Source of the DNA: an uncultured Planctomycetaceae bacterium
GTDB lineage: Bacteria; Planctomycetota; Planctomycetia; Planctomycetales; Planctomycetaceae
DNA length: 64,000 nt
NCBI GenBank assembly: GCA_963813715.1
Contig: CAWFAK010000009.1
Location: 480,001-544,000, forward strand
Direction of reading: 5' to 3'
In this document: in pieces, positions 1 to 64,000 of the stretch
Numbering within the stretch: position 1 is the stretch's first letter
How the letters are laid out: every line of letters begins with the position of its first letter
Translations under genes and position numbers: made by a program
Notes under the pieces: model-generated
Databases searched by the model: none
What the model was told of the DNA's origin: nothing
What the model saw: only the letters and a program-made list of their open reading frames with translations

Positions 1-394
1 GCCGCTTGAGCTCGGCCGCCGACGCCATGATCTCGTCAAAGTTGCGATAAGTCGTCGGCTCACCATCGCCGGAGAAGGCAATGTCGTTCAGCCGGCGGAG
101 CGGCGGCGGCACGTGGGCGAACTTGGGATCGTCAAAGATCCGCCCGCTCGACACGAATTCGAGCATCTGATCGAGCTCGTCCCAGAGGCGGGCCGTCTCG
201 ACGAATCGGGACTCGGCCTCGTTGCGGCGATCGACCTGGCAATAGATACAGTCGAAGTTGCACACCTTGTCCGGATTCAGATTGACGCCGATCGAAATCC
301 CCCCGCTACGGCGGGAAAGGACCGGGTAGACGAATTTATTCTCGCGATAAATTCGTCCATGGTCTGAGTAGAGAGCCAGCGGCCGGTCAGTCAC
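1..394 (-). CDS. Radical SAM protein (TYW1/wyosine-synthase-like family), runs off the left window edge
   Basis: Manual translation from GTG 394: MTDRPLALYSDHGRIYRENKFVYPVLSRRSGGISIGVNLNPDKVCNFDCIYCQVDR...IAFSGDGEPT. Contains CxxxCxxC and the GEPT motif. Not in the ORF track. Confidence 0.85.
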   Translation of the reverse strand, partial: MTDRPLALYSDHGRIYRENKFVYPVLSRRSGGISIGVNLNPDKVCNFDCIYCQVDRRNEAESRFVETARLWDELDQMLEFVSSGRIFDDPKFAHVPPPLRRLNDIAFSGDGEPTTYRNFDEIMASAAELKR

Positions 395-586
395 AAGTAC
401 CCCAATTCAACGAGCCTGTCCGGCAATTATACAATGCCGGGGCTCTGCGCATTAAGGGACCGAAATAATGTACTGCTCAGACACACCTGGTCCCACTGGC
501 GTTCGCGGGGCTCAAACTCGCATTGTCCAAAGGTCGCAGGTTGGATAGAACTCCGGCCCCAACAGGACCCAAAAAGGAGTCTAGAA

Positions 587-1177
587 ATGGTCGCCCGCAC
601 TTTCGTCGCATTCTGCGCGATTTTGAGCCTCACATCGTACTTGTCTGCCCAGGACCGTGATGACCGACGTGATGACCGGCGCGAGGAGCGCACGGACGAG
701 CGCCGCGAACAACGCCGCGAACAACGCTTCATCAACGGTCGCGTGGTCAAGGTCGTCGACGGGGATACGTGCCTCGTCGAGGATCGGGACGGCCGCCGCC
801 ACAATGTCTGCCTCTACGGAGTCGATGCACCGGAGAACGGGCAACCGTACTGGAAGGAAGCTCGCGAGGCGCTGTCTCGCAGGATCTACAACAAAGAAGT
901 CCGCTTTGCGCCGGTCGAGACCGATTCCGAAGGTCGCGCCTGCTGCAACCTCTATGTTGGCGACCGCCAGATCAACTTGGACCAGGTTCGCGAAGGTTAC
1001 GGCTGGCACCACACCGAGCACGAGCCGATCCGCGAATTCGCTGAAGCTGAACGCGTCGCCCGCGAGCACCACGCCGGACTGTGGGCAGATCGCCGCCCGG
1101 TCGAGCCGTGGAAATATCGCCATGAGCACCGCGAGGCGCGCCGCGATTCCGATCGCGAACGCGAGCGCGAACGCTAA
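587..1177 (+). CDS. Secreted thermonuclease (SNase-like) with D/E/R-rich termini
   Basis: VVKVVDGDT, LYGVDAPE..QPY, GLWAD..PVEPWKYR motifs; signal peptide; RBS AAGGAG at 574-579 before ATG 587. Confidence 0.88.
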   Translation: MVARTFVAFCAILSLTSYLSAQDRDDRRDDRREERTDERREQRREQRFINGRVVKVVDGDTCLVEDRDGRRHNVCLYGVDAPENGQPYWKEAREALSRRIYNKEVRFAPVETDSEGRACCNLYVGDRQINLDQVREGYGWHHTEHEPIREFAEAERVAREHHAGLWADRRPVEPWKYRHEHREARRDSDRERERER

Positions 1178-1295
1178 GAGCTTCAGACGCGGAAGCGGTT
1201 GTGTTTTTCAGATGTGAAACAGTGAGCGGTGTGTCGCCTGCAAATGGGCGATACACCGCTTACACTCGTAAGCGGCTCTTGGAATCGGCTCCCTT

Positions 1296-3431
1296 TCAAT
1301 TGGAGCCGACACGAGCCAGCTCGCCCCGGGGCCCGTCCTGAGCCTCTAGCAGGATCCGCTGCAAGCCGCCGAAGTCGAGCGGCTTAACGAAGTGATAGTC
1401 GAATCCGGCTTCGCTCGAGCGGCGACGGTGCTCTTGCTGGCCGTATCCGCTCAACGCAACCAGGAGCGCGCCACGCGTGTCGGCGTGTTGGCGGAGGCGC
1501 CGGGCCACTTCGTAGCCGTCGATTTCCGGTAAGCCCAGGTCGAGCACGACGGCTTGCGGACGGAATTCGTGGGCCACCTCGACCGCTTGCCGGCCGTCGT
1601 GCGCGGTGCGGACTTCGTGGTCGCCGTGCCGGAGCAGCCAGGCGAGGCTGTCGGCTGCGTCGGCGTTGTCGTCGACCACGAGCACGCGGAGCGGAGCCGC
1701 AGGTGACCGGTTCTCCAGCGGCGCGTCGGCAACCGCTTCGGGGTCGGGGGGCGACTCGATCGCCGGCAGTCGGACAGTGAACTCGCTGCCGCCGCCGGCG
1801 CCGCTGCTGGCCGCTTCCACGCGTCCGCCGTGCATTTCGACCAGGCGTTTGACCACGGTCAGGCCGACGCCCAGCCCGCCCTGCGAACGATCGAGCGAAC
1901 GCTCAACCTGCGTGAACAGCTCGAAGACTTTGGGCAGCATCTCGGCCGAAATGCCGATACCGTTGTCCGCCACGCGAAAGACGGCCTCTCCGCCGGATCG
2001 CTCGACGGTCAGCGCGATCAATCCGCCTCGCTGCGTGTATTTGGCCGCGTTGTTGAGCAGGTTCGAGAGCACCTGCGCCAAACGGACGCGATCGCAGCGA
2101 ACCCAGACCGGTTCTTCGGGCAGCGTCACCGTCATCTGGTGGCCAGATTCTTCGATCAGCGGCCGGCTCGTTTCCACGGCCGCGGCCACCACCGACGCCG
2201 CGTTCAGCACCTCGAGGTCGAGGCGAATCTTGCCACCGGTAATCCGCGACACGTCGAGCAGATCGTCGACGAGCCGCACCAGGTGCTTGGTCTGACGGTT
2301 GATGATCTCGCGGGCCCACTCGATCTCCGGCTGCCCGTCCCCTTTGAGCCGCAACACGTCGACGGCCGTGCGAATGGGGGCCAGCGGATTGCGCAGCTCG
2401 TGGGCGAGCATCGACAGGAATTCGTTTTTCTGGCGGTCGGCCCGCTCCAGATCCTTGTAAAGATTCGCGTTCTCCAGCGCCATCGCGGCCCGCGAGCCCA
2501 GGGCCTCGATCAACGTCCGATCGTCGGCACTAAACGGCGGCGCGGCCGAACCACGCTTGATGCCGAGCACGGCAAACGTCGATTTTTGCCCGGCGAGCGG
2601 CAGCAGGATCAGTCGCGGGTCCGATGCACCGAGCGCGGAGTCCGAGGGACGATCGAGGCCGGACGCCTGTGCGGATTGCGCCTGTGTCGAGTGCGCCTGT
2701 GTCGATTGCGATTGGCGAATGGCCGCTGCGATCTCGCTCGGCAGCGGGTCGAGACTCGCCAGCTCGGCAACCGACACCTCGTCACCTGTTGCGATGGCCT
2801 GCACGATCTGCCAACAGGGCCCCAACTCGTCCCAACGGGCGACCACGGCGTGCTCGCCCAAGGTCGGCACGGTCAGCCGCACCAGATCGCGGGCCGTCGC
2901 CGCATAGTCGAGCGAGCGACCGACAACCTCGGTGACCTGCGCGAGAAACCGCAGCCGCGAATTGGCCTCTTCGGCCGCGGCCCGCCGCACGCGCTCCTGG
3001 TCGAAGGCCAGCCGCTCCTCGCCCTGCCGCTTGATCTGCTCGGTCATGCGGAAGAGTTCGACGAACACGCGGACCTTAGCCCGCAGCACCTCCGGCACAA
3101 TGGGCGTTTGCAAGTAATCGACCGCCCCGTGCGCGTAGCCCCGGGCCGCGTGTACTTCGTCCGGAAACGCCGTCACGAAGATGATCGGCGTGTGCGAAGA
3201 GTGCTTGCGCCCGCGGATGAAGGCGGCCGTCTCGAAGCCGTCCATGCCCGGCATGTTGACGTCGAGCAGGATGACTGCGAAGTCGTTCGTCAGGACCGAC
3301 TTGAGCGCCTCTTCGCCGCAGTCGGCGAACGTCAGCTCAAGATCGAGCTCGCCCAAGATGGCACGATAGGCCAGCAGATTTTCGGGTCGGTCGTCGACCA
3401 GAAGAATCTTGATCTTATCGTTGCGCGACAT
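1296..3431 (-). CDS. Hybrid sensor kinase/response regulator (REC-GAF-HisKA-HATPase-REC)
   Basis: ILLVDD receiver, FLSMLAHELRNPLAPI H-box, NLLNNAAKY N-box, DNGIG, GGLGVGL, C-terminal receiver. Confidence 0.93.
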   Translation of the reverse strand: MSRNDKIKILLVDDRPENLLAYRAILGELDLELTFADCGEEALKSVLTNDFAVILLDVNMPGMDGFETAAFIRGRKHSSHTPIIFVTAFPDEVHAARGYAHGAVDYLQTPIVPEVLRAKVRVFVELFRMTEQIKRQGEERLAFDQERVRRAAAEEANSRLRFLAQVTEVVGRSLDYAATARDLVRLTVPTLGEHAVVARWDELGPCWQIVQAIATGDEVSVAELASLDPLPSEIAAAIRQSQSTQAHSTQAQSAQASGLDRPSDSALGASDPRLILLPLAGQKSTFAVLGIKRGSAAPPFSADDRTLIEALGSRAAMALENANLYKDLERADRQKNEFLSMLAHELRNPLAPIRTAVDVLRLKGDGQPEIEWAREIINRQTKHLVRLVDDLLDVSRITGGKIRLDLEVLNAASVVAAAVETSRPLIEESGHQMTVTLPEEPVWVRCDRVRLAQVLSNLLNNAAKYTQRGGLIALTVERSGGEAVFRVADNGIGISAEMLPKVFELFTQVERSLDRSQGGLGVGLTVVKRLVEMHGGRVEAASSGAGGGSEFTVRLPAIESPPDPEAVADAPLENRSPAAPLRVLVVDDNADAADSLAWLLRHGDHEVRTAHDGRQAVEVAHEFRPQAVVLDLGLPEIDGYEVARRLRQHADTRGALLVALSGYGQQEHRRRSSEAGFDYHFVKPLDFGGLQRILLEAQDGPRGELARVGSN
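2665..2709. repeat. In-frame 15-bp tandem repeat x3 encoding QS(T/A)QA-like units in the GAF region
   Basis: gcctgtgcggattgc / gcctgtgtcgagtgc / gcctgtgtcgattgc. Confidence 0.7.
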
Positions 3432-3480
3432 GCGGCCAACCTGCTGAGATGCGAAATGCCTCTGCCGACGCTAATACTCT

Positions 3481-3523
3481 TCCGCCCGCGCCCCTCGCGG
3501 GAGAGGCGTTGGGGATGAGGGGC
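3481..3523 (-). repeat. Degenerate CCCCTCATCCCCAACGCCTCTCCCGCGAGGGG palindromic (REP-like) element between the two kinase genes
   Basis: Minus strand reads gcccctcatccccaacgcctctcccgcgaggggcgcgggcgga; resembles, from recollection, the widespread CCCTCACCCCNNCCCTCTCCC...GGGAGAGGG repeat. Confidence 0.45.
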
Positions 3524-3532
3524 TCACGATCA

Positions 3533-6500
3533 TTAACGATGCAGCCATGCGCAACACGCCGAGCATCTGGTCCCCGTCGACGGGTTTGGCCAAGTAGTCC
3601 CAGGCTCCCGCTTCGAGGCACTTCTCGCGATCTCCCTTCATGGCCTTGGCCGTCACAGCGACGATGGGAACATCTTTCAGATTGTTGATCTTCCGGATTT
3701 CGCGCATCGTTTCCATGCCGTCCATTTCCGGCATCATGATGTCCATCAGCACGATGTCGATTCCCGGGTCCTCCTGCAACCGGCGAATGGCATCGCGGCC
3801 GTTGTCGGCCGAAACCACCAGCATCTCGTGATCCTCCAACACCGTCGACAGCGCGAAGATGTTGCGGATATCGTCGTCGACGACGAGCACCTTGCGACCG
3901 GCCAGGGGCTTGTCCGACTGGTGCAGGTCCAACAGGATCCGCCGCTTCTGCTCCGGCAGCCCGGCGATCGGACGGTGCAAATAAAATAGGGTGCGGTCGA
4001 GCACGCGATCCAGTGAACGCGCGGGAGAAATTGTCGCCGACTGCGACAACCGCCGCCACGGTTCCGGATTGAACTCTTCCTCCGTATAGAGCACCACCGC
4101 CGGGCGCCGCACGTCGGCCGCATGTTCCTCGGCCCAGTTGGCAAACGCGTCGGAAAATCGCCGCTCGGAAGCCTCGGCCACCACGCAATCGATATTTCCG
4201 TTCCGCAGTTCTTTGATCGCGGCGGGCACGTCCGACACGACGGTGACTTCAACGTCCTTAGTGCTCAGGCAGTCCTCGAGTTTCTGTCGCGTCTCGGCCG
4301 AAGGCGCGAAGAGCAAGACCTTCCGCGCCGCGCGGGCCGCGTAACCGCGCAGGTCGCCCAACAGATCGTCCAGCAGTTCGTGGCTGGAGATCGGCTTGGC
4401 GAGGAACGCGAGCGCCCCGGCACGGAACGCCCGGTCCCGCGATTCGTCGGTCGAGATCACGCACACGGGAATGTGCCGCAGCGCCACGTCGGCCTTCAGC
4501 CGTTCCATCACGCGCCAGCCGTCGATATCGGGCAGGTGCAGGTCGAGCGTGATGGCGTGCGGCTGATACTGCCGCACGAGCACTAAAGCGCTCGCCCCCA
4601 GCGACGTCACCAGGCCTTTCATGCCTTTGGCCCGTGCCGATTCGAGTAGATAGCGGGCAAAGCCTTCGTCGTTTTCGACGATCAATAGCACCTGGTCGCC
4701 CGGCTGGATGTCGTCGCGGTCGTCGCCCGCCTCGTTGACGAGCTCGTAGCCCGCCCCGCCTCCGGTGTCGTTCTCCGGCAGGACGTCTCTGATGGCCGTT
4801 CCCGCCCAACCCGGCGTGCAAGCCGCCGTTCGGACCGCCGTTGCCGCGCGGGCCGACCGGCTCGCGCACCGGTAGCCGCGCCGGCGAGCCAACGAACGTC
4901 TGACCGTGGGAGGCGCCGCGGGGCGCGTCGTCCGACATCGATTTGCGGCCGCTGCGGGGCGGCGAGAAGCGGATCGGCAGATAGAGCGTGAAATTACTGC
5001 CGCGACCCGGCGCCGACGAGAGCCGAATTTCGCCTCCGAGCAAACGTGACAGTTCGCGGCTGATCGCCAACCCCAGCCCGGTGCCACCATACTTGCGGTT
5101 GGTCGATCCATCGGCCTGCTGGAAGGCCTCGAAGATGATCTGCTGCTTGTCGGTCGCGATGCCGATGCCCGTGTCGGTGACTTCGAAGGCCACCATCCTT
5201 TGCGACGGGTTGGGCGTCTCGTCGGCATCCGTCCAGCCCCCGTCGAACCGAATGCACGCTCAGCTTGACCTGCCCGCGATGCGTGAACTTGAACGCGTTG
5301 GACAGCAGGTTCTTAATGATCTGCTGCAGCCGCTTGGCATCGGTGAAGATCGACTTGGGCAGGACCGGATCGAAATCGACTTCGAAATCGACGTTCTTCT
5401 GCTCGCCCACGTGCCGGAACGTGCGTTCGACGAAGTTTCGCAGATCGTCGAAGGGCAATTCCATCGCGTCGACCACGACCGTCCCCGACTCGATCTTCGA
5501 CAGGTCGAGGATGTCGTTGATCAGGGTCAACAGGTCGTTGCCGGACGAGTGGATCGTCTTGGCGAATTCGGTCTGCTTCGGATTGAGGTTGCCTTCCACG
5601 TTCTTGGAGAGCTGGTCGGAGAGAATCAGCAGGCTGTTGAGCGGCGTCCGCAGCTCGTGCGACATGTTCGCCAGGAACTCGGACTTGTACTTCGAGGTGA
5701 GGGCCAGCTGCTTGGCCTTTTCTTCCAGTTCCTGCCGGGCCTGCTCGACTTCCGCGTTCTTGCGTTCGACTTCCTGGTTCTGCTTGGCCAGCAGGCGGGC
5801 CTTTTCCTGCAGCTCTTCGTTCGTCTTCTGCAATTCTTCCTGCCGAGTCTGCAGCTGATGGGCCAGCGACTGCGACTGCTTGAGCAGGTCTTCCGTGAGC
5901 ATGTTGGCGTCGATCGTGTTGAGCACGATGGCGATCGACTCGGCCAGCTGCTCCAGGAAGGCCTGGTGCGTCGGGTTGAAGCCCTCGAAGGAGGCCAACT
6001 CGAGCACGCCGCGGACTTGCCCTTCATAAGTCAGCGGCAACACGAGCACGCTGCGGGGCGGCGCTTCGCCCAGTCCGGACGAGACGCGAATGAAGTCGGT
6101 CGGCACGCTGGTCAGCGAAATCTTCGACTTGTCGAGCGCACACTGCCCGACGAGCCCCTGCCCCAGATTGATCCGCTTGCCCGTCGCCGCGCCGTCGCTG
6201 CCGTAGCTGGCCAGGAGCTTGAGCTGCGGCTCGTTGCTCGACGAATCGAGCACGAAGAACTCGGCCTGGAGTGCGGTGACCACCGGGCACACTTCGGACA
6301 GAATCATGCGGCCGACGTTCGTCAGGTCGCGTTGGCCCTGCAGCATACGGCTGAACTTGGCCAGGTTCGTCTTCAGCCAGTCCTGCTCGGTGTTCTTCTG
6401 CGTGGTGTCACGCAGGTTGCGGATCATTTCGTTGATCGTGTCCTTGAGGGCGGCCACTTCTCCCTGAGCACCGACCTTGATCGATCGCGTCAGGTCGCCC

Positions 6501-9404
6501 TTGGTCACGGCCGTCGCCACTTCGGCGATGGCTCGCACCTGCGTCGTCAGGTTGGCGGCCAGCTGGTTCACGTTCTCGGTGAGGGCCTTCCACGTGCCGG
6601 CCGCACCGGGCACCTTGGCCTGACCGCCCAGCTGCCCTTCGACACCCACCTCGCGGGCCACCGTGGTCACCTGGTCGGCGAACGTGGCCAGCGTGTCGAT
6701 CATTTCGTTGATCGTCTCGGCCAGCTCGGCGATTTCGCCCTTGGCTTCCACCATCAGCTTCCGCTTGAGGTCGCCGTTGGCGACGGCCGTCACGACCTTC
6801 GCGATACCGCGGACCTGGCCGGTGAGGTTACTGGCCATGAAGTTCACGCTGTCGGTCAGGTCCTTCCACGTACCGGCGACGCCCGGCACATACGCCTGCC
6901 CGCCCAGCTTTCCTTCGGTGCCCACTTCGCGGGCCACGCGGGTCACTTCCGACGGCGAACGACCGCAGCTGATCGACCATCGTGTTGACGGTGTTTTTCA
7001 GCTCGAGAATTTCGCCCTTCACGTCGACGGTGATCTTCTTCGACAAGTCGCCGGCCGCGACGGCTTTCGTCACGTCGGCGATGTTTCGCACCTGGCCGGT
7101 GAGGTTACTGGCCATGAAGTTCACGCTGTCGGTCAGGTCCTTCCACGTTCCGCCGACGCCGGGCACGTCGGCCTGGCCGCCCAGCTTCCCTTCCGTTCCC
7201 ACTTCGCGGGCCACGCGGGTCACTTCGGCGGCGAACGACCGCAGCTGATCGACCATCGTATTGATGGTGTTTTTCAGCTCGAGAATTTCGCCCTTCACGT
7301 CGACGGTGATCTTCTTCGACAGGTTGCCGGTGGCGACGGCCGTCGTCACGTCGGCGATGTTTCGCACCTGGCCCGTCAGGTTACTGGCCATGAAGTTCAC
7401 GCTGTCGGTCAGGTCCTTCCACGTACCGGCGACACCGGGCACGTCGGCCTGGCCGCCCAGCTTCCCTTCCGTTCCCACTTCGCGGGCCACACGGGTCACT
7501 TCCGAAGCGAACGACCGCAGCTGATCGACCATCGTATTGATGGTGTTCTTCAGCTCGAGGATTTCGCCCTTCACGTCGACGGTGATCTTCTTCGACAGGT
7601 TGCCCGTGGCGACGGCCGTCGTCACGTCGGCGATGTTTCGCACCTGGCCAGTCAGGTTACTGGCCATGAAGTTCACGCTGTCGGTCAGGTCCTTCCACGT
7701 ACCGGCGACCCCAGGCACGTCGGCCTGGCCGCCCAGCTTCCCTTCCGTTCCCACTTCGCGGGCCACGCGGGTCACTTCGGCGGCGAACGAACTCAACTGA
7801 TCGACCATCGTGTTGATGGTGTCTTTGAGTTCCAGAATTTCGCCGGCGACCACCACCGTGATCTTGCGGGACAGGTCGCCGTTGGCGATGGCGGTCGCCA
7901 CCTCGGCGATGTTTCGCACCTGGCCGGTGAGATTACCGGCCATCATGTTCACGCTGTCGGTCAGGTCCTTCCACGTACCGGCGACGCCTTGCACGTCGGC
8001 CTGCCCGCCCAGCTTTCCTTCCGTTCCCACTTCGCGGGCCACACGGGTCACTTCCGAAGCGAACGACCGCAGCTGGTCCACCATCGTGTTGATGGTGTTT
8101 TTCAGTTCCAGAATTTCGCCGCGGACGTCGACGGTGATCTTCTTCGACAAGTCGCCCGTCGCGACAGCCTTCGTCACGTCGGCGATGTTTCGCACCTGGC
8201 CGGTCAGGTTGCCGGCCATCATGTTCACGCTGTCGGTCAGGTCCTTCCACGTGCCGGCCACCCCTTGCACGTCGGCCTGGCCGCCCAGCTTTCCTTCCGT
8301 TCCCACTTCGCGGGCCACGCGGGTCACTTCGGCGGCGAATGAACCGAGCTGGTCGACCATCGTGTTGATGGTGTTTTTCAGCTCGAGGATTTCGCCCTTC
8401 ACGTCGACGGTGATCTTCTTCGACAGGTCGCCCGTGGCGACGGCCGTCGTCACCTCGGCGATGTTTCGCACCTGGGCCGTCAGGTTACCGGCCATGCTGT
8501 TGACGCTGTCGGTCAGGCTCTTCCACGTACCGGCCACGCCTTGCACGTCGGCCTGGCCGCCCAGTTTTCCTTCGGTGCCCACTTCGCGGGCCACGCGGGT
8601 CACTTCCGACGCGAACGACCGCAGCTGGTCCACCATCGTGTTGATGGTGTTCTTGAGTTCCTGCACCTCGCCTTTCACGTCGACGGTGATCTTGCGGGAC
8701 AAGTCGCCGGCGGCGACGGCCGTCGTCACCTCGGCGATGTTTCGCACCTGGGCCGTCAGGTTGCCGGCCATGCTGTTGACGCTGTCGGTCAGGTCTTTCC
8801 AAGTGCCGGCGACCCCTTGCACGCGGGCCTGGCCGCCGAGTTTTCCTTCGGTGCCCACTTCGCGGGCCACGCGGGTCACTTCCGAAGCGAACGAGCCGAG
8901 CTGATCGACCATCGTGTTGATGGTGCGGGCCGTTTTGAGGAACTCGCCCTTCAGCGGCACGCCGTCGACTTCGAGGGCCATCGTCTGCGACAGGTCGCCC
9001 TGCGCGACGGCGCCGATGACGCGGGCCGTTTCGCTGGTCGGATGGACCAGGTCGTCGATCAACGAGTTGACCGAACGTGCCGACTCCTCCCAGAAGCCGC
9101 CGATGTCGGACAGCGGCATCCGCTCGGACAGTTTTCCCTCTTTGCCGGCCACGCGACGCAAGCGGGCCAGCTCGCCGGCCATCCGCTCGTTTAGCTCGAC
9201 GACTTCGTTGAAGGCGTCGGCCACTTTGCCTTCGACGCCCGTCCACTCGATCGGCAGCCGCACGCCCGACTTGCCTCGCTTGAGCGACGTGAGCGCGGAG
9301 AGCAGCGTGACCATCGCCGCGTGCGACGGGTCCGTCGCCGGCGCCGCGGGAGACGCGTTCTGCTCCTTGCCATCCTTAGCGTGGGGTTCTTGGAGCCGAG
9401 GCAT
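3533..9404 (-). CDS. Giant poly-HAMP hybrid histidine kinase (HAMP array-GAF-HisKA-HATPase-3xREC), split by frameshifts
   Basis: Joined from ORFs 6828-9434, 4994-6946, 4258-5196 and 3471-5228. Repeated [19 protein letters not shown] units, [36 protein letters not shown], receivers. RBS CAGGAG before ATG 9404; probable true end WLHR* at 3533. Confidence 0.88.
6680..8920 (-). repeat. Coding tandem repeat with 276-bp (92-aa) period, about 8 near-identical HAMP units plus one diverged
   Basis: Near-identical blocks recur at about 6970, 7247, 7523, 7799, 8075, 8351, 8627 and 8903. Confidence 0.9.
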
Positions 9405-9898
9405 GGGAACTCCTGTGGAATGCGCCGAAATCAATTTGGCGGTTTAGTGGGGATCCGTCGCGTACGAGAAATCGTCCGAGAACCTGCGGCAAGCGGAACG
9501 GGCAGCGAAGTGATTCACGGTGGATTGTGCCTCAAAAGAACTGGCTGCACGCGCATTTTCGAGAAGGGTGCGGAGATTTGCCAGTGTCGGCACAAGGGTG
9601 GAAATGTCTTGTCCAGAACGTCTAATCACAAACAGCGGCCCGCAAAACTTGCCTCGTGGGAACCTGCAGACGACGGAACCTCCTGCCCGCGCCAGCACGG
9701 GAGGAGGTGCCGCATCACTTTGTCGAAGTCGGGTATCAACAGCGCGACTGCGACGGGTGCCTTCAGGCAACGCCGTCGAGCGGTCGCCACATTGATCCGA
9801 GAGAGGCGGGCGATCTCACTGCCGCCCCTCGCGCTGACTTTCCTTCTCCTGCCCCAGTGTGATCAACTCGGAAATCCTCGACTCCCGGAATGAGCGGC

Positions 9899-10279
9899 TC
9901 ACCGCCACCCGTAGCCGTAGTCGTAATCACCGTTGTTCCCATTCCCGCTGTACGAGTAGTCGTAGGGTGGGAAATTATTAAAGTTGAGGCGGTCTCCGCG
10001 GGTCGCGCGTTCGTAAAGGTAGGGTCCGCCGTAGTTCTGCGGGTACAGTTGCGGACCGCCCATAAACGAAGAGTTGCCGCTATACTCATAGAGGTGTCCG
10101 ACGGCGTAAGGAGCCGGCGTCAGATAACCGTAGGCTCCGTAGCTGTAGTCAAGCGGTTGATACGAATAATGGTAAAAGGGAACGTTGCCGTTATAGTAAT
10201 CTTGAGCTTGGACGGCTCCGCTTGCGGCCAAAACCGCAAGCACAGCAATCGTCGCTGCCAGGTTGAATGTGTTTCGCAT
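9899..10279 (-). CDS. Small secreted Tyr/Gly/Pro-rich protein
   Basis: Signal peptide ending AVQA-QD; RBS GGAGA; shares motifs with the neighbouring gene. Confidence 0.75.
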   Translation of the reverse strand: MRNTFNLAATIAVLAVLAASGAVQAQDYYNGNVPFYHYSYQPLDYSYGAYGYLTPAPYAVGHLYEYSGNSSFMGGPQLYPQNYGGPYLYERATRGDRLNFNNFPPYDYSYSGNGNNGDYDYGYGWR

Positions 10280-10454
10280 CGTATGTCTCCACTTCTCTGT
10301 CGAGGCATCCGGCTAAGATCACTGGTGGAGACTGAGCTAAGTAGCCGCCTCCCGCGCTGACCTCGCTTTCCTGTTGCGCTGACCGCCCCTGCCTTAGCCT
10401 TCGCGGCGCGAGCGGTCAACCGGTGCTCGACTCCCAAGGTGAATTACTGACGTC

Positions 10455-10784
10455 TTACCACCAACCAAAACGGAAGCCGACCCGCCCAGTGTCGCCGAAG
10501 CGACCGTAGAGCAGCGGTCCGCCGTAGTTGTAGCCCGTCTGCGGATACGCTCCGTAGTAGTAGCTTCCGTAGTACGGATAAGTGGTTTGCGGCACGTTGC
10601 CGACGGCGTACGGCGCGGGTGCCCTGTAGCCATAGGCTCCGTAGTTGTAGTTCTGCGGAGTGTGGCCGTACGTATACGGAGCACCGTTGCGGTTGTTGTA
10701 GTCCTGGGCTTGAGCCGTGCTCGAGCCTGCCCACAAGAGCAGTCCCAGCGCGCCCGCGGCCATCAGGCTTGATCTCCATCGCAT
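10455..10784 (-). CDS. Small secreted Tyr/Gly-rich protein, paralogue of 9899-10279
   Basis: Signal peptide ending AQA-QD; YGAYGYxxPAPYAVG motif; C-terminal RVGFRFGWW. Confidence 0.75.
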   Translation of the reverse strand: MRWRSSLMAAGALGLLLWAGSSTAQAQDYNNRNGAPYTYGHTPQNYNYGAYGYRAPAPYAVGNVPQTTYPYYGSYYYGAYPQTGYNYGGPLLYGRFGDTGRVGFRFGWW

Positions 10785-10816
10785 GGTCCATCTTCCTTTC
10801 TGCCGAGAGGTCAGCT

Positions 10817-12101
10817 TTATTTTTTCTGAAGCTGTTCGCGAAGTTGTTTGACCTCTTCGCGAAGCTGCTTCAGTTCATCCGCGATCTGCTGATTCTGCTG
10901 CGAGAGTCGATTGATGTCGTTGCCGTTGAAGCCGGCCTGACCCTGAAATTGACCGCCCTGCCCCTGCCACGGCGCGGCCTGCCACGGGCCGGGACCCTGC
11001 GGGAACTGCTGCGGTCCGTATTGGGGACCATACTGCGGCCCGCCTTGACCCGGACCAAACTGATTCTGGCCGTTTTGACCCGGGGCGAATTGAGCCGTGT
11101 ATTCCTGGTTGCGGCTGCCCAAGGTGACCGGGATCTTCATCGATTTGTCGTCTCGCATCACTTCCAGGTCGGCTTTCGCCTGTGGCTTCATCTCGTGAAT
11201 CAGCGCGACCAGCTCGGCCGCGTCGTCGACCTTCTGGCCGTTGATCTGCATGATCACGTCGCCGGAGCGCAAACCCGCGCGAGCGGCCGGTCCGTTCGGA
11301 TAGACCTGCGAGATCTCGGCGCCCTTCTCTTCGGCGACCGCGTTCTTGTTCTCTGAACCCGGCGCCGTCGGCGCCCGGCCCGAAGCCTGCGTGTTCTGAC
11401 CCTGACCCTGCCCGTTCTGACCCTGCCCATTTTGAGCTGGACCGTTCGGGTTCTGGCCGTTCGGATTTTGGAAGGTCTGGTTCTGGTCGTTTCCGTTCTG
11501 ATTCTCTTCGAGCAGGACGCCCAACCAGGCGTGATCGCCTTGGAACTGGCCCGCGACGAGCTGCGTCGTCATTTCACGGCCATTGCGTTGATAGACGACG
11601 GGAACCGGACGACCACCGAGCACGCTCAGATAGGCGATCAACTGCCGCGGGCTGGCGAAGGTGCGGCCATCGACGGCGATCAACTGATCGTTCGGTTGCA
11701 GCCCAGCCTGACTGGCCGGACTATTCGGATCGACGGTCTTGATTTTCATTTCGGTCTGAGCGCCGCGCACGCCGTGTTCAAAATGCCGCGCCGAGCACGG
11801 AGCCGGTGCCCGTGGCTTCCTGGGCGGAAGTGCCGCTCGCGTCGGACGCGTGCCCTGCCTGTCCGGGAACGCCCCGTCCCGGTACGGCCTCTCCTGCCTG
11901 CGTGGCCGGATCCGCCGTCGGTGCGCTGGTTCTAACAGGGGAGCTTGTGGGTGTGTTATTTGTCGGGGCCGGCGTCGGTTCCGGCCGGTTCGGATTCGGA
12001 TTGCTGAGCTGCCCCCAAGCCGCCGTGGTCGCCCAGGCGACGACCGCACCGACGGAGAGTGATCGAGTCAGGATCATCGGCCAACCAAGATTCGGTCTCA
12101 T
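10817..12101 (-). CDS. Secreted two-PDZ-domain protein with Q/N/G-rich linkers and C-terminal coiled coil (frameshift near 11780)
   Basis: N-terminus with signal peptide in ORF 11778-12122; PDZ motifs VDPNSPASQAGLQPND and VYPNGPAARAGLRSGDVI in ORF 10817-12049; no protease domain seen. Confidence 0.8.
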
Positions 12102-12363
12102 TCCTTCTCCTTTGCCAACCACCCGGCTGCGTTAAGGTTCATGGCAACAACAGTTGAGGAACAGGAATCAAGAGCGTGAAGTGGGTGGACAACGTGAAGG
12201 TGAACACTGTGTCGGACCCTGCGTGGGCCTTCCGTTCAGATTCAGGCTCGCCGTCCCGCTCGTTCGACCGCTGCGGACTACCGGGAAAGTCTGCCAGCGG
12301 TTGAGGAGACATCGGGCACGGCCGTCGACGTGTTGCGAGTTCGAGCGACAGCCCACATTGTGG

Positions 12364-12379
12364 GGCAAAAGCTATGCCA
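12364..12379 (-). promoter_or_regulatory. Sigma-54 (-24/-12) promoter upstream of the PDZ gene
   Basis: TGGCAT-AGCTT-TTGCC on minus strand, matching TGGCAC-N5-TTGC spacing. Confidence 0.6.
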
Positions 12380-12572
12380 TCCGCCCAGGTCGGCTCACCC
12401 GGCGCAGAACCCGGGGGTCGCGATGCGTCGGCTTTAGAAGACGGCCGGTCAGACTTCGAGCGCGAGCGGCCCGACCGTCGGGACGTGAGCGTTTCGCGGG
12501 CGGAGGCACCGGCGCTGGCGCCGGCACCAAGCGGCCGCCGCGTTGCGAGAAATGAACGAGAATCCCGCGCGG

Positions 12573-14048
12573 TTATTCGACCTCCGCGGCCGCCTCTTCC
12601 AGATCGTCGACCTTCACGGTGCTGCCCAACTGGATGCGCAGCGCCCGCATCTTGTTGCGGAGACTGCCGCGGGTGATCCCCAGCATGCGGGCGGCCTGTG
12701 ACTGGTTACCCCGCGTGTGCCGCAGCACGCGTGTCAGCAGGTACCGCTCCATCATTTCGACGGAGGCTGTGTACATGTCGGTCGAGCCATTTTGCAGGCA
12801 CTCGTCCACGAAGGGCTGGAGGTCGCTGGGAGGCGTATCGTGCGAATTCGCCGACATCGCCGCAGCGGTTCCCCGCCCGACCATCCGCACCGTTTCCGGC
12901 AGGAAGTCGGGCAAAATCACGTTGCCCGTCGTGTTGAGCAATGCCTGACGCACCACGGCCTCCAGCTCGCGGACGTTGCCGGGCCAGTTGTAGCGCATCA
13001 GCATCTCGAGGGCTTCGGGCGAAATCCCGTGCACTTCCGGCTTGTGCAGCTCGCGGCCGAACCGGCTGAGCAGGTGCTCAAGCAACAGCAGGATGTCTTC
13101 GCCTCGGTCGCGCAAGGGAGGCAATTTGATCGTGAAGCCGTTGAGCCGGTAATACAGGTCTTCGCGGAATTCCCCCTTCGCGACCATGCCCGGCAGGTCG
13201 CGGTTAGTGGCGGCGATTACGCGCACATCGGTGCTGATGGTCTCGTTGCCGCCCACCCGCTCGAATTTCTGCTCCTGCAGTACGCGGAGAATTTTGCTCT
13301 GCAAGAGCGGGGACATATCCCCCACTTCGTCCAAGAAGAGCGTGCCGCGGGCACATTGCTCGAACTTGCCGATGCGGCGGTAATTGGCGCTCGTGAACGA
13401 GCCTTTTTCGTGTCCGAAAAGCTCGCTTTCCAGAAGGGTTTCCGGCAAGGCCGCGCAGTTGAGGGCCAGAAACCGCTCCTGGGCCCGCGAACTGTGATGA
13501 TAAATCGCACGGGCCACGAGCTCCTTGCCGGTGCCACTCTCACCGACGATCAGCGTCGTCAAGTTTTGCGGTGCCACGCGGCCCACGGCCTTGAAGACCT
13601 CGCACATGGCCGGGGAGCGGCCAATGATCTGGTCGCCATCGAGCGTCGCGTTGCTGCTGGAGGGCAGCTCGACGCGGACTTGCATCAGGCGGCGAATTTC
13701 CAGGGCCCGATCGACCAGCTCCCGCAATTTGGGCAAATCGAGCGGCTTGAGCAAGTAGTCGTACGCGCCCAGCTTCATCGCTTCGATTGTGGTGTCGCTG
13801 GTGCCGCCCGCCGTGATGAAGATGATGGGCAGCTTCGGATCGAGAGCCTGGATCTTTTCCACGGCTTCGAGCCCCGAACCTTCGGGCAGCATGATGTCCA
13901 AGAGCACGACGTCTGGCTTACGCTCGATCAGGTCGAGCCCTTCGCGAACGGTCTTGGCGGTCAGAACCGAAACGCCGGTCCCCTGAAACGTGCGCTCGAT
14001 CGTGTACAGAACAGCGCGATCGTCATCGATTACGAGCAGAGTCGACAT
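12573..14048 (-). CDS. Sigma-54-dependent response regulator (NtrC family: REC-AAA+-HTH)
   Basis: LLVIDDD, GESGTGKE, ESELFGHEKGSFTSA (GAFTGA variant), WPGNVREL, Fis-type HTH. Confidence 0.93.
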   Translation of the reverse strand: MSTLLVIDDDRAVLYTIERTFQGTGVSVLTAKTVREGLDLIERKPDVVLLDIMLPEGSGLEAVEKIQALDPKLPIIFITAGGTSDTTIEAMKLGAYDYLLKPLDLPKLRELVDRALEIRRLMQVRVELPSSSNATLDGDQIIGRSPAMCEVFKAVGRVAPQNLTTLIVGESGTGKELVARAIYHHSSRAQERFLALNCAALPETLLESELFGHEKGSFTSANYRRIGKFEQCARGTLFLDEVGDMSPLLQSKILRVLQEQKFERVGGNETISTDVRVIAATNRDLPGMVAKGEFREDLYYRLNGFTIKLPPLRDRGEDILLLLEHLLSRFGRELHKPEVHGISPEALEMLMRYNWPGNVRELEAVVRQALLNTTGNVILPDFLPETVRMVGRGTAAAMSANSHDTPPSDLQPFVDECLQNGSTDMYTASVEMMERYLLTRVLRHTRGNQSQAARMLGITRGSLRNKMRALRIQLGSTVKVDDLEEAAAEVE

Positions 14049-14383
14049 GTTGCCCCCGTAGTGCTGGCAGTGTTCGCCGTGCTTGCCGCGACGACACAGC
14101 GATCCCCATTTTTGCACCGAATCCTGGGACCCTCCAAGCGCCGAATCCCAGAATCGTCGTGGTGTGCCTAAAAAACTTTGGCCCCGTCGTGCTGTCTACG
14201 CAGCCGGCTCGCTCGCCAGGTAGGTTAAACCCGAGACCCCATACAGCTCTCGCATAACGTCTCACCGAGTTGCGAGAACCGATCAAAACTTATCCGATCG
14301 CGGCGACCAGAATTCGAGCGCCGCACAGTGATCTCCATTGCTGCGACCGTCACTTTCGATCGCGGCCCTCGGCCTGCGAATCG

Positions 14384-14623
14384 TCAGGCGACTCGCAGCC
14401 GATTGTTGATGCCCCGAATCTGTTCCAGCCGCAGGACGGCCGTTTGGGCCAACTGCTTGACGTAGAACGAGGGGACGCTACCGGTCAACTCGACGACTCC
14501 GTCGGAGACGTCGCACTGGATTTCACGCAACGGCGCGTAGCCCGACTCTCGCAGGGCGCGGTGGACGTTTTCACGGATGGAACGATCGAGAGGCTTGAAT
14601 CGCGAAAGCACGATTTGACTCAT
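14384..14623 (-). CDS. BON domain protein
   Basis: GVVELTGSVPSFYVKQLAQ...INNRLRV. Confidence 0.85.
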   Translation of the reverse strand: MSQIVLSRFKPLDRSIRENVHRALRESGYAPLREIQCDVSDGVVELTGSVPSFYVKQLAQTAVLRLEQIRGINNRLRVA

Positions 14624-14702
14624 TGAGAAAGGGGCCCAAACCCAAAAGGTGAAGCAAGGGAACGAAACTCAGAGACGGAGATGTCCGCCGGAAAGTGCAT
14701 AA

Positions 14703-14718
14703 TGCAACCCCCATGCCA
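14703..14718 (-). promoter_or_regulatory. Sigma-54 (-24/-12) promoter upstream of the BON gene
   Basis: TGGCAT-GGGGG-TTGCA on minus strand, 80 bp upstream of the ATG. Confidence 0.7.
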
Positions 14719-15108
14719 GCGGGGTGCGAAGGGTTGGACCAGGAGCCGAACGGGCCGAGGTGTGGATCCAAAAACCTGACTTCTCAGCGAGCAATTCCGC
14801 TCTAATTCGGGAAGATTTTACCGGGACGGAAGCGACCAACTGGCGGCCTGCGAGCCAGCGTGTGGTCGCTCAGCGATCATCGTGGCCTCAGAACGACCAC
14901 CGGCCTGCACCCGCCGACTACTCCCACGCTGGGGGTGGACAACCGCGTTTACCCGACAATCGCTGTTCAGGATACCCGAGGGGGCATGACAAGTGCAGAT
15001 GTTTCCACGAAGGAAAACAAGAGCGAAATCTCGTATGAGGCGGAGATTTCTTCGGGTGTCATGACGACCAAGAGGCACAGCAGACGAACAGCAGAAGGAG
15101 TGTCGGGT

Positions 15109-16101
15109 ATGTCGAGGCAGCTTTGGGCGCGGGGAGTTTGGGGCATCGCCGTGGCGGTCGCAACGAGCGCGTTGGCAATTGCCGGGGCTCAGCAGAACAA
15201 TCCCCCGCAGAACGCGAATCAGAATCCGTCGAACACACAGCAGCAGAACAATTTTCAGCAGGGCAACCAGCAACAGGGCAATGCGCAGCAAGCGCTGCAA
15301 CAGGGCCCGATGGGCACCTTCCAGCGCAATGGGGAGCCGCGCGGGATGGCCATGCACAACGACGTCGACCACTACCTGATCAAGGTGCTGGCCAAAGCGA
15401 ACAAAGATGAAATCGAAATGGGCAAGCTGGCCCAGCAGCGGTCGAGCAATCCGGAGGTGAAGCAGCTCGCCAATCAATTGGTGCAGGATCACACCCGGTT
15501 CTTGAGCTCGCTCGAATCGCTGAAGCACAACGGCCAACCGGCAACCAATCGGCAAGCGGGCAATCAGCCGATCCAGCAGGGAACAGCGTTCCGCGGCGCG
15601 GCACCGGGCACGATCGACCAGCAGCAACCGCAAGGGCAACAGCAGCCGTCCAACAACCCGAATCAGGTCAATCCGGGCCAGAACAATGGGTTTCGGAACA
15701 ACGCGGGCCAAGCGAATAACGAGACGATGGCCGGCCGCCGAGCCCACCATGACCAAATGGCGGGCATGGGCGAGCATGGCACGGCCGGTCAATTCGCCAA
15801 GATCATGGAGGAAGTCGACCGCAACCTGCAGCAATCGATGGTCCGCGAGCTGTCGTCGAAGCAGGGCGCCCAGTTCGATCGCTGCTTCCTCACCGGACAG
15901 GTCTTCGGGCACATGTGGGTCGTCGAAGCTCTGAAGGTGTTTGAACGGGACGCCTCTCCCCAACTGAAGCCCCTGCTCCAGGAAGGGTTGCAGACGTCGG
16001 AGCAGCACCTGAACCACGTCAAGTCCCTGTTGGCGAAGCTCGACAACGAGCCGGCGTCGCACGCGGGAATCCAGCCCCGCGCGAACCGCGCCATTCGGTA
16101 A
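15109..16101 (+). CDS. Secreted DUF4142-like protein with Q/N-rich inserts
   Basis: Signal peptide; EIEMGKLAQQRSSNPEVKQLANQLVQDH and LSSKQGAQFDRCF..QV.GH; RBS AAGGAG. Confidence 0.8.
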   Translation: MSRQLWARGVWGIAVAVATSALAIAGAQQNNPPQNANQNPSNTQQQNNFQQGNQQQGNAQQALQQGPMGTFQRNGEPRGMAMHNDVDHYLIKVLAKANKDEIEMGKLAQQRSSNPEVKQLANQLVQDHTRFLSSLESLKHNGQPATNRQAGNQPIQQGTAFRGAAPGTIDQQQPQGQQQPSNNPNQVNPGQNNGFRNNAGQANNETMAGRRAHHDQMAGMGEHGTAGQFAKIMEEVDRNLQQSMVRELSSKQGAQFDRCFLTGQVFGHMWVVEALKVFERDASPQLKPLLQEGLQTSEQHLNHVKSLLAKLDNEPASHAGIQPRANRAIR

Positions 16102-16131
16102 CGAGATTCGTCCGGAGCACCCGGACCAGCG

Positions 16132-16160
16132 AGAGCGGAGCCCCCGGCTCCGCTCTTTTC
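16132..16160 (+). terminator. Intrinsic terminator after the DUF4142 gene
   Basis: agagcggagcc-ccc-ggctccgctct followed by T-run. Confidence 0.65.
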
Positions 16161-16169
16161 TTGCGCGCG

Positions 16170-18152
16170 TCACTGGGCGAGCGGCGCGACTTGGCCGCGT
16201 TTGACGGCCTCGGCCTGCTCGAGGTCGGCACGTACGCCGGCGAGGTTCGGCGCAACGGCCACCAGCTGGCGGAAATGCTCGATAGCTTCGTCCACGCGGC
16301 CCTGGTCGAACAGGGCAATCGCCCACAGTCGCTGGATGTGCAGCACGCTGTCGTCGATCGCCAGCACTTGTTCGGCATAGGCGATCGATTGCTCGGATTT
16401 GCCGAACGTGCGGCAGAGGAGTGCCAGGCCCGCGAGGCTGGCCGCGTTATTGGGCTCGATTTCCAGCGTGCGCTCGAACTCCACCTGCGCTTCGAAAAAC
16501 TCTTGCTTGCCGCAGAGCGCCAGGGCCAGGCCCCCGTGCGCGGCCGCGCAGCGCTCGTCGAGTGCCAACGCAGCCCGATAGTAGTGGGCCGCCGACCCGA
16601 AGCGTCGCTGGTCGTACATCATCGCGCCCAGCGTCACCAGGCCGAACGGCTCTTGGGGCGATAACTCAGCGACTCGCTCAAACTGGGCGAACGCTGCGTC
16701 GACGTGGCCTTCGGCCCTTAGGGCCTGGCCCAGCCACGCGCAGCCAAACGCATTCTCGCCCGTGCTGGCGACCCCGTGACGCATCAGCGTGATCCCGTCC
16801 CGCCAGTAGCCCAGTTCCACGTAGGCGACGGCCGCGTAAGCGGCGACGGCGCCCGTGGCGAGCACCGGCAACACCCGGCGGCGGACGAAGGGACGAACCA
16901 CGATCGTCGGCGGCAGCCACGCGAGCGCCAGATACAGCCCGAGGCCGGGCAAATACGCATAACGGTCGGCCATTTGCTGCAGACCGACCTGCACCAGGCC
17001 GATCATCGGCACAAGCGATCCCAGAAACCAGAACCAGCCGACGAACAGGAATGGCCGGCGCCGGACGTTGGCCAGCACCAAGGCCGTTATGGCGATCACG
17101 GCCAGGCCGGGGAGTGCGACCTGGCTCCAGGTGAGCGCGCGTCCCGGATGCGGATAACACAGTGAAAGCCGCACCGGCAGGATCGTGCGATCCAGGTACC
17201 GGCCGTACGCTGCAATCGCGTTGAGCAAGCGAACCTGCAACGGCATTTCGGCGAGTGTGCGGACGGAATGTCCGGTCGACTGCGCCCAAATCGCCACGCG
17301 GCAAGAAATCGCCGTGATCACAAAGAACGGAATCTTTTCGACCAGCAGCCGCGTCACGATGCGCACGCGGTGAGAAGCGCCCGCCGCGTCCAGGGCTCCG
17401 GCATTCGCCGCACTCAGCCGCTCGAGCGGCCAGAAATCGAGGAGCAGACAAAGAAACGGCAGCGTGACAAACGTCTGCTTCGCGCTCAGGCTCAGGACAA
17501 AGCACGCGAGCGCCGACACAAGCCAGACCGGTCGCCGCCGCTTCGCCGACCGCACGTAACACCACAGCGAGAGCAAGCCGAAGAACATGCTCAGCACGTC
17601 CTTCCGCTCGGCAATCCAGGCCACCGATTCGACGTGCAGCGGATGGACGGCAAAGAGCGCCGCGACAAAGGCGCTTCGCAGGACGCAGCCGGTCGCCTGC
17701 GTCAATAGGGCAAACACCAACAGCACGTTGAGCACGTGCAAGAGAATGTTCGTCGCGTGAAATCCGCCGGCCTGCGGGCCGTAGATCGTCGTGTCGAGCA
17801 TCAGCGACATCCAGGTCAGGGGCACCCAGTTGGAATCGTGGACTTTCGTCATAGCCCAACGCAGGCCCGGCAGGGTGAGTCCGCGCAGAACGTGGAAGTT
17901 CTCGGTGACGTAGGTCGGATCGTCGAAAGCCAGGAAGCCAAAACCGACGGCCCGCCCGTAAACGGCCAGCGTCAGCGCGACCAGCAAGACGCCCAGGCCC
18001 AGCTCAGGTCGCAGAGCGACCCGCCGCAGGCCGGACGGCAGGAGAGGCAGAGATTCGCGAGCCTCGTGCACTGCGCGTACCCCGAAGTCCTGGAGGTTCG
18101 TGGAGTTCGATTGGGTGTTTCGCGATCCGCGTGAAGGAGAACATCGCTGCAA
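16170..18152 (-). CDS. Multi-pass membrane TPR protein (TMTC/O-mannosyltransferase-like); start may be GTG 18071
   Basis: FDDPTYV, FAVHPLHVESVAWIAERKDVL, MADRYAYLP motifs and C-terminal TPRs. Confidence 0.85.
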   Translation of the reverse strand: MQRCSPSRGSRNTQSNSTNLQDFGVRAVHEARESLPLLPSGLRRVALRPELGLGVLLVALTLAVYGRAVGFGFLAFDDPTYVTENFHVLRGLTLPGLRWAMTKVHDSNWVPLTWMSLMLDTTIYGPQAGGFHATNILLHVLNVLLVFALLTQATGCVLRSAFVAALFAVHPLHVESVAWIAERKDVLSMFFGLLSLWCYVRSAKRRRPVWLVSALACFVLSLSAKQTFVTLPFLCLLLDFWPLERLSAANAGALDAAGASHRVRIVTRLLVEKIPFFVITAISCRVAIWAQSTGHSVRTLAEMPLQVRLLNAIAAYGRYLDRTILPVRLSLCYPHPGRALTWSQVALPGLAVIAITALVLANVRRRPFLFVGWFWFLGSLVPMIGLVQVGLQQMADRYAYLPGLGLYLALAWLPPTIVVRPFVRRRVLPVLATGAVAAYAAVAYVELGYWRDGITLMRHGVASTGENAFGCAWLGQALRAEGHVDAAFAQFERVAELSPQEPFGLVTLGAMMYDQRRFGSAAHYYRAALALDERCAAAHGGLALALCGKQEFFEAQVEFERTLEIEPNNAASLAGLALLCRTFGKSEQSIAYAEQVLAIDDSVLHIQRLWAIALFDQGRVDEAIEHFRQLVAVAPNLAGVRADLEQAEAVKRGQVAPLAQ

Positions 18153-18285
18153 AAAGATCAGCCGGAGAGCCGCAAAAGCTCGGTATCTTTATTGCGCAAC
18201 GGCCGACAGGGCAAGTTCAATTCGTGCCCTCGGGGCTGGACGTTCTGCGCTCATTCGCCGCGCGTCCGAGTTGAACGTTTTGAGT

Positions 18286-19002
18286 TCATCCGTCGCGTTT
18301 GGGGCGGCGTGCAAACAGGTAGCTCCGCCGGCTCGGATGCTCGACGTCGGGATACGGGTCGCGCTCGACGATTTCGTCGATTGCAAACCCGGCCTGCCGC
18401 AGAAAATCGGTCATTTCTTCCGATCGGAAAAAGTGGAAGTCGACCGACACCGGCTGTCCCCACCATTCGTCCAGGTGGATCGTCTGACCACCGACGTGAA
18501 ACGCCAAGAGGAGCCGGCCGCCCGGCCTTAACACGCGCTTCAACTCGGCCAACGCCCGCGGCACGTCGGGCCGCGAAACGTGAATGATCGAATAAAAGGC
18601 CGCGATGCCCACCCAACTCTTGTCGGGGACATCGAGCTCCAGCATGTTCCCCTGCTGAAAGTCGATCCCCGGCGTGAGCCGCCGCGCGCGTTCGACCATC
18701 GCCGGCGACAAGTCGACCCCGCACACGTCGACCCCCTGCTCGTGCAGGTAACGGGCAACGTGCCCCGGCCCGCAGCCCATGTCGCAAACCAGGCCCGTGT
18801 CGCGGACGTCGGCGGCGAACCGCTCGAGCAACCGCCGATCGAGGGGCTTGTGCCGCAACTCGTCGAAGATCCGCTCGACGTACTCGTCAGCAACGCGATC
18901 GTAACTGGCCTGCGTGTCGGGCTGCCGCGCCGCGTCGTTCTCGGCCCCCTCACTGTCAATCTCGCGGTCGCCGTCAGACGTGTGGTGGTTATCGGCATTC
19001 AT
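18286..19002 (-). CDS. Class I SAM-dependent methyltransferase
   Basis: CDMGCGPGH motif I, GVDLSPAMV, RVLRPGGRLL. Confidence 0.88.
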   Translation of the reverse strand: MNADNHHTSDGDREIDSEGAENDAARQPDTQASYDRVADEYVERIFDELRHKPLDRRLLERFAADVRDTGLVCDMGCGPGHVARYLHEQGVDVCGVDLSPAMVERARRLTPGIDFQQGNMLELDVPDKSWVGIAAFYSIIHVSRPDVPRALAELKRVLRPGGRLLLAFHVGGQTIHLDEWWGQPVSVDFHFFRSEEMTDFLRQAGFAIDEIVERDPYPDVEHPSRRSYLFARRPKRDG

Positions 19003-19044
19003 CGCACGAACCCCCCTAGGCCGCGTGCTCAAAACTCGGTGTGC

Positions 19045-22000
19045 TCAAAACTCGGCGATCTCGATCTTACGGATCTGGATCTTGCGCGATTTGACGGTTC
19101 GTTCTTCAAAAATCCGCAGGAGCGCAAGTCGGCCCATGCCCCTGTCGGAGTGCTTCTCCCAATTCACATCAGACGTCTTTTTGCCGTTCACTTTGACGAC
19201 GGTGTGGGCGCCGTCGACGGTGAGGTCGACGGTGAACCATTGGCCGGGCTGGGCGATCGGGTCGGCGTTCTTGAACCCCGTGTAGCTTCCCGCGCCTTCC
19301 AGGCCGATCGCCCAGATGCTCTCGGTGTTCGTTTCGTCCCTCCCCGCTGCGGCCCGCAGATCGATACGAAAACCGATGTCGGGATCTTTCGCAGTGTGGG
19401 GCGGGATCTCCGTGCGGAACCAGAGCGCGCTGAACTCCGTCCCTGTGAGCTGCGCTTCCAGCCGCAAATGAAAATTCTTGTAGTCGTCTCGCTTCGAGAA
19501 GAGAAAGCCGCTGGCCCGCGCGTCCCCCGGACAGACGAGAATCCCCTGCTCGATGCGCCAATCGCGTGGGTGTCCGGCTTCCGGGATCCAGCCTGTGAGA
19601 TCCCGGCCGTTAAAGAGCGAGACAAAGTTTTCCTTCCGCGGTTCAGCCTCCGACGCAACGGGGGCCGAGGGCGGTTTGGATACGGAGACGTTGGAGACCT
19701 CGCACGCCACGCGGAAGCCCAGATCGGGCAAATGGTCTCCCGGCTTGAAACTCCACCGTGCATGCACGGGGACCAGAGCCCTGAACGAGCCGCCCCGCGC
19801 GATGTGCTGAGCGCCGTCGGGCGGCCCGGGCGGATCGTTTTCGGGCGAATGCCGGTAGTAACCCGCGGCGTCCCAGTCCGAGCACTGCTCGAAGACGTTC
19901 CCCAGCGTGTCATAAAGCCCGAAATCGTTCGGGCGAAAACGGCCGACGGGGCTTGTAAAGGCGAAGCCGTCCGACGAGCGGGTCTGCTCCTTCCAGCCAG
20001 GAAACCGGGCCGCGGCCGTTTTGTCCGGGATATTGCCGATCTCGGTCATTTCCTCGCTGTCTCCGCCGTTGTAATTCCAATGGATGGTCCCGGCGCGCGC
20101 GGCGTATTCCCACTCCGCCTCGGTCGGCAGGCGGTATTTTTTCCCCTCTTGGCGCGACAACAACTCGCAAAACGTCTGCATGTCGGCCCAGGACACGTCG
20201 ACGACGGGGTGCGTGTCGTCCTGAGCGAATCCGGGCGTGCGCCACGTGTATTGATGGCTTTTGTCGAGCCTGCTTCGCTGTTTTGAGTTTTCGAGTCGCC
20301 AGCCTCCCCGGTCCTGCTCAGCTAGCGTTTCTGAAGCCGACTTGCGTGACGAACTTCCGGAATTCGCCCCGCGTCACCTCAAACACGCCGAGGTAAAACG
20401 GCCGCGTGATCCGTACGTGGTGGGGAATCATCGAATCGCCGGCATCGGGAGCCCCCATCGAGAACTCGCCCGGCGGAATCAGCCGCAGCTTCATGCCGAG
20501 GGAGTTGGTGATTTCTACGGGGACCTTGAGCCGCTCGGCCCAGTCCTGTTGGGCCCGTTTGGCTTGGGCCTCATCGAAGGGGGCGGTCAGCCGATCAGAA
20601 GCGGCGGTCGGCGGCTTCGCCGGCGCGGCTGGCTTGGCACGCGCGGCGGCAGGAGCGGCGGCGAGCTGTTTCTCCGGGGGCTTGCGAAGCTCTTTCGTCG
20701 CGGCTTTCGGCAGCGATGGGGGTGCTTTCGCCGCCGGCGGTTGAGGTTTGGGCGGTGACGCTTGCTCGCCCGTTTTCTCAACGATGTCGGGAAGTTGCGC
20801 CTCGACATCGACCACAATTTTGTTGTCCTCGATCGACACGTGGACCCGCTGCGTGTGCCCGCTGTCGAGCGGGAACGTGCGCGTGACGCTTGCAAACCCG
20901 GGCGAACTGACTGTCAGCTCCTGTTTGCCGGGCGCAACCGCGATCGACTGCTTGCCCGAAACCGTAACGAGAGCGTTCTTGCCGCTCAGCGAGATCGCCA
21001 GCCCCGGTTGATCGGCGTTGATCACGATCACCGTTCGTCCCAGCCACCAGAACAAGCCGCCCGCCGTCGCGGCGCAAACCAAGAGGCCAAAGGCCAGCGC
21101 GCTCCAGGGAATCCAGCCTGCCTTTTTCCAGTCCGACTTCACGTCTTCGAGGCCGACGCCGCCCGCCTCTCCCTGCGCCGGCGAATTGTTGCTGCACTTC
21201 GAGCGCACGCCGGTGGCCGCGCTTGATCGTCAGCAGCTGATCGGCCTTCTTGAGCGCGGTCCGCGCGTTGTTGAGCCTCACGGCCTCGTCGATCTCGACG
21301 AGCAAGTAGGCGATCTCGTCCGTGGCGGTCCGGGCCTTTTCGAGCAGTTTTGCGAGACCTTCGCCGCGCCTTGGCCTCGGGGACTTGCTCGGCGATTTGA
21401 ATCACTTGCTCGTAGTCGTGCCGAGCGAGGCACTTGCGGGCCAATTCCTCCAGTGAAGCCAGGTCATTGGCCGTCAAGGTTTTTTTTGCTTTTGGAGCTT
21501 CTGCGTCTCCGACGCGATTGAATTGGAACCGGCCGTCGTGTCGGTCGCAGCGGCGGCGGCCAATCCGACCGACGATTTGGGGATCGATACCGAAGAGCCC
21601 CCAGGGTTTTTGAGAATCGTCGCCAGCTCCGCGGCGACGGCCGCCAGCGAGGGGAAGCGGACGGACGGATTCTTGGCCATCATCCTGAGGCAGAGCGCGT
21701 CGGTCCGCGGATCGAGGCCCGGTCGCGCCTGGCTCGGGGCCGGCGGCTCTTTCGTCACGATTTGACCGAGCACAGCCATGACCGAACCGCGAAACGGCAA
21801 CTGGCCGGTGAGCAGTTCGTACAAGATCACCCCCAGGCTGTACTCGTCGCTAAGAGGCCCGATCTTCTCCGGGTCTCCGTCGACCTGCTCGGGCGACATG
21901 TAGGCCGGCGTGCCGACGAGCGTGCCCGCGTGCGTCAGGCGGATCTCCTCTTCGGGCCGCACGTTGTGCGCCAGGCCGAAATCCATGATCAGCGGCTCGC

Positions 22001-22692
22001 CCCGCTTGTCGACCATGACGTTGTCGGGCTTGAGATCGCGATGGACGATGTTGTGGTCATGCGCGTTCTGCAGGGCCAGCGCCAACTTGCGAACGATCGC
22101 CAGCACCTGCCGCTCGGGCTGCGCCTTGCTCGAACGGACGAACGCCGAGAGGGGATTGCCCTCGATGTAAGCCATCGAGAGGTAGTGCGTCTGGTCAATC
22201 TTTCCGACGTCGTGGACGGGGCAAATGTTGGGATGCCGTAACGTGGCCGCGGCCTGCGCCTCCCTGTAGAACCGCTGGAGCAGCTCGCCGGACGGATCGT
22301 CCTGGAAGTGGGGCGTCTTCGAGCGCGACCTGCCGGCCGAGCTGCATGTCCTCGGCGAGGTAGACGGTCCCCATCGCCCCGCTGCCGAGCGCCCGCACGA
22401 TGCGGTTACGGCCGAACTGGCCGGCCAAAACGCCGCTGCCCAATCCTCCGAGGACCTTGGCCCGCGACTTGGGCGGCACGGTCTCCTGCGCCCGCTGGGG
22501 ATCGCCGGCGAGCCGCCGAAGGTCGTCTTCCGAGGCGAGTAGCGAGCGCAGCTCGTCCCCGACCCCAGCGTGCTGGGCGACGAACGCCTCGACGTCGACC
22601 GATTCGCCCCGATCGAGCCGCTCCAAGTAGTCCCGCAGCGCGGCTGCGATTCGCGGATCGTTCGATTCACTGCTGTTCGATGGGTCGGACAC
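19045..22692 (-). CDS. Ser/Thr protein kinase fused to FGE-sulfatase (SUMF1-like) and DUF1080 domains, several frameshifts
   Basis: GSGAMGTVY, HRDLKPDN, DFGLA, GTPAYMSPEQ; ITNSLGMKLRLIPPGEF; YRLPTEAEWEYAAR; LFNGRDLTGW; pieces in ORFs 22195-22692, 21474-22670, 21139-21477, 20778-21305, 20318-21208, 19045-20196. Confidence 0.82.
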
Positions 22693-23071
22693 AGGTCGAG
22701 TGTCGACCTCCCTGACCTACGGACCGCGGCTCAGTCTCCCGTCGGGTATTAGGATAAGCCCGACCCGCCGCCGCCCGCGGCGGTTTGCGGGGAATTTGCG
22801 AAATTGTAATTCTCGGCTGGCTGAGACAGAAAGGGGGCGCACCGTTCGCGCGGCCTTCAACATGGGACCGCTCGAAACTCGCGAACGCGCCCGCGTCGCG
22901 TTGAACAACCGGATGAGGCGCCTATTTCGGGTCAATCCGCGCCGCCGACCGCCCCCGCATCGACCGATTGGCCCCGATCGCGCAAATCGAAATCGTTTTG
23001 ACCCTCTTTGAAATTCCCCCCTAAACTCCCCCGCCCAACAGTCGCCTCGTCCTTCTCTTGGGGGTGCCGCC

Positions 23072-24178
23072 ATGCGCTTTGTCGCGCGCTTTCTGCTGGT
23101 TGTTTTGCCGGTCTTGTGCGCTGCGTTGCCGGTCGCCGCGGAGGATGGACCCAGCGTGGGCGACCACCTGCTCGTGACGACGGCCGACGCGCCACTGCGT
23201 TCGTGCAACGACACGACCGGGCATGTCCCTGCGGGCGCCGACTTGGCGATCAAGCACATCAACGGGGACTGGTTCTGGGTCGCCTACATGCACGGCACCG
23301 AGACCGAACGGGGCTGGATCCATCGCGCCGACGTCGTCGAGCGCTCGCGAGCTTTAGAACAGCTGAACGACCGACTGCAGACCAACCCGACGGCCGCGAC
23401 GTACGCAGTTCGCGGAAAGCTCAGGTGCGACCACGGCAGACTCGAGATCGCCCTTGCCGACTGCAATCAGGCGCTGTGTCTCGATCGGTCGACGCGCCTC
23501 GCCTATGACACGCGGGCGTCGGTCTGGATGAAACAAGGAGACTTCGACCGCGCCCTCGCCGATTGGAACGAGGCCCTGCGGCTTGATCCCCAGGACGTCC
23601 ACGCGCTCGACGGCCGTGGGGCCGCCTGGGCGGCGAAGGCAGAAGTGGATTTCGAGGCCGCCGCCAAAATCAGGAAGCCATCCGCCGTCGTAACGGCCAG
23701 CGCTTCGGATGTTTCGGCACATAGCGTTTCGTCGGGCAATCCACTTTCGCCGCCCGTCCTTCTCGAGATGTCTCACCCGGCGGGGAATTTGACGCTCAAC
23801 AACGTGGCCTTCTGTGTAACGATCACCAATTACGGGAACTGGGACCGCTTCAAGAAAGATGTCTTTGCGCCCGACCAGCTTATTCTTCTCTACACCGAGG
23901 TCGAAAATTTTTCGAGCGAACTCCGGACCGATCAGATTTGGCACGCGGCCATGAAATCGACGATTACCATCCGCGATGCTCGTGGAGAGCTGGTAAAAGA
24001 AATGGCGTTCCCGCGGAACGACGATATGTGCCACACGGTACGCCGCGACTACTACAACAGCTACGAATTCTCGATCCCCGAGGAATGCACGCCCGGGCCT
24101 CACATGCTGACGTTGAAGGTCGAAGACCTGCTCAGCGGGAAGACGGCATCACAGAGCGTGGACTTTCTCGTGAAGTAG
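23072..24178 (+). CDS. Secreted SH3-like + TPR protein with a C-terminal beta-rich domain
   Basis: Signal peptide, GDWFWV...RGWI SH3-like motif, three TPRs (ALADCNQAL, ALADWNEALRLDP). Confidence 0.75.
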   Translation: MRFVARFLLVVLPVLCAALPVAAEDGPSVGDHLLVTTADAPLRSCNDTTGHVPAGADLAIKHINGDWFWVAYMHGTETERGWIHRADVVERSRALEQLNDRLQTNPTAATYAVRGKLRCDHGRLEIALADCNQALCLDRSTRLAYDTRASVWMKQGDFDRALADWNEALRLDPQDVHALDGRGAAWAAKAEVDFEAAAKIRKPSAVVTASASDVSAHSVSSGNPLSPPVLLEMSHPAGNLTLNNVAFCVTITNYGNWDRFKKDVFAPDQLILLYTEVENFSSELRTDQIWHAAMKSTITIRDARGELVKEMAFPRNDDMCHTVRRDYYNSYEFSIPEECTPGPHMLTLKVEDLLSGKTASQSVDFLVK

Positions 24179-24223
24179 CTCGCAGTCGAGCGGACGCGCC
24201 CACGTCACTCTCGCGCGACCGCC

Positions 24224-25270
24224 TTACGCCGTCAGCTTGGGGCTGTCTTTCAGCAACCCCAGCCGCACCAGGCTTTCGGCCGTCGAGACGATCGATTCTT
24301 CGTTCGAGCGCGGGTTCCAGCCGAGGCGGCGTTTGGCCTTTTCGTTGGTGGCGTTCTTGCGCTTGCCCAGCTCGGGGAGGATCTGCTTCACCGCCGGGTC
24401 GCGGAGCGAGGCGATCCGCACCAGCCAATTGGGAAGCTGACGCGTGGGCACCCGCTTGGCCGCGCCGTTCATCCGAGCTTTGAGCACCTTGGCGATGCCC
24501 TGCATCGACATGAAGTCGCCGGCGACTGCCAGGAAACGCTCGCCCTTGGCCGCCGGGTTGGTCATCGCGCGGAGATGCAGGTCGGCCACGTCGCGGACGT
24601 CGACGACGCCGAAATAGAGCTTCGGGCAGCCGGGGAGCGCGCCGTCCATCAACCGCTGCACGATCAAGATTGACGTCGAATAGTCGGGACCCAGAACCGG
24701 GCCGAACACGCCGACCGGATTGACCACGGCCAGCTCGAGCCCGCCGCCTTCCTTGGCGATGAAGTCCCAGGCGGCCCGCTCGGCCAGCGTCTTCGATTTC
24801 ACATACGGTCGCACGTCGTCGCCGCTCGGGTCGGTCCAGTTCGTTTCGTCAAAGGGTTTCTGCTGCTGCGGCTGACCATAGCCGATGGCCGCGAACGACG
24901 ACGTGAGCACGACACGTTTGACCTTCGCCTCGCGCGAAGCCCGCAGCACGCGCAGCGCCCCCTCCCGCGCGGGGACGATCAACTCGTTTTCGTCCTTGGG
25001 GACGCCGGGCGGAAAAGGGGACGCGACGTGCAGCACGTACTCGCACCCGGCGACGGCCTCGGGCCAACCGGCGTCCTTCTCCAGGTCAGCCGCGAAGAAC
25101 GTGAGCCGACTCCCCGCGTCAGTCCCGCCCGCCTTGAGCAGCGCCCGCACCTCGGGCTCGCGCTTGAGATTGCGAACGGTCGTCCGCACCTCGTGGCCGG
25201 CCGCCAACAACTGCAAGAGGCAATGACTGCCGATAAACCCCGAACCGCCAGTCACCAGAACTTTGCTCAT
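24224..25270 (-). CDS. NAD(P)-dependent aldehyde reductase / epimerase-dehydratase (extended SDR)
   Basis: VLVTGGSGFIG, HVASP, YVKSK. Confidence 0.92.
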   Translation of the reverse strand: MSKVLVTGGSGFIGSHCLLQLLAAGHEVRTTVRNLKREPEVRALLKAGGTDAGSRLTFFAADLEKDAGWPEAVAGCEYVLHVASPFPPGVPKDENELIVPAREGALRVLRASREAKVKRVVLTSSFAAIGYGQPQQQKPFDETNWTDPSGDDVRPYVKSKTLAERAAWDFIAKEGGGLELAVVNPVGVFGPVLGPDYSTSILIVQRLMDGALPGCPKLYFGVVDVRDVADLHLRAMTNPAAKGERFLAVAGDFMSMQGIAKVLKARMNGAAKRVPTRQLPNWLVRIASLRDPAVKQILPELGKRKNATNEKAKRRLGWNPRSNEESIVSTAESLVRLGLLKDSPKLTA

Positions 25271-25371
25271 GGCTGCCGCTCCAATGGTTCACTGCCGGCT
25301 TGCCATTGATGCCGACTTGCCCGTGATTCCATGGGCCAGCAAGTCGGCCGTCAAGCGTGCGGTCCGGTGCC

Positions 25372-25487
25372 CGCACGTAGGGCACGCTGCCATGCCAGCT
25401 CGCCCGGTGTCCCTTGTTTCAGATGGCTTTGGACTCGGGGACTGAAGATCGGCGGACAAGCTGGCATGGCAGCTTGCCCTACGTGCG
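25372..25487. repeat. Inverted REP doublet (GTAG family A), both copies with duplicated TGCCA/TGGCA
   Basis: cgcacgtagggcacgc-tgcca-tgcca-gctcgcc (25372-25403) versus gacaagc-tggca-tggca-gcttgccctacgtgcg (25455-25487). Confidence 0.85.
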
Positions 25488-25506
25488 AACCCCCGGCGAT
25501 GGCCGA

Positions 25507-26301
25507 TTAGTGCCGGACCCAGTTCGGGTCCCAGCCGACGACGGCTGCGTCGGGGGCGAGGACGAAGATTTCGACGCGGCGGTTCTTGCGGCGGGTCGTT
25601 TCAGTCGTGTTCTGGGCGACCGGCTGGTACATGCTGTAGCCGGCGGCGCCGAGCCGCGTCTCCTGCATGCCGTGGTGCGACAGCTCGAGCACGACCGAGT
25701 CGGCCCGGTCGGTCGACAGGTTCCAGTTGGTCGGGTGGTGCGTGCGGGTGACTTCGTGGCCGATCGGCCGGTCGTCGGTGTGGCCGACCACCAGGATGTT
25801 GAGCCGTTGGGCGTCGCCGTCGTTCATGATCTTGGCGAACTCGTTCAAAAGTCGCTTGCCGTCGTCGCGAATGTCGGAGCTGCCGGAGGCGAAGAGCACG
25901 TCGTTGGAGAACTTGCTGACGCCGGTGTGCGGATCGAACTCGAACTGCGGATATTTTTCCTGCAGCTTCTTGAAGCGTTCGGTCGCCTCGGGCGAGAGCG
26001 GGCTCGGCTGGCCGCGCTGCTTGTCCAAGAGCGCGATGTACCGCTGCTGCAGCTGCGAGCGTTCGGCCGTCAGGTTGTCGAGGCGTTGATTGGCCGCCAC
26101 CAGCGCCCGTTCCGCCTGCTGCTGGGCCATAGACGACTGCCAATTGGAGTAGGACAGCGCCTGATTCTGCTGACAGAGCGCGGCCGACTGGCAATGGCAC
26201 GCGCGCATTTGGTCGTACATGCAGCAGCAACATCCCGGCAACAGCCCCAGCGCGAGCACCGCGAGCGAGCTGAATTTGACGATCCGTGCCCAAACAGGCA
26301 T
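25507..26301 (-). CDS. OmpA/MotB-family lipoprotein
   Basis: Lipobox LPGC, coiled coil, DVLFASGS, VVGHTDDRPI, NWNLSTDRA, KNRRVEI; RBS GAGGAG. Confidence 0.88.
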   Translation of the reverse strand: MPVWARIVKFSSLAVLALGLLPGCCCCMYDQMRACHCQSAALCQQNQALSYSNWQSSMAQQQAERALVAANQRLDNLTAERSQLQQRYIALLDKQRGQPSPLSPEATERFKKLQEKYPQFEFDPHTGVSKFSNDVLFASGSSDIRDDGKRLLNEFAKIMNDGDAQRLNILVVGHTDDRPIGHEVTRTHHPTNWNLSTDRADSVVLELSHHGMQETRLGAAGYSMYQPVAQNTTETTRRKNRRVEIFVLAPDAAVVGWDPNWVRH

Positions 26302-26808
26302 GGCAGGACTCCTCACACGCAAACGCGATCCGGGAAGACGGCTGCGAGAATTTTTGAACCGAAGTGGGGCGAAATCGGGCGGACGGGATGAGCTGTCGAG
26401 ATGTGTCGTGCTGCGGACAGGTTTCTTCAGGCGGGAATCAAGATGCGGGCGCATTGCTCCGCGCAGGCGGCAACGAAACGCAAGTCAAACGGCAACGCGC
26501 GACGCGTCACCACTTGGGCTATGACGTTCAGGAAGCAATGAGTTTTTGGGACGGTGGATTCGGGAAGGAGACGAGAGCGGAGATGAAAGCAAGACGGAAG
26601 CAAAATCGAGGATTTCCGGCCAGAAACGACCGGGAAGGGTTCAAGTCGCGATTGGGAATCGCCGAGAGGGGTGATAAGTCGTGGGCTTATAGCTCAGGAG
26701 CCAGTTCGTGCCAAGAGGGAGTTGGCGCTCCCCGTGAATGCGGGCAGTTTATGCCTGTCCCGTTACGCGAAATACGTCGTTCCTGGACCGCGCACGCCGG
26801 CCGCGCGT

Positions 26809-26857
26809 AAAAAACCCGGCGAGCCACCACAGTAGCGCGCCGGTCTTTGTTTTTTTG
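26809..26857. terminator. Probable bidirectional terminator downstream of the HTH gene
   Basis: A-run, ccggcgagc / gcgcgccgg stem, T-run. Confidence 0.5.
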
Positions 26858-26893
26858 GGGATCTTTACGGCCGGGACGGATGCCTCGGCTGGC

Positions 26894-28687
26894 TTAGAAC
26901 ATGCCTTTGACCCATTCCAGCAGGCTGCCGCCGACGACCACGTTCTGGTCCCAGTACCACATCGTCCGCACCAGGTCGAACATCACCACCCCGGCCAGGA
27001 GCAAAAAGACCGACGACACCGCCAGGCCGGCGAAGGTCAGGCCGTCCCACGGCGCTTCAACCGGCGCGGCCGAGCGGAGCGTGATGGCCGGGGCGATTTC
27101 CGAGTGGCTTTCGCCTGACTGGGCGCTGCTGTCGAAGTCTTCTTCGGCCGGCTCGAAGACGTCGATCTCGTCGAGGTCTCCCTCTTCGGTCAACACGTCC
27201 TCTGCCACTTCCAGGTCGGCGTCGTCGCTGAAGTCTTCGGCCTCGGCGAATTCGACACCCGATTCCTGCAGGGCGAAACTGTCGTCGGCGCGGCCCTTCT
27301 TGCCGCGGGCGGAAGCGGCCGGGCGGGCCGGGGCGGCGTCTTCTTCGTCGTCCTCGGCGAAGAGCACGACGTTGGTCTTATCGGTCTTGCCACCCTCGAG
27401 AGAGTAGCCGCCTTCTTCGTCCTCGAGCGTGGGGACTTCGACCTGGGTCGAGTCTTCCTCATCGTCGCCGAGTTCCATCAGCGGGGCCGTGCGGTCGCCT
27501 TCCTTCTTCTTGTCCTTTTTCTTGCCTTTGTCTTTCTTTGTGCCGGAGTCGGCCAGGCGGATGCCGCTCTCGCTGTCGAGGGCGATGCCGCTGTCTTCTT
27601 TCTCGAGCGCAATGCCGCTGTCGGCGTCGAGGGCAATGCCGCTATCCATCGGGCCGGCGAGGCCGATGCCGCTGTCGACCTTTTCCAGGCTGATGCCGCT
27701 GTCGGCCAGGCTTTGCAGGGTGATGCCGCTATCGGCCGAGCTGCCAGCGCCGACTTTCATGGCACTGCCCGTGTCGAGGGCGATGCCGCTGTCACCCAGG
27801 AGGACGGAGCTTTCATCGGCACTCGAATCGTCGCTGGCCGAGTCGGTGAGCACGATCGACGACTTGCCCGTGCTGGCGCTGCCGCCCGTCATGTCGAGGC
27901 TGCTGCCGGCGCCGGTGGCGAGGCGAATGTCGCTCTCGCTGCCGATCGTCGCCAGGTCGTCGGTCCCGACCAGGCGGACGTCGCTGTCGCTGCGCGGTCC
28001 GTTCGATTTCTTTTCGGGCTTGGCCAGGCGGACGTCGCTATCGCTATCGGCGGCGATCAGTTGCACGTCGCTATCGCTGGCGTCCGTTGATGACGTGTCG
28101 GATGATCCGCCGGACGAGCCCCCCTTGGGACGCTTGGCGCTCGCACCGCCGCCGATGAGCTGCACGTCGCTGTCGCTGGCGTCGCTCGAGGAGCCGCCGC
28201 CTTTGGGCGAGAGATCCATTTCGGTCGAGGAGGTGCTAATCAGCTTGACGTCGCTATCGCTGCCGGAGTCGACCAGGCCGCCGACGTCTTCGACAAGACG
28301 CACGTCGCTGTCGCTGGTGCCCAACTGCGAGAGGACGACTTCGGGATCGCTGTCTTTGCCGCCGGGGACGAGCGTGTCGTCGAGCAGCAAGCGGACGTCG
28401 CTGTCGGACGCCTTGTTGAAGCGGCCGGAGCCGCCCCCTTTGCGAATGCCGCTGTCGCCAGCCGCGGGGGACTTGGCCTTGGGCTTGTCGTCGAGGATGG
28501 GGACTTCGGGAGAGGAGTCGGCGTCGCGGCTGCGCGCGAATTCTTCGACGTCTTCCGATTTGAATTTCCAGGTGCCCCGGTCGGCGAAGCCGCGGATTTC
28601 ACTGCGTTCGCGGTAGCGCACCAATTCCTCGGGCGCCATCCCCAACATCTGGGCGGCTTCTTCGAGAGTGAGATATTTCTTCGCCAT
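26894..28687 (-). CDS. Planctomycete-type protein: N-terminal excisionase/MerR-like HTH, long acidic region with SDSDVxL and DSGIxL repeats, C-terminal TM helix
   Basis: YLTLEEAAQMLG...RGFADRGTWKF; repeats visible in the translation; TM FAGLAVSSVFLLLAGVVMF. Confidence 0.85.
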   Translation of the reverse strand: MAKKYLTLEEAAQMLGMAPEELVRYRERSEIRGFADRGTWKFKSEDVEEFARSRDADSSPEVPILDDKPKAKSPAAGDSGIRKGGGSGRFNKASDSDVRLLLDDTLVPGGKDSDPEVVLSQLGTSDSDVRLVEDVGGLVDSGSDSDVKLISTSSTEMDLSPKGGGSSSDASDSDVQLIGGGASAKRPKGGSSGGSSDTSSTDASDSDVQLIAADSDSDVRLAKPEKKSNGPRSDSDVRLVGTDDLATIGSESDIRLATGAGSSLDMTGGSASTGKSSIVLTDSASDDSSADESSVLLGDSGIALDTGSAMKVGAGSSADSGITLQSLADSGISLEKVDSGIGLAGPMDSGIALDADSGIALEKEDSGIALDSESGIRLADSGTKKDKGKKKDKKKEGDRTAPLMELGDDEEDSTQVEVPTLEDEEGGYSLEGGKTDKTNVVLFAEDDEEDAAPARPAASARGKKGRADDSFALQESGVEFAEAEDFSDDADLEVAEDVLTEEGDLDEIDVFEPAEEDFDSSAQSGESHSEIAPAITLRSAAPVEAPWDGLTFAGLAVSSVFLLLAGVVMFDLVRTMWYWDQNVVVGGSLLEWVKGMF

Positions 28688-28795
28688 CGTTGCTCCCGGT
28701 GGACGAAATGAGCGACGTCCCTGCGATGTGAGAGCCAGCCGGCACGACTCACCGCACCGACGGAATCGTTACGTCCCGAAAATGCGCAGCACAAC

Positions 28796-28825
28796 TTGTT
28801 GCGAGACAGGTTGTTGCGAGACAGG
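28796..28825. repeat. Perfect 15-bp direct tandem repeat in the divergent promoter region
   Basis: ttgttgcgagacagg x2. Confidence 0.85.
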
Positions 28826-29137
28826 CATGATGCGCCAGCGGCCCTGATTTTTCATTGTAAGTGCCAGCGGGGCCTTTGCAAGCAGCCGATTTTTGTTGCC
28901 TCGGAATTTCTCGGTCGGTCGAGCCGACTCGATTGAGCTTTCCGGTCCGAGGCGTTGTTCCCTCTTCGGTTTTGCCGACCCTTGCGGTCGGCAGGCCGTC
29001 GTTTTAGCCGAGCCGGCCGGTTCCGCAGACCGTCGATCGGCGGACAGACCAGGTTTCGACACCGGTCCAATTTTGACACAGGTCGGATTCCGACGGGTCC
29101 CGGCCGCCGGTTGTCAGCCGGTGCCCGGCCAATCACA

Positions 29138-29911
29138 ATGGGCCGCATGACCTTGCGATCCAGACTCGAATTGAGCCGCCGGCTGTTCGGCGAGCTTGAC
29201 TGCACGGTAGTCGCCCCGGCGGGCGGCCGGACGCCCCAATTCGCGGTTGTGCTGTGCCACGGTTTCGGGGCGCCCGGCACCGACCTGGTCGGCCTCGCCC
29301 AGGAATTGGCCGAACTGACGCCCGATTCCGCGGCCGAGACGGCCTATCTGTTCCCCGAGGGGCCGCTCGATATGGGGGGCTACGGCTTCCCCGGCCGCGC
29401 CTGGTGGATGGTCGACGTCGAGCGGTTTCAGCGGGCGGCCGGCAATCCCCGGGAGATGGCGGCCATCAGAGCCGAGGTCCCCGACGGCATGCCCGAGGCC
29501 TCGACTCTGTTGCGGGGCTGCCTGCTGGCGGCCGAACGCGAGCTGGGGGTGCCTATGTCCCGCACGCTGCTCGGCGGGTTTTCGCAGGGATCGATGGTGG
29601 CCACCGACGTGACGCTGCGGTTGCCGACGGCGCCGGCCGGCTTGTGCGTCTTTTCGGGTCACCTTCTGGCCGAAAACGAATGGGGGCCGCTGGCCAAGAA
29701 ACGGGGGCCGCTGCCCGTCCTGCAAACGCACGGTCGGTTGGATCCGATTCTGCCGTTTGACGGGGCCGAGGCACTGCGAGACATGTTGACGGAGGCCGGG
29801 CTCACGGTCGAATTCATCCCCTTCAACGGTCCGCACACCATCTCGATGGAAGGCATTCAGCGCTGTGCCGCCATGATTGGCCACCTGGCGGGCGCAGCCG
29901 GCGGGTGCTGA
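29138..29911 (+). CDS. Phospholipase/carboxylesterase (alpha/beta hydrolase)
   Basis: LCHGFGAPGTDLV, GGFSQG nucleophile elbow, HGRLDPILP, FNGPH. Confidence 0.88.
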   Translation: MGRMTLRSRLELSRRLFGELDCTVVAPAGGRTPQFAVVLCHGFGAPGTDLVGLAQELAELTPDSAAETAYLFPEGPLDMGGYGFPGRAWWMVDVERFQRAAGNPREMAAIRAEVPDGMPEASTLLRGCLLAAERELGVPMSRTLLGGFSQGSMVATDVTLRLPTAPAGLCVFSGHLLAENEWGPLAKKRGPLPVLQTHGRLDPILPFDGAEALRDMLTEAGLTVEFIPFNGPHTISMEGIQRCAAMIGHLAGAAGGC

Positions 29912-29927
29912 GTTTGAGGGCGACGCC

Positions 29928-30024
29928 GTAGGACGACCTGCCAGCTTGCCCACCGATCGGCAGTCGCCCAATCGAAATGGCGGTTGAAAAGTGACAGACG
30001 GGGCAAGCTGGCAGCTTGCCCACG
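29928..30024. repeat. Inverted REP doublet (family A), empty alleles with a single TGCCA/TGGCA
   Basis: gtaggacgacctgccagcttgccc (29928-29951) and gggcaagctggcagcttgcccacg (30001-30024). Confidence 0.8.
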
Positions 30025-30180
30025 TGCGGCCCGCTTCACACGAGCTTCATCGCGCGGACAAATCGACCACGGCAAATCAGTCCGGAAAACCGGGCCAATC
30101 GCTTCGCAGTTCGGTCGATTCCGGCGTATCATGGATGTTTCGCTTCCGCTCTCCGTGCGCTTTGGAAGTCCCCTTTTTCC

Positions 30181-32517
30181 GTGAGACACGCCATTTCTGC
30201 CCCCCTGCGACGTGCCGCCGCGGCGCTGCCGGCGATCATTTTGTTTTGCTGCCTGGCCGTCGGACAAAGCTGGGGCGGCGACCCGGCGCGCGGCAGCGTC
30301 GGGCTCGGCCGAGGCGACGACCGACGTTCGCGTCGGCGTGGGCGGCGGCTTCAAAGTCGGCCGCTGGGCCCCCCTGGACGTGACGCTCGGCGGCGCGGCG
30401 CCTGCCAACGCCCGCCTGGAAGTCGACGCGCCCGATCCCGACGGCGCCCTGGTGACTTACCACAGTGAGCCCAAGGATCCCGCCGCAGCCGCCAATTCGG
30501 CCGGCCACGCTGGCACTCCGGCCGCCGGCCCCCTGAGTCTGCTCTTCAAGATGGGGCGGCTCGACGGCACGCTCCGCGTCCGCGTGCTCGATGGCGAACG
30601 GCTCGTCACCAACAAGACCGTCCGCGTGTCGGGCGACCCGGATGCCGACGTGCACACGCCCTCTCGCCTCTCGGTGCTGCTGGTGGCCAACGTGCAGGCC
30701 GCTCGCGACGGGGCGTCGTCGACCCGGTCCGACATCACGCGGTTCGGCCAGTTTCTCACGGCCGGAAGCAGCAACTGCGCCGAGCGCCACGTCGGCCGCG
30801 CGGGCCGAAGTCGTCGACATCGATTCCTTTCGCTCGCTGCCCACGCGGCCAGACGCCTACGACGCGTTTGACGCCGTGTTGATTACGGAACGCTTCGACC
30901 TCGACGCGGCCCGCAGCCAGGCGCTCGCCGACTGGGTCCGTTCCGGCGGGCATCTGCTGCTCGCGATCGGCCGCGACGCCAGCAACTTTGCCAAAACGTC
31001 CCCCGCGCTCGCCTCTTGGCTGCCGGTGAAGATCGAGGGGGCGACCAAGCTTCGCGACTTGAGCCCCATCGAAAGTTTCTGCCGGCAGAGCTCGCGGATC
31101 ATGGGAGCCACCGATGAGCCGCTCGACGCGGCCAAGTTGAATGCGCCGGGCGGCAAGGAGTTGATTCCCTCGCTGGCCGGTCCGCTCGTTGTGTCGCGCG
31201 GCGTACGGACTGGGCCGCGTCACGGTCTTCGGACTCGATCTGAGTTCGCCGCCGCTGGCCAACTGGAGCGCGTGCGCCCGACCTGGTGCAGCGATTGTTC
31301 GACGTCGACCAGGACCACGCGCAGCACATGATCAGCGTCTCCAATCGGCTGACGCAGACAGGCATCACGGAGTTGGCCACGCAGCTCGACGGTTCGCTCG
31401 ACGACTTTCCCAATGTCTCGCGGTTCACGATCTGGCACGTGATGGGCTTGCTGGCGGCGCTGGTGCTCATCGTCGGCCCGCTCGACTATTTGCTCGTGCA
31501 CAAGCTGTTGCACCGGCCCGAGCTGACGTGGGTCACCCTGCCGCTGATCGCTCTCGTCGCGGCCGGCGTGGCGTTCTACTGGAGCTCCGAGTCCAAGGGC
31601 AAGCAGGTGCTGCTCAACCAGCTCGACGTCTTCGACGTCGACGCGACGAGCGGCTGGGGCCGGGCCCACTCGTACGGCTGCTCTATAGTCCCGAGAATCG
31701 CCGTTACGACGTCACGGCCCAGGCGGACGTTCCGCCCCGCGTGCAGGCCGCGAGCAAGAGCGTTCAGCCTCCGCGGCTCGGCTGGCACGGACGGCCCGAA
31801 GCGAATTTTGGCGGCATGTACCGCACGGCGGGCGTCGAGATCTCGCATCCGAGCTATGCCGCCAGTGCGGGCGATCGCCAGCTCGAGCAGGTGCCGATTC
31901 CCGTCTGGTCGACCAAGAGTCTCGAATCGGAATGGTCGCAGGACACGAATGGCCTGATCGACAGCCAGCTCGAGAGCCGCGGCCCCAGCCACCTGGGCGG
32001 ATCGTTACGGCACCATTTTCCCGGTCCGATCGAAGACTGGGTCGTGGCGTACGGACATCAGGTGTTTTATCCACGGTCCGACGCTCAGGACCACCCGCTG
32101 CCCATGCTGCCCGACGTTCCCTGGGCGCCGCAAACGGCGATGCAGCGCGAGCTGAGCGGCTACCTGACCGGCGCGACGCAAACCATGGTGACGACGCAAG
32201 GCACGCATCTCGAAGAAATGCGGACCGAGCATGTCGATTACGACCCGCTCAACCACGATCCGCTCTTTATCCTGCGGATGATCACTTTTCACAGCGAGGC
32301 CGGCGGTACGCTCTACACGGGCTTGGGCAACGGCGCCTTGCGGCAGTTCGATTGGAGCCCGCTGCTGGAGCTGAACCGGGCCGTGCTCGTCGGCCGCGTC
32401 CGCCGTCCGCTGACCCGCTGGCAAGTCGACGGCCAGACCGTCGATGCCGATCAGAGTTACACCCTCGTGCGCATCGTGCTTCCGGTGAAGCCGGTACGCT
32501 ACCAGGAAGAGAACTAA
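30181..32517 (+). CDS. Large ABC-transporter-associated membrane protein with glutamine-amidotransferase-like domain (frameshifted)
   Basis: GGFKVGRWAPL, YDAFDAV...LADWVRSGGHLLL, YGLGRVT, TM LIVGPLDYLLV..L.RPELTWVT; pieces in ORFs 30016-30468, 30212-30871, 30591-31331, 31286-31957, 31189-32517. Confidence 0.72.
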
Positions 32518-32609
32518 CACCCAGAGAATAACGCCGTCGTGCCGGCCCGTTGCTGCCACCGCAGATCGACCCCCTAACGCCGATTGATGCCGGAGACCGA
32601 GGACCAAAC

Positions 32610-33536
32610 GTGATCGAGACCCGCAAGCTGACCAAGCGCTACGGCAACCTGATCGCCGCCAACGAAATCGACCTCAAGCTCGATGATGGCGATGTCTTCG
32701 GGTTCATCGGTCCCAACGGATCGGGCAAAACCACGACGATGCGGATGATCGCCACGCTGCTCAACCCCGACTACGGCGAGGCCTACGTCTGCGGCAAGTC
32801 GATCTATACCGACCCGCAGGAAATCCGCCGCCTGGTCGGCTACATGCCCGACTTCTTCGGCGTGTACGACGACATGACGGTGATGGAGTATCTCGAGTTC
32901 TTCGCCTCGGCCTATCGCATCAACGGCTCATCGCGGCGGAAAGTGTGCGAGGAAAAACTCGAGCTGGTCGACATGTCGTTCAAGCGCGATGCGATGGTCA
33001 ACCAGCTCTCTCGCGGACAGACGCAACGCATCGGCCTGGCCCGCACGCTCCTGCACGAGCCGCAGGTGCTCCTGCTCGACGAACCGGCGAGCGGCCTCGA
33101 CCCGCGGGCCCGCATTGAAATCCGCAACCTGCTCAAGCGGCTGGGCGAGCTCAACAAGACGATCATCGTCTCTAGCCACATCCTCCCCGAGCTGGCCGAC
33201 GTCTGCACGCGGGTCGGCATGATCGAGAAGGGACACATGATCGTCGACGGTTATGTCGACGAAGTCATGCGGAAGGCCCGCGAAGCACTGATGCTGCACA
33301 TCCGCGTCACCGGCGACCCCGACCCGGCCGCCAGGCTGCTCGAGCAGTGCGACGGAGTGCGGACCGTCGCCATCAAAAACGGCCTGATCATGGCCACGCT
33401 CAAAAAGGACACGTTCGACTACAGCGAACTGCCGACCCGCCTGCTCGAAGCCGGCTTCAAGATCAAGCTCTTCCGCGAGGAAGAGGTCAACCTCGAGACG
33501 GCCTTCATGGAACTGACGAAGGGCAAGCAGCAGTAG
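32610..33536 (+). CDS. ABC transporter ATP-binding protein
   Basis: GPNGSGKTT Walker A, LSRGQ signature, LLLDEP; GTG start after GAGGA. Confidence 0.93.
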   Translation: MIETRKLTKRYGNLIAANEIDLKLDDGDVFGFIGPNGSGKTTTMRMIATLLNPDYGEAYVCGKSIYTDPQEIRRLVGYMPDFFGVYDDMTVMEYLEFFASAYRINGSSRRKVCEEKLELVDMSFKRDAMVNQLSRGQTQRIGLARTLLHEPQVLLLDEPASGLDPRARIEIRNLLKRLGELNKTIIVSSHILPELADVCTRVGMIEKGHMIVDGYVDEVMRKAREALMLHIRVTGDPDPAARLLEQCDGVRTVAIKNGLIMATLKKDTFDYSELPTRLLEAGFKIKLFREEEVNLETAFMELTKGKQQ

Positions 33537-33564
33537 AGCCGGTTGCGCGCGACGGTAGTTCCGA

Positions 33565-33939
33565 GGGTGACACTGGCGGCTTGTCCGCCAGTGTTTTGAG
33601 CTGTTCGCGGCTGGCGACGAAATCAGTGGTGCGTCTATCGCAGAATTGCGTCTTTCGCAGAATGTCGGGTGCCATGTCCACTGGTTTCGGTGGGCATGCG
33701 CAACCGGAGCGGAAAACATGCCCACGCCAAGCGAGTTTATCCGTCAGGTGCTGCGCGAGAAAAAGGAACGCCTGGAGGCGGCCCGGATTCGGGACGCAAT
33801 TATCCAGGGTTATCAGGACGCAATCGCTGGCCGCACGGTCATCTATCGAGGCAACTTGCGTCGCTTGCTGAAGAAGGTGCCCGAATTGAGTGCCGCAACC
33901 GGCTTTCAGACACTGGCGGACAAGCCGCCAGTGCCACCC
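33565..33939. repeat. Inverted pair of family B palindromes (GGTGGCACTGGCGGCTTGTCCGCCAGTG) bracketing a small gene remnant
   Basis: gggtgacactggcggcttgtccgccagtgt (33565-33594) and acactggcggacaagccgccagtgccaccc (33910-33939). Confidence 0.85.
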
Positions 33940-33951
33940 GAGGAACGCTAG
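33718..33951 (+). pseudogene. 5'-truncated ParD-like ribbon-helix-helix antitoxin remnant; C-terminus reads through the REP
   Basis: TPSEFIRQVLREKKERLEAARIRDAIIQGYQD resembles the SE.IR..LR helix of ParD-type antitoxins; N-terminal strand absent; no toxin adjacent. Confidence 0.5.
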
Positions 33952-34404
33952 CGTCCTGCCGCTTTCTCGTTCCGCAGCACCATGCAGGTCGAGCTGAGCT
34001 TGGCCACGACCCGCTGGCGTTCGTCGGTCACGTCGCACTCCACGTAGCCGACGGTGCGGCCGCGGTGGACGACGTGGGCTTCGGCTTTCAAGAGGGCGTT
34101 CCAGACCGGTCGCAGGAAATTGATTCGCAGGTCGACCGTGGTGAACGTTTCCCCTTCGCGCAGCGTGGAGGCGAAGGCGTAGCCCATCGCGGCGTCGCCG
34201 ATGTCGCAGAGAATGCCGCCGTGCAGCGTGCCCATCGGGTTGGCGTGTTGCGGGCCGGCTTGCAGCGTCATCACGGCGCGGCCGTCGCCTCCGGAGGTGA
34301 TCTCAAAACCGACCAGCTCGGCCACCGGCGCGTGGGGGCAGGGGACGTGGCGGCCGTTCGGCGGGAGTCTCGTTCGAACCGCTTTCTTCCGAACCGGGGC
34401 TCAT
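33948..34404 (-). CDS. PaaI-family thioesterase (5' frameshift)
   Basis: HANPMGTLHGGILCDIGDAAMG, DLRINFLRPV. Confidence 0.88.
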
Positions 34405-34576
34405 CGCCGGTGTCTTTCTTCGCGTCGGGGGTGAAGGGACGTTTCGAGATGCGGGCCGCCGGGCAGAATTACCTATGCAGAATTGCCTGCGCAGAATTGT
34501 CGGATCGGCGACGCGCATGTTCTGCAAGCGGAATAGTGTATCGCTCGAGGTTGGCCTCTTTTCGCGGAGGTGATTT

Positions 34577-35389
34577 GTGGGTGTGCCGCTGCTCTTGGTC
34601 GATGCGTTTACCGACGGCCCGTTTTCCGGCAACCCGGCGGCCGTCTGCCTGCTGCCGGCGTGGCGGGACGATCGCTGGCTGCAGAGCCTGGCGGCCGAAA
34701 TGAAGCATTCGGAGACGGCCTACCTCGTGCGAAACGCCGACGGCTTCGATCTCCGCTGGTTTACGCCGGCCATCGAAGTCGCGTTATGCGGCCACGCCAC
34801 GCTGGCCTCGGCCCACGCGCTCTGGGAGCAGGGCGTGGTGCCCGGCGGACGCGGTGATTCGCTTTGCCACCAAGAGCGGCACGCTGACGGCCACTCCCCG
34901 CAACGGCCGGATCGAGCTCGACTTCCCCCTCAATCCGGAAGAGACCGTCGAGCCGCCGGCCGAGCTGTTGCCCGCGCTCGGCGTTACGGCCCGCTACGTC
35001 GGCAAGAGCCGCTTCGATTACCTCGTCGAAGTCGAGTCCGAGGCGATCGTGCGAAAAATGACGCCCGATTTCCGGCGGCTGGCGAGCGCTCCCGTTCGCG
35101 GCACGATCGTCACCAGCCGTTCGAGCCGACCCGCGGTTCGATTTCGTCTCGCGGTTCTTCGCCCCGGCCGCGGGCATCGACGAGGACCCAGTCACCGGCT
35201 CGGCCCATTGCTGCCTGGCCGCGTACTGGCAGAAACGGCTGGGCAAGAACGAGTTCGTCGCGTACCAGGCGTCGCCCCGCGGCGGTATCGTGCACGTTCG
35301 CGTCGTTGACGATCGGGTGCTGCTTGGGCGGCCAGGCCGTCACCGTGCTCAAGGGCGAACTGAGCGGCCGCACGGTCGAAAGCGGGTAG
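34577..35389 (+). CDS. PhzF-family isomerase (frameshifted)
   Basis: [47 protein letters not shown] in an alternative frame. Confidence 0.85.
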
Positions 35390-35419
35390 GCGCTGAGGCG
35401 AAAGCCCGGACTAGCCGGG

Positions 35420-36628
35420 GTGTCAGGGGGATTGAACGTGACTTCACCGGCCACAGAAATTCTTCCCGATGGGACGCCTATTCTGGACCGGGAGGCCCCG
35501 CTTCCTCCCCGAGCCGTGCCCGGTTCAGGCTTGAACGTGGTGCTGGCGGTCTGGTCTGGCATTGTCCTCATCGTTGTGGCTAGTTGGCTCCTCGATCGCC
35601 CGCCGATTCTGCGCCGCTGGTTCGAGACGGTTCTTCGCCCTTGGTTCTTGGAGCAGAGGGCAGGAATAGGGATCGTCGGGCTTGTCCTTTCGGCGCTCGC
35701 GGCGTTTTACGCGATGCTTGTCATTCACGAGCTGGGACATCTGATCGCGGGATTGTGCGTGGGCTTTCGTTGCCGGTCCTTTCGGGTCGGGCCGGTGCTG
35801 GTCGACCGTCCGTTGCGGGTGTCGTTCTATCGAGGGCCGGGCGCGGTCGTTCAAGGCGTCGCTGAGCTGGTTCCCGGCGTCACCGACAAGCTCGCCTGGC
35901 GCGGCGTGGCAATGGTGGCGGGCGGACCGGTCGCGAACTTTCTGACCGCGATGGTCGTGCTGCTGTTGCCCTTTCCGTTCACCGCCTTTTCCGGATTGCT
36001 CATTGCGTTCTCGATTGCAAATGGCGTGAGTGACCTGGTCCCGTTTGAAAGCCGCTTAGGTGTTTCCGACGGCCGACGAATCTGGATGCTGTTGCGGCAA
36101 CCCGAGTGCGGCGAACGCTGGCTCGCGCTGTTGCGTCTGGGTGGCGAACTGGCCGACGGCGTGCTGCCGGAATCGCTTTCCGCCGACTTCCTGGCCAAAG
36201 CCATCGTGGTGCGTGACGCTTCGTCGGACACTGTGAAAGCGTATGCGATGGCCTTCTCGGCAGCCTTTCATCAGCACCAGGACAGCGATGCGGCTCATCG
36301 GCTGGAGACGTGCCTGACGTATTCCGACTCTGCCACGCCCGTGTTGCGCGAAGCGCTGATGAGCGAGGCTGCCGTCTTTCAGGCGAGGAGGCGGAGGCGC
36401 GCCGAGCTGGCGGAACAATGGCTCGCCGGTATCCCGGTCAACACGCCGCACCGGTGGTTTCGGTCCCGAGCCGAGGCCGCCATCCTGGAGGCCAAAGGCG
36501 ACATCAACGGGGCGCTGAATAAACTGGCCGAGACCGAGACGGCGATGCTCGCGCTCCCCAAGAATGCACAGCGCGAGACATCCCTCCGATTGCTCGACAG
36601 GTGGAAGGCCGATTTGCGCCCTGCTTGA
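35420..36628 (+). CDS. M50-family (site-2-protease-like) membrane metallopeptidase with C-terminal helical domain
   Basis: HELGH, AGGPVAN, SDG motif, several TM helices. Confidence 0.75.
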   Translation: MSGGLNVTSPATEILPDGTPILDREAPLPPRAVPGSGLNVVLAVWSGIVLIVVASWLLDRPPILRRWFETVLRPWFLEQRAGIGIVGLVLSALAAFYAMLVIHELGHLIAGLCVGFRCRSFRVGPVLVDRPLRVSFYRGPGAVVQGVAELVPGVTDKLAWRGVAMVAGGPVANFLTAMVVLLLPFPFTAFSGLLIAFSIANGVSDLVPFESRLGVSDGRRIWMLLRQPECGERWLALLRLGGELADGVLPESLSADFLAKAIVVRDASSDTVKAYAMAFSAAFHQHQDSDAAHRLETCLTYSDSATPVLREALMSEAAVFQARRRRRAELAEQWLAGIPVNTPHRWFRSRAEAAILEAKGDINGALNKLAETETAMLALPKNAQRETSLRLLDRWKADLRPA

Positions 36629-36640
36629 GCGCGCCGGCGA

Positions 36641-38068
36641 TCAGTCGCCGTTGAGACCGCTGTCGGTGAGCTTTTGTCGCAGCGTGGCGCGGTGGATGCC
36701 CAGCACCTTGGCGGCCGCGGCGCGGTTGCCGCCGCACCGTGCGAGGACCGCTTTGAGCAGCGGCGGTTCGACGACGCGGAGGAATCGTTCGAGCAGATCG
36801 CCGCCGGTGGACATCGGCTGCGTCGCGCTCGGCTTCTCGGTCGAGTTGCTCGGTCGTCCAGTTCGCTGTGGCGAGTTGTAATTCCTCGGCCGACGTGCGG
36901 ACGACTTTGGCGGACGTGGCTGAGGCGGGGGCGAAGTGATCGGCCTCGATCTCGCCGCCGCGGGCCATGAGGGCCGCGCGCTCGACGGCGTTTCGCAGCT
37001 CGCGGACGTTGCCCGGCCAGCGGCGTGAGGCCAGTTCGGCCAGGGCGCCCGCGGACAAATCGGGCGTTCGTCCGTCGCCGGTCGCTGTTCGCAAAAAGGC
37101 CCGAGCCAAGAGCGGAATGTCTTCGACCCGCTCGCGGAGGGGCGGCACGTGAATGTGGAATACGCCGAGCCGATAGAAGAGGTCCTCGCGGAACTCGCCT
37201 TGCGCGACCAAGCTCGCCGAGCGCCCGATGCGTGGCGGCCAGCACGCGAAAATCGGTGCGGCGGGCCCGCGCGTCGCCCACCGGCGTCACTTCGTGCTGC
37301 TCGATGGCCCGCAACAATTTCACTTGCACGGGGAGCGGCACGTCGCCGATTTCGTCCAAGAACACGGTGCCGCCGTCGGCCAGCTCGAGCAGACCTTGCC
37401 GCGCCTGCTCGGCCCCCGTGAACGCGCCGCGGACGTGGCCGAACAGCTCGCTCTCGATCACGCCCTCGCTGAGCGCGGCCAGACACGTCGGCAGAAACGG
37501 AGCGTCCTTGCGGCGGCTGTGCCGATGAATGGCCTGGGCGACCAGCTCCTTGCCGGTGCCGCTTTCGCCCGTGATCAGCACGGGAACATCGGACGGAGCG
37601 ACGAGCGCGATCTGCTTGAAGACCGCCTGCATCGCGGGGGACGTGCCGATGAAGATTTCGGACACGCTGGCGGGTTCTTCCGCCGCCGGCTCGGCAGCGA
37701 TGGCCATCGGAACGCCGCAGCGCCCGCCGCAGCACGTCGCAAATCTGCTCGAGGTCGAAGGGTTTCGTCAGATAGTCGTAGGCCCCTTCTTCCAGCGCGC
37801 GGACGGCCGTGTCGAGATTGCCGAACGCCGTGATCACGATGATCGGCGCGGGGCCGATGCGGCGACGCAAATCCTGAATCGTCGACAGCCCGTCCCGCCC
37901 GGGCAAACGGACGTCGAGCACGACGGCATCGGGCACCGACCGGTCGGCCAGCTCGAGCGCCTCTTCGGCCGACGACGCCACGCTCACGTCGTAGCCCTCG
38001 TCGGTCAAGAGCTCGCGAAAGCCCCAGCAAATGCTCGGCTCGTCGTCGACGATCAACACGTGGCTCAT
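36641..38068 (-). CDS. Sigma-54-dependent response regulator (NtrC family), frameshifted
   Basis: VLIVDDE, GESGTGKE, GAFTGA, FREDLFYRL, WPGNVREL, GNRAAAAKVLGIHRATLRQKL across three frames. Confidence 0.87.
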   Translation of the reverse strand: MSHVLIVDDEPSICWGFRELLTDEGYDVSVASSAEEALELADRSVPDAVVLDVRLPGRDGLSTIQDLRRRIGPAPIIVITAFGNLDTAVRALEEGAYDYLTKPFDLEQICDVLRRALRRSDGHRCRAGGGRTRQRVRNLHRHVPRDAGGLQADRARRSVRCSRADHGRKRHRQGAGRPGHSSAQPPQGRSVSADVSGRAQRGRDRERAVRPRPRRVHGGRAGAARSARAGRRRHRVLGRNRRRAAPRASEIVAGHRAARSDAGGRRAGPPHRFSRAGRHASGARRAWSRKASSARTSSIGSAYSTFTCRPSASGSKTFRSWLGPFCEQRPATDERPICPRAPWPNWPHAAGRATSASCETPSSARPSWPAAARSRPITSPPPQPRPPKSSARRPRNYNSPQRTGRPSNSTEKPSATQPMSTGGDLLERFLRVVEPPLLKAVLARCGGNRAAAAKVLGIHRATLRQKLTDSGLNGD

Positions 38069-38069
38069 G

Positions 38070-39575
38070 TCAGTCTCGCACGGAGTTCTCGGCCGCGGCC
38101 CGGCTCTCGCCCTGAGGCGAGACGGCGGCAACCGTTGTGGAGAGATGCGTTTCGCGCTCGGTCGCGGCTTCAGTCATGGCGATCGGCCGCGCACGTTCGG
38201 CCGGAGGCGATGTCGGACGCTCGGCCGCCAGCGACATCGTGAATTGCGTTTGTCCGTCGACTCGTGCGAACGTCAGGCTGCCGCCGTGCTCTTCGGCCGC
38301 CGCCTTCGCCAGCGCGAGCCCGAGGCCGATGCCTTCCGGCTTGGACGTGATAAAAGGCTCGAACATTGACGAGTGCAACGACTCGGGCGGACCGCTGCCC
38401 GAATCGGCGACGTGAATCTGCACGTGGGGTCCGGTCCGCTCGGTCGACAGCCGCACGCGTCCGCTGCTGCCGGCCGCCTGCACGCCGTTGAGAACGAGGT
38501 TCAAGAGCCCGGCTCGCACGCTGTGGGCGTTGGCGACGGTGGGATCGTCATCGGCCGCGGGTGGCTCGCACTCCCAGGCGACGTGTCCGTGCCGCGCCGC
38601 GGGCGCGACGAGCCGATCGACCTCCGCCACAATTCGTGAGAGTGGCTGCGCGACGGGGGGCTGCTGTTCCGGCTTGCCCAGCGAGAGGAAGCCGCGAACC
38701 TGCTCTTCCGTGAGCGACAATTGCCGCAGGGCCACGTCGAGGCTTTCGTCGTGCTGTCGCGGACAGCGGCGCTGATGCAGCTGCACGGCCATCCGCGCGC
38801 CGGTCACCGAGTTGCGGAGCTGATGAGCCAGGCCGCCGGCGAGTTGTGCGAGCAAGCGCAACCGCTCGGTGCGGGCGATTTCTTCCTGGTTCGAGGCGAG
38901 CCGGTCGGAGAGTCGATTGGCGGACAAGATGAGGTCATAGATTTCGTCGAGCGGCCGCTGTGCGTCAACGTGGCCGAAATGACCATCGGCCAGCCGGGCG
39001 AACAGTCCCTGCACGGCTTCGATCCGCCGCGCCAACCGCTGCGACAGCCAGGCCGAGACGGCCACCATCAGCAAGATGGTCACGCCGCCGATTGCCAAAG
39101 GCGGCCAGGCCGCCGCCCACTGCGCTTGCCACAAGTTCGACTTGGGATAGAGCACCAACAGCGAGTGCACGCCCGCGTTGGCGTGACCTTTTAATACGGC
39201 CAGGTAATAAGGTTGGCCGCCGACGCCGATCACCTGGAAATCTTCCAGGCGAGTGGGCGGACCGGTGACGGGCAGGCGGGCGGGCAGATCGCTCGCGCGG
39301 ACCGACGTGCCGAGCGTCGAGGTGACGATGGCGCCGCGCTCGTCGAGCGCCACATACTCGGCGCCGGAGAGGCCCCGCATCTTGGTGAGCACGTTTTCGG
39401 TGAAGGGGAAGCTCGCGTCGTTCAGCGTCGCCACGACCCGTTCGACGCGCTCCATCCGTTCGCGGCTGCTGCGCCTCGCGGCGACGGCCGCCAACAGCAC
39501 GGCAATCGAGGCGATCGCCACCAACAGGAGCGTCGCGACGGGCAGAAAAATTTGATTGCGGATCGGCCAGCGCAT
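38070..39575 (-). CDS. Membrane HAMP sensor histidine kinase
   Basis: Two TM helices, GGLAHQLRN, NLVLNG, DSGSG, GIGLGL. Confidence 0.9.
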   Translation of the reverse strand: MRWPIRNQIFLPVATLLLVAIASIAVLLAAVAARRSSRERMERVERVVATLNDASFPFTENVLTKMRGLSGAEYVALDERGAIVTSTLGTSVRASDLPARLPVTGPPTRLEDFQVIGVGGQPYYLAVLKGHANAGVHSLLVLYPKSNLWQAQWAAAWPPLAIGGVTILLMVAVSAWLSQRLARRIEAVQGLFARLADGHFGHVDAQRPLDEIYDLILSANRLSDRLASNQEEIARTERLRLLAQLAGGLAHQLRNSVTGARMAVQLHQRRCPRQHDESLDVALRQLSLTEEQVRGFLSLGKPEQQPPVAQPLSRIVAEVDRLVAPAARHGHVAWECEPPAADDDPTVANAHSVRAGLLNLVLNGVQAAGSSGRVRLSTERTGPHVQIHVADSGSGPPESLHSSMFEPFITSKPEGIGLGLALAKAAAEEHGGSLTFARVDGQTQFTMSLAAERPTSPPAERARPIAMTEAATERETHLSTTVAAVSPQGESRAAAENSVRD

Positions 39576-39900
39576 CTAATAGTCGATGTGGCGTGTGACG
39601 TCGTGCACTTGGCAGGGGGCGGCTTGGTTTCATCATAGTGCTGCCGAGTGCGTCTGCACACGGGCGGAAGCCGGCCGACGCTGACGATTTTTCTGCCTCG
39701 CGCGGCGGAAAAAGCACCCCCGGAACGCGTCGGTCGCGCAAAAGAGCGGCTTTCCGAACGGTCGAACCCCGCGGCACGCCATTTGTTACGTGATGGGTGG
39801 AGAGCTGCCCTCTGTCGAATCGTTGGCTCGATTCGTCCCCGTGACGCGTGATCCCCGCGTCGTCCATAGTGTGATCCAAAACGGCGATACGGTCGGCAAC

Positions 39901-40179
39901 ATGAGCCCCGCCAAACGAACGATGACCGGTGTCGGACGCCTGCTGGGCCTGGCGTGTCTCGCGCTGTTGGCGAGCGTCGCTTTGAGCGGCTGCGGCAGCA
40001 AGCCCGGCTATCCGACCGCTAAGCCCGTCGCCGTGCTCGATCAGCCGGGTGAGTGCGCCTATTGCCGCAAGAAGATCGAGCGGGTCACCGAAGACAACCT
40101 GCTGACGTACGATGGCGTGCAGTACATCGTGTGCAGCGAAGAATGTGCGGCGAAGCAGAAAATCGCCGCCGACCGTTAG
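39901..40179 (+). CDS. Small lipoprotein with TRASH/YHS-like Cys motif
   Basis: Lipobox LSGC; CAYC...YDGVQYIVCSEEC. Confidence 0.7.
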   Translation: MSPAKRTMTGVGRLLGLACLALLASVALSGCGSKPGYPTAKPVAVLDQPGECAYCRKKIERVTEDNLLTYDGVQYIVCSEECAAKQKIAADR

Positions 40180-40193
40180 CAAAAGGGCCCTTG

Positions 40194-41159
40194 ATGCGCA
40201 GGCGAGTTGGTTTCACCCTGATCGAACTGTTGGTCGTCATCGCGATTATCGCCGTGCTGATCTCGCTGCTCTTGCCGGCAGTGCAGGCGGCCCGCGAAGC
40301 CGCGCGACGGACGCAGTGTCGCAACAACATCAAGCAGTTCGTGCTGGCGCTGCACAACTATCACGAAACCAACCACATGCTGCCGCCCGGCCACCTGGAA
40401 ACGGGCATGGAGAATCCGCTCCCCGGACAGCCCTCGGGGCAGCACCAGATCGGCTGGTTGACCTACATCTTGCCGCAGTTGGAGCAGCAGGCGCTCTACA
40501 AGATGATTCCGTTCAACGAAATCAATTTCAGCCTCAACATCAACAAGAACACGTACTTTCTTCCGGCGGCCGGACACGTGGTCGGCATGTTCATTTGCCC
40601 CAGCGATCCGATGAAGCTCGTGAACCTGGCGACGGCGCCCGCCAACTACATGGCCAATCAAGGGATCAATTGCATGTGCGAGTTCAGCACGTGCAGCGGC
40701 GTCTTCGGGCACAGCACGTTCACCAAGTTTGCCTGGATCACCGACGGCCTCTCCACGACGATCGCCGTCAGCGAAACGCTGCGGGGAGACAACAACGTGG
40801 CCACGCTGGGTGACAACTACATCTCGACCAGCTCGACGTCGGTCAACGCGCAGGACGTAACCACCTGCCAGTCGCTCGCCCCGAATGCGTCGGACCGAGG
40901 CCTTTCGTGGATCGGCGGACAGCCGCAGTACAACATGTTCAGCACCAATCGCGTGCCGAACGACGTGTTGTACGACTGCCGAGCCCCGAACTACGGCTGC
41001 ACGAACATGGCGGCCCGCAGCGCGCATCCAATGGGCGTGGTCGTCGGCATGTGCGACGGCTCGGTGCAGTTCATGTCCCAAAACATCGACCTAACAACTT
41101 ATCAGGCGCTGGGCACCCGCAGCGGCGGCGAAATGGTCAACGCGAACAACGGCGATTAG
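40194..41159 (+). CDS. DUF1559 prepilin-type N-terminal cleavage/methylation protein with H-X9-DG motif
   Basis: GFTLIELLVVIAII..LLLPAVQAAREAARR.QC.NN.KQ; HPMGVVVGMCDGSV. Confidence 0.93.
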   Translation: MRRRVGFTLIELLVVIAIIAVLISLLLPAVQAAREAARRTQCRNNIKQFVLALHNYHETNHMLPPGHLETGMENPLPGQPSGQHQIGWLTYILPQLEQQALYKMIPFNEINFSLNINKNTYFLPAAGHVVGMFICPSDPMKLVNLATAPANYMANQGINCMCEFSTCSGVFGHSTFTKFAWITDGLSTTIAVSETLRGDNNVATLGDNYISTSSTSVNAQDVTTCQSLAPNASDRGLSWIGGQPQYNMFSTNRVPNDVLYDCRAPNYGCTNMAARSAHPMGVVVGMCDGSVQFMSQNIDLTTYQALGTRSGGEMVNANNGD

Positions 41160-41192
41160 TAGGCAATCCCGTCGCAATTTCGAGTTGAGCAG

Positions 41193-41282
41193 GATTTTCA
41201 CCACAAAGACACGAAGGCACGAAGAATTCTGAAATTCTGTTAGGGATTTACTTAGTGCCTTTGTGTCTTTGTGGTGAAAATC
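41193..41282. repeat. 32-bp inverted repeat (2 mismatches) with internal 8-bp periodicity, between convergent genes
   Basis: gattttcaccacaaagacacgaaggcacgaag ... cttagtgcctttgtgtctttgtggtgaaaatc. Confidence 0.88.
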
Positions 41283-41294
41283 TCCGTGTGCTTT

Positions 41295-44200
41295 TCAGTG
41301 GAAGTCGCGTGAGGAGACGCCCAGGTCGGCGATGCGTTTGGAGAGGTCGTCGAGGCGGTTGACCAGGATGTGGATCACGTTGTCCTGGCGCTGCAGGCGG
41401 CCGTGGGCCAGCATGGCGGTGGCCGTGCGGGCCGCGTGGTGATAGCGCTCCCAGACTTCGGGCCGCACGATCAGGTTGGCGAAGCCTGTTTCGTCTTCCA
41501 GCGTGACGAAGGTGATGCCGCTGGCCGTGCCCGGACGCTGCCGCATCAACGTCAGTCCGGCGACTTTCACCGGCCGATCGATGGGCAGGATCGCCAGGTC
41601 GGACGCCTTGGCCACGCCCATCCGCTCGAGGCCGGCCCGCAAGAATTTCATCGGATGGTCCTTGAGCGACAACCCCGTCGCCCGATAGTCGTCCACGACT
41701 TCTGCCAAGGGCGAAGCCGCCGGCAACGCGACGGCCGGCTCTTCATTGAGTCCAAAGTCCAAGGTCCAAGGTCCAAGGTCGGACGATTCCGAAGATGGGG
41801 TGGCGGTCTTTGACTTTGGACTTTGGACTTTGGACTTTGGCATACTGTTCTGCGCCGGCAGCGATTTCCACAAAGCCCGTCGGCGGCCCACCGTCAACGA
41901 GCCAAAGGCATCGGCCTGCGAGAGCCGGGCTAAGACCGCGCTGCTCAGTCGCGTGCGACGGGCAAAATTCTCGAACGAAACAAACGGCCCGTCCGCCCGC
42001 CGCTCGCAGATCACGTCGACCTGCGCTTGCGACAATCCCTTCACCAGGCGGAAGCCGAGGCGTAAGGCTAAGTCCAAGGTCCAAGGTCCAAAGTCCAAGG
42101 TCAGGAAATCGGAAGACACCCCATCGCGCCGACTTTGGACTTTGGACTTTGGACTTTGGACTGCTTCTTCCCGACTTTGGACTTTTTCCAGCGTCGCGTC
42201 CCATTCGCTGTGGTTGACGTCGACCGGGCGGATTTCGACGCCGTGGTCGCGGGCGTTGGCGACGAGCTGGGCCACGGCATAAAAACCCATCGGCTGGCTG
42301 TTGAGCAGGGCGGCCGCGAAGACGGCCGGCTCGTAGCGCTTGATCCAGGCCGACGCGTAAACCAACAGGGCAAAACTGGCCGCGTGCGATTCGGGAAAGC
42401 CATATTCGCCGAAACCGCGAATCTGGTTGAACAGCCGCTCGGCGAAATCGTCCGAATAGCCGTTCTTGGCCATTCCTGTGAGGAGTTTGTCGCGAAAACG
42501 ATCCATTTCTCCGGTTTTGCGCCAAGCTCCCATGGCGCGACGGAGTTGGTCGGCTTCTCCCGGCGTGAAACCACCGGCGATCACCGCCAACTTCATCGCC
42601 TGCTCTTGAAACAGCGGGACGCCGAGAGTTTTTACCAGCACACTCTTGATTCGCTCGTCGGGATAATCGACCGGTTCCTCTCTCGCTCGCCTCCTCAAAT
42701 AAGGATGAACCATATCCCCTTGGATGGGACCTGGGCGGACGATGGCGACTTCAATCACCAGGTCATAAAAATCCTTCGGCTTAAGCCGCGGCAGCATGGC
42801 CATCTGAGCGCGGCTCTCGATTTGGAACACGCCCATGGTGTCGGCGCGCTGAATCATGCGATACACCTCCGGGTCTTCGGCGGGGACAGTCGCCAGCGTC
42901 AGTTTGCGACCCCGATGTTTGTGGATCAGGTCAAAACCTTTGCGGATCGCCGTCAGCATTCCGAGCGCCAGGCAATCGACCTTGAGGATGCCGAGGCTAT
43001 CCAGGTCGTCCTTGTCCCATTCGATCACCGTGCGGCCGGGCATCGAGGCGTTTTCGATCGGCACGACTTCGCACAAAGGCTTTTGCGTCAGCACCATTCC
43101 GCCGACATGCTGCGAGAGATGTCGCGGAAAGCCGAGCACCTGCTGGACCAGGCTATTTAATTGCCTGGCTCGTCGGGCACGCGGATTGAAGCCCGATTCA
43201 CGGAAGCGGCCGGCGAGCTTTTCGCATTCGTTGTAGTTCTCGAGATTCTTGGCCAGCACGTCGACCTCTTCCAGTGAGTAGCCGAGTGCTTTCCCCACGT
43301 CGCGAACGGCCGAGCGCGGCCGATAGCTGATCACCGTGGCGGTCATCCCCGCGCGGTCGCGGCCGTATTTGTCGTAGACGTACTGGATGACTTCTTCGCG
43401 GCGCTCGTGCTCGAAATCGATGTCGATGTCCGGCGCTTCGTCGCGCTCTTTGCTCACGAACCGCTCGAACAGGAGATCGATCTTGACCGGATCGACCGAA
43501 GTCACGCCCAGGCAGTAACAGATGACCGAGTTCGCCGCCGAGCCGCGCCCTGACACAGGATGTCTCGGCCCCGCGCAAACTTCACCAGGTCCCAGACGGT
43601 GAGAAAGTAAGCCTCGTACCGCACCTCTTCGACCAGCTTGAGTTCGTATTCCAGCATTCCGCGGACCTTGTGCGGAATTCCGTCGGGGTAACGCTCCTGT
43701 GCTCCTTGCCACACCAGTCGCGACAGGTGCTCGATCGGCGTGAGGCCGGTCGGGCACAGTTCCTCTGGATATTCATAGCGCAGCTCGTCGAGCGAGAACG
43801 TTGCAGCGATCGGCCAGCTCGACCGTGCGCGACACGGCTTCCGGGCAATCGGCAAACAGCCGCCGCATTTCGGCGGGAGATTTGAGATGCCGCTCGGCGT
43901 TGGGGAATCGCCGATGCCCCAGCTCGGCGACCGTTGTGCCATGACGAACGGCCGTCAGCACGTCCTGCAGCGGCTGGCGGGACGGATCGTGATAGTGGAC
44001 GTCGTTGGCCGCCACGAGCGGCAAGCCGATGCTGCCGGGCCACGTGCCATCAGCGTGTTGCAGACGCAAACGATCGTCGGCTCCGCAGAAGAGTTCGGCC
44101 AGCAAGTGACACCGCTCGCCGAACGACGTCGCGATAAAGTGGCAGCGAGCGTTCGACCGCTTCTTCGTCGCTGCCTTCGGGAAGCCGGACGCAGGCCAGA

Positions 44201-44640
44201 AGTCCGTCGGCGAACTCGGCCACGTCGGCGAAAGTCAGCCGGCAAGTCGCCCTTTTCCGCCTGGCGGCGGCCGCGGGTGATCAACTGCGACAAGCGGCCG
44301 TAAGCGGCCCGGTCGGTGGCGAGGAGCACGACGGGGGCGCATCGTCGGGAGTGATCTCCGCTCCGATCAGCAGTTTCAGGCCGACTTCTTTGGCCGCGAC
44401 GTGTGCCGCGCACGACGCCGGCCACGCTGTTCAAATCCGTGATCGCCAGCGCCCGACAGCCGCAGCTCGGCGGCCCGCTGCACCAATTCGTCGGGATGCG
44501 AGGCCCCTTCAAGAAAACAGAAATTCGTTTTGCAGTGCAGCTCGGCGTAAGGAAATGCCGGCTCGCGATCCGCGTCCGGGCTCGTCGGCCGGCGGCGTCA
44601 GCGGGGCACGGATCCGTTTTGGTGCAGGAGGATCGGGCAT
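41295..44640 (-). CDS. dnaE2: Error-prone DNA polymerase III alpha (DnaE2/ImuC), several frameshifts in the 5' third
   Basis: YAELHCKTNF.FLEGASHPDEL PHP start, GRGSAANS, PDIDIDFEHERREEVIQY, GFPRHLSQHVGG, YGFPESHAASFA, C-terminal SRDFH. Confidence 0.92.
41749..41840. repeat. Heptamer-repeat hairpin element E1, in frame in dnaE2
   Basis: (GTCCAAR)4GTC - 31-nt loop - GAC(TTTGGAC)3TTTGG. Confidence 0.9.
42071..42185. repeat. Heptamer-repeat hairpin element E2, in frame in dnaE2
   Basis: (GTCCAAR)4GTC - 28-nt loop - GAC(TTTGGAC)4, plus a partial arm at 42173-42185. Confidence 0.9.
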
Positions 44641-44646
44641 CGTTCG

Positions 44647-44787
44647 GGCGAGCGGCAGGTGTCAGCCTGCCGGTTCTTTGGGTTTTCAGAGAGCTGGACC
44701 GGCTGACACGGAACAAAAAACAAACAGACAGAACAGAACAGCATGAAAAAAACAGAAGAACCGGCGGGCTGACACCCGCCGCTCGCC
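44647..44787. repeat. Inverted REP-like doublet (family C) with A-rich spacer between imuB and dnaE2
   Basis: ggcgagcggcaggtgtcagcctgccggttctt ... aagaaccggcgggctgacacccgccgctcgcc. Confidence 0.85.
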
Positions 44788-44801
44788 GGGTCAAATTCGC
44801 A

Positions 44802-46323
44802 TCAAAATTCTCCATGAACGAACCACGATCCTTCGTCTCGGGCGTGGAACAACCACAGCCGTTGGCCATCTTCAGTGTCGGCCCGGAAGTAGTCACGGTG
44901 GACGGCGGGGAAACGCCACCAGCCGGTCTCGATTCGTTCCGGGCCTTCGCAGTGCACAATGAGTTGATCGCGATCGGCCCAGTGCAGGCGAATGGGAGGT
45001 CCGTGAGGGACGACCGAAAAAACCTCCACCGGCACCGGCTCGGGAAACAGCCGCAACGGCCGCCGTGGCAGCGATTCGCGAACGAAAGAGCCGCGCACGA
45101 AGTAAGCGGTCTTTTGTTCTTCTTGTTCCTGAGCCGAACGACGGGCACGATGCAGCCGCTTCGTTGTCGGCGAGTCTTTTAAAGGAGAAGTTTGCTCCGC
45201 CAGGGTCGCGTACTCGACGGCCCGCTCGGGCTGATAATCGGGAGCCAGGCGCGGACAGAGCACGGCTCGCGGGCCGAGACGATTGCTCAACCGGTTGAGG
45301 AGCGAATCGAGATCCCGGCGGGCGTGGCGATGTTCGGCCGACTCGAACAGGGCCGACTGGTCGGCATCCAGAGGCGCGGTGCGGACCACGCGCAGCGTCG
45401 CGCCGGCCAATCGACCACGCAGCTGCACACGCTCCAGCTGCAGCCGCAGCAGTTCCCGCAGCCGCTTGGAATCGAGGCTGGGGCGAACCAGGCCGACGGT
45501 GAATCGCGTCGGCTCGTGGCCGGAAACGGTCAGCTCGATGTCGAGCTGCAGAATGCCGGCGTTGCGCCGTTCGAGCGGTTTCATCACCCGTTCGAGCAGA
45601 CGCTGCAAGATGATTTCGATCGCCGCCCGGTTTTCGAGCGGCGGCTCGCAGCCATACGCGGCTTCGATCGGCTCTTCCGGCCGCTCGGGAACGAGAGGCT
45701 CGGGAATTTCTCCCAGCGCCTGATCGAGGCGTCGCAAAATTTCCGGACCGAACCGGGAGGGCAGCGTTTCCCGCGGCAGGGCGGCGACGTGGCCGATGGT
45801 CGACAGTCCCAGGGAGTGCAGCACTTCCGCGACATTCGCGGAGATCCGCAAAGCCTCGACCGGCAGCCGGGCTCAGCGCCTGCGCCGAACGACCGGGAAG
45901 CACGATCAGCGGACCGTTCGCCGTGCGCGTCACCGCCCAGGCCGCGCCGATGGTGTCGGCCACGGCCGCGCGGGCGAGGAATCCCCAACCTCGAAAGTCG
46001 GCCACCACCTGCCGCACCATCCGCGGTTCGCCGCCGAAGAGATGCGCGCCGCCGGTGATATCTAAGAAGAGCGAAGCGGGAGTTTCCGACTCTTCGAGGC
46101 CGACGAGCGGACTGTAGCGACGGCAGCGATGAGCCAGGGAACGGAGGAGTCCAAGGTCCAAAGTCCCAGGTCCAAGGTCGGGAGATTCAGACGCTGTCGT
46201 GTCAGTCTTTGACTTTGGACTTTGGACCTTCGACCTTGGACCCGCTTGTTCGTCAGGCGCGAGCCCGCTTGGGCACGGTGGCTGGAGACGTTGGAGCAAT
46301 CGGACGCACAGTATTCGTCGCAT
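44802..46323 (-). CDS. imuB: Y-family polymerase-like ImuB (frameshift near 45870)
   Basis: MRRILCV, LFLDITGGAHLFGGE, AVADTIGAAWA, RFG...RLDQALG, GPERIETGWW...RDYF...WFVHGEF; lies between imuA and dnaE2. Confidence 0.88.
46148..46241. repeat. Heptamer-repeat hairpin element E3, in frame in imuB
   Basis: agtccaaggtccaaagtcccaggtccaaggtc - 31-nt loop - gactttggactttggaccttcgaccttggac. Confidence 0.88.
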
Positions 46324-47182
46324 CGTCGTATTCCAAGAGAGCGAACCTTTCGCCGGCTGCTCCTCGTCGGCAACGAAGGACTTCGACACGCCAACGCCGT
46401 GCGGACGATGAGTCTCCCTCGCCCATCGCCTCGATCCCGAGTCGCACGTCGCTCCAAGAGGGCTCGCCCCGCGCGGTCGGGGGGCGAATCAAAAAACCGA
46501 GACCGCCGCCGCGCTCGACCGAGAGCTGCAAGCGGCGGAAGACCCGCGCGGAGAGTTTTTGTAGGCGACAGAAGGTGACGGCCACGCCCCGCGAGGCCAG
46601 CGCCTGCTCGAGGGCCCACAAAGTTTCCACACTGGCCGCGGCCGGACTTTTCGACCGCTTCGCTGCTGCGCGCTTTGCTGGTGCGCTCTCTGTGCCTGCG
46701 CCGTGCCCCGCGGCTTTGCCCGGGCGGACGACGATCAGCCGCTCCAGGTCGATTCCCAGGGCGGCCGCCGCGGGAGGATACAGGCTCTCTTCGTCGTCGA
46801 TCACGATCAGCACCCGGTCTTCGCCGAGAGCGGCGCGGGCGGCCAGGAGCGCGAGCTGATCGGCCGAACCTTTTCCCGCCACCCACTCGATGAGCGTTCC
46901 CGCGCGAAAGCCGGCGTCGGGCAGGAGGCGATCGAGCGTTTCGATGCCGCTGGAAATTGTGTCGCCAGTCCCGCGAACCGGATGTGAACCGCGCTCCAGT
47001 TTTTGCAGCTGATCCGCCAACCGCCCCAGCGTGAGCGTCCGCGCGAGGGCCGGGTCGCTCTCCACTAAACTGTCCAGTGAGCCGCGCGGTGTGGAATCGG
47101 TGCGCGGTGCGGAGGGGCCAGCCGCCTGGGGCGCGCCTCCGGTAACGCAGTCGATCGCTCGTAGGGGTGAGTTGTCCGTCAT
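46253..47182 (-). CDS. imuA: ImuA / RecA-like translesion accessory protein
   Basis: ISSGIETLDRLLPDAGFRAGTLIEW, YPPAAAALGIDLERLIVVRP, LWALEQAL, FRRLQLSVE; overlaps the imuB start. Confidence 0.85.
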   Translation of the reverse strand: MTDNSPLRAIDCVTGGAPQAAGPSAPRTDSTPRGSLDSLVESDPALARTLTLGRLADQLQKLERGSHPVRGTGDTISSGIETLDRLLPDAGFRAGTLIEWVAGKGSADQLALLAARAALGEDRVLIVIDDEESLYPPAAAALGIDLERLIVVRPGKAAGHGAGTESAPAKRAAAKRSKSPAAASVETLWALEQALASRGVAVTFCRLQKLSARVFRRLQLSVERGGGLGFLIRPPTARGEPSWSDVRLGIEAMGEGDSSSARRWRVEVLRCRRGAAGERFALLEYDDATNTVRPIAPTSPATVPKRARA

Positions 47183-47217
47183 AACATTATGTATACATTT
47201 GTATCGTACTGCGTCAA
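47183..47217 (-). promoter_or_regulatory. Probable sigma-70 promoter of imuA with overlapping palindromes (candidate SOS operator)
   Basis: TTGACG (47212-47217) - 16 nt - TATACA (47190-47195); palindromes ATGTATACAT and TACA-AA-TGTA; AT-rich island in GC-rich DNA. Confidence 0.55.
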
Positions 47218-47285
47218 GCCAGAAAATGAGTGGTTTTTTTGCGGAAATTTTCGGCGGGGGGCGGCTCCGTAGGGCAAGCTGCCAG

Positions 47286-47540
47286 TGTTGAGACCGGACA
47301 CCCCTCCGCGTTCCTGTCTCGCAGATCAATGCGGGTAATCTTCTGCCAGCAATAAAACACCTGCCAGACTCCCTCGGTCGTCGTCGGCCGAAGAGCGACG
47401 GCTTCGCCCGCAAATGCCTCGCTGATTTTGATCACCTGTCCCCGAAAACTCAGTTGCCCCACGGGATTCACCTTGCGGACTTCGTCGCCCTCGTCGTATT
47501 CGATCGGCGGAAGATGCTCCGGAAACTCACGTCGGCTGAC
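47286..47540 (-). mobile_element. Right-end remnant of an IS481-family-like element (transposase C-terminus plus terminal TGT)
   Basis: VSRREFPEHLPPIEYDEGDEVRKVNPVGQLSFRG...GEAVALRPTTTEGVWQVFYC..ITRIDLR; end TGTTGAGACCGGACA at 47286. Confidence 0.68.
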
Positions 47541-47590
47541 CGCGTCGCTCTACGGAGCGCCTCGGTCACCCGACGCCGGGTAAGCTGGCA

Positions 47591-47759
47591 CAGTACTTCC
47601 CAAATTCCGCTTTTCACAAACCCTTAGAGCCAGGGCTGAGCTGCGAGTTTTCTGCAAGAAAAGCAGGTAAGAATCGGACCGCGCGTCGATCTTGGATTTC
47701 GCTACTGCCGGTTGAGTTAGGGGTTCTGGACGAAAGAAGAGTGTGATTTGGAAGTACTG
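47591..47759. mobile_element. 169-bp non-autonomous element (MITE) with CAGTACTTCC terminal inverted repeats and TGGCA target-site duplication, inside a family A REP
   Basis: gggtaagc-TGGCA-[cagtacttcccaaat...atttggaagtactg]-TGGCA-gcttgtcctacgg. Confidence 0.82.
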
Positions 47760-47912
47760 TGGCAGCTTGTCCTACGGAAGCGGTGACCGGCCGCGGACCA
47801 ACTGGAAAACGCGGGCGGGCTCTGTTAGGTTACGGAGCTTGAAAACCGGCGATCGTAAACGCCAAGCGTGCGACGCAAATCGTGCTCTCTTGGGCACTTA
47901 AGGAAGGCGATT

Positions 47913-48464
47913 GTGAGTCTCGTGCTCGAAGCAAAACCCCAGGCGATTTCCGGTGTCAGTGCGGGAACGGAAGCCGAGATTATGACGGCCTATCCGACGC
48001 TGGCGGCGACCGGCTTGGGTCGGGCCATCGGCAGCCTGTGCGATGCGGTGCCGCTGAAGACGTACGGCATTCCCTGGTGGCGGATGATGATTGCCGCCGT
48101 GCTGGCACTGGTGGTGGTGCCGATCGCGGGGACGATCGGGCTGATTTTGTATTTCGTCACCAAGATGACGGGACAGCGGTTCGTGCTGACCAATCGCGCC
48201 TTGCAGGTGCGGCAGATGATCGGCGTGCGGCTCAACTCGCAGGCGTCGCTGTCGGACATCAAAAGCATCGACATTCAGGAGTTGCCCGGGCAGGCCTTCT
48301 ACAAGGCGGCCGACCTCCTCGTGAAGGGGGGCGACGGCAAAACGCTGGTGCGGCTGGAAGGCGTGCAACGCCCCGCCGTATTCCGCCAAACGATCCTGGA
48401 AGCCCGCGACGCGCGGCAGCAGGTCGAAGAATCGCTGAAGGCGATCCAGTCGCGGAAGATCTGA
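47913..48464 (+). CDS. Membrane protein with bacterial PH (bPH-like) domain
   Basis: Two TM helices, then RFVLTNRAL...SLSDIKSIDI...QAFYKAADL; RBS AGGAAGG before GTG. Confidence 0.72.
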   Translation: MSLVLEAKPQAISGVSAGTEAEIMTAYPTLAATGLGRAIGSLCDAVPLKTYGIPWWRMMIAAVLALVVVPIAGTIGLILYFVTKMTGQRFVLTNRALQVRQMIGVRLNSQASLSDIKSIDIQELPGQAFYKAADLLVKGGDGKTLVRLEGVQRPAVFRQTILEARDARQQVEESLKAIQSRKI

Positions 48465-48607
48465 GATGATCGGCGCGAGGTCTCCGGAGGCTCACGCCCC
48501 TGGGCTCGGATCTGTGTCGCGATTGAGCGAACTCCATGTGAATAGCGAAACTGAGCCGGGGGCGTCGGCCCCCAGAGAAACAGCAGAGTTACGATTGAAG
48601 AGAAGAG

Positions 48608-48637
48608 CACTGGCGGCCAGAGCCGCCAGTGGCACCC
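48608..48637. repeat. Single family B-like palindrome variant
   Basis: cactggcggccagagccgccagtggcaccc. Confidence 0.65.
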
Positions 48638-48770
48638 GAGCGAACACAGGCAAGCGTTGCGAGCCTGATCTCATCGTAGAAATGGGTCGAGAGCTGTCTA
48701 GCAATACGATTCCGGTTTAAAGCCCGTCGCTACGGCCCGTCGCTACGGATCGGATAGGAGTACGACGCTC

Positions 48771-49802
48771 ATGTTCAATCAGATGAAGGGGCGGTTCACG
48801 CGCGCGGGACTCATCGCCGTGATCGCGCTCTTTAGTGCAGGAATCATTTCGGCGGAGGAACGTGCGCTGCGCAATGCTTCGACCGAAGTGCGTCGCCTGC
48901 TCCCTTGGTTTCCCGAAGACACGGAGACGCTCCTCGCTGCCCAGTCCTTTGCGGTGCCGCGGCCTTCCTCCGTTGACGCGTTCGAGAGCAAATGGGCCAT
49001 TTTGATGCCTTCGCTCGCGATGGGCGAGTTCGACCAGTACCTCGAGCCATTGGTCGACCGAAAGATTCTAATCGCTTTAAAGGGAATTCGCCGCTCGCAA
49101 CCGGTCGGCTCACTGGGGGATTTCTATGCCGAAGGCTGCGTAGTCGTCGTCTTTGAGCGAGATCTGGGCGACGCCGGCGTCGAATGGACCAGCGCTCTTC
49201 GTAAAGGTGCCGAGGAAATCCGAAAAATCGCCGGCCGCGAAGTCTTTTGTTTATCCCCCGGTTCGAGCCGAGCTCGCGCTCGCAGGCACCCGTTGATCTA
49301 CTTTCTGCGACTGGCACCCGACACGATCTTGTGCGCCTCCCACGACGAGTATTTGCGAGAACTGCTCAATCGCATCGATACGGCTCCGCGCGGACGGGCG
49401 TTTCCCGACAGCCTTCCGCAGTGGGGGACCATCGACCGCTCGGCTCCCGTCTGGATGATCCGCAAGGTCCCAGCGAGCCAACAGAAGCTCGTTGAAGGAG
49501 TGACCTGGACTTGGGCGAACGACCAGGCGCGGGTTGTTTATCTGCCGCGCGGTTCCTCGGCCGAACGAGTCCTCGACCGAGCGCGCAGATTCTGGGAGGG
49601 CAGCAAGGCGGCGGAGGACATTCCGGGCCTGGCCCCACTGAGCGAATCACTTCGCAAAGTGATTCACTGTGAGCTCGGCAAACAAGGCCGCGTCACCGTT
49701 TCCTTCAAAACTGAGGGACAAGAACAACAAACTGTCCGGTTCCCGCTGTATTTGTTGCTGTTCCACGCCCAGATCGAGGATGGGGACGTCGGCCCAACGT
49801 GA
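48771..49802 (+). CDS. Hypothetical secreted protein
   Basis: RBS AGGAG, signal peptide, 343-aa ORF; no motif recognised. Confidence 0.65.
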   Translation: MFNQMKGRFTRAGLIAVIALFSAGIISAEERALRNASTEVRRLLPWFPEDTETLLAAQSFAVPRPSSVDAFESKWAILMPSLAMGEFDQYLEPLVDRKILIALKGIRRSQPVGSLGDFYAEGCVVVVFERDLGDAGVEWTSALRKGAEEIRKIAGREVFCLSPGSSRARARRHPLIYFLRLAPDTILCASHDEYLRELLNRIDTAPRGRAFPDSLPQWGTIDRSAPVWMIRKVPASQQKLVEGVTWTWANDQARVVYLPRGSSAERVLDRARRFWEGSKAAEDIPGLAPLSESLRKVIHCELGKQGRVTVSFKTEGQEQQTVRFPLYLLLFHAQIEDGDVGPT

Positions 49803-49929
49803 GTCTCGCGGCCCCCAGGGCCGCCGGGTGACTCTAGCGGCCTCCAGGGCCGCCGGCCGTGACTGCTCGTGATCGCACGCCGGTTGTCCGGAGAGAAGAA
49901 AGAGTGGACGTTGGAGTGGGGAGCGCGTC

Positions 49930-49962
49930 AAAACAAAAAAGCCCACAGATCGTTCCGTGGGC
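49930..49962 (-). terminator. Intrinsic terminator of the 49981-50661 gene
   Basis: Minus strand GCCCACGGA-ACGA-TCTGTGGGC-TTTTTT. Confidence 0.75.
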
Positions 49963-49980
49963 GGCGGCAGTGCGCTTGAC

Positions 49981-50661
49981 TTATTCGTCGATGCCGAGGC
50001 GGTAGCGCAGTTGTTGGAACTGCTCGAAGTATTCCTCGCTCGACGAGTGAACGTGTTCGGCTTCGGTGATGAATTTGATCTCTTCGTTGCAGCGGACGCC
50101 GTAGTTGCGGAAGACCCGCTCGAATTCGCTGAGGTTCTTGCCGTACATGATCAGGAGCTTGTGCTCGTCGAACTGCACCTCGAAGGGAATCCGCGGATTG
50201 AGCACCGCGATGCCCAGGCAGCCGTCGTTGAGCAGCAGCTCTTCGAAGTCGTACAGCGTGCTCTTGAGCACCGGCAGGTCGATGCTCTCGCGATACAGGT
50301 CCTGGTGTCCGTTGTTCCGCTCGTGGCTCGTCTCGAGCACCATATCGACCTCGTTCCCCAGCGGCTCGAGGAGGTCGAAGAACAGGTCGAGGACGGTTTC
50401 CTTGGAGGCGGCGCCCATCACGACGGGGATTTTGATGCCCGTGTCCGAGTCCTGGTAGACGTCGTGCCGGTAGCCCGACTGAGGAACGACTTGCAGATCG
50501 TACGAGGGACGGACCGCGTCGGTGAGGACGAAGCTGCCGTAGCGCGCGATATTCAGATGCGCCTCGAGCTGCTCCTCGGAGACGTTTTGAAAACTGCTCC
50601 GCTGAGGCGGGGCGGCCCCTTCCCGATCGGTGCTGGGCAAGAACCGTTGCAAGAAGCTCAT
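49981..50661 (-). CDS. Conserved hypothetical protein
   Basis: 226-aa ORF with native codon bias; QFDEHKLL and AEHVHSS motifs; own terminator. Confidence 0.8.
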   Translation of the reverse strand: MSFLQRFLPSTDREGAAPPQRSSFQNVSEEQLEAHLNIARYGSFVLTDAVRPSYDLQVVPQSGYRHDVYQDSDTGIKIPVVMGAASKETVLDLFFDLLEPLGNEVDMVLETSHERNNGHQDLYRESIDLPVLKSTLYDFEELLLNDGCLGIAVLNPRIPFEVQFDEHKLLIMYGKNLSEFERVFRNYGVRCNEEIKFITEAEHVHSSSEEYFEQFQQLRYRLGIDE

Positions 50662-51218
50662 CAGTCGACTTTCCCCAAAAAGGGCATTGACTCGGCTCGA
50701 CGGCTGGACCGGAAGGGGCAGGAACCGGGCGTCCCGTCGATGTTAAGGAAATCTAGCACGCAATTTTGGCCGCAAGGGCCGCCGGCCCATCGCGTTGGTT
50801 TTTTTCCCGTGCCGGCTCGGCGCAGCGGCACGCTCGTGCCAGCTACGGCAACCTGGACGGGCGCGCAACCAGTCCGTTTCTGACGGTCACAACGTTTTGG
50901 CCCCCGGCCCGCGGGCCCCTCGCACCGGGCCGGCGGCAGTCCCACACCGATCGCCCCCGCGATCACCCCCCCCAATCACTCAGTGCCTTCCAGCATGCAT
51001 CATCGCTACGCCCGGAGACGGATCGGACCATTGCTGCGGAGACAGTCCGGAACGTGTGTATTGAGGCTGTCGCGATCGTCTGTGCAGAGACTGTCCGGCC
51101 GGGTTGGCCGGGCACGGTTGAGCGGGCCAATTCGAGCGGGGTCCAACTCGTCTACCGGCAGTTTTCCGCCCGCGATATACTCCCCGCCCCTGCCTGCGGA
51201 CCGAGGAGACGAATTTCG

Positions 51219-52046
51219 ATGCGCACGATCGCCGTCATGAATCAGAAGGGGGGCGTCGGCAAGACGACCACCAGCGTGAACCTGGCGGCCGGGCTGGCAC
51301 GGGCGGGCCGTCGCGTCTGCCTGATCGACCTCGATCCGCAGGGGCACTCCTCGCTGCACTTGGGCGTGGAACCGGTCGGCGATATCCCCACCATCTACCA
51401 GGTCTTCGCCGGCGAGCAGACGATGGCGCAGGTGCGGCGAATGGTCGCGAGCAACTTGTGGGTCGTGCCGTCGAACATCGACCTGGCCGCGACCGAGATG
51501 GAGCTGGCCGACGTAGCGGGCCGCGAGCTGATCTTGCGGCAGACGCTCGACACGATGCTGGCGTCCGAACCCTACGACTATGTGCTCATCGATTGTCCGC
51601 CCTCGCTCGGCGTGCTGACCGTGAATGCACTCTGCGCCGTGCGCGAGATGTTCATTCCGCTGCAGCCGCACTTCTTCGCGCTGCAGGGTCTCTCGAAATT
51701 GCTGGAGACGACGGCGCTGATCACGCGGCGACTGAACCGCTCGTTACGCGTGACGGGCATCATTCTTTGTCTTTACGAAACGGGAACGCGGTTGGCCGCC
51801 GACATCACCGACGACCTGACGGCGTTTCTCGACAAGAGCGATGCCGACGCGCCGTGGGCGCAGGCCGCCATCTTTCGCAGCCGCGTGCGACGCAATATCA
51901 AGCTGGCCGAGGCGCCGAGCTTCGGGCAGTCGATCTTCGAGTACGCGCCGACTTGCGGCGGCGCGACCGACTACCTGGCGCTGGTCGACGAGATCATGCT
52001 CGCGGAAACGGAAAGCTCGCAGCCGCGCAACGTGCGGGCCGCCTGA
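51219..52046 (+). CDS. ParA/Soj-family ATPase (orphan)
   Basis: [46 protein letters not shown]. Confidence 0.92.
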
Positions 52047-52491
52047 TCGCGTCCGCGATGTCGCCCGATTTTGGTCGACAAAATCCGGGTCGAGCGGCGA
52101 TCTTCCAGGCGGGGCCAGCGATTGTTTCCCCCTCTGAACGGGAACTTTGCGGCTTAGCCGGGCGTCTCAGCTGGGGGGAAACCTCATTTCCCGCGAGGTG
52201 CCGCACGCGGATTTCTCGTCGCATTTCTTCCCCAATTCCGCGAGACTGACTGGCAAACAGCGCCGGACCTGACGTAGATAAGGTCGGACGCCGCCTGGGC
52301 CGCGGCCTGCGGTCGGGCCGCGCGCCGGGTCGATCGCCGGATCGACGTGCAAGTTTTTGCCGCGAGCCGTTCGGCAACATCTTTACGCCGCCGCGTGCGG
52401 CATCAGAAAAAAAATCATGCCACCACCCACTGACTGCCGCCGTACGACTGTCGACCGATCTCCGGTGATCGACCGGTTTGTGTAGGGGCTT

Positions 52492-55400
52492 GTGATGAAC
52501 CACGCTGTGCGGAATTGTTCGTCGTCTGAGTTGTGCCGTCTCGAATTTGTCCGGCGCGGATTGCTGCTTGGGCTCGTGTGGGCGACGGCCGTTGTGCCCC
52601 TCGCCGTCCGGGCTGCCGACGAGCCTCCGGCGAAGCCGGCCCAGCCGACTCCGGCCGCGACATCCGCGACGTGGGAAAAGTTGATCTACGTCCCCTACCC
52701 GCGCTCAAGAGCGTGCTGCAGGATCCGAAAGCGGCCGCCATCGTGCCGCTGGATGAATATCTCCGCTGGCTGCAATCCAATCGCGGCCAGGCCACGCGCC
52801 TGCCGATCGCCGCCGTTCTCACCGAAGCGCACTACGACGCGAAGGTCGACAAAGACGTCGTCCGGATTCACGGCGTGCTCACGATCCAATCGCTGGAGAA
52901 GCATTGGTCGGGCGCGACCGTTGGCTTTGGCGAAGCGGCCATCGGCAAAATCACCTCCGAGAAAGATCGGGTGCTGGTGCGCGGCTTGGGCCGCGGCCTC
53001 TATGCACTGCTCGTGCCGGACGAAGGCACGTATCGCGTCGAGCTGGAGCTGACGACGGCCGTCCGTACGTCACCCGAGGGCCGCAGCTTCGACTTCGACT
53101 GCCCGACCGTCGGCATCTCGACCTTCGACCTCACCGTGGCGGAGCCCGACCAGGCGATCGAGCTTGTGCCGCGACCGGTGATCGAAGCGGCCGACTCGCC
53201 GCAGGGGCAAACGCGAATCAAAGCCAACCTGGCATCGACCCCGCACCTCGTGGCTCGCTGGCATCCGCGGACGAGCACGCGGCCCGACACAGAGCTGTTG
53301 ATGGCGGTCGACAACGTGCTCGCCGTCACGATTGGCGACGGCGTGATCCACAGCGACGCCACGCTGACCTACAAAGTCCTCAAGGGCGAAACGAACCGCC
53401 TGAAACTGGCGGTCCCCGTCGACGATCGCATCCTCGACGTGTCGTCTCCGCAGGGAGGCGTGCGTGCCTGGAAGGCGGCCAAGGAGGCCAATCGTCAGCT
53501 CGTCACGGTCGATCTGCTGTCAGCCGTTTCGAAAGAAGTCATTGTCGAAGTCCACACCGAGCGACCGCTGCCGGCCGACGGCTTCGACGTCGCGGGGATC
53601 GACGACCAGGGAAAGGTGCTGGGCATCCACGCGGTCGACGTGCTGCACGAAAGCGGTCGGCTGATCGTCGACCACCGCGAGGGCACCGACGTCTCCACCC
53701 TGTCGGAAAAAGGAGTCGTGCAGATCGAGGCAACCGACGTCCCGCAGGCCAACCGCGGGCCCAACGCCCTCTTCTACAAGTTTTACAGCACCGCCTTCCG
53801 CCTCCGCGTCGAGGCGCGAGCCGTCGAGCCGCAGATCGTTTGCACGCAGCGAGCCCAGTTCGTGCTGCGGGAGGACGAGCTGCGGATGAGCTCGCTCTTG
53901 AATTACGAAGTCACGCGGACGGGCATCTTCGAGCTGGACCTCAAGGTGCCGGACGGACTCTCGATCGATGCGGTCGAGTCGCCCGCGCTGCGGACCTATC
54001 GTGTCGACGCCGCCAGCCACAAGCTGATCGTCTCGCTCAACGAAAAGCAGCAGGGATCGATCGCACTCACGGTGACGGGTCATCGCGAAATGCCGGCGGC
54101 GGGCGACGTCGATCTACCCCTGTTGGAGCCGCTAGGGACCTTCCGCGAAACGGGCCTCATCGGGGCCTTCGCTCCGGAAGGCATCGAGCTGGTTGCGGAC
54201 GACAGCAAGCTGGCCGGCGCCCATCCCGAGCCGCCCGGCAGCCTGACGCCGCCGCCTGACACGCGTCCCGCGGGAAGCTGGTCGTATCGCCATCGTCCCG
54301 TGACGATTCACGTGCGGGCCGTCCGCAAGCCCACGCGACTCACCGCGCGGGTGGAAACCACGATCAACGCCCGCCAGGACTCCGCCACGCTGACGGCCCG
54401 CGTGATCTTCCAGGTCGAAAACGCGGCCATCGACACGTTCCGCATCGCCGTGCCGCAGGCGGCCGCTGACCGCGTGCAAATCCAGTCCGAGAACGGCGAA
54501 GCCGGCGTGAAGCAGCAGATCCGCGACGAAAAGGCGGCCGACGGCTTCGTCGGCTTCACGATCACGCTGCAGAAGAAGGTCACCGGCTCACAGCCGTTCC
54601 TGGTCAAATACGATCTCAAGCCGAACGCCGCGTCCGACGCCGCCGCCAAGACGGGAGAGCATGCCGGAGCCGCCAAGGCCGAGTTTGTCGCGCCGCTGCC
54701 GCAAGCACAGGGCCTGAAGAATGCCGACAACACCGATCGCGTGCCGCTCGCCCGCGTCGACGGCGAAGTCAGCGTGACGAAAGACGCGTCGCTCTCGGCC
54801 GCGGCCACCGCCACCGGCGGCGACGTCGAAGCCATCGACGTCCGCGAGCTGACGCATCTCGATCACAACGGCTACCTCGCCTTTCGCTACGAGCGACAGC
54901 CGGTCGAAGTGCGACTGTCGCTCGTGAAGTACGGCGTGCAGCCGGTGATGGAAACGGTCGTCTCGCGGGCCCTGTTCGAGGTCGTCATCGGCCGCGACGC
55001 CACGGCCCTTTATCGCTGCCGCTATCTCCTCAAGAGCAGCCAGCGGCAGCGGCTGGCCCTCGAGCTGCCGGCCGACGCGCAGCCGCTCGGCGTCTTTCTC
55101 GATGGCCGCACGCTGTCGCTGGAGACCGATCCGGCCGCTCCGCATTCCGACCAATGGAAGTCGTTCTTCGTCAACGTGCTGCGGCCCACGTCGTCCGACG
55201 AGCCAATGCATCTGGCCGTGCAGTTTCGCCGGCCGATCAGCCCGATGCCGTTCGAATCGCTGGCGGGGGGCACGCTGGCCCTCTATTTCCCGCGGCTGGG
55301 CGGATCGGACGAACACGTCGCCGTGCAGCAAACGCGGACTGCCATTTGGATCCCCAAAGACTTTTCCTTCGTGCAAACGCCGATCGGCTTCCTGCCCGAA

Positions 55401-55892
55401 TCGCAGACGCTGCAAGTGCTGGGACGCTTCGACCTGACGTCCATCGGACCCACGCCGTCTGACCTCGATACCTGGATCGGCGGCAGCCGCGGCGCGCTGT
55501 TCGAGTTTCCCCTCGAAGGCGACTCGCACGTTTACAACCGCGTGGGGCCGGCCGAATCGATCCAGCTGACCTGGGCTCGCATGCCGCTCGCCACGATCGT
55601 CGTCAGCCTGGCCATCGTCATCATGGGTTGGCTCCTGCGACGCTGCCGCTGGGAAACCCTGGCGACGCTGGTGTTGATCGCGGTGCTGGCTGCCGCGCTG
55701 GGCGCCCTGGTCGATCGCGAGCTGGTCTGGCACGCCATCCTGGCCGCGCGGTTCGGACTGATGGCACTCGCCGCGATCTGGATCATCGAGGCCTTCCGCC
55801 GCGCGTCGATACGACGCCCCGTCACAGCGACCGGCACACCGACGAGCACGCCACCAGCCGCCGCCCCGGCAGTGGGAGGTGGCAATGTCTAG
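52492..55892 (+). CDS. Large secreted/membrane-anchored hypothetical protein (~1130 aa; frameshift near 52700)
   Basis: Signal peptide and KLIYVPY in ORF 52492-53052, continuing in ORF 52533-55892; beta-rich repeated domains; three C-terminal TM helices. Confidence 0.8.
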
Positions 55893-58800
55893 TAGCACTT
55901 CCTTCACGCAAGCAGTTCCGGGTGGCACTGGCGGCTTGTCCGCCAGTGTCCTCGAACGACGCTCGCTGAGACGACACCTGCGGAGAAGACACTGGCGGAC
56001 AAGCCGCCGGTGCCACTCACTTGCCCTGAAGGCATGCTTAGTCGTTGCGCTGGCCTGTTTCGCGATGCCGGCATTGGCCCAGAAATCCGATCCCACGCCT
56101 CCGAAGCGGCCGAGCGAAGTTTATGTTCCCAGTTCGGATTTGGATGCGATTCTCGGCATGGAAAAGCGGAGCGTGCTCCTGCCTCGCGCGCAGTTCGAAG
56201 AGCTGCTGAAGAAGGCCGAGCAAAACGCCCGCGAAACGCCCGACGTCCCCAACGGGATCACGGTCATCAGCGCCGATTACCAGGGACGGATCGTCGGCTC
56301 GCAGCTGCTCATCGCCGCAACCATCAAGTTGAACCAGGTGACCGAGGGCTGGCGTTTCCTGCGCTTGCCGCTGGCGGGGGTCGGACTTGAATCGGCGGCG
56401 CTCGATGGGAAGCCGGCTCTCTTGGGTGCCAAAGGGAGCGACCCGGTGCCGCATCTGTTCAGCGATCATCGCGGTCCGCACACTCTGCTCTTCGAGGCCG
56501 CCGTGCCGCTGACCGTCTCCGGGGGCGAACGGGAAGCGACTTTTCGCCTGGGCGACCTGCCCGTCGGCACGCTCAGCCTCGAGGTGCCCGCCAACCAGCG
56601 GCTGCTCGTGAGCGGCCGCGCGCTCGAGCGCCCGAGCCCGATCGACAAGCCGGCCACTTACTCCATCGCCGTCGGCGGCTCCGCTGAAATCCATTTGAAG
56701 CTGGTCGACCGCAGCCTCGAGCAGGCCACCGATCGACTCCTCTTTGGCACCACAATCTATCGCCTCAACGTGTCGCTCGGCGACGCCGCGTGGCAGGCCG
56801 TCACCACGCTCGACGCGCGGGGACGCCGGTGGGCAAGCTCGCCATCGGGAGCCCCGAAGGCTTGCGGATCACGACCGTCACCTCGACGGGGCTCGACTCG
56901 TGGAAGCTGGCGGCGGCCGCGCCGCAAAAACCGGCCACGCTCGAACTGGCGTTTCGTCAGCCGTTCACCGGCAAGCGGACGATCCAGTTTCGCGGCGTGT
57001 TGCGGCCGGGAGCCGACCGTCGCTGGCGCGTCGAATCGCTCAAGATCGACGGCGCAACCGCCCACCTGGGACACATCGAGATCGCCTCGCCGCACGACTT
57101 GCGGCTGCGGATCGACTCGACGACCAATCTGCGGCCCCGGTCGCAGCCCGTTACGACTGCCGACACGACGGCCCCTCTCGACGTGACGCCCTCCTGCGCC
57201 GCAGGCGAACGCCGCTGGTGAGTCCATGGCGCCCGCAGCACCGAACGCGCGCTGCGCCCCACAGCGACCTACACCCGCGCCTCCGCTAGCGTCTCTGAGT
57301 TACGACGCCTGGAACGAGCAGTTTGCGATCGCCTTCGGCGTCGAGGCCAAGGAACGCGAGGTGCTCGCCAACCTGCTGACGTCTCTCGAAATCTCCCCCG
57401 AGGGACCGCAGCTGCAACTGGCCGCATCGCTGCAGAGCTTGAATCGGCCGCCGTTCGACATCGAAATCACGCTGCCCGCCGAATGGACGCCGACGAACGT
57501 GCTGGTCAACCGCCAGCCGGTCGAATGGCGTGACCTGTCGGCCGAGGCGGGCACGCAGCACTTGCTCATCACGCTGCCCCGGCCCGCGGCGCCCGGTCAG
57601 TCGATCACGCTTGCGCTCAACGCGCAGAAATCGGTGTCGAATTGGCCGATCGACGAAACGGGGATCGAGCTGCCGCTGCCGGAAGTACGAATTCTCAAGA
57701 CGGCGGCCGTCGCCGGCACCTATCTCATTCGGGCCGGCGACGATTTCGAGCTGACTCCGTCGGACATCAAGGGCCTCGATCCGGCCCACCTCAATCTGCC
57801 GCGGGAGCGGATCGGCTTTCGCTATCAAGACACCCGCTTCTCCGGGAAGCTGAAGATCGCCCGGCGGCCGGCGCGGCTGTCGGCCGACACGCTGCTCGTC
57901 GTGCGGCTCGACCGCGCGGCCTTGCGGACCGGCGTACGCACCACGATCGAGGCCCGCGGCGGCGGCTTCCGCCGGCTCGACGTCTTCCTGCCCGAATCGG
58001 CCGGCAAGGACATCCGCTTTCACACCGACGCGGGCGAGGTGGCACTCGCCGACCAGTCGGTCTCGGAGCCGGTCCGCGGCGAGCGGCATTGGATGCTGAC
58101 CTTCGAGCGCTATGTGCAAGGGACCGTGCATCTGTCCGCGCTGATCGAAACGCCTCGCGGCAACGCGGCCGAGTTTCGCGTGCCCGAGCCGCGCCTGGCC
58201 GGCGTCGCCCGGCACAGCGGCATCGTCGTCGTGCGGGCCGCGCCCGATCAGCAACTGCACGTGACGGCCACCGGCGCCGACAACCAACCCCTGACCGAGG
58301 TCGACCAGGCCGACCTACCGACTCAGTCAGGCGACACTGACGACCGCACCGTGGCCGCCTACCGGTTCGTCCAGCCCGACAACCGCGTGACGCTGACCGA
58401 ATCTCGCTACGCCCCGGTCGGCGTCGCGCGGGCCGTCTGCACGAAGTGCGAAATCCAAACAATCGTCCCCGTGTCGGGCGAATGCCAGCACACCGCACGC
58501 TTGCAGTTCTTGGCGACGGGCGTGCAAAGCCTCCGTCTGACCCTGCCGAAAGGGGCCGACCTGTGGGCCACGCTGATCGACGGCGAACCGGTCGAAGTGC
58601 GGCGCGGCCAATCCGGCTACGAGTTGCCGCTGAAACCCGCGTCCGATCCCGAAGCGTCTCGCGAGCTCACGTTGTTTTACGCGACGAAGGCCCCCGCCGC
58701 CGACGCGACGACTGCGGACGCAGCCGGCGCCGGCGAAACGAGCAACCGCGAGCGAATGCTCGGGGACGTCGTTTCCGGCGGGCAGTCCAGACGCCGTCGC

Positions 58801-61800
58801 CACGCGCCGCTTCCAACAGGCGCCGCCAGTCGTCTCCGTCGTGGGCAACTCGGGTGCGGCGGAACGGATGGAAATGTTGCACCAGAGCTGGACGCTGCAC
58901 TACTCGCCCGACCTGGCCGTGCGGCAAAGCTGGGCGCCTTCAGCCCCGATTGGTGGCTGGCGGATCGCGGCGTGCTGGGCCAACTGGTGCAGGATCTGGG
59001 CGACATCACGGCGGTCGACGCCGGCTGGAAGCTGCTCGAATTTCTGGGCGTCGTAGTGCTGATCTGGCTCTGCGTGCGGGGTTATGAGCGGTGGGGAGCC
59101 GGCGGCATCATTTCGGCCTGCGTCGTCGTCGCCATCATCGCCTGCGTCTGGCTGTCGACGATGGCTGCCTCAAGTCGCGAAAACCAAAGCGCGGCAAAGC
59201 TCGAATCGTCGGCGAAATCCGCGGCAGATACCACCGCCTTCGCGCACGCCTATCAGTGGAATCGAGCGGTCGAGCCTGAGAAGAAGTCTTTGCCCTTCCC
59301 ACTCAATCTGAAGGCGAGATCGGGCAAAGCGATGAGAGGCGACTTAGGCGGCGGAATGGGCGGCGGATTCGCGAAGCAGCCGAGCGATCGACTAGAAGTG
59401 AAGTCGGATGAGTCCGCCAACAACCCCTTTGACGGCCCGGCCGCGGCGCCGCCGCCCCAAGCTCCAGCAGCCGGGGAAGCTCCGCCCCGGCAACAGGCGG
59501 CACCTGCGCCGGCGCCCCCCAAAGTCGCACAGCCGGGCGCCCGGTTGTCGGTCGCCATTGCTTTCGATCCGCCCGCGGATTCGCATCATCGCACGTTCGA
59601 GTACCTCGGCCGCGATGCGGTTGCCGCCGGCGCGCCCCTGCTCGACGTCGAGTTCGAGAGCGTTGCCGCGCGACGCGTTTTTTCCAGTGCGCTGGCGGTG
59701 CTCGTCACGCTCGTCTTCTGGTTGCTGCGGCGGCGGACGTGGGCCGTTAAAGGAACGCTCGCCGCGTTCGGCCTGCTCGTGCCGATCGCGCTGGCGGCCG
59801 TCGTGCCGATCAGCGTCGAGGTTTGGCTGGACGGAATTTTTCTCGGCGCGGCGTGCGGCACGATCGCCTGGCTGATTTACCAGATGCCGAACCTGGGCCG
59901 CGGCAGGAGCGGTCGCGCGGACGCCGCCTCGAAGAACGCAGCGGCACGTCCGCTCGGCGCGGCGGGCACGGCCGTGTTGCTCGCGGCGGCAATCGTCGGC
60001 GTGGCGACGGCGGCTCGCGGCGACGACCAGACGCCGGAAGCGAAAACCACTCCCCCGATCGTCGTCCCGCGACCGCAGCCGCCGACTGGCGGCACGGCAA
60101 TCGTGCCGTACGATTCCGAGCACGACCCGCTGGCCGCCGAGCGCGTGCTGCTCGAACAGCGGGCGTTTCTGGAACTGTGGAACCGGGCGCATCCCGAGCA
60201 GTCGCTGGGCACGCATCCCGCCGCCGAAGCCTTCGTGACCGAGGCCCTGTACACGGCCCGCGTTGTCGAGGCGCGCGACGCCAAGGAAACTACGACGGCC
60301 GATCGCGGCCGCGTGAGCGTCTCCGGTCATATCGTGCTCTTCTCGCGCAGCGATCGGCCACTGCGCGTGGCGCTGCCCTTTCAACAGGCGGCGCTGCAAA
60401 GCGCAAAACTCGACGGCCAGCCGGCCCTGCTCGTGCCGCATCCGCAACCGCTCGGGCAGAAGGCGCCGACGCAGCAATACGACGCCGTGCTCAAGACGGC
60501 CGGCGCGCATGTTCTGGACGTCGAACTGGAACTGGCGGCCCGCGTCGCCGGCCCGAGCGGCGAATTCACGATCGGCCTGCTGCCGGTGGCGAGCGGCCGT
60601 CTCTCGTTCGAGCTGCCCGCCGGTGCCACGAGCGTGCGGATTAATGGCAACGACGCCGGCTATCGTCGGCGGCCGGACGGCGGCAAGACGTGGATCGACG
60701 TCCCCATCGCCACGGCCGGCCAACTGTCGATCGCCTGGCAGCCGGCACAGGAAGCCGGCTCGGTCGCCCGCTCGATCGAATCGTCGGCCCGCACGCTGGC
60801 CGTGCTCGACGATGCCGGCTTGCGAACGGTGAGCCAGTTCTCGCTGCAAGTTCGACAAGGCGGCGTCTCCGAGCTGTCGTTCACGCTGCCGGCTGGCGCC
60901 AAGCTGCAAACTGTCCGTGGCAGCGACGTCGTCGGCTGGAAGATCGAAGGGAACGATCCGTCCCGCAAGCTGACGGTTTCACTGCGTCGCAGCGTCACCG
61001 GAGAAACGGGACTCGAGCTCGATCTGTTTCAGGCGCTCTCGGTCAACCAATCGTCCGTGCCCGTGTCCGTCGGGCTGCCGGCGCCGCTCGGCGTCGTGCG
61101 AGAGACGGGGATCATCGCCCTCTGGGCCGGTTCGCAGTTCGACGTCCGCGGTCCCAATTTGCCCGGCGGAACTCGGGTCGACGCGCGCGAGTTCCCGCTG
61201 GCCACGTTCGACCAGGTCGGCACGTCGGCCACCAATGAGCGCGGGATGTTCGAAGCGGCCTTCCGTTACAATTCGCGGCCCGCGGCGTTTGCGTTTACGC
61301 TCGCGCGGCGCGGTTCGCAGACCGACGTGTCGGCGCTCTACGCCGTGCTGGTGGGACGCCGCAAGCAGACGCTGACGACCCGCTTCCACATTCAGCCGAC
61401 GGGCACCGCGCTGACGCAGGCACAATTCCGGCTGCCGGCCGGGTTCCTGACGCTGTCGGTCGAAGGGTCGCCGTTCATTTCCGATTGGTACGTGAGCGGC
61501 GTCGCCGGGGCGAAAAACCTCGTCGTCGAGTTCGCGTCGCCCCAGTCGTCGCCGTTCGACCTGGCGATCAGCGGCACGGTGGCCAAGAACCCGGACGACG
61601 CCAAGACCACGCTCGACGTGCCGACGCTCGCCGGAGCCCGCCGCGCCGAGAGCCGACTGGCCGTGTGGCTCGACGGCTCGTACCAGGCGACGATCGGCGA
61701 AGCGGCCGATTGGAAGTCGATCGGCCCGAACGAAATCCCGGCCGACATGAAGTCGCTGCTGCACACGCCGCCGCAGTTCGCATTCGAGAGTCGGCGGCCG

Positions 61801-64000
61801 GAGCCGGCGGCCGTTTCGCTCGACCTGGCGCACGCCGTCGCCCGCCTCTCGGGCGATAGCGCCACGATCGTCACCGTCACCAACGCGGCCGTGTTCTACA
61901 CGGTGGCGTTGCATTGGAACATCACGCAGGCCACCGCCGACACCTTCGTGCTGACGATGCCCGACTGGCTCGCCTCGCGGCTCGATCTGACCGATCCCCA
62001 CGCCGAGAGCGCGGCCAACCCGCGGCGGCGCGAGACTGTGTCGACGACGCTCCCCAATGGGCGCGTGCGCTGGGCCGTCGAGCTGCAAGAGCCGGTGGCC
62101 GACCAGCTCTTTCTGACGGCGACGGCCGTCCTGCCGCTCCCCAAGGACGGCAAGATTGTCGCGCCGACGATCGGATTCGAGAGTGAAGAGTCGTCCGGAG
62201 CCGAACGCCGCTTCGACCCCCTGGCGACGCAGCGGCATTTTGTCGTGCTGGTGAACCAGTCGGCGGCGCAGCTGTCCGAGGCGGCCGGCAACCCGATCGA
62301 AACCGTCGAGCGAAGTAGCTTGCCGATCCAGCTCGATGCGCAGTTGCTCCGCGAGGCGATGCTCGTCGGACGGCTCACGCGCAGCGACGTCGCGGCGACC
62401 TGGCGGCTCGATCGGCCCGCCGTGCGTCGCGGCCCCGCGGCCTTCGTGAATCTTGCCGACCTGATCACGGTGCTCGAGCACGGCGGCAGCTGGCGGACGC
62501 AGGCCACCTATCGGGTCAAAAACGTGTCGCGGCAATTCCTGCCCGTCGAGATCCCCGAGCAATCGGAAATTCTGTCGGTGGTGGTGAAGGACAAGCCGGC
62601 CCGGCCCGTCCGCGCCACCATCGGCGGCAAGGCGCTCAACCTGATCCCGCTGCCGGAAGCCAGCGAAGGCGACCTGTCGTTCGACGTCAAACTGATCGTC
62701 GCCGGCAAGCTGCCGGGCGGCTCGCTGCCGCAAGGCCTGCAGTTGGCGGAGCAGCAGGTGGCGCTGGTCGCGCCGCAGGTGGTTTCCGGGGAAGGCGACG
62801 CCGACTTTGGCATCCCGGTCGCCCGCACGCGCTGGACCGTGTGGCTGCCCGACGACGAGCGAGTCCGCGTGCTCACCTCGGCGCAAGACACGAATCTCGA
62901 ACGGGCCGACGAATCTTCGGCCACGCAGCTCGAGCGTTCGGCACTCGTGGACGAAGCCAAGCAACTGCTCTCCGTGATCGAATCGAACCCGACGGGCAAC
63001 AGCACCGACCTGGCAGTCGGCAACTTGTCGAAAATCAATTCGCGGCTCAACAGTGAAAGCCAGGGCTGGGGGGGAAACCGGGCTGGGGGGGAAACGCCGG
63101 ATTTGTCGCACAGGACGAATGGCAGCGCGAGCAGTCCGTCAAGCAGCAGATCGAAGCGGTCGAGAAGCAGCAAAGTGATTCAAAATCGAAGCCGGCTTCC
63201 AAGGAGTCGGCCGACAAAACGCTGACGCCGGAAAGTCAGGCAGCCCAGGCCCGCGACCTGTTCAGAATGAACGAGGCCCCTGGCGAACAAGGACAAAAGG
63301 GAGGGGGAGAGTCCGTGGCGGTGCCGGAATTCCGCTTCCCGACTGGAGTTGCAAAACGATCGACAAGTCTCCTCGTCGCGCCCGACCGCAAGAGTTGCGG
63401 CAAGGGAAGGACAAGGAGCTCGCGTACGACCTGGTCGACGACGCTACCGTGAATTCCAAAAAGGACGAGAAACAGTCGGCGCCTCAATCGGGGCTCGGCC
63501 AGTTCGGGGCGCCGATCTTTTCCTCGACTCCCGGCACGCCGCACAATGTGGCCGGTAACGCCGATTTCGGCTTCCCGATTGTTCAAGGCCCCTCGCCGCA
63601 GCTAGGTCCGTCCGGTAATGGCGACCTCTCGCGGCCGCATTCGGCAGGCACGCTGTCGCTGGCGTTCGACATCCCGCAAGAGGGCCAGATGCTGGTCTTC
63701 ACCAAGGCGGGCGGCGATCCCAAGCTGGCGTTCGAGCTGCGGCCGCAAAAGTCGTACGATTTGCTGTTCGGCGCACTTTGGACCTTGCCCTGGTTGTTCC
63801 TGTTGCTGCTGGTGCTCTTGCTGGCGACTCGCTCGTCCGCACCGGCGGCCCGGCGACAACTTCCTTATGCACTCGTCGCGCTGGGGCTCGTGCTGTTCGT
63901 GCTGCTGCCGCTGCCGTTGGGGCTGTTCGGGCTGCTCTTCGTCGTCGTCGGGACAATCTGGGTGCTGAGCGCGTGGCAGCGCCCAACTGTTGGCGGCTGA
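55885..64000 (+). CDS. Giant (~2700 aa) secreted/multi-pass hypothetical protein, paralogous to the upstream gene, several frameshifts
   Basis: RBS GGAGG and ATG 55885 overlapping the upstream stop; pieces in ORFs 55879-57186, 56790-57221, 57226-63225, 63395-64000; TM clusters near 59040-59160, 59680-60010 and the C-terminus; stop TGA 63998-64000. Confidence 0.75.
55920..56017. repeat. Inverted family B REP doublet inside the 5' coding region of the giant gene
   Basis: gggtggcactggcggcttgtccgccagtgtc (55920-55950) and gacactggcggacaagccgccggtgccact (55988-56017). Confidence 0.85.

Follow-up and report, generated by a model that had tools for sequence, protein, structure and literature searches.

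Introduction

The locus examined here raises the question of why three hairpins built of 7-nt repeats lie in frame inside two genes of one mutasome operon, which serves mutagenesis after DNA damage, in a planctomycete from soil. The window, i.e. the whole 64-kb stretch of DNA analysed, had been described in an initial annotation that regarded the hairpins as copies of one element, either targeted to the mutasome genes or tolerated there. The structure of the elements, their occupancy in related species and their distribution in other genomes were investigated, and the possible explanations were compared.

Results

Structure and position of the elements

The three hairpins, designated E1, E2 and E3 (Table 1), were re-found where they had been reported, and their sequences matched the earlier description. 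Each followed the pattern (GTCCAAR)~4-loop-(YTTGGAC)~4 and was 92-115 nt in size. The arms were approximately 28-35 nt in length and complementary at 84-92%, so that terminal inverted repeats were present; TRF analysis gave a period of 7 with 4.4-5.1 copies in each arm, showing that the arms were tandem 7-nt units. E2 consisted of a core hairpin (42071-42162) and an extra partial unit (42174-42183). A scan of the 64 kb for three-unit matches to the pattern (two mismatches at most) gave 14 matches, all within E1-E3, in agreement with the claim that the window held no further copy; none of 100 dinucleotide shuffles had a three-unit match. RNA folding of either strand produced a long hairpin with a minimum free energy of -42.5 to -62 kcal/mol (z -5.5 to -9.4), and 0 of 200 shuffles were equally good. 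Comparison with Rfam 15 revealed nothing at the gathering score; three chance-level matches to miRNA models were far below it.

Table 1. Position of the elements and genes in the window
Feature	Position	Strand	Description
E1	41749..41840		Hairpin with heptamer arms that preserves the dnaE2 frame; situated in the linker joining the HhH domain (Pfam HHH_6) to the OB fold
E2	42071..42185		Hairpin with heptamer arms that preserves the dnaE2 frame; situated in the loop opening the HHH_6 domain
E3	46148..46241		Hairpin with heptamer arms that preserves the imuB frame; situated close to the 5' end of the gene, following the conserved peptide MRRILCVRL
dnaE2	41295..44600	-	Error-prone DNA polymerase; start approximate; hosts E1 and E2
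imuB	44802..46323	-	Predicted catalytically dead-type Y-family homologue; hosts E3
imuA	46253..47182	-	First gene of the cassette, from NF033429 match and gene order; start uncertain
Other high-copy inverted-repeat element	44647..44787		In the imuB-dnaE2 spacer; 40-nt arms, 61-nt spacer

As had been noted, all three elements kept the reading frame of their minus-strand genes, with the translation ..KSKVQSPKSK.. / ..DLGPWTLDFGL... The GTCCAAR array and its complement had a stop codon in none of the six frames, and every frame was a rotation of VQ(S/G)P(K/R)SK or (L/F)G(L/P)WTLD. The shared orientation mentioned in the initial annotation could be recognized for E1 and E3 from the homology of their loops, but it carried little meaning because the arms are palindromic. 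The loop with E2 had 46 residues, compared with 9 in the solved Thermus aquaticus Pol III alpha. At the E1 site of relatives the element came after the motif QKVMPLF(D/E), which was lost in this genome (G000); in the alignment QKVMPLF corresponded to a ..GLF.. segment of the solved Pol III alpha.

Host genes and the operon

The dnaE2 product matched the NCBIfam model NF004225 "error-prone DNA polymerase" with 1058.1 bits (cut-off 939) over its intact 820-residue part, while the imuA product matched ImuA_translesion (NF033429) with 83.6 bits, under the cut-off of 150. The imuB product was a divergent, N-terminally short Y-family homologue, matching Pol IV models at an E of 1e-11, far under their cut-offs. 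Its intact orthologue in the related species G009 (513 aa) was aligned by the Pol IV models at residues 79-350 (profile positions 103-380) and had no match in Pfam. The location of the gene between imuA and dnaE2 fits ImuB.

The 5' third of dnaE2 in the window had eight 1-nt indels (43547, 43799, 44029, 44244, 44332, 44406, 44456, and 44582) and imuB had one (45873/45874). All nine indels relative to the window recurred in up to four independent public runs, and the apparent frameshifts of the two genes are assembly errors. Long-read assemblies can thus give such genes the look of pseudogenes.

The inverted-repeat element of the imuB-dnaE2 spacer had a depth of 15-88, compared with about 5-10 in the adjoining bins, and many loose ends in the run contigs. 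It lies outside the heptamer family and shows that the operon gathers repeats.

E1 was found whole within an RNA-library contig (X7 record 25), and E3 was bridged by another (X7 record 32) as well as by DNA contigs. The suggestion that the hairpins are removed at the RNA or DNA level was not supported: these contigs retained E1 and E3, and no joint skipping a hairpin was found in the four public runs. The one variant detected at the elements was a 3-nt loss at 41841 in a single DNA run.

The repeat family in this genome

With the arm boundaries of the present analysis, the loops of E1 and E3 were alike at 21/30 positions (22/31 in the earlier count). The score of this pair, 12, equalled the maximum among 3000 shuffled loop pairs, and the two loops were reciprocal best matches among the hairpin loops of the whole genome. 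In another species the corresponding loops were alike at 24/30 positions (counted by eye). These loops show E1 and E3 to be paralogues. The kinship of the E2 loop with the E1 loop was weak (a 9-nt inverted match) and inside the range of shuffles.

The 7.49-Mb genome contained 27 paired hairpins and 25 and 21 lone arms. The earlier view that the three hairpins are copies of one structured element and did not arise by slippage on the spot was upheld, the repeat being a dispersed one. Among the paired hairpins 24 were intergenic, in spacers of every kind, and E1, E2, and E3 were the sole coding copies. These three lay within one 4.5-kb stretch (P = 0.0026 for any 3 of 27 random positions so close). 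A subfamily of about ten copies had a common 15-nt loop and was found in both orientations.

An autonomous parent, longer than the hairpin but sharing its ends and encoding a transposase, should appear as a lone forward and a lone reverse arm 0.5-5 kb apart; no such pair was found in G000, where the nearest case was a lone reverse arm at a distance of 1.9 kb from a hairpin. Among eight matches to PF01797 (RAYT) in this genome, one lay within 2.5 kb of a heptamer arm, and the repeat flanked none of them on both sides. In the 107 copies with full flanks, the left base was A/G in 97 and the right base T/C in 92, which merely extends the palindrome; TA on both sides was frequent and indistinguishable from the repeat itself. 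No clear target duplication and no common junction motif beyond the palindrome were found among these copies. Neither an enzyme nor a clear target duplication nor, in G000, an autonomous parent came to light, and it is the distribution of the copies on which the word "mobile" is based.

Sites in related species

The imuB site was filled, with a homologous loop, in six species (G000, G002, G006, G007, G009, and G010), and in these the arms and the peptide TLD(L/F)GL were invariant. It was cleanly empty in G003, with 36 codons missing, whereas G009, the sister of G003 in the dnaN tree, was filled. Site 2 of dnaE2 (E2) was empty in G009 and G005, contained the hairpin or its remnants in G006, G007, G011, and G004, and in G002 and G003 was occupied by another palindromic repeat, which was rich in GC. 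At site 1 the element (E1) was absent from G011, G004, and G005 and eroded in three others: G009 kept the left arm only, G003 had mostly lost the right arm, and G007 had lost nearly everything. In all empty, eroded or otherwise filled sites of the genus the orthologues read in frame. Empty or eroded sites were thus present at all three places, as expected from the earlier proposal that the elements lie in variable loops, and the pattern indicates old DNA insertions in permissive loops that were vertically inherited and are decaying.

Comparison of E3 between G000 and four related species showed that the arms were 88-92% identical, compared with 78-79% for the flanks and 61-69% for the third codon positions of the flanks.

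Spread across phyla and gene bias

The GTCCAAR heptamer hairpin was found in at least six phyla, mostly in soil bacteria, and in none of 300 other sampled Planctomycetota. Among the protein matches, 42/72 were in mutasome genes (39 DnaE2 and 3 ImuB-like), a count raised by the large number of acidobacterial species that are related to one another and by the better scores of multi-copy proteins; in the DNA-level sample, 5/16 verified coding copies were in dnaE2 or imuB. These two genes make up roughly 0.1% of coding DNA (a rough estimate), and the bias may exceed what tolerance alone explains. Acidobacterial DnaE2 had up to three copies, one of them in the loop of E2. In two phyla together, no fewer than three DnaE2 lineages carried 2-3 copies each at six or more different sites, and three ImuB-like lineages carried one copy each at three different sites. 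Site 2 was occupied in both phyla despite a protein identity of just 46%. DnaE1-type polymerases, which have the same fold as DnaE2, were absent from the matches read. In other phyla the gene families with an in-frame coding copy numbered at least 10; they were unrelated to one another and included enzymes. The statement that the element targets, or is tolerated in, mutasome genes therefore stands as a real gene-class bias of the coding copies; it does not describe the element as a whole, since most copies are intergenic and many unrelated genes are hosts elsewhere.

Discussion

Proposed origin of the elements

The best explanation, with a probability of about 0.65, is that E1-E3 are dispersed selfish or junk palindromic DNA tolerated in a rarely used operon. 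They would be copies of a non-autonomous palindromic repeat of the RPE, MITE or REP kind, with about 4.5 GTCCAAR heptamers per arm, inverted around a loop of 15-45 nt. The insertions would have taken place in the ancestry of the present planctomycete genus, at loops of imuB and dnaE2 that permit them, with E1 and E3 deriving one from the other or both from a single master copy, and would have been inherited vertically thereafter. Survival in coding DNA is explained by two properties: the arrays are free of stop codons in all six frames, and selection on the host gene retains only lengths divisible by three. The elements are transcribed together with the operon and would be translated as floppy inserts of 31-38 residues, probably without function. 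The uniformity of the arms may be kept by slippage or conversion between the repeated units, with erosion proceeding through in-frame deletions.

The concentration in mutasome genes is most simply attributed to tolerance: the cell can do without the operon, its expression is confined to the aftermath of DNA damage, and the loops of its proteins appear to accept any insert. Unrelated repeats were also housed in the dnaE2 loops of relatives and in acidobacterial DnaE2 loops, so tolerance accounts for much of the pattern.

Alternative explanations

Insertion with a preference for the imuA-imuB-dnaE2 cassette, targeted or coupled to the SOS response, is considered unlikely. The element would move during the SOS response, when the operon is heavily transcribed or single-stranded, or the mutasome proteins would act near their own gene. 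Such a preference is consistent with the share of mutasome genes among the coding copies, with the many different sites hit in several DnaE2 and ImuB-like lineages, with the use of site 2 in both phyla, and with the clustering of the three copies in G000; E1 and E3, as paralogues 4.4 kb apart, are what local hopping would be expected to leave. However, the insertions are old and vertically inherited, not young, the counts are inflated, the loops are shared with other repeat families, and the junctions have no motif beyond the palindrome. Classic SOS-regulon genes such as recA, lexA or uvrA were absent from the host genes seen.

De novo local origin, in which heptamer arrays were born by slippage and converted into hairpins by template switching on the spot, would dispense with transposition altogether. 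The loops from other genomes (81) were all different while the arms were constant, and the arrays ranged from 3 to 14 units, as would be expected if each hairpin had arisen by itself; the lack of a transposase, an autonomous parent and a clear target duplication agrees with this too. Nevertheless, this origin is improbable in view of the E1/E3 loop homology and the subfamily with a common loop. The occurrence of one unit in several phyla, set against its absence from the 300 other Planctomycetota, is hard to obtain through independent slippage, and 3/4 of the exact three-unit period-7 arrays in G000 were of the GTCCAAR unit.

Retention of the insert for a use to the mutasome, as a peptide or as a hairpin, is judged improbable. 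The right arm always reads TLD[LF]G[LP]W, a peptide similar to motifs that bind the clamp, among them QLPLWG of mycobacterial ImuB (PMC10421592). E1 is located exactly at the QKVMPLF motif, and the two show a complementary pattern: the right arm persists in G000, G002, and G006, from which the motif has gone, and the motif persists in G003 and G009, from which the right arm has gone. This complementary pattern, however, amounts to two or three events only on the dnaN tree, and G007 lost motif and arm alike. Furthermore, all three places have empty sites, an identical peptide occurs in unrelated enzymes, and the peptide follows inevitably from the DNA, whichever frame or orientation is read, so that selection is not needed to account for it. 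As a hairpin, the insert could affect transcription of the operon, mRNA stability or replication. The arms at the imuB site were invariant in six species and better conserved than the flanks and than neutral positions in the host gene, another possible reason being that the hairpin itself is under selection. The mRNA-sense hairpin tended to be the weaker strand (14/19 cases), but this tendency was not significant with related copies discounted.

A phase-variation switch, in which gain or loss of 7-base units would shift the frame and turn the mutasome on or off, is judged highly improbable: seven is indivisible by three, heptamer tracts slip in other bacteria and a switchable mutator would be attractive biology, but an arm has no more than about four units, these are imperfect (R/Y mixed), no 7-nt variant was present at E1-E3 in the contigs of the four runs, which drop rare variants, and all orthologues read in frame.

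Tolerated selfish or junk DNA remains the preferred reading. It is doubtful, though worth stating, that the GTCCAAR hairpins form a single class of element that spreads horizontally and truly prefers ImuA-ImuB-DnaE2 genes, either by inserting into DNA transcribed or single-stranded in the SOS state or through retention of its right-arm peptide, which resembles a clamp motif, in proteins active at the sliding clamp. If so, a selfish hairpin would be linked to the inducible mutagenesis machinery across at least two phyla. The question raised is that of relaxed selection on a rarely used operon versus damage-coupled insertion versus use of the peptide. In addition, the loops that were filled, emptied and refilled mark places in DnaE2 and ImuB, two poorly understood proteins, that tolerate 30-40 extra residues and are useful for tagging.

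Comparison with known systems

To our knowledge, in-frame palindromic "selfish DNA" is textbook matter for Rickettsia only. Heptanucleotide repeats (STRR), with small dispersed repeats nested within them, were reportedly described in cyanobacteria by Mazel in 1990 and Elhai in 2008. STRR arrays are direct tandem runs of other unit sequences in heterocystous cyanobacteria. Both STRR and the heptamer hairpin consist of 7-base tandem units, are abundant between genes and occasionally in frame, and are tiny and without an enzyme of their own. Unlike STRR, the hairpin has two short arrays face to face and a unique loop.

REP and REPIN sequences with RAYT, including GTAG- and CGTC-tagged ones, are likewise short extragenic palindromes near gene ends in many copies, as outlined in PMC3733652 and PMC8049555, and some acidobacterial hairpin loops start with GTAG and end with CTAC. 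In contrast to the GC-rich 20-40-bp stems of REP, the arms here are heptamer arrays; no association with a Y1 transposase gene was found in G000, and REP sequences are not known for a high share of copies in coding DNA. Bacterial MITEs with intragenic, ORF-fusing copies (ERIC, BOX, and Correia-type), in the accounts of PMC10969869 and PMC3184786, also end in inverted repeats, carry no gene and may form in-frame fusions; the hairpin differs from the MITEs of these accounts in that no autonomous parent was found in G000 and no clear target duplication was seen, and in having loops that vary between copies. PARCEL is similarly a palindromic repeat-coding sequence with horizontal spread among diverse microbes (PMC2996958). 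According to the same source, repeat proteins of mollicutes and of some eukaryotic microbes are built from PARCELs, whereas the hairpin is mostly non-coding or a single insert in existing enzymes.

The RPEs (Ogata et al. 2000, as described in PMC10969869) are about 150 bp in length, have family-specific sequences, occur in Rickettsia only and are regarded as selfish DNA. Like the heptamer hairpin, they are described there as dispersed palindromic repeats lying in frame in unrelated conserved genes; they are translated as extra, fold-compatible peptide segments, and the hairpins are probably translated as well. Unlike the RPEs of that account, the hairpin has heptamer-built arms and variable loops, occurs in several phyla and has a strong bias to one cassette. 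With many hairpin copies in the genome and in-frame inserts that some orthologues lack, the elements are RPE-like as a functional class, not a sequence family: they are likened to RPEs by description and are not filed as a member of any of the ten Rickettsia RPE families. New here are the occurrence of one heptamer hairpin across phyla and the concentration of its coding copies in mutasome genes.

Structure of the hairpins and their host genes

Three heptamer hairpins (E1, E2 and E3) were located in the imuA-imuB-dnaE2 mutasome cassette, whose genes followed each other in that order on the minus strand. In each hairpin, a loop of about 20–35 nt separated about four GTCCAAR units from about four YTTGGAC units. 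All six arms had a period of 7 with 4.4–5.1 copies (Tandem Repeats Finder), and the three elements folded as long hairpins on both strands (−42.5 to −62 kcal/mol), with 0 of 200 shuffles as stable. The three-unit pattern (at most 2 mismatches) had 14 matches in the window, 14/14 within E1–E3, and 0 in 100 shuffles. The initial annotation had described these hairpins and had seen no further copy within the 64 kb; the sequence, the period-7 arms and the folding agreed with the former statement, and the pattern matches with the latter. An Rfam search gave no real match.

The dnaE2 product scored 1058 bits against the NCBIfam model 'error-prone DNA polymerase' (cut-off 939), and imuA matched ImuA_translesion below the cut-off of that model. 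The imuB product was a divergent Y-family homologue in which about the first 100 positions of the Pol IV models were missing; ImuB of the window and of the related genome G009 (L016) aligned with these models from profile position 103 onwards only. Judged from the alignments, the Y-family fold of ImuB in this genus seems to be missing its N-terminal part, and E3 seems to lie in a short segment replacing that part.

The reading frames of dnaE2 and imuB were shifted in the window, and a split dnaE2 was also present in several related genomes with few contigs. A pseudogene reading of both genes was rejected: at each of the nine frameshifts the window differed by 1 nt from contigs of independent runs (up to four), most of these differences were seen again in two to four runs, and the imuB orthologue in G009 was intact (513 residues). 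The runs compared, as contigs only, were two DNA and two RNA-library runs from soil or rhizosphere in four studies. The frameshifts were read as assembly errors. The nine indels, together with the 82.6% completeness of the host genome (G000) in 18 contigs, suggest that the assembly was made from long reads and retains indel errors.

Three other repeats were observed in the window. The inverted repeat between imuB and dnaE2 was assigned to a high-copy repeat of another family because its depth was 15–88, against about 5–10 in neighbouring bins, and because many contigs ended there. The hairpin behind dnaE2 probably belongs to a third, terminator-like repeat family, and the long tandem repeat presumably represents the gene of a repeat-domain protein.

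Coordinates of the hairpins, other repeats and contig landmarks (window positions unless a contig of G000 is named)
Feature	Coordinates	Description
E1	41749–41840	Hairpin in dnaE2, site 1
E2	42071–42185	Hairpin in dnaE2, site 2
E3	46148–46241	Hairpin in imuB
Inverted repeat	44647–44787	40-nt arms, 61-nt spacer; occupies the imuB-dnaE2 spacer
Hairpin	41196–41280	Right 3' of the dnaE2 stop, between convergent genes; ~28-nt arms, CACGAAG/CACAAAG-like units
Tandem repeat	6491–8925	276-nt unit, 8.8 copies, 86% matches, 0 indels
Frame shifts, dnaE2	43547–44582	At least 7
Frame shift, imuB	near 45873	One
1-nt indels, window vs contigs	43547, 43799, 44029, 44244, 44332, 44406, 44456, 44582, 45873/45874	
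Metatranscriptome contig	45838–46400	Bridges E3
Second metatranscriptome contig	41300–41840	Holds the whole of E1
Contig breaks	42133/42134	At E2
Rejected joint	41781 -> 42079	One RNA-library contig
Short-armed hairpins	C16:211965–212021, C17:159883–159939, C14:45450–45520	Examples with the common loop
Composite units	C16:393400–394050	Three in tandem, ~220 nt apart

The repeat family across the genome

The genome of this soil planctomycete (7.49 Mb) contained 27 paired hairpins, 25 lone forward arms and 21 lone reverse arms (two units, at most 1 mismatch, arms at most 80 nt apart). Paired hairpins, not lone arms, were placed as genic or intergenic by crude gene calls and a codon-usage score, for which 974 long ORFs served as training set. 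By this measure 24 of the 27 were intergenic, and the spacers were co-directional (14), convergent (5), divergent (4) or had one flank uncalled (2); for several hairpins the nearest gene end was under 15 nt away. E1, E2 and E3 were the only paired hairpins in coding sequence, E3 being counted as coding because a conserved N-terminal peptide stands upstream. For three of 27 random positions to fall within 4.5 kb, P was 0.0026. Three of the four exact three-unit period-7 arrays were built of the GTCCAAR unit.

About 10 short-armed hairpins had a common 15-nt loop, TTGCGAGCCTCTGAT, in both orientations, and this subfamily was bordered by a further inverted pair, CAAAGTCCCGCG / CGCGGGACTTTG. Many lone arms adjoined a second repeat module, GGGACGGGACAC(GTTGTTTCACCGA), with 98 copies on one strand and 71 on the other; the composite units were made up of a heptamer arm and the GGGACGGGACAC module.

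Coding capacity, position in the proteins and RNA

Read directly off the sequence, the heptamer arrays of both arms contained no stop codon: the 21-nt cycle of GTCCAAR was GTC CAA RGT CCA ARG TCC AAR, and its complement was YTT GGA CYT TGG ACY TTG GAC. The three frames were rotations of one peptide, because 7 and 3 have no common factor, and the reverse complement of the element had the same form as the element. Every copy, in any frame and orientation, therefore encodes ..VQSPKSK.. and then ..LGPWTLD... On this coding logic, the survival of a gene after insertion would be decided by the loop and the total length alone. The total length of 108 copies modulo three (40, 36 and 32 for the three remainders) showed no bias to multiples of three, which fits copies that are mostly non-coding.

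The Pfam match HHH_6 enclosed E2, and E1 fell in the interval that separates HHH_6 from the OB fold; the 46 residues around E2 replaced 9 of Thermus aquaticus Pol III alpha. E3 followed the conserved MRRILCVRL start and preceded the first conserved ImuB block. An AlphaFold2 model of the C-terminal 434 residues of DnaE2 (12-row alignment) had a mean pLDDT of 39.9, too poor to judge the inserts.

Excision or bypass of the hairpins at the RNA level, which had been considered earlier, found no support: RNA-library contigs, in which DNA carry-over is possible, kept E1 and E3, and DNA contigs likewise spanned both. Joints skipping a hairpin were absent from the contigs of the four runs, contigs being prone to miss rare forms. 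One joint in an RNA-library contig was rejected as a repeat artefact, with 26 letters on one side and two like arms joined. No listed contig bridged E2, which is neutral for retention.

History within the genus

The best search matches for dnaE2 (n = 11) and imuB (n = 10) were compared as aligned DNA. At the imuB site, an element with a homologous loop was present in G000 and the related genomes G002, G006, G007, G009 and G010, and G003 had a clean 36-codon gap. In the dnaN tree G003 was sister to the filled G009 (support 99/98), so the gap is a secondary, precise loss. The distant homologues in G005, G001 and G011 (46–52% identical) had degenerate hairpin-like peptides in the same place.

Site 1 of dnaE2 held a full hairpin, with VMPLFD gone, in G000, G002 and G006, and nearly all of it was lost in G007. 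In G003 and G009 the element directly followed the QKVMPLFD motif and its right arm was gone; in G011, G004 and G005 an unrelated linker followed this motif. Site 2, which follows ..EWDATLE, was empty in G009 and G005, held a hairpin in G006 and G007 and remnants in G011 and G004. In G002 (L007) and G003 (L004) it held an unrelated GC-rich palindromic repeat translating as ..SPLSPCGRGVGGEG..; since these two genomes are not sisters in the dnaN tree, the loop must have been hit on two occasions unless the locus was exchanged between species by recombination. The alignment revealed empty or eroded sites, and all variants compared stayed in frame.

The loops of E1 and E3 were alike at 21/30 positions (a score that 3000 shuffles reached but did not exceed) and at 24/30 in another species (L089, L068). 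This homology upholds the earlier view that both are copies of one element; the likeness of the E2 loop to that of E1 was within chance.

Between G000 and four related species, the arms at the imuB site were 88–92% identical, the flanks 78–79% and the third codon positions of the flanks 61–69%. Conversion or slippage among units could keep the arms uniform without function, because an arm is four copies of one unit opposite four more; alternatively, selection on the hairpin may be the cause. For five further candidate coding hosts in G009, G010 and G011, Pfam placed 0/5 elements inside a gene, one of them lying at the 5' edge of a LarA-like gene.

Distribution beyond the genus and host genes

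A scan of one genome per species (three exact units, 15–45 nt, three exact units) gave at least 121 stretches. By record title, the matches listed included Acidobacteriota (Pyrinomonadaceae, Blastocatellia, Chloracidobacterium, Thermoanaerobaculia), Planctomycetota (Planctomycetaceae, Pirellulaceae, Gemmatales, Phycisphaerales), Chloroflexi, Verrucomicrobia, Lentisphaerae, Binatia, Sumerlaeia and others, nearly all metagenome bins. At 80 loci with flanks (81 elements, among the matches listed) the arms were constant and every loop was different. A looser pattern, of which G000 had 14 matches, was in contrast absent from all 300 further Planctomycetota genomes examined (237 other genera). Such a patchy distribution is what horizontal spread would produce, with mis-binning of single contigs possible.

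A control pattern, the hairpin read backwards, had one match each in G179, G229 and G307, all of one planctomycete family, in which a different heptamer hairpin seems to exist. Two predicted proteins, P0031 and P0051, contained long runs of the right-arm peptide, with more than 10 FGLWTLD repeats in P0031; arrays can thus grow far past four units.

Twenty-four ORFs from 22 of the 80 loci were open for at least 80 codons on either side of the element, and 13 of them had Pfam matches flanking it. These hosts were AIR synthase-related, hydantoinase, agmatine-type deiminase, Mfd, CtpB-like protease, CoaBC (two related genomes), two ABC components, aminotransferase, a cytochrome c protein (doubtful), a PHP-domain protein and dnaE2 of this genus with two elements. 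The PHP-domain host was an acidobacterial DnaE2, 76% identical to the protein match P0011, and by loop identity two more loci were the imuB element of this genus. Among the matches listed, 5 of 16 verified coding copies were in mutasome genes.

When E1, extended by six residues at either end, was used as a protein query, 29 proteins matched, 24 of them counted as DnaE2 by Pfam domains. With a hairpin peptide that lacked flanks and came from a small, unrelated ORF, 72 matches were obtained (E up to 1, 281 candidates): 39 were DnaE2 by Pfam domains, five were PF14907 proteins and the remainder occurred singly or in small numbers. Three of the 11 matches without Pfam domains were ImuB-like: one matched G009 ImuB along its whole length at 34% identity, and two were acidobacterial and Y-family-like. 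DnaE1-type hosts were absent from the protein matches examined. The acidobacterial DnaE2 examined, 46% identical to that of the window, carried up to three hairpins (in the PHP loop, in the loop of E2 and just before the RRDALW motif).

These mutasome counts are inflated, because related species inherited insertions and multi-copy proteins score better. An estimated 8 or so insertion events in DnaE2 and 3 in ImuB-like proteins, of some forty, are still far above the estimated ~0.1% of coding DNA that these genes make up. The gene-class bias proposed in the initial annotation thus stood as a mutasome excess among coding copies, but many unrelated genes were also hosts.

Interpretation and comparison with known repeats

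Most simply, the hairpins can be explained as selfish DNA that is filtered by selection. Such DNA would insert anywhere, copies would be lost from most genes, and those whose in-frame insert costs little would persist. In general accounts of the mutasome and in PMC10421592, the cassette is described as expressed only after DNA damage and as dispensable in the species studied. Cassette loops of relatives also carried other repeat families.

Tolerance does not fully explain the size of the mutasome bias or the absence of DnaE1-type hosts among the matches examined, and for both, insertion may instead be coupled to the SOS response or the encoded peptide may be retained. Bearing on retention, the right-arm peptide is similar to clamp-binding motifs, among them the mycobacterial ImuB motif given in PMC10421592, and E1 is placed at the clamp-motif-like QKVMPLF. 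Modelling ImuB residues 24–68 together with the beta clamp (30-row alignment) gave a score of 0.03 against a mark of 0.32, which is neutral on binding. A strand asymmetry (G-U pairs antisense, A-C on the mRNA strand) was rejected as not significant, with the sense hairpin weaker in 14/19 coding copies and 16 A-C vs 13 G-T pairs, in a count where several copies were orthologues and the host call of L044 was doubtful.

No autonomous parent element was found in G000, and no target duplication could be distinguished from the palindrome itself. A link to Y1 (PF01797) transposases, the kind that accompanies REP elements, was not seen in G000 (8 matches, 1 with an arm nearby).

No description of the GTCCAAR repeat was found in the literature searched, and in a term search the word 'insertion' was absent from a 2026 survey of bacterial polymerases (PMC12926913). 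What is new here is a single cross-phylum heptamer unit with a mutasome bias. In GC-rich acidobacterial copies (L037, L075, L078, L088, L106, L110, L113) the loop started with GTAG and ended with CTAC, and the loop of L088 was GTAGCTAC alone. The GTAG...CTAC loops of the acidobacterial copies recall the GTAG tag of REP elements, which are short extragenic palindromes.
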